Source: Octopus sinensis
Taxonomy: Eukaryota
DNA: 32,782 bases
Direction: 5' to 3'
Assembly: GCF_006345805.1 (NCBI RefSeq)
Contig: NW_021827509.1
Location: 1 to 32,782, forward strand
In this document: positions 1 to 32,782 of the stretch, piece after piece
Numbering within the stretch: the first letter of the stretch is position 1
Layout: each line of letters starts with the position of its first letter
Translations under genes and position numbers: made by a program
Notes under the pieces: generated by a model
Seen by the model: the letters and a program-made list of their open reading frames with translations, nothing else
What the model was told of the DNA's origin: nothing
Database searches by the model: none

Positions 1-191
1 GTGCTATATATGCAAGCTGGGACTTCGAAATTGGTAAAAAAATCACTCAATATGTGACCTAAACGTGTATTGCTTTGGAGAAGCTGAAATCCATTGATTC
101 GCAACTCTGAGTTTCAAGTCACCTTGTTATTCAGACGACTGACGTAGAGAGATATTTATTTATTAAACACGCGCTGAACAACTCATTTTCA

Positions 192-978
192 TCAGGTTTA
201 GTAAAAAGTAAGCAATGTTTTGAACCATGAAGAATTTGTACCGGATTTTTGCAGGATTTTGAACTTTTTTAAACATTTTTTGCAACTGTCTGATAATACA
301 AACATAGACTTACCCAAATGCATCAATAAATTAACATTGATATTTTTTCCACCGTTGTTACAATCATCTGAAATGGAACTGTCAAAGCGCGATATTCGAG
401 CAATTTTGCTATTCAACTTCAAAAAAGACGTAAAGCAGCTGAAACTGGTCGCGATATCAACGAAACATTTGGTGAGGAAATGACCAGTGAATGGTCAGCT
501 CGAAAATGGTTTAAACGATTTCGCAGTGGAGACCCGAGCCTTGAAGATCGTGAGCGTAGTGGATGCCCATCTTTCATTGATGACGGTCAGTTAAAGACTG
601 TCATCGAGAAACATCCACGTAAAACCACTTGAGAACTGACAAAAGAACTTCAAGTTAACCAGAAAACTGCCTGCAACCGTTTGCATGCGATCAGAAAATC
701 AAAAACCTCGACAAATGGGTACCATACGATTTGAACGAAAATCAGAAAATGTGCAGATATGAAATTTGCTCGTCACTTCTTCTCCATAACCCGACCGATC
801 CATTTCTCGACCGTATTGTAAAATATTTTTTATGTTACCGGAATAAACAAATTTGTAATTCGTTGGGAAAAATGTGTTGATTGTAACGGTACTTACTTTG
901 ATGAATAAAATTTCTGCATTGTTGAAATATATTGCGATAAATTTCGTGTTTCAAAATGTTGTTTACTTTTCACTTAGC

Positions 979-982
<4 letters not shown>
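192..982 (+). mobile_element. Internally deleted mariner (Tc1/mariner) element with both TIRs
   Basis: TIRs 192-226 (tcaggtttagtaaaaagtaagcaatgttttgaacc) and 948-982 are imperfect reverse complements. The right end is followed by TA that runs into a (TA)n tract. A transposase remnant lies inside. Confidence 0.9.
373..908 (+). pseudogene. Mariner transposase pseudogene: N-terminal HTH region joined to C-terminal tip, catalytic core missing
   Basis: Across frameshifts it reads MELSKRDIRAILLFNFKK / RKAAETGRDINETFGEE..ARKWFKRFRSGDPSLEDRERSG / KLDKWVPYDL (WVPHEL motif) ..FLDRIV. At ~820 it jumps to FYVTGINKFVIRWEKCVDCNGTYFDE*. Confidence 0.88.
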
Positions 983-1014
<32 letters not shown>

Positions 1015-1015
<1 letters not shown>

Positions 1016-1216
1016 TTTATTTTAAGCAGCAGAAAATTCAACAAAATCTGTTACTCTGAGTTTCTCGTTGCCATTCGTCTGATGAACGGCAACGAGAAAC
1101 TCAGAGTAACAGATGATTTTGTTGAATTTTGCTGCTTAAAATAAAGCATATTACTCTACCACTGGTATTTGAGTACTCTTTTTTTCCACCTTGTTTCACA
1201 TTTAGGTGTTACTCCG
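1015..1216 (+). mobile_element. PLE-LTR-like fragment with 5' inverted arm (hairpin 1015-1146); second copy ~2017-2222
   Basis: 1015-1078 is the near-perfect reverse complement of ~1081-1146. The fragment carries a hammerhead-like core and has (TA)n on both sides. Confidence 0.65.
1079..1110 (+). ncRNA. Type I hammerhead-like motif, degenerate (second copy 2076-2113)
   Basis: CTGATGA-ACG GCAA CGA-GAAA-CTC A GAG-TA. Stem III is the palindrome ACTC-A-GAGT with a GUA site. Stem II is 2 bp with a GCAA loop but has an A.A mismatch at 10.1/11.1. Stem I is 2 bp in copy 1 and 4 bp (TCGT/ACGA) in copy 2. Confidence 0.5.
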
Positions 1217-1981
1217 GCTATATATATATATATATATATATATATTCGTATGCTAAAATTACGTAATGTTTTTACATTCAATCTCGTATCTCAAAAATTA
1301 ATTTGGCATATTATAATGATAATTAAACAAAAACTTTTTCCAATTTTTTTTTTTACCTCTGCAATTTCACGAAAACTATCTTTTCACATTGCATGCCAAT
1401 ATTCTGCAGTTATTAGTAATGAATACATGATATTTTGGTGTCTTTTTGCAGGTAAATAAATGAAAATATGTTATGTGCCTAACATTTGAATTTAGGAAAG
1501 CATGATACATTTATCGGTTTCGTTGCGTATTCAGTTAAATCCCTCTGTATACGCCCTTGCGAATATATTTGCTTATACTATGTCACGCTTCTTTCCCACT
1601 TGAAACATATGAATGAACGACAACATAAACTGAATTTTATAATTCATGGCGATTCAGATTTATAAACGGAACCAAAGGAAGCTTGGAACCAGATTGACGC
1701 AAAAGCTGCCAAGCTGGATTCCAAAGAATTGCAAAAGGAATAGGACAGGAACAGAAAAGAAAAAATGGAAATGAATCGAGAGAAAATAACTGACAAAAAT
1801 AAAACTCAGGCCAGAATGTTATCGCAAGATAAGAAGGGACATGTAACATGAGGTGAGAGAACAGTGGCGGATTATATACTGTATATGTGTGTGGATCCGC
1901 GTGAATATGTTCGCCCGCACACGTGTTTGTAAATACGTGTATATGTATGTACGTTATGGTATATATATGTATGTATATATG

Positions 1982-2016
<35 letters not shown>

Positions 2017-2981
2017 CTTATTTTAAGCAGCAGAAAATTCAACAACACTCTTTACTCTGAGTTTCTCGTTGCCATTCGTCTGATGAACGGCAACGAGAAA
2101 CTCAGAGTAACGATTTTGTTGAATTTTCTGCTGTTAAAATAAAGCATATTACTCTACCACTGGTATTTGAGTACTCTTTTTTTCCACCTTGTTTCACATT
2201 TATGTGTTTTACTAACCTCCGGTCTATATATATATATATAATAATATATTCGTATGCTAAATTACGTAATGTTTTTACATTCAATCTCGTATCTCAAAAA
2301 TTAATTTGGCATATATAATGATAATTAAACAAAAACTTTTTCCATTTTTTTTTTTACCTCTCAATTTCACGAAAACTATCTTTTCACATTGCATGCCAAT
2401 ATTCTGCAGTTATTAGTAATGAATACTGATATTTTGGTGTCTTTTTGCAGGTAAATAAATGAAAATATGTTATGTGCCTAACATTTGAATTTAGGAAAGC
2501 ATGATACATTTATCGGTTTCGTTGCGTATTCAGTTAAATCCCTCTGTATACGCCCTTGCGAATATAATTTTGCTTATACTAGATCACGCTTCTTTCCCAC
2601 TTGAAACATATGAATGAACGACAACATAAACTGAATTTTATAATTCATGGCGATTCAGATTTAAAACGGAACCAAAGGAAGCTTGGAACCAGATTGACGC
2701 AAAAGCTGCCAAGCCTGGATTCCAAAGAATTGCAAAAGGAATAGGACAGGAACAGAAAAAGAAATATATGGAAATTGAATCGGAGAAAATAACTGACAAA
2801 AATAAAACTCAGGCCAGAATGTTATCGCAAGATAAGAAGGTGGCATGTAACATGAGGTGAGAGAACAGTGGCGGATTATATACTTGTATATGTGTGTGGA
2901 TCCGCGTGAATATGTTCGCCCGCACACGTGTTTGTAAATACGTGTATATGTATGTACGTTTATGGTATATATATGTATGTA

Positions 2982-3028
<47 letters not shown>

Positions 3029-3124
3029 TCATAATTTTTTTATATATACTCATAATTTTAAATTGAAGAAAATATTGTTATCGTATCAAAAATTGTTTAC
3101 AAATATTTTACAAACATATATTGG

Positions 3125-3635
3125 TTAGTCCACATCATTCCGTATGGAGCATTGGATTGTTATCATTTCAAGCCAGAGGACACAATCTTTGATTTCACAC
3201 TAAAATAGTCCGATTGCTTTCGCTTCATACTCCATGTATCCTTTCTAGGATTCCTTAGGTCGCCCAAAGTACCTCTTTCCTTCAGGTTGCCAGGCTGAAA
3301 CAATTCTCTTGAAACAATTCCAGCCCATTTCATTTTCGGAATATTTTGATTGATGGTTGTTTTGTTCATTGAAACAGACTTTTGTTGGCAATTTTGTCTC
3401 TCTGCCAGATCTTGAAGATGCAGCGCAAACATCGTTAACAAAGGTCTGCAGCTGACTCTTTATGGCGTTGGTGACCCTCCAAGTTTCTGACACGTACAGA
3501 AGAATGGCTTTGAGGCTGGAATTGAAGATGCGGGGGTTTTGTTTTGAGGGAGATGGCTTTGCACCTCCAGACCAGTCGAAGACTCTTGAAAGCATACCAC
3601 GCCTGGCCGATGCAGAACCTCACATCCTCCTCAGT
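3125..3635 (-). pseudogene. RTE-clade LINE ORF 3' fragment
   Basis: Across frameshifts it reads TEEDVRFCIGQAWYAFKSLRLVWRCKAISLKTK / IFNSSLKAILLYVSETWRVTNAIKSQLQTFVN / WQPEGKRYFGRPK / EAKAIGL..CSIRNDVD*. This matches the post-RT C-terminus of RTE elements. Confidence 0.88.
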
Positions 3636-3795
3636 TGGGACAGTTGTAAAGCAAGTAGAAGATCTCTGTTATGCCGATGAATGAGAACTGATACCATTTA
3701 ACCATCGGAATATGCAATCCAAGGTTACGAAGTCAACTGAAGGGGCAATAGAAACGGGCTTCCGAGCGAAACAGAACGAATACATATGGATATGA
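3633..3795 (+). pseudogene. Inverted RTE reverse-transcriptase fragment (YADD region)
   Basis: Plus strand reads TVVKQVEDLCYADE*ELIPFNHRNMQSKVTKSTEGAIETGF, similar to the RTE motif LEDLDYADD..SHNHxDMQxK. Confidence 0.75.
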
Positions 3796-3806
3796 ATTTT
3801 GATATT

Positions 3807-4124
3807 TCTTCTACTATAGCCTCGGGCCGACCAAAACCTTCTGGGCGGATTTGGTAGACGGAAACTGAAAGAATCCCGTCATATATATATATTTATATAT
3901 ATATATATGCGTGTATGTGTGTTAGTTGGTTCGTTCTCTCCTCAACATCGACAACCGATGCTGATGTGTTTACGTCCCCGTAACTTAGCGGTTCAGCAAA
4001 AAGAGGCCGGTAGAATAAGTACTAGGCTTACAAAGAATAAGTCCTGGGATCGATTTGCTCGCTAAAGGAGGTGCTCTAGCATGGCCACAGTCAAATGACT
4101 GAAACAAATAAAAGAATAAAAGAA
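3807..4124 (+). mobile_element. tRNA-derived SINE (octopus OR/CORE-like family), 5'-truncated
   Basis: Has the cttctactatagcctcgggccgacc core, an internal microsatellite and the 3' tail gtgctctagcatggccacagtcaaatgactgaaaca(aataaaag)n. Same family as 16936-17354. Confidence 0.85.
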
Positions 4125-4172
4125 AAAATATATGTATATATATATATATATATCTATATATATTATATATTA

Positions 4173-4219
<47 letters not shown>

Positions 4220-4339
4220 TATAAAATAGTAAAAAGTGAAAAAACTACAGAAGGCTTGTTTAAAGGTTAAAAAATATATATTTGAGTCAATATGTCTGAA
4301 GAATGTTATAAATTTTTTTCTTACAATGACATAGTTTAG

Positions 4340-4379
4340 AAGAAATGACCGGTTTCGCGTTCAGCTTTTCAAATTTCTT
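4340..4379 (-). ncRNA. Type I hammerhead ribozyme, U3-A8 core variant
   Basis: Minus strand: AAGAAAT-TTGAAAA-GC TGAAC GC-GAAA-CCGG-TC-ATTTCTT. Perfect 7-bp stem I, 2-bp stem II, palindromic stem III ACCGGT and a GUC site. Confidence 0.75.
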
Positions 4380-4381
4380 AC

Positions 4382-4435
4382 ATCGTTATGTTTACGTTGA
4401 GAAGAGTTATCGTTATGTTTATGTTGAGAAGAGTT
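4382..4435. repeat. 27-bp tandem duplication in the PLE 3' region
   Basis: atcgttatgttta(c/t)gttgagaagagtt x2 (4382-4408 and 4409-4435). Confidence 0.9.
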
Positions 4436-5362
4436 CCAGATAAGGGGAAGTAATAAGTGATTTCTTCCGATGTAAGGGAGATAATCGCTTAAAATTTTTG
4501 TCTTTCCTTTGGAGTGAATTTCTCTGTATAAGTATGTTGGAATGGTTAAGTCTGGGCTTGTACTTCTCAATGAAGAATGTTTCCTTGTTTAGTCTAATTT
4601 GTGTTGGTGTTCCGATAGCACATTGGTAAAATGGAAAGATTAAAAATTGTGGTAGTAGTTGCTTTGCGCATTTCTCAATGTGCTTACTAAAGGGTATCAT
4701 TCTGTATTCTGGGAATGCAATCTGTTGTCGGTGCAGTGTGCATCTACGTCTGAGTGATAGTCCCGTGGATCCCACGTAGTCTTGGTGGCAGCCCGAGCAT
4801 TTTATGACATAAATTATGTTTTCAGAGGCACAAGTAAAATTAGATTTGATCTTAAATTTCTGTCCATCTTTGAAGAGGAATTCTGATCCTTCTAGCAGGT
4901 TTGGACATGTTGCACAGTTCGATCTACCACATTTTTTACTTTTGCATCCGTAATTTCCGAAAACAATTTTGCCTTTGTGAGAATCTTTTTAAGTGATTTA
5001 GGTTGTTTGTAGCTCTTAATGATTTGGTGTATGTTTAGAATTTCCTTTAATTTGGGGTCCTTATGAAGTATTGGTAAATTCTGGGTGATGATGGGGAAGG
5101 CTTCTTTGTTTCTGGGGTTGTATGTAGATATGTAAGGTAGTATTTTCGGGGAAGGTGTGTTGTTGTGTTGAACTTTTCTTAAAGTTTCTATGTTGATTTC
5201 TGTTGCACGTCTGATCCCATCCTCTATGAGTTGAGCTGGGTAATGTCTGTCAATTAGGGTGTTTTTGAGTTCTTGCAGTCTAAAGTTCCTGGTATTTTGT
5301 TCTGACACTATTGTGCATATCCTTCTTGCAAGGTTGAAGGGGATGTTTGTTTCAGTGTGTTT
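4419..5362 (-). pseudogene. PLE polyprotein C-terminal portion with GIY-YIG endonuclease (one frameshift at the T-run 4932-4937)
   Basis: Track ORFs 4892..5308 and 4419..4775 join into one frame if the A6 run is read as A7. The GIY-YIG motif is seen as IIY..DYVG. Confidence 0.88.
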
Positions 5363-5472
5363 GCACAGTTCGGTCTATCATATTTTTTTTACTTTTGCAT
5401 CCGTAATTTCAGAAAACAATTTTGCCTTTGTGAGAATCTTTTTAAGTGATTTAGGTTGTTTGTAGCTTTTAA

Positions 5473-6027
5473 TGAAAGGAACAAGAAAAAATAGACAGAG
5501 AGAGAATAAAAAACTTTTGGGGTTAGCGGTCAAGCATGGCGACTGGTTGGAAAAGAAGGGTGCCAATGAAGAGAGAAGGTGGGTAAGAGTGAAGCGAGGA
5601 AGTAGGTGTCAGAGGAAGAGAGGAGAAGAAACGTGGGTAGGAGTGAAGAGAACTTTTATGGTGCTTATAGCTGGAAAACAATACCATTCTATTGTAATAA
5701 TACTTAAAATTTCTTCTATCAAACTTACACTGTTCTCGGTTCTGTTTATGGCTTCGGCTATCAACAGAGTTTAAGGCATCTAGCCTCATCTAGCCGACGA
5801 GGACTAACCAGATTTACAATAACAAGCATATTCTGGAAAGTCCGAAAATCGAGTACTAGGTTATCCACTTTTCTCTGGCGTTTCTCCTAGTAGTAAGACG
5901 AAATTTTTTTTATATTCGCTTCCCGCACACGTATTTGCCCCTATACATTCAACGAAGCTTTACAATAGCGTCGTACGGTTATCGACTTCTATTTCCAGCA
6001 AAGAGTGGTACCTTGTGCCACTATTTC

Positions 6028-6030
<3 letters not shown>
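5473..6030 (+). mobile_element. PLE-LTR/retrozyme-like fragment in opposite orientation to the PLE ORF
   Basis: Contains the hammerhead-like motif at 5788-5861. Its 3' part (gaagctttacaatagcgtcgta..tatttccag..ggtac..ttgtgcca) resembles 21920-22000. It ends in (TA)n. Confidence 0.6.
5788..5861 (+). ncRNA. Type I hammerhead-like motif with long stem II (U4C core change)
   Basis: ATCTAG-CCGACGA-GGACT aa CCAGA..TCTGG aa AGTCC-GAAA-ATCGAG-TA-CTAGGT. 6-bp stem I, 5+5-bp stem II, near-palindromic stem III and a GUA site. Confidence 0.62.
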
Positions 6031-6102
<72 letters not shown>

Positions 6103-6399
6103 GTGTGTGTGTATGCATTTATACATATTTAACAAAGTATATGAAACTAAGGATGTGTAAATATATATACAATACATATATGTGTGTGTTACTGTGTACG
6201 TGTGTATGTATATGTTTTTAAAAATACATATAATACATACATAGTTGAATTTAGGTTGAAGCTACTGCACTAGTAGCAACAACAACAACATGCTAATATC
6301 AATCTGTTTCATTTCAGTTTTCCAATGAAGGAATATGAGGAAATAGAATCTCAGATTTCATCACGTGTTTCTGTAGGAAATATTAAGTAAACTCACCCG

Positions 6400-6425
6400 T
6401 CCTGTGATGTTGTTGTTGTTATTAA

Positions 6426-6477
<52 letters not shown>

Positions 6478-6505
6478 ATTTTTACTATTATTTTTATTAT
6501 TATTA

Positions 6506-6590
<85 letters not shown>

Positions 6591-6605
6591 CATTATAATT
6601 TTTAC

Positions 6606-6702
<97 letters not shown>

Positions 6703-6881
6703 TATTTCATGAACGACAACAACGACAACGTCGATGGTGATGATGATCATCATCATGATCATCGTGATGATGATGATGATGATGATGATGGTGTTGGTGT
6801 TGGTGGTTAAGGTTGGTTGATGTTATGGTTTTGTTGCTGTTGATTCAGAGTAGGCAGACAGATATGTAAACAGACAGTTAG

Positions 6882-6970
<89 letters not shown>
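6400..6970. repeat. Compound microsatellite block (TGT/TAT/TAG/ACA/GAT/GGT, then GA)
   Basis: Read directly from the sequence. Explains the poly-N, poly-I, poly-T and SL ORFs in the track. Confidence 0.97.
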
Positions 6971-6973
<3 letters not shown>

Positions 6974-7067
6974 CAGAGACAACCAGAGAAATACACATAC
7001 ATTCGTTCGTTCATACATACATACGTATCTATATAGCCATCTATATCTGTAGCACATTTTGGAATCA

Positions 7068-7111
<44 letters not shown>

Positions 7112-7114
<3 letters not shown>

Positions 7115-7479
7115 TTTTATTCTTTTATTTGTTGCAGTCATTTAACTGCGGCCACGCTGGACCACCGCCTTCAATCGAACAAACTGACCCCTGGATTTAT
7201 TCTTTGTAAGGCTAGTATCGGCCTCTTTTGCCAAACGGCTCATTTACGGGGGACGTAAACTCACGAACATCGGTTGTCAAGCGATGGTGGGGGAGAAACA
7301 CAGACACAATCATATACATATATTTTTTTCTGTTTCCGTCTGCCAAATCCACTCAAAAGGCTTTGGTCGAACCGAGGCTATAGTAGAAGACACTTGCCCA
7401 AGGTGCCATGCAGTGGGACTGAACCCGGAGCAATGTGGTTGGTAAGCAAGCTACTTACCACAAATCCACTCCTGCGCCT
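7112..7479 (-). mobile_element. Near full-length tRNA-derived SINE (OR/CORE-like)
   Basis: Minus strand has the head aggcgcaggagtgg..ggttcagtcccactgc, the core caccttgggcaagtgtcttctactatagcc and a (aataaaag)n tail. Confidence 0.9.
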
Positions 7480-7551
7480 ATCTTATACACACATATACAT
7501 ATATATATTTAAGTATGTATGTATGCAGTTTGTATACGTGTATATGTAAAT

Positions 7552-7893
7552 TAAAGGCTGACCCCCTTCGGTCATGAATGACCATGGGTTTGCAACTAGA
7601 AATTTACTCTCCGAGGCACAAGTCCGAACAAGGTTGTTTATGGAAGAACAGCAGTTGCCCATGCATACCAGCCACGCCTTTCCACGCCACCGATGCTATC
7701 CAAGAGAAAGGCAAAGGGGCCGATGCAGCTTGGCACCAGTGACATCGCAACTCATTTCTACAACTGAGTGAACTGGAGCAATGTGAAATAAAGTGTCTTG
7801 CTCAAGAACACAACACGCAGCCCGGTCCGGGAATCGAATTCACAACCTCACCATCGTAAGCTCGATGCCCTAACCACTGAGCCGTGCGCCTTC
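7552..7893 (-). mobile_element. tRNA-derived SINE, second family
   Basis: Minus strand has an A box (ggctcagtgg), a B-box-like gaattcgattcc, then tgttgtgttcttgagcaagacacttt and cactcagttgtagaaatgagt central boxes. Confidence 0.8.
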
Positions 7894-8129
7894 ATATCTG
7901 AGTAAAATGCTCTAAAACAATGTATGCATATTTATGTTCACTATGTGCTCTACATATGACAGCTACGTAAAGAGAAACATTGAATTTTGTGGAAAATATT
8001 GAACAATAGCTTCGTTGGGTTGAAGCAAGCATTATTTGTTTGCATTTGTGATAGGGTAACAGGAAGTCTGAACGTTGGTGTGGATAGATTTCAGAATGTT
8101 CTTCGGTTGATATACACTGGAGTTGTGAA

Positions 8130-8445
8130 TTCTTGGTCAGGAAGAAGAAGGAGGAGGAGGCGGAGAAGGGGAGGAAGATGACGAAGAATTTGGGAGTGCC
8201 TTGATTGTAGTATTTTGAATGGTCAGTAGAGGCTAGCAGTTGCTGTTCAATTCATGAAAATATATCTATTGAAAGTTTTGCTTATAGAATTTGCGTAGGT
8301 GTTATACTAAAAAGCATTAGTGATAAAGTTAGGAAGGAGAAGGAAGGAGAAGGGGGAGAAGAAGAAGAAGAAGAAGAAGAAGAAGAAGAAGAGAAGAAGA
8401 AGAAGAAGAAGAAGAAGAAGAAGAAGAAGAAGAAGATGAAGAAGA
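8130..8445. repeat. (GAG)n/(GAA)n purine tracts
   Basis: Read directly from the sequence. Confidence 0.95.
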
Positions 8446-8459
8446 ATATGAATGAGTGA

Positions 8460-8929
8460 AAGTAGTGAGGTGTTGGATGACTTAAAGTTGGCACGTTATG
8501 GATTATAGCAGTGATTGGAGCTGATTTTTAATGGATTCTTAGGAATGTAATATTTGCGTGTGTATTTGTGTTATTCTAAGGCCGAGATGGATATGTCGTT
8601 TGTCGTAGTCGCGTTCAGAAGGGGCCTGTATTTTGTAATAAAGAGAGTTTCTTTACTAATTCGTTGCCTCCAGGTTGTTTGTCCCTGAATTGGTAGAGGG
8701 GGAAAATCTTGATGCTTGGAGTTTTGTTGTTGGCGCAAATGTCTATGTATAGAGGTGGGTGTTACTGTAGCTTGTAGCCCCAGGAGAACATCGTCTCCAG
8801 CTGGCTTTAGGTACACTAAGGGCACAGAAAGTGTGCCTAAGCCAGCTGGAGACGATGTTCTCCTGGGGCTACAAGCTACAGTTACACCCACCCTTAGTGG
8901 TTAGCCATATTGAGATGGCTAGTATACCT

Positions 8930-8935
<6 letters not shown>
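8460..8935 (-). mobile_element. Second PLE fragment: GIY-YIG C-terminal tip plus inverted LTR-like segment
   Basis: Minus strand ~8755-8610 reads HIDICANNKTPSIKIFPLYQF / TTWRQRISKETLFITKYRPLLN, homologous to the end of the 4419-4775 ORF. Hairpin arms are 8754-8807 and 8839-8892. 8820-8935 resembles 31315-31430. Confidence 0.8.
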
Positions 8936-8991
<56 letters not shown>

Positions 8992-9009
8992 ATATAATAT
9001 ATATGTATG

Positions 9010-9048
<39 letters not shown>

Positions 9049-9274
9049 CATACATGTATGTATCTGTTTATCTATCTGTCTATTTATCTATCTATTTATT
9101 TATCTATCTATATTTATTCATCCATCAAATTACCTCCCCCCCACACACACATACACATATATATATACAGTGTATATATATATATATGTGTGTGTGTGTA
9201 TATACATATATATATATATAAAGAGAGAGAGATGGAGATATGTATATTTACATGCACATTTGTATACATATATA

Positions 9275-9398
9275 CTCTTTTCCTCTTTTACTTGTTTCAG
9301 TAATTTGACTGTGGCCATGCTGGAGCACCACCTTTAGTCGAGCAAATCGCCCCCAGGACTCATTCTTTTGCAGAACCGCTAAGTTACGGGGACGTTGC
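9275..9398 (-). mobile_element. SINE 3' fragment (OR/CORE-like)
   Basis: Reverse complement of the gtgctccagcatggccacagtcaaat..gaaacaagtaaaag tail. Confidence 0.85.
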
Positions 9399-9433
9399 AT
9401 ACCTATTTAGACAAAGGGAAGCACAGACATACG

Positions 9434-9497
<64 letters not shown>

Positions 9498-9516
9498 ATG
9501 TATATATATATATATG

Positions 9517-9564
<48 letters not shown>

Positions 9565-9569
9565 TACAC

Positions 9570-9600
<31 letters not shown>

Positions 9601-9608
9601 ATATATAT

Positions 9609-9652
<44 letters not shown>

Positions 9653-9776
9653 CAATTAAGGACAACTACTTAATAAGGAAAACTTAACAAGAAATTGTCA
9701 GGTAGATAGCGTGAAAACTCATAAGAGAAAAAATTTCGAAAATAATTATTCTTATTGAACATATTAATTATATATA

Positions 9777-10172
9777 GAGGGCATTATACATACATGCCAG
9801 AAGGCATTATACATACATGCCACACGCTAAGAGGGACAATTAGTCATTTCTACCAAAAATATACTAATCCCACCGAATGCAATTTTTCAAAGTAAGACAT
9901 TTAAAAAATATAGACCTGTATCACAGTGATTTCATACTTACGTATTCATCAGCAGGCCTGAATGCATTATAAATAAACGACCCTGCCCCGCTTATTAAGC
10001 CGATCAGCTAACTGATCAACATCAACGAAGCACATGGGTGAGTTTACATATATTACATCCGGATAAATGGCAAACTTTTACGAATTGCATTTCGGGAGAG
10101 CGTGGGTGTGGCATGTATGTATAATGCCTTGGCATGTATGTATAATGCCTTCTGGCATGTATGTATAATGCC

Positions 10173-10175
<3 letters not shown>
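9777..10175. mobile_element. 399-bp element with perfect 46-bp terminal inverted repeats (MITE-like; GAG..CTC termini, TATA flanks)
   Basis: 9777-9822 is the exact reverse complement of 10130-10175. The repeats are built of ggcattatacatacatgcc units (2 left, 3 right). There is no coding capacity. The termini resemble those of Sola elements (inference). Confidence 0.75.
9912..9959 (-). ncRNA. Canonical type I hammerhead ribozyme
   Basis: Minus strand: AGGCCTG-CTGATGA-ATAC GTAA GTAT-GAAA-TCAC T GTGA-TA-CAGGTCT. 7-bp stem I (one G.U), 4-bp stem II with a GNRA loop, palindromic stem III ATCAC-T-GTGAT, intact core and an AUA site (cut between 9919 and 9918). Confidence 0.88.
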
Positions 10176-10217
<42 letters not shown>

Positions 10218-10232
10218 TATATAATATATATA

Positions 10233-10281
<49 letters not shown>

Positions 10282-10485
10282 CTTAGACAAGGGGACAAGC
10301 TTGGACATAATCTCTGTTGAGTTTACTCATTTACATGATTTAGACTAAAATTGGACGGTTGGAAAAGTATAGTCAGATCTCTATCATATCAAGTTGTTGT
10401 TTTTTTCTACAGTTTACTCCCTTAATAAGCACAATTGTATTGTTTGTCCGTGAGTACCAGGGTTAGTCAGCCGCTTTTATTATAT

Positions 10486-11540
10486 CACTGGGGAATATTT
10501 CCGAAAAATGTTTTTGTTGTCTTTCTTTTTGTAATTAGTCATGTTATTTGATGGGGTTTCAGAAATGCCCTTAGAAATTCCCTGTCACGTCAAGATTTTT
10601 GTTAAACGGGATTTCAGTTTTTTACCAAAAATGTCATCTTTGCCATTAAAGGCAGAACAGTATTAGATATTTCTGTCAAACTGGAGTTTCAGCTTCTCAA
10701 GGAATGAACTTTCTCTTTGCGTAAATATCTTGCACCATGACAGTCTCTTTGCAGAGACCAGCAGTAGGCAGCCATCATGCTTGTGTTCCACCTGCCTTGA
10801 TACCTAGGTTCCATGGTCTCGATGTCTTCGTGGAATTTCACTTCTTGCTCATTGCTGATTGCACTACGACTTTCAGGGTAGTAGTGAAGATGACTGCAGG
10901 AAATGTACTTTTACACCCATGTTGCACCCGGTGCTCGAACTGGTAAATAGTTCTGCACAAGTTGTTCATAGTTTGGTGACTTTCTGTTTCCCAGGAAATC
11001 TGGCACAACTGTAGCAAAAACATTCTATGATGTTCTTTTCAACGCCAGACACGGTCTCCAAGACTTGCTTATCCCGAAATAGCACGTCAAACACACCAAT
11101 TTTAAATTTATCATAAGACAACACTGGAGACTTGCTTCTTAAGTATTTGAAACAGTCACCGTCTCAGTGTTTCAACACATGCTTTATATGGGGTACCCAG
11201 GCTTCCTTTTGATCACCTACTTTCATGTCGAAGTAAGGTGAGCTTCCTTCACAAAAGCTGTGATTTTGTTTCGCTGCCTAAGTAAAGCGTAACATCCACA
11301 AATATAGCAGACGATATCGGGGCTGTTTTTGCAGTTTCTTTTCTCACAACTGGCCACATTCATAAAACACAAAGCATGAATTCAAGCCAGTGGTCACCTG
11401 GATAAAATATTTTCAGAATCGTCAACAGTTATAAAGAAAATGCAGATTTGCGATAGCAAAAGTTCCATAAAGAGCATACATACCATGATGTTCTTTCTAG
11501 TTCTTTGACCATCCCTGATAAATATTTAACTTGACCCATG
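10486..11540 (-). mobile_element. Internally deleted Chapaev3/CMC-like DNA transposon
   Basis: Terminus CACTGGG at 10486 and a possible degenerate partner (ttgacccatg) at 11531-11540. A transposase remnant lies inside. The family name is from recall of the motifs, not from a search. Confidence 0.65.
10700..11357 (-). pseudogene. Transposase pseudogene: N-terminal Cys-rich region joined to C-terminal region
   Basis: Reads KRNCKNSPDIVCYICGCY..FDMKVGDQKEAWVPHI..ACVETLR | GDCFKYLRSK..KIGVFD..FLGNRKSPNYEQLV..CNMGVKVHFLQS..SNEQEVKFHEDIETMEPRYQGRWNTSMMAAYCWSLQRD. Confidence 0.82.
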
Positions 11541-12299
11541 CGACCTCGCAATTAAAGCATTATGGGCGCATTAAAATACCAATTATCATAAGGAATAGTT
11601 AAAGGTTCAACCAAACATGTTTCACCTAGTTTCAAGTGATAGCCACACTAAACCAAGCAGAGCATGGACACATCTGCACACAAACCCTACAAATACAAGC
11701 CACAGAAATGCGTTGCTTATTAACATTTATTTGCATAAAGGACGTTTTTGTCATTGCCATGACATTTAAAACTAATTAGATTGAAAATAGTGAAAGTTGC
11801 TCGTTTGATGCTTTTTAGTGAAAATACTTAAATCATGACTTTCGTTTCCACTTTTGTATTTGCATTTACTTTAAATGATGTTGAAAAACTGTTTTTGTTT
11901 ATGTCAAATATCATACATGGCTTTGCTTTTGATGAAGCCAAATCTATCCATAGAAATTGTGACTATACCGGAATTGTTGAGAAATGGACATTTGAGTTTG
12001 TGAAAATTCTTGACGTTTTGTAAAGCAAAATGGATTTCTTTATTTTAAACCAGAACCCCCAACATTACTACGAAACATGTCTCCAAGAAAACCATATTTC
12101 TCAATGTTATATATATAAGTAAACATGTTTAAATGATTATCGTTGAAGGGGTGAAATTGCGTTAGACCCTGTAGCTGATAATTGATGAGGACTTGGTGAC
12201 CTTCTGTGTCTGTTTCTAGTTTGATTGTACATTATTATATGTTTTTAAACTTATCATTTAACGGGACGCCACGTACTGTTATTTTCTTCACGAGTAACT

Positions 12300-12626
12300 G
12301 TTTATATACACATAAATACACACACACACACACCACACACACACATGAAAACAACGCACACAAAGCGGAATCTGGACGTGCACGAGCGTTCTCACATGAA
12401 ATGATTAAATAATTAATCAACACAAAAATACAAGGGCTAATGCAATAGAAACAACAATCTATCTGTATATTTATTTACTCATTCCAGAATCCCATATAGT
12501 CTCGTGTAACTTCGTATATTCTCATCCAAAATGGAGACGTGTACCAACGTTCACACGAGAACTCGGTATTGAGTATACATTCTCACTATTCGATATTAGC
12601 GTATATACATGCACACACACACACAT

Positions 12627-12672
<46 letters not shown>

Positions 12673-13237
12673 TCGCGCACACACACACGTAGTTACACAG
12701 AAACACAATGACACACACAGACACACAGAAACACAATGACACACACACACGCACACACGCATACGCACACACACACACACACGTATCCATCCAAAATAGG
12801 AAACAAAGGAAAAGAAGGAAAAAAATGAAAGAAAGAATAAATGAACGAAAAAAAGAAAGAAAGAAAGAAAGAAAGAATAAATGGAGGGGAAAAGAAAGAA
12901 AGGGAAAGAGATGAAATCTAAAAGAGATTGGTAGTAAGATTTGAAGAACTTCCCCTTTAATTGAAGGTGTGTGAGAGTGTATGGGGGGCCGGGGTGGGGG
13001 AAGGGGTTGGGGTGAATTTAGTGGAATTTTTGTTATTTCCTTTACAGAGTTGCTAATGAGAAAATAATGAGCCACAACGTATACAGGTGTCTCTTCTACA
13101 TATACTCTCACACGCATGCGCACATACACACGCACGCATACACATATATCTATACATAAACTGCATATATACATACATACATACACACACACACACGCAC
13201 ACACAAACACACACACACACACACACACACACCACAC

Positions 13238-13280
<43 letters not shown>

Positions 13281-13436
13281 GACTTTGTGCGTCCATGTGT
13301 CTCTGTCTGTATTTGTGTGTGTGTGTGTATGCATGTGTGTGCCTGTGCGTACTAGTTAAAGTACACGCATCACATCTGGGTTGTGTGAATACATAAATAA
13401 CGCAAACACATGCACGCACTCACGTACGTGTATGTA

Positions 13437-13476
<40 letters not shown>

Positions 13477-13495
13477 GTATGTATGTATATCTATG

Positions 13496-13552
<57 letters not shown>

Positions 13553-13740
13553 TATGTAGTTATATACATCAATATATACACATACATATAAATATATGTA
13601 CGAGTATATGTGTATATGTGTGTGTGTGTGTATGTGCACGCGCATCAGCATGACCGCAGCTCTGAGATGAAACTACAGAAAAAATATATATACACACACA
13701 TTCACACACACGCACGCACACACATACATGCACACGTTCG
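12300..13740. repeat. CA/TA/GAAA microsatellite-rich region
   Basis: Read directly from the sequence. The many HT/VC/IY ORFs here are repeat translations. Confidence 0.9.
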
Positions 13741-14386
13741 TGCTTGAAAGACGACAAAAAAACTAAAAAGTCAAAATATTTAGCTATTTATATTGTACGC
13801 TGCTGTTTGTCTCCTTCGCCAGTAATCGGAGTTTCGCCTAAGATATGTTCGTTAGGCATCGAAGGCTTTTCAGAAGAGAATTGTTTTAGAAATTTCCAGT
13901 ATATCAAATATGATAACACATCACATCAGTTTCAAAGAAAGTATAAGATAGTTGAAGAGAACAGATAGCAAGGTACCATATGCTGCAGGTAAGACCCCTG
14001 CTACTCATGCAAAAACCTCAGGGATTTGGGGACAGCAAAGATTTGAGGTTGGTGTTTGGGTGTTAAATGTCTTCCACGATACTTAACATCTGGTTACAAT
14101 TCCTTATAATTCGAGTAAAGAGACCTTGAGAGACGCTGTGAAATCTTTGAAGACAGGTTGTTGTCTGCTCGCACAGAATTAACCGGAGCAAGTAAGATCG
14201 AGAGCTCTGTAAACAAAAGGGAATAAATAGATAGATAAATAAATGAATAAATAAATAATCAGAAGAATACCATTCCGCATTTTATATCCTGCAAGAATCT
14301 CAACAATTCCTGAGATTTGAGGAGATCTATTGTCACCAAATCTCAAGATGAAAAAAACCCCTGCTAACTAAATTACCATGCACTAG

Positions 14387-14405
14387 AGTAATAATAATAA
14401 TAGTG

Positions 14406-14491
<86 letters not shown>
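14387..14491. repeat. (TAA)n microsatellite
   Basis: Read directly from the sequence. Confidence 0.97.
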
Positions 14492-15129
<638 letters not shown>

Positions 15130-15180
15130 TTGTTGTTGTTATTATTATTATTATCATCATTATTATTATTATTATTATTA

Positions 15181-15969
15181 CTTTTTTTTCTTCTTTCAAA
15201 TTTGCCATCATTTCTTGCCGAGTGTCTTCCCGACTCCTAGGGCAAAGAAACTCATAGTATACATTGGTAGGCCATTAAACCAAACTCAGTAGTTCGTCAT
15301 TTTTTTTTTTTTTAAAGTTAATTAAAATACATGAGCAGCAACAGTTCTCACATCGACAATGCTCTTCTCAATACGTGTGATGTACCAGTTAAGACAATCT
15401 TTTGCACTTCTTGCAGGGATGGTAAGCCAGGGATCATTCTCATATAATTTTCGGTTCCCTTCTTGATCATTCCTAGTGCTCCTACGATCACTGGTATTGT
15501 AACCGCCTTGAGATGCACATTTTCTCAATTTCAATGAGTAGGTCTTTATATTTTCTGAGCTTGTCAAACTCTTTCGCTGAGATATTATGATCACAGGGGA
15601 TGCTCATGTCGATCAATAAGCAAACTTTATTGTTTTGGTCTTTCACAACAATATCTGGTTTATTGGCCTTGATGGTTCGGTCTGTATGTACTGGAAAGTC
15701 CCACAGAATGGTTACATTTTCTCCTTCAGTTACAGCCTCAGGGTGGTGATTATACCACTTGTCAGCAGTTTTGATATTGTAATGCCGACTTATTAGCCAG
15801 TGGAGATATTGGCCAACTCTGTCATGTCTTAATTTATACTCCACTGGTGCTAAGACTTTACATCCAGAGATTAGGTGATCCACTGTTTCAATCATGTCGT
15901 TGCAGAATCGGCATTTTGGGTCTGCTCCATTTTTCATCACATTGGCCTGGTAGTTCCGAGTTAATAGGC

Positions 15970-15970
<1 letters not shown>
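15181..15970 (-). mobile_element. 5'-truncated R4/Dong-clade non-LTR retrotransposon
   Basis: CCHC knuckle (CRFCNDMIETVDHLISGC) and restriction-like endonuclease (ANKPDIVV..LLIDMSIP..KLRKYKDL). After one frameshift it reads HLKAVTIPVIVGALGMI..HVLRRALSM*. The 3' UTR ends in (TAA)n and the 5' end abuts (TAA)n. Confidence 0.9.
15488..15940 (-). CDS. R4/Dong ORF fragment: zinc knuckle plus RLE endonuclease (5'-truncated, frameshifted)
   Basis: Track ORF 15488..15940 with CCHC and PD-(D/E)xK-type motifs. Confidence 0.75.
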   Translation of the reverse strand: MMKNGADPKCRFCNDMIETVDHLISGCKVLAPVEYKLRHDRVGQYLHWLISRHYNIKTADKWYNHHPEAVTEGENVTILWDFPVHTDRTIKANKPDIVVKDQNNKVCLLIDMSIPCDHNISAKEFDKLRKYKDLLIEIEKMCISRRLQYQ

Positions 15971-16004
<34 letters not shown>

Positions 16005-16685
16005 CATTATTATTATTATTATAAACACTATAAATTACTAAAACAGTGGAAGGAAGTTTATGTTGTCAAGAAGATTAAAAGTTTAACGTTTTGAGTAGAA
16101 ATCTTAATCGAAGGAAATAAAAACAACGTTATAAAGTAATTCTGTTGTATTTTAGGACAAAAAGTGGGGCTAATGCAGATTCGCACCTCTTCTTGAAAAA
16201 TGTAGTTTTTGAAAAAAATTTCGGATTCCTACGTTGATGTCGGAGATTACGAATATACAAACCCAAAATTAAAATTTAGCCCCTCCACCTAAGCCTCCAT
16301 GCCCCCAATTTTAAGTTTTGATTTTGTTTACTTGAAAGGGATTGTAGCGAATTGATGAGCATATGCAAATCGAAATTAAATCCAGACAAAAACATGAAAG
16401 TGAAGAGAATTTGCGTTTTGTGTAAATAAGAATCTAAGGTAAATTAAATTCACCATTTTATGAGAAACAAACATTAATTCTTAATGATTAATGTTATAAA
16501 CTTTAATAAGGGTCCTAAATTTCACCCCTTCCCTTAATTTTAAATTTTGAACTTTTTCATCCATTTATTTATTTATCTGTCTATTTATCTCAGTCCGTTT
16601 ATTCATAAAATATATTTGTCAACTGAATGTGGCGGTCCTCTAGAAGACTGTGTTACTGTTGTTTTTAGTCCCAGGAAGACATTCA

Positions 16686-16800
<115 letters not shown>

Positions 16801-16935
16801 TTGCTTATTGAATTTAAAATTTTGAAAACGTGGTTTCTTGCATATTCGGAATCTCCGTCATCTAAAACATACGGGGAAAAAATTTCGAAAAAGTTCAGAA
16901 TATGGGAAAAAGGGGGATTATTATTTTTTTTTTTT

Positions 16936-17354
16936 GCGAGTAGCCGTGTAGTAAGTTGCTTGTTTACCAACCACGTTGTTCCGGGTTCAGTCCAACTGCG
17001 TGGAACCTTCGGCAAGTGTCTTCTACTATAGCTTCGGGCCGACCAAAGCCTTGTGAGTGGATTTGGTAGACAGAAACTGAAAGAAGCCCGTCGTATATAT
17101 GTATGTATATATATGTGTGTGTGTATGTGTGTGTGTATATGTTTGTGTGTCTCTGTTTGTCCCCCCAACATCGCTTGACTGCCGATGCTGGTGTGTTTAC
17201 GCCCCCGTAACTTAGCGGTTCGGCAAAAGAAGTCACCGACAGAATAAGTACTGGGCTTACAAAGAATAAGTCCCGGGGTCGATTTGCTCGACTAAAGGCG
17301 GTGCTCCAAAATGGCCGCAGTCAAATGACTGGAACAAGTAAAAGAGTAAAAGAG
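16936..17354 (+). mobile_element. Near full-length tRNA-derived SINE (OR/CORE-like)
   Basis: Head with B-box-like gggttcagtcc, core ggcaagtgtcttctactatagc and tail ggcggtgctcc..atggccgcagtcaaatgactggaacaa(gtaaaaga)n. Confidence 0.9.
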
Positions 17355-17489
17355 CAACATTCGTAATCTCCGACATCTTAAACGTAGGAATCTGAAATTT
17401 TTTTTTTCAAAACACTGCATTTTTCAAGGAGGGGTGCGAAACTGCACTAGCCCCCAAAAAGTTTCTCGTCGGCTAACATTTTCCTGATA

Positions 17490-17866
17490 TCTCTCTATAT
17501 ATAAACGGCAAAATGTCTGTGTGTGTGTATGTGTGTGTATCCTTTATACAAATCCACATTTTTTTCAGTTAGAGGGCTCGCACTTTTTATGGTCATTTAA
17601 AACCGTCCAAGGGTGGTCGTGCACAACTTTACATTTCCCCAGTCACCCCACAAAGCCATTAAAAAATCAATAGAAGTGACTTTTTTGTGAATTTTCTATC
17701 CAAAACCCAATCAAAATGCCCGAAACTTGATACGCCAATTGAATGCCAGCTAGCTGTATGTGATTGGTCGGAGATTTGGACAGTACTCAAGTGTATGTGC
17801 GCACGCACGCAGCTGTATATGCATGCACTAGCACTATGACCCGGCGTTGCCGGGTCATAGTGTTAG
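17490..17866 (+). mobile_element. Non-autonomous Helitron
   Basis: 5' A|TC (tctctctatatataaacggc..). 3' GC-rich hairpin cccggc-gtt-gccggg ending in TTAG|T, a CTAG variant. Related copy at 32007-32383. Confidence 0.78.
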
Positions 17867-18366
17867 TACGTAATATTTTTCTAAAGATGACATATTGTTT
17901 GGTGCACCTGAAGCATAACAAAACCCTGCAATCGTTTAATCTTTAAATTTTGTCAGTGTGGTCAAGATAGGATCTTGAAAGCCCGAGCAATGATTTATTC
18001 TGTTACATACAAATGTATTGTGATAATGTGAACATGCGAATAACGTTTGGTACAGTTTTGTCCTTTTCTTGTTTTATCTTTATTGAGATACCTGAATAAT
18101 GACAATACTGCCGACAAATATACAAGTATTTCCTTTATTGCTTTTATGGGATCCAGCCCAAAGGCTGTGGCCTTACTGGAGCAACGTCGTCGATATATAA
18201 AACCTGAAGTCTTAGATTTCAGCTATTTTGATTTCAATTGATATTGTTTAGTGAGATTATTTAGGTTGGAGACATCACTTTTTTCTTTCCTTTTACGAAT
18301 GAACAAATTTCTTTGTTGTGTGTGTGTATATTTGTGCTTCTCTCTCTCCTCTTCTCTCTCTCCTCT

Positions 18367-18487
<121 letters not shown>

Positions 18488-18593
18488 ATATTTCGGAATG
18501 GTCATATTGCCAGTTTACCCAATAAAAACACACGCACTATATATTTGGTGTTATTTTGCTTCAGTGATATTTATTTTTTACATTAATCTTAAT

Positions 18594-19012
18594 CTAGCTG
18601 ACGGGGACGTAAACACACCAGCAATGCTAGGGGGACAAACACAGACACACAAACACATACACAAACATATATACATATATATACATATATACGACAGGCT
18701 TCTATCAGTTTCCGTCTACCAAATCCACTCACAAGGCATTGGTCGGCCCGAGGCTATAGTAGAAGACACTTGCCCAAGGTGACACGCAGTGGGATTGAAC
18801 CCGGAACCATGTGGTTGGTTGAAGACATCACTTTTTTTTTCGTTTTACGAATGAACAAATTTCAGCTAGCGGTTCGGCAAAAGAAACCGATAGAATAAGT
18901 ACTGGGCTTACAAAGAATAAGTCTCGGGGTCGATTTGCTCGACTAAAGGCGGTGCTCCAGCATGGCAGCAGTCAAATGACTGAAACAAGTAAAAGAGTAA
19001 AAGAGTAAAGAG
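18594..19012. mobile_element. Rearranged SINE: inverted 5' half (18594-18816), 47-bp insert, forward 3' half (18863-19012)
   Basis: The 5' half is on minus and the 3' half on plus. CAGCTAG is duplicated at the break, and the insert copies 18264-18311. Confidence 0.8.
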
Positions 19013-19047
<35 letters not shown>

Positions 19048-19539
19048 CATATATACACACACGTTTTGTCTCACTAGACATATATATCTACCTCGTTCTC
19101 TCTCTCTCTCTCTCTCATTCTCCTTACTTCTATCTATCCATCTGTCTCCAGATCTGAAAGATTGCAGAAACTTTTTTTTAAAAACATAAAATAAGACACA
19201 AAATAAAAAAGAAAAGAAAAACAGTGTCGACGCTTCACATATCATAAAATCGGTGGAGCGTTTGTGTTACGACGACGGTTACGTGACTGTGAGAGATTAT
19301 GCGAGATGTTGTATGGAATAAGGTGGGGGGGGGGAGAGGTTGTATGTGATCGGATGAGAGAGAGAGAGAGATAGAGGGAGAGAGAGTGGAAAGGGAGGTT
19401 AGAAGGAAGAGAGAGAGACTGAAATAACAATGCAAATGATAAAGAAGTGAGATGAAGAGAGAGGCTTGAGACATGGAGATAGAATTGTAAATAGGGAAAC
19501 AGGGAAAGCAACAGTGAAAGACGGGAGGGAGGGAGTGAG

Positions 19540-19705
19540 GGATGGATGGAGGAGAGAAAGAAAGAGAGAAAGAAAGAGAGAAAGGAAGATAGAAAGAAAG
19601 AAAGAAAGAAAGAAGAAAAAGAAAGAAAGGACGGATCGAAGTATGACCGAAGGAAGGAAAGAATGGAAGAAAGAAGGAAACAAAGAAAGAAAGATAGAAA
19701 ACAGT

Positions 19706-19741
<36 letters not shown>

Positions 19742-19826
19742 GAAAAAGAAAGAAAGCAGGAAGGATAGAAGTATGACCGAAGGAAGGAAGGAAAGGAAAA
19801 AAGAAGGAAAGAAAGAAACAAACAAA

Positions 19827-19858
<32 letters not shown>

Positions 19859-19912
19859 AAAAAAAGAAAGAAAGAAAGAAAGAAAGAAGGAAGGATAGAA
19901 GTATGACCGCAA
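19540..19912. repeat. (GAAA)n-rich minisatellite with 130-bp period
   Basis: gtatgaccg core at 19641, 19771 and 19901. Confidence 0.85.
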
Positions 19913-19999
19913 CAACGGCTTAAATTTCCCCACAGAGAAATAGAGCAGAAGCCAAAGTAGTGGTCTGCATCCATCTCTACTGTTTCTCTTCTTTAGAGT

Positions 20000-20540
20000 G
20001 TGATAACGAACAACAATATAGCTGAATCGGAAGAGCATCGGACAGCAAGTAACATTAGTACTATATACGGCAACTCCTGTGTTCATATCGTAGTTCGTTT
20101 TAAGACCAATTGTTTAAAGACAGACGATGCCATACGCGCCAGACGCTTCAACGACAGAGTCCTACATGCAGTCTCCTACGCAAGTGAGAGACGGGCTGCT
20201 ACGAAGAGGACAGGACATCGATTGACTACGATGCAAGAGGGCCATAGGAAGATCCATGCCAGGAACATCATTACTGAAGAATATTCGGAATGAGATAATT
20301 GGAGAACGGACCGGAGTGGACGATGTGATCGCAGAATACTGAAAGCACATGGTTCTGCTGGTCTGGAGATGTTACAAAGCTCACAGAAAAGCAGACGGTT
20401 CCGTGTAATTGCCGAGTCGCATCCAGGTGATCAGAAAAGGCAACTTAGAAGGTTTCCAAGACGATTTGGGTCCAAACGAGAAAGAATGGCGCAATTAAGA
20501 GAGAATTGGAAGCGCATTGTGACTAGCAATGTAAAATAGT
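20000..20540 (+). pseudogene. Degenerate RTE LINE ORF 3' fragment
   Basis: Reads IRARRFNDRVLHAVSYASE / AIGRSMPGTSLLKNIRNEIIGERTGVDDVIAEY / WSGDVTKL, similar to RTE LFxxxVLPxxxYASETW..IRNEEIRxRTGVxD..WAGHV. Confidence 0.72.
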
Positions 20541-20609
20541 ATCTGATGACCAACTCGATACTGTGATTATATAAATAAATACATATATATATATACACAC
20601 ACACATATA

Positions 20610-20643
<34 letters not shown>

Positions 20644-21114
20644 CATACATACATACATACATACATACATACAAATATATATATGCATGTATGTATGTAT
20701 GTATGTATGTATGTATGTATGTATATGTATGTAGCGTTTTCAACTCAAATCTATGAAGAGATTTTTTTTATCTCGGACGATTCCAAACTATTATGTCTGC
20801 TAACGGAATTGTATATAGAATGAAGTGGGCTACAGAGATGGCGATTATATATATATATATATAAATTAGTAATGCAATACTAGAGTATTGCCTTCCAGTA
20901 AAGAATAGCCCGTGAGGGAAAAATATACAAAGAAGTAAATATATGGCACAACGAAGTACCGATATTTACTTGAAATAGCGAACGTAATAATACGACGCTA
21001 ATGTATAGCTTCACCGCGTATGTACTAGCAAAAATGCGTGTGTGCAACAAACTAGAAAAAATTGTCTTACCTCCAGGGAGAACATCTGAAAGATGAAATA
21101 CCTGGAAACGGATA

Positions 21115-21194
21115 ATGTGGGACCTGCGCAGGTTTCGGATCTTTCAAGATATGTCTGCACCCATAAACTTGATCTATCTTCATCAGCCAAACAT
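21115..21194 (-). ncRNA. Type I hammerhead ribozyme with long stem II
   Basis: Minus strand: ATGTTTGG-CTGATGA-AGAT aga TCAAG..CTTGA aag ATCC-GAAA-CCTGCGCAGG-TC-CCACAT. Perfect 12-nt palindrome ACCTGCGCAGGT, GUC site, A.C at 10.1/11.1. Confidence 0.78.
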
Positions 21195-21740
21195 ATACCA
21201 CGACAAAATTTCAGATGTTACCACATTAATGCCATTACACTCGACTGAAACGCCGAAACGCTAACAGCACGAGAACAGTGAAGAAGTTTCAATAAATTAG
21301 TAATGCAATACTAGAGTATTGCTTTCCAGTAAAGAATAGCCCGTGAGGGAAAAATATACAAAGAAGTAAATATATGGCACAACGAAGTACCGATATTTAC
21401 TGGAAATAGCGAACGTAATAATACGACGCTAATGTATAGCTTCACCGCGTATGTATTAGCAAAAATTTATTCTAGTTTGTTGCACACACGCATTTTTGCT
21501 AGTACATACGCGGTGAAGCTATACATTAGCGTCGTATTATTACGTTCGCTATTTCCAGTAAATATCGGTACTTCGTTGTGCCATATATTTACGGGCTATT
21601 CTTTACTGGAAAGCAATACTTTAGTATTGCATTACTAATTTATTGAAACTTCTTCACCGTTCTCGTGCTGTTAGCGTTTCGGCGTTTCAGTCGAGTGTAA
21701 TGGCATTAATGTGGTAACATCTGAAATTTTGTCGTGGTAT

Positions 21741-21820
21741 ATGTTTGGTTGATGAAGATAGATCAAGTTTATGGGTGCAGACATATCTTGAAAAATCCGA
21801 AACCTGCGCAGGTCCCACAT
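21741..21820 (+). ncRNA. Type I hammerhead ribozyme, inverted copy with C3U
   Basis: Same as 21115-21194 but the core reads TTGATGA (21749-21755). Confidence 0.68.
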
Positions 21821-22006
21821 TATCCTTTTCCAGGTATTTCATCTTTCAGATGTTCTCCCTGGAGGTAAGACAATTTTTTCTAGTTTGTTGCACACACGCA
21901 TTTTTGCTAGTACATACGCGGTGAAGCTATACATTAGCGTCGTATTATTACGTTCGCTATTTCCAGTAAATATCGGTACTTCGTTGTGCCATATATTTAC
22001 TTCTTG

Positions 22007-22054
<48 letters not shown>

Positions 22055-22084
22055 CGCACTTTCAATGTGCCTTGTGTAACGGTT

Positions 22085-22595
22085 AAGCAAGGGCCAGCTT
22101 CCGGAACCTCTCGCCCAACGTGGGCATTTCGAGCACATGTTGGTGCTCTGCATCTGGTGGAATCACCAAGGGATAATTCTCCTCGAATTTCTTCTGGACG
22201 GTCGAACCATCGATGCCAACCTGTACTCCGGAAGATGTATGCCATTGTGCGGCAAAAATACCTGGCATATGGCTAACAGAAAGCAAGTTCTTTTGCAGCA
22301 AGACAAACCAACACCTCTTACCGCTCGAAGACCCCGAATAAACAGCAGGAACTTTTTGAAATCAAGCTGATGCTACTCACGGAATACAGTCCGGATCCAT
22401 CTCCCTCGGATTATTCCCTGTTCCGATGCAGAGCTTCCTTCTTGCGCTCGCGGCGCTTCATCAACTGAAAGGTGGGTGATTCAGTGAAGGAGTTCTTTGC
22501 TTCGAAGGGCAAGAAGAGGTATGAGCATGGGATCAAAGAACTGGCTGGAAGGTGGTTTCAGACGCTGCAACATGGTGGCCTATACCTTGAATATT
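22085..22595 (+). pseudogene. Mariner transposase C-terminal half, degenerate
   Basis: Reads MLVLCIWWNHQGIILLEFL..RTIDANLYS / VLLQQDKPTPLTAR / EYSPDPSPSDYSLFR (YSPDLAPSDY motif) / FFASK..YEHGIKELAGRWFQTLQHGGLYLEY*. Confidence 0.9.
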
Positions 22596-22651
22596 AGGCT
22601 GCTTTTGTTGAAACTTCACAAATGAAGCTAATAAGTCGGCAAAATACTCTT

Positions 22652-23046
22652 TTCTACTGTAGGCAAAAGGCCCGAAATTTTGGGGGAGGGAGCCAGTCGA
22701 TTAGATCGACACCAGTACACAACTGGTATTTAATTTATCGAACCCGAAAGGATAAAAAACAGAGTCGACCTCGGTGCAATTTGAACTCAGAACGTAGCGG
22801 CAGACGAAATACCTAGTTCTTTACTACCCACAAGGGGCTAAACACAGAGAGGACAAACAAGGACAGACAAACGGATTAAGTCGATTATATCGAACCCAGT
22901 GCGTAACTGGTACTTATTTAATCGACCCCGAAATGATGAAAGGCAAAGTTGACCTCGGCGAAATTTGAACTCAGAACGTAACGGCAGCCGAAATACCGCT
23001 GAGCATTTCGCCCGGCGTGCTAACGATTCTGCCAGCTTGCCGCCTT
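22652..23046 (-). mobile_element. Two tandem Nin/Deu-domain-like tRNA SINEs (22814-23046 with head; 22652-22813 truncated)
   Basis: Head ggcggcaagctggcagaatcgttagc..gagttcaaatt. Central ttgcctttcatcatttcggggtcgattaaataagtaccag resembles the Nin/Deu domain. Confidence 0.75.
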
Positions 23047-24194
23047 CAGTTACCAAAATATTTGCAAGTCATTTGACTCAACACGGTATTTCATAATCGT
23101 TATTTATTTATTTTTTAGTTTTTGCTATTTCCAAATATGGATCATTTCAGACATGTCTGAGATGTCTGCTAGACATACAAACAAACAAGGAAGGTGTTAT
23201 ATGGCAACACATCAACATTAACTATAGATCTGCATCTACAGAATCCAGGTAACAATCAAATATGGTGATTTTCGACATGGACTTCAACAGGTTTTAAAAT
23301 TATGTGGAGATAAATGACAAATGGCGAATTATGAAAGCAATACAGCTTCACGATGTTTCTTTGCATCTTTTGTTGCTTGAGCACAGAATGTTATCAATCA
23401 ACGCCGACTTTTGTGACATTTACAAATGAACAAATTATAACGTTAATTATATATATGTGTGTGTGTGAGTATATGTGGGTATATATATATCTATACATAT
23501 GTGTGTGTGTGTGTGTATGTATACACACATATATATATATATATATATGCATATCCATTATATATACATATATATATATTATTTATACATACATATATTC
23601 ATATGTATATATATATGTACATACATACATACATACATACATAAACACACACACACATATATATATATATATATGCATATGTATATATACATCAATGACA
23701 CAAAAAAGTCAATACACATATGCACACACACATACATATATAAACATTTACATATACACACATTATATATACGCAGCATACATTGCTTAGATTTCCATTC
23801 TTTTGCAACCAGGTAATGTAAATTCCCACCTGTTCCAGTTGTCCTTCATAATGTTGTTGTTATTGAAATTAATGCTCTTTTTCACATTTTCTAGAGTCGA
23901 ATGTTTGAAAGCAAAAACAAAACGAAATTTGGATAAAAAAAATACAAAGAAATAAGGAGACATAAATGATAAATGTCCTCTCCTTATCCTAAACACTTTC
24001 CAAAGAACACAACAAGACAAAACAAAATACCAAAGAAATATATCTAAAAAACACAAAGCAAAACATCATATTCGAAGAATTTACCCAACGGTTTCCATTA
24101 TTCTAGAATTGAATAGAAGAATTTTTACGAAAGAGAAGCATTGTATTTGGCAAAAGAAGTAAATAAAATAAGAGGAAAAATAAAATGAAATATC

Positions 24195-24730
24195 TTTTTT
24201 CTTTCACTTATTTCTGTCATTGAACTGAGACCATGCTGGGGCAATTTCTTGAGAGATTTCAGTCGAATAGACCTCTCCCAGTACGTATTGTTTTGTGATT
24301 TTTTTTTCTTTCTGGAAGTCTAGTAATTATTTTGTCGTTCTTTTAGGTCGAACCGCTCAGTTATGAGGAGGTAAACATTGCAAGTCTAGTTGTCACGTGA
24401 TGTTTATGGCAGCGACAAACATATAGCCACATATCCTTACCGTCATCTACGCGCGCGCACACGCACACGTACAAACGCACAAACACACACACGCAAAACA
24501 CACATACACACACACACACATATGTCTTTTGTATGATTTTCAATCATTGGATTGCGGCCATGCTACAGCACCGCCTTAAAAAGTTTTTACTCGAATGAAT
24601 CGACACCCGGTACTTATGGTTTTGAAAGCTTGATACTTATTCTATCGGTTTCTTTTGCCGAACCGCGAAGTTACGGGGACGTAAACACACCAACACCGGT
24701 TGTCAACCGATGGTGGGGAACAATCAAACA
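24195..24730 (-). mobile_element. Two SINE 3'-half remnants (degenerate 24195-24380; better preserved 24535-24730)
   Basis: gcggccatgctacagcaccgcc..gaaccgcgaagttacggggacgtaaacacacc matches the reverse complement of the OR-like SINE. Confidence 0.75.
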
Positions 24731-24771
24731 CACACACATGCACACAAACACATATATATATAACTATATAC

Positions 24772-24836
<65 letters not shown>

Positions 24837-24841
24837 TTTAT

Positions 24842-24888
<47 letters not shown>

Positions 24889-24891
<3 letters not shown>

Positions 24892-25276
24892 GGGAAGCAC
24901 TCCGTCGGTTACGACGACGAGGGTTCCGGTTGATCCGAATCAACGGAACAGCCTGCTCGTGAAATTAACGTGTAAGTGGCTGAGCACTCCACAGACACGT
25001 GTACCCTTAACGTAGTTCTCGGGGATATTCAGCGTGACACAGAGAGTGACAAGGCCGGCCCTTTGAAATACAGGTACAACAGAAACAGGAAGTAAGAGTG
25101 AGAGAAAGTCGTGGTGTAAGAGCACAGCAGGGATCACCACCATCCCCTGCCGGAGCCTCGTGGAGCTTTAAGTGTTTTCGCTCAATAAACACTCACAACG
25201 CCCGGTCTGGGAATCGAAACCGCGATCCTATGACCACGAGTCCGCTGCCCTAACCACTGGGCCATTGCGCCTCCAC
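24889..25276 (-). mobile_element. Full-length tRNA-derived SINE, further family
   Basis: Minus strand ggcgcaatggcccagtggttagggc (A box), ggtttcgattcccagacc (B box), with a ~300-bp body ending ..gtaaccgacggagtgcttcccc. Confidence 0.85.
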
Positions 25277-25394
25277 ATACATACATAAATATATATATAT
25301 ATATATATACATATATATACATATATATACATATATATATATATATACATATATATATACATATATATATACATATATATACATATATATATAC

Positions 25395-25437
<43 letters not shown>

Positions 25438-25586
25438 TATATACATATATATATACATATATATATACAATATATATACATATATATATACATGTATATA
25501 TACTATATATATACTATATATATATTACATATATATATACATATATATATAGATATATATCACATATATATTACATATATATATAC

Positions 25587-25644
<58 letters not shown>

Positions 25645-25647
25645 TAC

Positions 25648-25712
<65 letters not shown>
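25277..25712. repeat. Long (TA)n/(TACATA)n tract
   Basis: Read directly from the sequence. Confidence 0.97.
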
Positions 25713-25716
<4 letters not shown>

Positions 25717-25827
25717 GGTGCAGGCAACAGGTTGCTTGGCCGCACACCGAAAATTTAGAAATGGCTGCCATAGAGTATTTATTTCTATTTTCTACAAGTG
25801 GGACTCCACATACGACATATCCCTGTA

Positions 25828-26231
25828 ATTCACATCTGCAAAACAGAAGGAATTAATAACGAAAACAAAGTCTAATGGTCATTTGCGAACATGTTTCTCC
25901 ATAAAAATAGATTTATCAAATGGTACGTACCTCATCCTTCTGACCAGGCGACATCAAAAGGGTGGAAGAAAGCGAGCATAGGCTGGGTTGTCGTAAGGGA
26001 GTGAAAATTCCAATTAGTAATATAATGATAAGAGTAAATAATTTCTTTAATGGTTTTTAAAAAATCAACAATTATTTACTGGTGAGGTACGTAGCATTTG
26101 ATAAACCTATTTTTATTGAGAGTTGCACTGATGAAAGATATGAAATTATATTTCTAATCTAGAAACATGTTTGCAAATGACCATTAGACTTTGTTTTCGT
26201 CATTTATTCCTTCTGTTTTGCATATGTGAAT
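25828..26231. mobile_element. MITE-like element with bipartite ~105-bp inverted repeats and possible TGTA target-site duplication
   Basis: 25828-25900 pairs with 26161-26231 and 25906-25937 pairs with 26081-26112. TGTA lies at 25824-25827 and 26232-26235. Confidence 0.75.
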
Positions 26232-26332
26232 TGTAAATAATTGTTGGTTATTTACTCTTCTTCTTCTTATTATTATTACTATTATTATTTATATATATAT
26301 ATATATTATTATATATATATATATATATAATA

Positions 26333-26630
26333 TACGTCGGGCTTCTTTCACTGTCCGTCTACCGAATCTACTCGCAAGGAATCTGTCTGTTCGAGGCTAG
26401 AGTAGAAAAAAAACCTAGACAAGGTGCCGGGCAGTGGGACTGAACCCGGAACCATATCACTAGAAAGCAAACATCTTAGCACATCCGACTAACGAATTCC
26501 CGCACCAGGCACTGGCCAGTCTGGCAGGGGCTATAGTGGAGAGCACTTCCCCAAGTTACCGGGCAGTGAGATTGAACCCGGGACGGCGTTACAGCCAAGG
26601 AAGCTTCTTAAGTATGCAGCTATGCCTCCT
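26333..26630 (-). mobile_element. Two degenerate SINE 5' halves in tandem
   Basis: Two copies of ..aagg/aagttaccgggcagtg(g/a)gat/ctgaacccgg, the reverse complement of the SINE head and core. Confidence 0.65.
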
Positions 26631-27052
26631 GCATAGAACTGTCTTTTTACAAAAGATTGAATAACACTTTGAAATTCTTTAAAGATTGACAACTTCCAAT
26701 TAAAATGTTTGGGAAATTCTTAAGTTTCAAATTAACCATAAAATATATGGTGTGTATGTATGTAGGTATGCATGAATATATGTATGTGTGATTGCATGTA
26801 TGAATGTATGTATGTGTATATGTATGCATGCATATATATACATACATACGTATATACATATATATATATATATATATACATATATATGTATATATTTATA
26901 TATATATATATACATATATATACATATATATATATACGCACATATATACACGCACGCACACACACACAAATATATACTTATAGATATATATTTATATATA
27001 CATTTTTATATAATATTTTATGTGTATTTGTATATACCTACATACATTATAT

Positions 27053-27128
<76 letters not shown>

Positions 27129-27268
27129 TACGCATATATTAATCTATGTAAATATATGAATATATGTTCAGGCATTTAAACAAAGTAGCACGCATATACA
27201 TACTTACATACGCACATGCTTACATACATACATACATATATACATACTTACATACATACATACATACG

Positions 27269-27304
<36 letters not shown>

Positions 27305-27789
27305 TACACATCTATGCACATTTGCATGTGTGTGTGTGTGTCTGTATGTGTGTGTGCGCGTATTTTCAAATAACTCTATAGAAATTTTAATTGTTTCCTT
27401 TATAGGAGAGCAAGCAAGGTAGACAATTAACCATAACGACTAACGCTATTTGGCCAAACATGGCTTCAAAACATGACAAATATGATAATTCTAATTGTCC
27501 AAATAACTTGTTTGGAAATTGCAACGAACATACACAGACACACACGTTCACATAAACACGTATTTACATACTCACACAGAGGTGCATTTAAAAATCACAC
27601 AGAAGAAGTATATATGTTCTGTGTGTGTGTGTGTTTGTGTAACTTCGAGAACTGTCTCCAGCCAAACTTGCAGCTGTCTGTAAAAATTTTCTTTTCTGAA
27701 TTGAGTGTATGCGTGTGTGTGTGTTTGTGCATATCTGTGTGTGTGTGTGCTTAAACATATACATATACATTCCTATATACATGCATGTG

Positions 27790-27995
27790 ACTGCGTGTGT
27801 ATCGTTGGTGATTTTTTTTCCTCCGTCTTCCCTTCCTTGGATCTTTCCTTTTTCTATGTTTCTGACGAAGAGCTCCGCTCGAAACGTTAATCCTCTTTCT
27901 TTCCTTTCCTGAGCGTCCAATAACACTATACTTGTTCCACTTCCTAGCGTTCTGGTGTTTTCTCTTTGCATTTTCATGTTTGGATTAACTCTGCA
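27790..27995 (+). mobile_element. Solo PLE-LTR-like fragment
   Basis: Pyrimidine-rich ~200-bp segment containing a minimal hammerhead motif and ending in (TA)n. Confidence 0.55.
27858..27892 (+). ncRNA. Minimal type I hammerhead-like motif
   Basis: GTTT-CTGACGA-A-GAGC TCC GCTC-GAAA-CG-TT-AATC. One extra A follows the core. Stem II is 4 bp, stem III is the palindrome ACGT, the site is GUU and stem I is weak. Confidence 0.6.
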
Positions 27996-28012
27996 TATAT
28001 ATATATATACAG

Positions 28013-28018
28013 ATAAAC

Positions 28019-28085
<67 letters not shown>

Positions 28086-28165
28086 GAGACAGACAGACAG
28101 ACAGATAAATACATACGTACATACATACATACATACATACATACATACATACATACATACATACA

Positions 28166-28195
<30 letters not shown>
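28013..28195. repeat. (GATA)n/(GACA)n/(CATA)n compound microsatellite
   Basis: Read directly from the sequence. Confidence 0.96.
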
Positions 28196-28199
<4 letters not shown>

Positions 28200-28316
28200 C
28201 GAGAGGGTACTGAAAAGTTCCTGGCTTTAAAAGTATCGCGAAAGGCCTGCTTGGAGGTCCAACCTTCTGAGTTCTTTTACAGGGCTTAGAATAACTGAAG
28301 GACCGTTGCAATAAGG
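28200..28316 (+). mobile_element. Left end of a mariner-derived non-autonomous element
   Basis: TA|cgagagggtactgaaaagttcctggct is a mariner-like TIR. It is followed by a C-terminal remnant FLQGLE*LKDRCNK. Confidence 0.6.
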
Positions 28317-28325
28317 AGATCAGAC

Positions 28326-28382
28326 GGATAAGGGGTCGGCCTCCGGAGCCGAAGTTAGTGGGTCCAATTCCCATCAGGGTCG
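28326..28382 (+). pseudogene. 5'-truncated tRNA-Arg(CCG)-like fragment
   Basis: ggataagg..TCGGC ct CCG ga GCCGA (anticodon arm), GTGGG tccaatt CCCAT (T arm with degenerate B box), then cagggtcg. The 5' acceptor strand and A box are missing. Confidence 0.7.
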
Positions 28383-28469
28383 ATATTCAAAGGTATCATT
28401 TTCCTGACTTACGAAATGTATCTTATCATAATTGTATTGGAGCTTTGTATATCACTGCCGTATGGCTTT

Positions 28470-29600
28470 ACTTGCACACACGCCAGCTGAATTTAATTCG
28501 CCATCAGTCGAAAGACACCTGTTGTTATGTCCAGTTATTTGTATTTTGTGTAACATTCTCTATTTTTTCTGTCCTTGTTTTCGTATACATTCGCTGATTT
28601 CTTCCAAGGAATCTAATGCTCTTAGCTTAGTTTTTTTCCTTAGGGCTGGCCAGATTGGAGCAATCTGGAGTATAACCAGCCGAAATTGCAAAGATAATCT
28701 GGAATTCGACTAAGGAAAGAAAACTCCGAATGACCTGTCTTTATTTTCTTTGTATCATTTATGTGGATGTTTTGTTGTCCCTTTTTTGTATCACCTAACT
28801 TTCTGGATGTTTTGCGTTCTTGTCCCATTTTGAATTATATATATAATATATATATAGTGGCGTACATACACTTTGGTCTGTTATATGTAAGTATATATTT
28901 ATCTAAATCTTGTACTTCTTTTATTCTTTCTTTCTTTTATTCTTTCCTTCTTTCTATCAGCCCTTTCACGCTTACTTCGCTTTTTCCACTCTTCGTTCTT
29001 TCGTTCACCCTCTCTCACATTTCCTTGCTTTCCCTTCATGCTCATTTTCCCTCCTCTTTTCACTACACTGTGTTCCTGTCATTTTATCTCGCCCCTCCTT
29101 ATTTCTTCTGTCCCTCTGCCTCTACCTCTCTTTCTTCTCTCCCCATGTGACTGGTGTTCGGCTAAGACTAACCTTTCTTTCTTGGTTCGGCCACCGTCCG
29201 TGTAACATCTATATTCCTCCCTGTGCCTGTAAAACCTCGTATCCCTACCGTAAGGCTTTAATTCCACACACGCCAGCTTAATTTAATTCGCCATTATTCG
29301 ACAAACACCTGTTGTTATGTCCTATTATTTGTATTTGTGTACCATTTCTCCGTTTTTTCCGTCCTTCTTTTCGTATATATTCGCTGATTTCTTCCAAGGA
29401 ATCTAATGCTATTAGCTTTCCTTTGGGGCTGGCCAAATTAGAGCAATCTCGAGTATAACCAGCTGAAATTGCAAAGATATTCTGGAACTCGATTGAGGAA
29501 AGAAAACTCCGAATGACCCGTCCTTGTTTTCTTTGTATCGTCTACCTGGATGTTTTGCTGGCCCTTTTTTGCGTTCTCGCTCTATTTTGTATTTTTTATA

Positions 29601-29622
<22 letters not shown>
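28470..29622 (+). repeat. Two diverged direct copies of a ~350-bp interspersed repeat (28470-28845 and 29262-29622)
   Basis: Shared cacacacgccagc..ttcttccaaggaatctaatgct..gaaattgcaaagata..ggaaagaaaactccgaatgacc. Both end near (TA)n, like the PLE-LTR pieces. Confidence 0.85.
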
Positions 29623-29664
<42 letters not shown>

Positions 29665-29666
29665 AC

Positions 29667-31018
29667 CTATATCTCTGACCTCACACATCAGCAAAGTCAT
29701 GGAACAAATAGTCCGCAAGAAACTAATCATGTTCCTTGAAGAAAATGACTTGCTGTCTGACACCCAGCATGGATTTCGACCAGGTAGAAGCTGCCTAACA
29801 CAGTTCCTGCAACACTATGACTGGGTGTTAAAACAGCTGCTAAATGGCTCAAATGTGGATGTGATATATCTCGACTTCGCAAAAGCCTTTGATAAAGTCG
29901 ACCACGGTATGATCTATCACAAACTGCGTGGTCTCGGCATAGGCGGAAAACTTGGAGAGTGGTTGCACAACTTCCTAAAAGACAGAAGACAGGCAGTTGT
30001 GAGCAATGGAGCCACCTCCAAGGAAACACAAATAACAAGCGGTGTTCCACAGGGCACTGTCTTGGGGCCACTCCTGTTCATAGTGGCCCTTTCAGACATG
30101 CCCTCAGTTGCTACGATCGCCACCCTTGCTAGCTATGCAGATGACACAAAAGTCTCCCACACAATACAAAACCCTGAAAATATTGCGCATCTGCAACAGG
30201 AGTTGAATACAATATACAGGTGGGCTGAGGACAGCAACATGCAGTTTAATGCAGGTAAGTTCCAGGACCTGCGCTACCGGCACACAAAGGTAAACGACGT
30301 GCAGACTGGATACACTAGCCCAGGAAGAATTGTAATCCCTGAGTCAAAATCAGTGCGTGACCTGGGCATTGACATGAGCAATGATGCATCTTTCCAAGTG
30401 CATATCACTAATCTGATGATAAAATGCAGACGGCTAGCTGGATGGATTCTCCGAACTTTCAGAACAAGAGAGAAGGAGACATTGATAGTCCTCTGGAAAA
30501 CATTCGTCCTCAGACGCTTGGACTACTGCTCCCAACTATGGTCACCACACAATATAAAACTAACAGCAGAACTCGAAGCAATTCAAAGAAGCTACACAAA
30601 GAAGATCATCTCAATGCAAAATATCAGCTACTGGGAAAGACTGAAAGTATTAAACCTTTTCTCCCTAGAGCGAAGGCGGGAGAGATATGAAGTGATATAC
30701 ATCTGGAAAATCCTGGAGGGTCTTGTCCCAAACTTTGGTATTCAAAGTTACCCCAACCGCAGAACGGGGCGCCACTGCATGGTGCCAAAGATTCCAACAT
30801 CACCATCAAAATACAGGTCCAGATACTGCAACAGCTTGGGTTTCAGAGGACCACAGATCTTTAACATCCTCCCTAAATGCCTGAGAGACTTACATGGTGT
30901 GGTTGTGGGTTTCTTTAAAACTAAACTGGATCTCTTCTTGTCGGGGGTCCCAGATGAACCTACCTCACGACAGGAGACACAGATGCGGGCAGCGGCATCG
31001 AACTCCCTTGTTGATTAA
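29667..31018 (+). CDS. Reverse transcriptase and C-terminal domain of a CR1-type LINE ORF2 (uninterrupted ~450 codons, no true start)
   Basis: Reads [66 protein letters not shown]. The first ~50 aa of the track ORF come from flank and microsatellite. Confidence 0.93.
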
Positions 31019-31110
31019 GTGCCACGTATCAGAGGTGGATTCACATATTAGTGTAGCTCATTCAGCGGTGGTGCCCCAGCATGGCCGCGGCCTTCGGCCT
31101 AAAACATTTT
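29667..31110 (+). mobile_element. 5'-truncated CR1-clade LINE inserted at a (TA)n tract
   Basis: RT ORF followed by a ~90-bp 3' UTR with a terminal hairpin (ggcc-ttc-ggcc). Confidence 0.92.
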
Positions 31111-31127
31111 TAAGGAGTTATTATATA

Positions 31128-31205
<78 letters not shown>

Positions 31206-31274
31206 TATATGTATATATATATGCATATATGTATATATATATGCATATATATATATATATCTATATATATCATA

Positions 31275-31432
31275 AGTTGAGACGGGAAGGATGACTTCCC
31301 TTTGCAAATACTGACAGGACACAGATAGTGTGTCTATGGCCAGCTGGAGGAGTGTGTCCTCCTGGGGCTAAAAACTACAGTAGCATCCACCCTTAGGGGT
31401 TAGCCATATTGAAATGGCAAAAATACGTCACG
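31275..31432 (+). mobile_element. PLE-associated LTR-like fragment related to 8820-8935
   Basis: ggacacagatagtgtgtc..gccagctggag..tcctggggcta..ccacccttag.ggttagccatattga.atggc is shared with 8821-8925. Confidence 0.7.
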
Positions 31433-31488
31433 ATATATATATATATATATATACATACATACACATATATATATATATATGAATACAT

Positions 31489-31652
31489 AGGCGCAGGAGC
31501 GGCTGTTTGGTAAGTAGTTTCTTTACCAACCACATGGTTCTGGGTTCAGTCCAACTGCCTGGCACCTTGGGCAAGTGTCTTCTACTACAGCCTTGGGCCG
31601 ACCAAAGCCTTGTGACTGGATTTGATAGACGGAAACTGAAAGAAGCCAGTCG

Positions 31653-31685
<33 letters not shown>

Positions 31686-31760
31686 TTGTGTCTGTGTGTC
31701 TGTTTGCGTACCCCCAACATCGCTTGACAATCGATGCTGGTGTATTTGCATACCCCGGTT
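31489..31760 (+). mobile_element. SINE 5' part (OR/CORE-like)
   Basis: aggcgcaggagcggctg..gggttcagtcc..caccttgggcaagtgtcttctact. Confidence 0.88.
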
Positions 31761-32006
31761 TATTTATTCAGCGCAGAAGGTATTCGCATCATCAGTGAAT
31801 GTATTATTCACCTGTTCCCATAACGGACGTGACAAATCTCATCTAGACACGAGACTGCGTGCAAATGCATGTTATTGACAAGCCAACAAATCGGCAACGC
31901 GTCTGGCGTTTCGTCTCTCTTCCAGGTACATTGTGTTATTCAACGCATCATGCCCGTAAAATCTTTTGCCTTCTTGCCTTTCGACAGAGTATATATATAT
32001 TTATTA

Positions 32007-32383
32007 CTAGCAGTATCGCCCGGCGTTGCTCAGGTTTGTAAGGGAAATAACTATAAAGCATTTTTAGAGAGTTATAGCCAAAAAATAGCCAAAAAAATGG
32101 AAAAAAATGATGGTAAATTTTTTTTTAGAGTAAAAAAAGGTGGAGATGCGTCCCCCAGACAGTTTGCGGTTTGTGTTTCTGATTCTCGACCCCATGTCGA
32201 ATTTATCGATTTTTTTCAGAACTGGGGGAACTTTTCAAAATTGTCGCTGCGTTAGTTTTGAATTATGACATTGGGCTATGTGTGTGTCAAGTTTCATCAG
32301 AATCGGTTGAAAGCCGTGGTCAGGGTGAGGGTACAACGTGACAGACACACAGACAGACAAACTGCCGTTTATATAGAGAGAGA
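32007..32383 (-). mobile_element. Non-autonomous Helitron
   Basis: Minus strand A|TCtctctctatataaacggcagtttgtctg at the 5' end and ..gagcaacgccgggcgatactgCTAG|T at the 3' end. The ends match 17490-17866. Confidence 0.8.
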
Positions 32384-32394
32384 TGACACGAAGA

Positions 32395-32720
32395 AGTCTG
32401 TGCGTGTACGAGCGCGACTGTGTATGTGCGTGTGTGTCTATGTGTGACTGTGCGTGTGTGTGTGTGTGCGTGATGCGCGCGTGACTGTGTGTCTGTATGT
32501 GTCTATGTGTATGTGTGTCTATGTGTGCGTGTGTGTTTGTGTGTGTGTGTGTGTGCGGATCTATATGGGTGTATGTTCGTGTGCGCATATGTGTGTACTT
32601 GCGTGTGTTTAAGTGTGTGTGTATGTGCGTGTGCGCATGTTTCTGTGTGCGTGTGTATATATGTATGTGTATGTATGTGTGTGCGCGCGCGTGTGTGCGT
32701 GTGTATATGAGTGTGTGTGG
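32395..32720. repeat. Degenerate (TG)n tract
   Basis: Read directly from the sequence. Confidence 0.95.
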
Positions 32721-32782
32721 AGGGGGAATGTGTGGATGGATACTCGCATCTTAAAAGAGTTTCGAGATGAGAAACATTCAAA

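What the first reader, a model, noticed from the sequence alone, without database searches (positions are those of the whole stretch)
9777..10175. Fully canonical hammerhead ribozyme inside an element with perfect terminal inverted repeats
Seen: the minus strand at 9959-9912 folds into a textbook type I hammerhead with an intact CUGAUGA/GAAA/UA core, 7-bp stem I, AUAC-GUAA-GUAU stem II and palindromic AUCAC-U-GUGAU stem III. It sits centrally in a 399-bp non-coding element whose terminal 46 bp are exact inverted repeats with GAG..CTC ends and TATA flanks. Established: eukaryotic type I hammerheads with palindromic stem III belong to Penelope-like retroelements and retrozymes, not cut-and-paste MITEs. 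Inference: this is either a DNA-transposon MITE carrying a self-cleaving ribozyme (possibly a captured PLE LTR now spread by a transposase), or a head-to-head PLE-LTR insertion whose two 3' ends mimic TIRs. The identical TIRs and unmutated core suggest recent activity.
Basis: partly seen in the sequence, partly recalled or inferred. Interest (0 to 1): 0.85.

Follow-up and report, generated by a model that had tools for sequence, protein, structure and literature searches.

The report
Hammerhead ribozyme in short inverted-end retroelement
A real minimal hammerhead ribozyme motif sits in a 399-bp non-coding insert in a (TA)n microsatellite; its perfect inverted ends are most likely the two 3' ends of a head-to-head Penelope-type retroelement insertion, a known pattern, and less likely the ends of a DNA-transposon MITE.

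Summary
The minus strand 9959-9912 has every invariant hammerhead core base and three helices. It is the only match in the window, and none turned up in 300 shuffles or in 122 Mb of random sequence at the observed stem lengths. The 46-bp termini are exact inverted repeats. It is a minimal, Penelope-type hammerhead, not a textbook one. Helix III is not stable as a monomer but pairs as a dimer, and no Rfam model matches.

The context favours a Penelope-like (PLE) retroelement origin. Two PLE coding remnants lie within 6 kb. A second non-coding element at 20861-22009 also sits in (TA)n. It shows the classic PLE layout: two head-to-head copies longer than one unit, a one-sided tail, and a hammerhead-like motif in each arm. 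In these elements the ribozyme-sense 3' end abuts a (TA)n array 123-255 nt past the ribozyme.

I read the 'TIRs' as two copies of the element's 3' terminus, which is built of 23-nt hairpin units (confidence about 0.58). A true MITE is not excluded (about 0.2). The arms show an identity gradient that a one-event insertion does not predict, and no other copy could be retrieved. Verdict: new member of a known kind, moderate to low interest.

The parts
9777..10175 (-). E1: the whole 399-bp non-coding element. The strand given is that of the hammerhead-sense RNA.
   Evidence: Bounded by exact inverted termini and TA-repeat flanks. No ORF longer than 46 aa. No PLE coding remnant by tblastn. The RNA folds into a long rod, -181 kcal/mol, z = -15.5, with the hammerhead as a side branch.
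9912..9959 (-). Type I minimal hammerhead motif. H17 = A at 9919; predicted cleavage between 9919 and 9918.
   Evidence: Read directly. The only descriptor hit in the window, with 0 in 300 shuffles. At stems of at least I 7, II 4 and III 4 bp, 0 hits in 122 Mb of random sequence. No Rfam hit.
9777..9822 (-). Left terminus: two tandem 23-nt units, each a GGCAU-N9-AUGCC hairpin. Proposed 3' end (reverse-transcription start region) of the main copy.
   Evidence: The functional reading is an inference from PMC11167929.
10109..10175 (+). Right terminus: three units (21 + 23 + 23 nt). The outer 46 nt (10130-10175) are the exact reverse complement of 9777-9822.
10099..10175 (+). Proposed short inverted 5'-truncated second copy (about 77 nt), primed on the other DNA strand.
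   Evidence: Inference. Homology to the reverse complement of the left end runs through the units and the shared CACGCU/AGCGUG, then stops.
9873..9904 (.). Inner inverted repeat, left half.
   Evidence: 25/32 complementary to 10066-10097; 0 of 500 shuffles reach the score.
10066..10097 (.). Inner inverted repeat, right half.
10002..10017 (.). Central palindrome GATCAG-CTAA-CTGATC, which forms the tip of the rod in the RNA fold.
10176..10281 (.). Right flanking (TA)n array, the target microsatellite.
9437..9651 (.). Left (TA)n array, separated from E1 by a unique 117-bp stretch (9652-9768) and 7-8 nt of TA (9769-9776).

Best explanation
E1 is a short, non-coding retroelement insertion of the Penelope-like-element (PLE) / non-LTR-retrozyme kind, lodged in a (TA)n microsatellite.

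The RNA sense is the minus strand. The main copy runs from about 10098 (5') to 9777 (3'). It carries one minimal type I hammerhead 142 nt upstream of its 3' end. That 3' end consists of tandem 23-nt hairpin units, which I take to be where a PLE reverse transcriptase starts copying.

PLE enzymes nick and extend both strands of AT-rich target DNA. A second, very short cDNA (about 77 nt, 10099-10175) started at the same RNA site on the opposite strand and was joined 5' end to 5' end with the first. The two outer ends are therefore the same sequence in opposite orientation and look like TIRs.

The hammerhead is the family's usual passenger or processing motif. With a palindromic helix III it would cleave only when two copies pair (tandem transcripts or in trans) or with protein help. 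This solo locus is probably a dead-end copy.

Shown: the motif, the inverted ends, the (TA)n setting, and PLE relics plus a clear PLE-style sister element in the window. Inferred: the mode of insertion, the start site of reverse transcription, and the position of the junction.
For: 1. Hammerhead type. It is minimal, with an open stem I and a palindromic helix III. This is the type reported in PLE pseudo-LTRs and scattered as solo motifs in metazoan genomes, sometimes as pairs 100-700 bp apart on opposite strands (PMC4209133).

2. Known PLE behaviour. PLE insertions typically carry an adjacent inverted 5'-truncated copy that creates inverted repeats, and several clades target (TA)n (PMC8557442). 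A purified PLE protein cleaves and extends both DNA strands at AT-rich sites. It starts reverse transcription at internal stem-loop sites about 90 nt 3' of the hammerhead cut (PMC11167929).

3. PLE relics in the window.
- 5500-4286(-) encodes a CX4CxxC linker and a GIY-YIG domain. It is 95% identical to P0001, and its relatives carry RVT_1 + HTH_animal + GIY-YIG. It ends at the (TA)n array 4128-4223.
- A second relic lies at about 8749-8681(-), inside the ORF 8571-8891.

4. Internal comparator E2 (20861-22009). It is non-coding and flanked by (TA)n on both sides. It consists of two head-to-head copies, each more than one unit long (unit about 431 nt), joined at their 5' ends. One end carries a 64-nt tail. 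Each arm has a hammerhead-like motif with the palindromic helix III ACCUGCGCAGGU.

5. Common geometry. The ribozyme-sense 3' end abuts (TA)n 123 nt (PLE relic), 142 nt (E1) and about 200-255 nt (E2) past the cut.

6. A more distant PLE of the same protein clade (L012) has a clean minimal hammerhead about 90 nt after its ORF stop.

7. E2's two arms also differ by a 23-nt indel. Indels between head-to-head partners therefore occur in this genome.
Against: - Beyond the exact 46 bp the arms differ by 21-nt, 4-nt and 39-nt indels. They then share an inner inverted repeat at only 78%. One event from one template predicts uniform identity. Such a gradient is what a MITE or foldback consensus looks like.
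- Both ends stop at exactly the same base, with no one-sided tail such as E2 has.
- E1 shows no tandem partial unit and no second hammerhead.
- E1 has no DNA similarity to the PLE relics or to E2 and no PLE coding remnant.
- No other copy of E1 could be retrieved, so nothing is known at family level.
- (TA)n arrays are very frequent here: 23 period-2 TA/AT rows in the TRF table for 32.8 kb. The (TA)n setting alone is weak evidence.
Confidence: 0.58

Rival explanations
1. E1 is a true class II MITE. A DNA transposase binds the 23-bp subterminal repeats and cuts and pastes the element. The hammerhead is cargo, for example a captured PLE 3' UTR fragment.
For: - Exact 46-bp TIRs built of repeated 23-bp units, as in many transposase-binding ends.
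- The arms are homologous over about 110-128 nt, with identity highest at the tips.
- Both ends terminate at the same base.
- The flanks allow a TA, TATA or TATATATA duplication.
- MITE-like size and AT-richness; the whole element folds as a hairpin.
Against: - No transposase gene and no second copy in the window.
- The target duplication cannot be read, because the flank is itself (TA)n.
- One full-text search of the paper library, for 'hammerhead ribozyme' with 'MITE', 'transposase' and 'inverted repeats', listed no report of a hammerhead-bearing MITE. All known animal type I hammerheads of this kind are tied to PLEs or retrozymes.
- The window shows that PLE-type insertion makes inverted-ended non-coding elements in (TA)n here (E2).
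- The termini GAG...CTC do not match the usual Tc1/mariner starts, a point that rests on my own knowledge.
Confidence: 0.2
2. The whole 399 nt is one RNA unit whose 5' and 3' ends are intrinsically complementary (a panhandle or rod, viroid- or retrozyme-like). It is copied end to end by a PLE reverse transcriptase. On this reading the TIRs are inherited from the template, not made at insertion.
For: - A rod-like fold with z = -15.5, with the hammerhead as an independent branch.
- The inner inverted repeat shows that the palindromic design is older than this insertion.
- Metazoan retrozymes are 170-400 nt in size (PMC7229834).
Against: - The mismatches in the inner repeat are not G-U compensated on either strand, so there is no sign of selection for RNA pairing. 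This comes from my own reading of the alignment.
- A perfect 46-bp duplex is unlike known retrozyme or viroid-like RNAs.
- There is no tandem copy, which would be needed to release a unit by double cleavage.
Confidence: 0.15
3. The hammerhead is a chance match inside an unrelated palindromic repeat.
For: - No Rfam hit.
- The local fold is no more stable than shuffles.
- Single copy, so no covariation support.
- The loose descriptor would give a few hundred chance hits in a genome of several Gb (rate).
Against: - At stems of at least I 7, II 4 and III 4 bp, 0 hits in 122 Mb of random sequence.
- About 0.005 expected per window, even for the loose descriptor.
- It lies in a PLE-rich window next to other hammerhead-like motifs in the same geometry.
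Confidence: 0.04

Closest known systems
Penelope-like element (PLE) insertions with an inverted 5'-truncated partner (Evgen'ev & Arkhipova; Craig et al. 2021, PMC8557442; Frangieh et al. 2024, PMC11167929)
   Same: A minimal hammerhead near the 3' end. Insertion into AT-rich or (TA)n DNA. Two copies joined 5' to 5', so that both outer ends are 3' ends. A terminal stem-loop region where reverse transcription would start.
   Different: E1 has no RT/EN ORF, no pseudo-LTR (partial tandem) and no one-sided tail. The partner copy is only about 77 nt. The arms differ by indels and share an older, diverged inner repeat.
Metazoan non-LTR retrozymes, non-autonomous PLE derivatives (Cervera & de la Pena 2020, PMC7229834; Li, Clavereau & Pollet 2026 preprint)
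   Same: A non-coding unit of 170-400 nt, low GC, a type I hammerhead, and solo 'monomer' copies scattered in genomes.
   Different: Retrozymes are defined by tandem repeats and mostly carry canonical hammerheads with loop-loop contacts in invertebrates. E1 is a single unit with a minimal hammerhead and perfect inverted termini.
Element E2 in the same window (20861-22009)
   Same: Non-coding, inside (TA)n, head-to-head inverted structure, hammerhead-type motif with a palindromic helix III, and a terminal hairpin near the 3' end.
   Different: E2 has copies longer than one unit (partial tandems), a hammerhead-like motif in both arms, 415-nt arms and a 64-nt tail at one end. It has no sequence similarity to E1.
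MITEs of DNA transposons (hAT, Tc1/mariner, Mutator-like)
   Same: Short, non-coding, AT-rich. Exact TIRs with subterminal repeats. Possible TA or 8-bp target duplication. Hairpin-forming.
   Different: No MITE is known to carry a hammerhead. No partner transposase, family or unambiguous target duplication has been shown.

Membership tests
Hammerhead ribozyme, type I (minimal / PLE-type) | Invariant core C3U4G5A6N7G8A9, G12A13A14, A15.1-U16.1, and H17 not G | tested here: met
   Read directly on the minus strand 9952-9919; descriptor hit.
Hammerhead ribozyme, type I (minimal / PLE-type) | Three helices around the core, with stem I open | tested here: met
   Stem I 7 bp; stem II 4 bp plus GUAA. 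Helix III is 4-5 bp and palindromic, stable only as a dimer (-10.1 kcal/mol against 0.0 for the monomer).
Hammerhead ribozyme, type I (minimal / PLE-type) | Match to a curated covariance model (Rfam hammerhead families) | tested here: not met
   No hit at gathering score or at E<=10. Two other hammerhead-type motifs of this kind in the window, the two arms of E2, also went unmatched, so this is a weak negative.
Hammerhead ribozyme, type I (minimal / PLE-type) | Self-cleavage at H17 | not testable with these tools
   Needs in vitro transcription of monomer and dimer constructs.
Hammerhead ribozyme, type I (minimal / PLE-type) | Core conserved and stems covarying among homologues | not testable with these tools
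   No homologue was retrieved.
PLE-type retroelement insertion | Hammerhead-sense 3' end abutting an AT-rich or microsatellite target | tested here: met
   The 3' end at 9777 abuts TA repeats, and the right end abuts (TA)53. The PLE relic and E2 show the same geometry.
PLE-type retroelement insertion | Inverted 5'-truncated copy joined 5' to 5' and identical to the 3' part of the main copy | tested here: inconclusive
   46 nt are identical and about 12 more are shared across 21-nt and 4-nt indels. Homology then ends, apart from a 78% inner repeat.
PLE-type retroelement insertion | Sequence homology of the hammerhead region to the UTR or pseudo-LTR of an autonomous PLE in the same genome | tested here: inconclusive
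   No similarity to the two PLE relics in the window or to L008. The source genome is not in any searchable collection.
Non-LTR retrozyme | Tandem repeats of the hammerhead-bearing unit (two or more) | tested here: not met
   E1 is a single unit with no tandem copy. At best it is a solo 'monomer' derivative.
MITE (class II) | Terminal inverted repeats | tested here: met
   46 bp, 100%.
MITE (class II) | Target-site duplication of fixed length | tested here: inconclusive
   The flanks read TATATATA on both sides, so 2, 4, 6 or 8 bp all fit and none can be proved. 9 bp does not fit.
MITE (class II) | Multi-copy family of uniform length, with an autonomous partner sharing the TIRs | not testable with these tools
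   No eukaryotic DNA collection is available. Protein-space and pattern searches found nothing.

The most novel reading that the evidence does not exclude
E1 is a genuine cut-and-paste MITE, or a PLE-derived element whose hard-wired TIRs let a DNA transposase cross-mobilise it, and it carries an intact self-cleaving hammerhead. That would be the first ribozyme-bearing DNA transposon family and a bridge between retroelement and DNA-transposon mobility.
Probability: 0.15. Interest if true: 0.8.

Novelty: new member of a known kind. Interest (0 to 1): 0.35.

Why it matters
If the favoured reading is right, this is one more solo PLE-type hammerhead insertion, in what looks like an octopod cephalopod genome. 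The kind is already described.

Its modest value lies in the very clean 3' terminus of tandem 23-nt hairpin units. Together with element E2 in the same window, it offers a compact natural substrate for asking two questions. Where do PLE reverse transcriptases start? How does priming on both strands create inverted ends in (TA)n microsatellites?

If the MITE reading were right instead, it would be a new class of ribozyme-carrying DNA transposon.

Tried and rejected
1. Rfam scans of the window at gathering score, and of E1 and E2 at E<=10, gave no hammerhead family, only hairpin-like miRNA noise.

2. Searches for further copies all failed.
- blastn of E1 against the rest of the window found nothing.
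- Exact 19-mer scans of metagenome, prokaryotic-genome and viral contigs gave only single hits. The one whose flanks I read (L001) is unrelated; the rest lie on bacterial or viral contigs, so I take them as chance.
- A 23-mer from the hammerhead found nothing in viral contigs.
- A concatenated six-frame translation of E1, searched against 5.8 billion proteins to catch spurious ORF calls in other copies, gave no hits.

3. Looking for the source genome by exact ORF look-up failed: 11 ORFs, none on record. So no empty site and no family analysis were possible.

4. Searches for a PLE coding remnant inside E1 or E2 by tblastn with 157 proteins (the PLE and LINE RT hits) gave nothing significant.

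5. A search for similarity of the 117-bp stretch 9652-9768 to anything else found none.

6. A search for an inverted partner next to the PLE relic at 5476-6110 found none.

7. Rejected: Helitron, because the ends are not TC...CTRR; and a 9-bp (Mutator-type) target duplication, because the flanks do not match at 9 bp.

8. I considered penaeid shrimp as the source because of the microsatellite load. The best named RT relatives are from Argonauta hians, so I dropped it.

Full report
**What is there**

The minus strand 9959-9912 reads AGGCCUG CUGAUGA AUAC GUAA GUAU GAA AUCAC U GUGAU A | CAGGUCU. All invariant hammerhead positions are present: C3-A9, G12-A14, A15.1-U16.1 and H17=A. Stem I is 7 bp with one G-U. 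Stem II is 4 bp closed by GUAA. Helix III is the palindrome AUCAC-U-GUGAU. The predicted cut lies between 9919 and 9918.

A descriptor scan that I wrote finds this site and no other in the window, and none in 300 dinucleotide-preserving shuffles. In 122 Mb of first-order Markov sequence with the window's composition, the loose descriptor hit 10 times, about 0.005 expected per window. Nothing reached stems of at least I 7, II 4 and III 4 bp; the site has 7, 4 and 5. The motif is therefore not a chance match.

It is, however, a minimal hammerhead and not a textbook one:
- Pair 10.1-11.1 is A-U.
- There is no loop 1 for tertiary contacts.
- Helix III is not predicted to form in a monomer (0.0 kcal/mol) but gives a 10-bp duplex between two copies (-10.1 kcal/mol).
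- The local minimum-energy fold pairs part of the core with the 5' strand of helix III and is no more stable than shuffles (z = -0.9).
- No Rfam hammerhead model matches, even at E<=10.

**The element (E1, 9777-10175)**

The ends 9777-9822 and 10130-10175 are exact reverse complements. Each is two tandem 23-nt units. Every unit contains the small hairpin GGCAU-N9-AUGCC. The right arm has a third, 21-nt unit at 10109-10129.

Aligning the left arm with the reverse complement of the right arm shows three things:
- The outer 46 nt are identical.
- A shared CACGCT follows the units, and here the right arm carries its extra unit and 4 further nt.
- After a 39-nt left-only stretch there is a second inverted repeat, 9873-9904 / 10066-10097. 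It matches at 25 of 32 positions, and 0 of 500 shuffles reach its score.

The mismatches in this inner repeat are not G-U compensated on either strand.

The whole RNA folds into a rod (-181 kcal/mol, z = -15.5) with the hammerhead as a side branch. There is no ORF above 46 aa and no PLE coding remnant.

The right flank is (TA)53. On the left only 7-8 nt of TA abut the element. A unique 117-bp stretch (9652-9768) follows, and then a long (TA)n array at 9437-9651. The flanks allow a duplication of 2, 4, 6 or 8 bp but prove none.

**Surroundings**

The window is eukaryotic and loaded with microsatellites: the TRF table has 23 period-2 TA/AT rows for 32.8 kb. The best named relatives of its LINE RT ORF (29513-31018) are from the octopod Argonauta hians at 60-62% identity. 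An octopod cephalopod is the likely source, but this is not established.

Two PLE coding relics lie on the same strand as the hammerhead.
- 5500-4286(-) encodes the RT-EN linker, a CX4CxxC finger and a GIY-YIG domain. It is 95% identical to a Logan-assembly protein, and its relatives carry RVT_1 + HTH_animal + GIY-YIG. It ends at the (TA)n array 4128-4223.
- A weaker relic lies at about 8749-8681(-), inside the ORF 8571-8891.

The 3' UTR of the first relic holds a hammerhead-like box set with a U3/A8 core: GAAAU UUGAAAA GC-N5-GC GAAA CCGG UC AUUUC, at 4377-4342(-). It lies 123 nt from the element's end, and Logan contig L008 has the same layout. Its stem II is only 2 bp, so I leave its status open.

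A more distant PLE of the same protein clade (L012) has a clean minimal hammerhead about 90 nt after the ORF stop: CUGAGGA GCCGC-AACA-GCGGU GAAA CGCG UA.

**The key comparator (E2, 20861-22009)**

A second non-coding element sits between two (TA)n runs. Self-comparison and alignment show two head-to-head copies joined at their 5' ends near 21465.
- Copy A (minus sense, 20861-21466) is one 431-nt unit plus 175 nt of a second unit.
- Copy B (plus sense, 21464-22009) is about 1.3 units.
- Copy A extends 64 nt further at its outer (3') end than copy B, a one-sided tail.
- The copies differ by a 23-nt indel and by 1-2% substitutions.

Each arm holds a hammerhead-like motif: GGCUGAUGA, a long interrupted helix II, then GAAACCUGCGCAGGUC. 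Its helix III is a perfect palindrome (dimer -23.5 kcal/mol). Copy B has C3 changed to U.

This is the complex tandem/inverted PLE architecture with a tail described by Craig et al. (PMC8557442). The biochemistry of Frangieh et al. (PMC11167929) explains it. The PLE protein nicks and extends both strands of AT-rich DNA. It starts reverse transcription at two internal sites in a stem-loop about 90 nt downstream of the hammerhead cut.

**Interpretation**

Animal type I hammerheads with a palindromic helix III are tied to PLEs and to their non-autonomous derivatives. They occur as solo motifs and as pairs on opposite strands (PMC4209133, PMC7229834, bioRxiv 10.64898/2026.07.22.740005).

In this window all three (TA)n-abutting elements share one geometry. 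The ribozyme-sense 3' end meets the microsatellite 123 nt (PLE relic), 142 nt (E1) or about 200-255 nt (E2) past the cut.

I therefore read E1 as a PLE-type insertion. The main copy is 9777 to about 10098 on the minus strand, and its 3' end is the tandem hairpin units. A roughly 77-nt second cDNA was primed on the other strand from the same start region. That makes the 'TIRs' two 3' ends.

The hammerhead would act only in dimeric or protein-assisted form. This solo locus is probably a dead end. Confidence is about 0.58.

**What does not fit, and the rivals**

A single two-strand event from one template should give uniform identity between the arms. Instead identity is 100% at the tips and 78% further in, with three indels. 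That is the pattern of a MITE or foldback consensus, or of an RNA unit with built-in terminal complementarity. E2 shows that indels between partners do occur, but not such a gradient.

E1 also lacks a tail, a partial tandem, a second hammerhead, and any similarity to the PLE relics or to E2.

I could retrieve no further copy:
- Pattern scans gave only single hits. The one whose flanks I read is unrelated, and the rest lie on bacterial or viral contigs.
- A six-frame translation found nothing among 5.8 billion proteins.
- The source genome is not in the exact-match collection.

The confidences I give:

| Reading | Confidence |
|---|---|
| PLE-type head-to-head insertion | ~0.58 |
| True MITE | ~0.20 |
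| Intrinsically palindromic retro-unit | ~0.15 |
| Chance motif | ~0.04 |

One full-text search of the paper library, for 'hammerhead ribozyme' with 'MITE', 'transposase' and 'inverted repeats', listed no report of a hammerhead-bearing MITE. That reading would be new if true.

**Verdict**

Of its two alternatives, the second is favoured.
- Novelty: a new member of a known kind.
- Interest: 0.35.
- The decisive test is a genome-wide census of copies, partners and empty sites, followed by cleavage and target-primed reverse-transcription assays.

Noticed in passing
window 20861-22009: E2, a non-coding composite element between two (TA)n runs. It has two head-to-head copies longer than one unit (unit about 431 nt), a 64-nt tail at the left end only, and a 23-nt indel between the copies. 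Each arm has a hammerhead-like motif with the palindromic helix III ACCUGCGCAGGU: about 21187-21118 (-) with CUGAUGA, and about 21749-21815 (+) with UUGAUGA. This is a textbook PLE/retrozyme-style insertion.
   Followed up: yes
window 4224-5500 (-), and about 8681-8749 (-) inside the ORF 8571-8891: Two PLE coding relics. The first has the RT-EN linker, a CX4CxxC finger and a GIY-YIG domain with one frameshift, plus a 115-bp internal duplication at 5361-5475. It ends at (TA)n 4128-4223. Its closest relative is Logan SRR9105617 protein P0001 (95% aa, 90% DNA).
   Followed up: partly
window 4342-4377 (-); L008 about 1150-1190: A hammerhead-like box set with a U3/A8 core and only a 2-bp stem II (GAAAU UUGAAAA GC-N5-GC GAAA CCGG UC AUUUC) in the PLE 3' UTR, 123 nt from the element end. 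L008 has the same layout, by my reading of the 3' flank printed (a later regex check failed). Differences fall only in loop II and at H17.
   Followed up: partly
L012 7427-7492 (ENA ERZ25071802 contig): A clean minimal hammerhead (CUGAGGA GCCGC-AACA-GCGGU GAAA CGCG UA) about 90 nt after the stop of a PLE ORF that is 44% identical to the window's relic. The element may end at a (CTTAT)n run about 290 nt further on.
   Followed up: partly
window 7324-7481, 16938-17151, 18620-18819, 31487-31724: A SINE-like dispersed repeat of 150-200 nt, 86-87% identical, in both orientations.
   Followed up: no
window about 1-3060: A tandem duplication of about 1005 bp (1880-1955 = 2885-2960 at 100%). It holds a pseudo-match of CTGATGA...GAAA at 1079 and 2080 that lacks hammerhead stems.
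   Followed up: no
window 29513-31018 (+) and 15488-15940 (-): A LINE-type RT ORF (RVT_1, E = 2e-26) flanked by (TA)n arrays; its best named relatives are from Argonauta hians (60-62%). There is also a separate ORF with a weak zf-RVT match.
   Followed up: partly
window 9652-9768: A unique 117-bp stretch that splits the (TA)n array just left of E1. It resembles nothing else in the window, and its origin is unexplained.
   Followed up: partly
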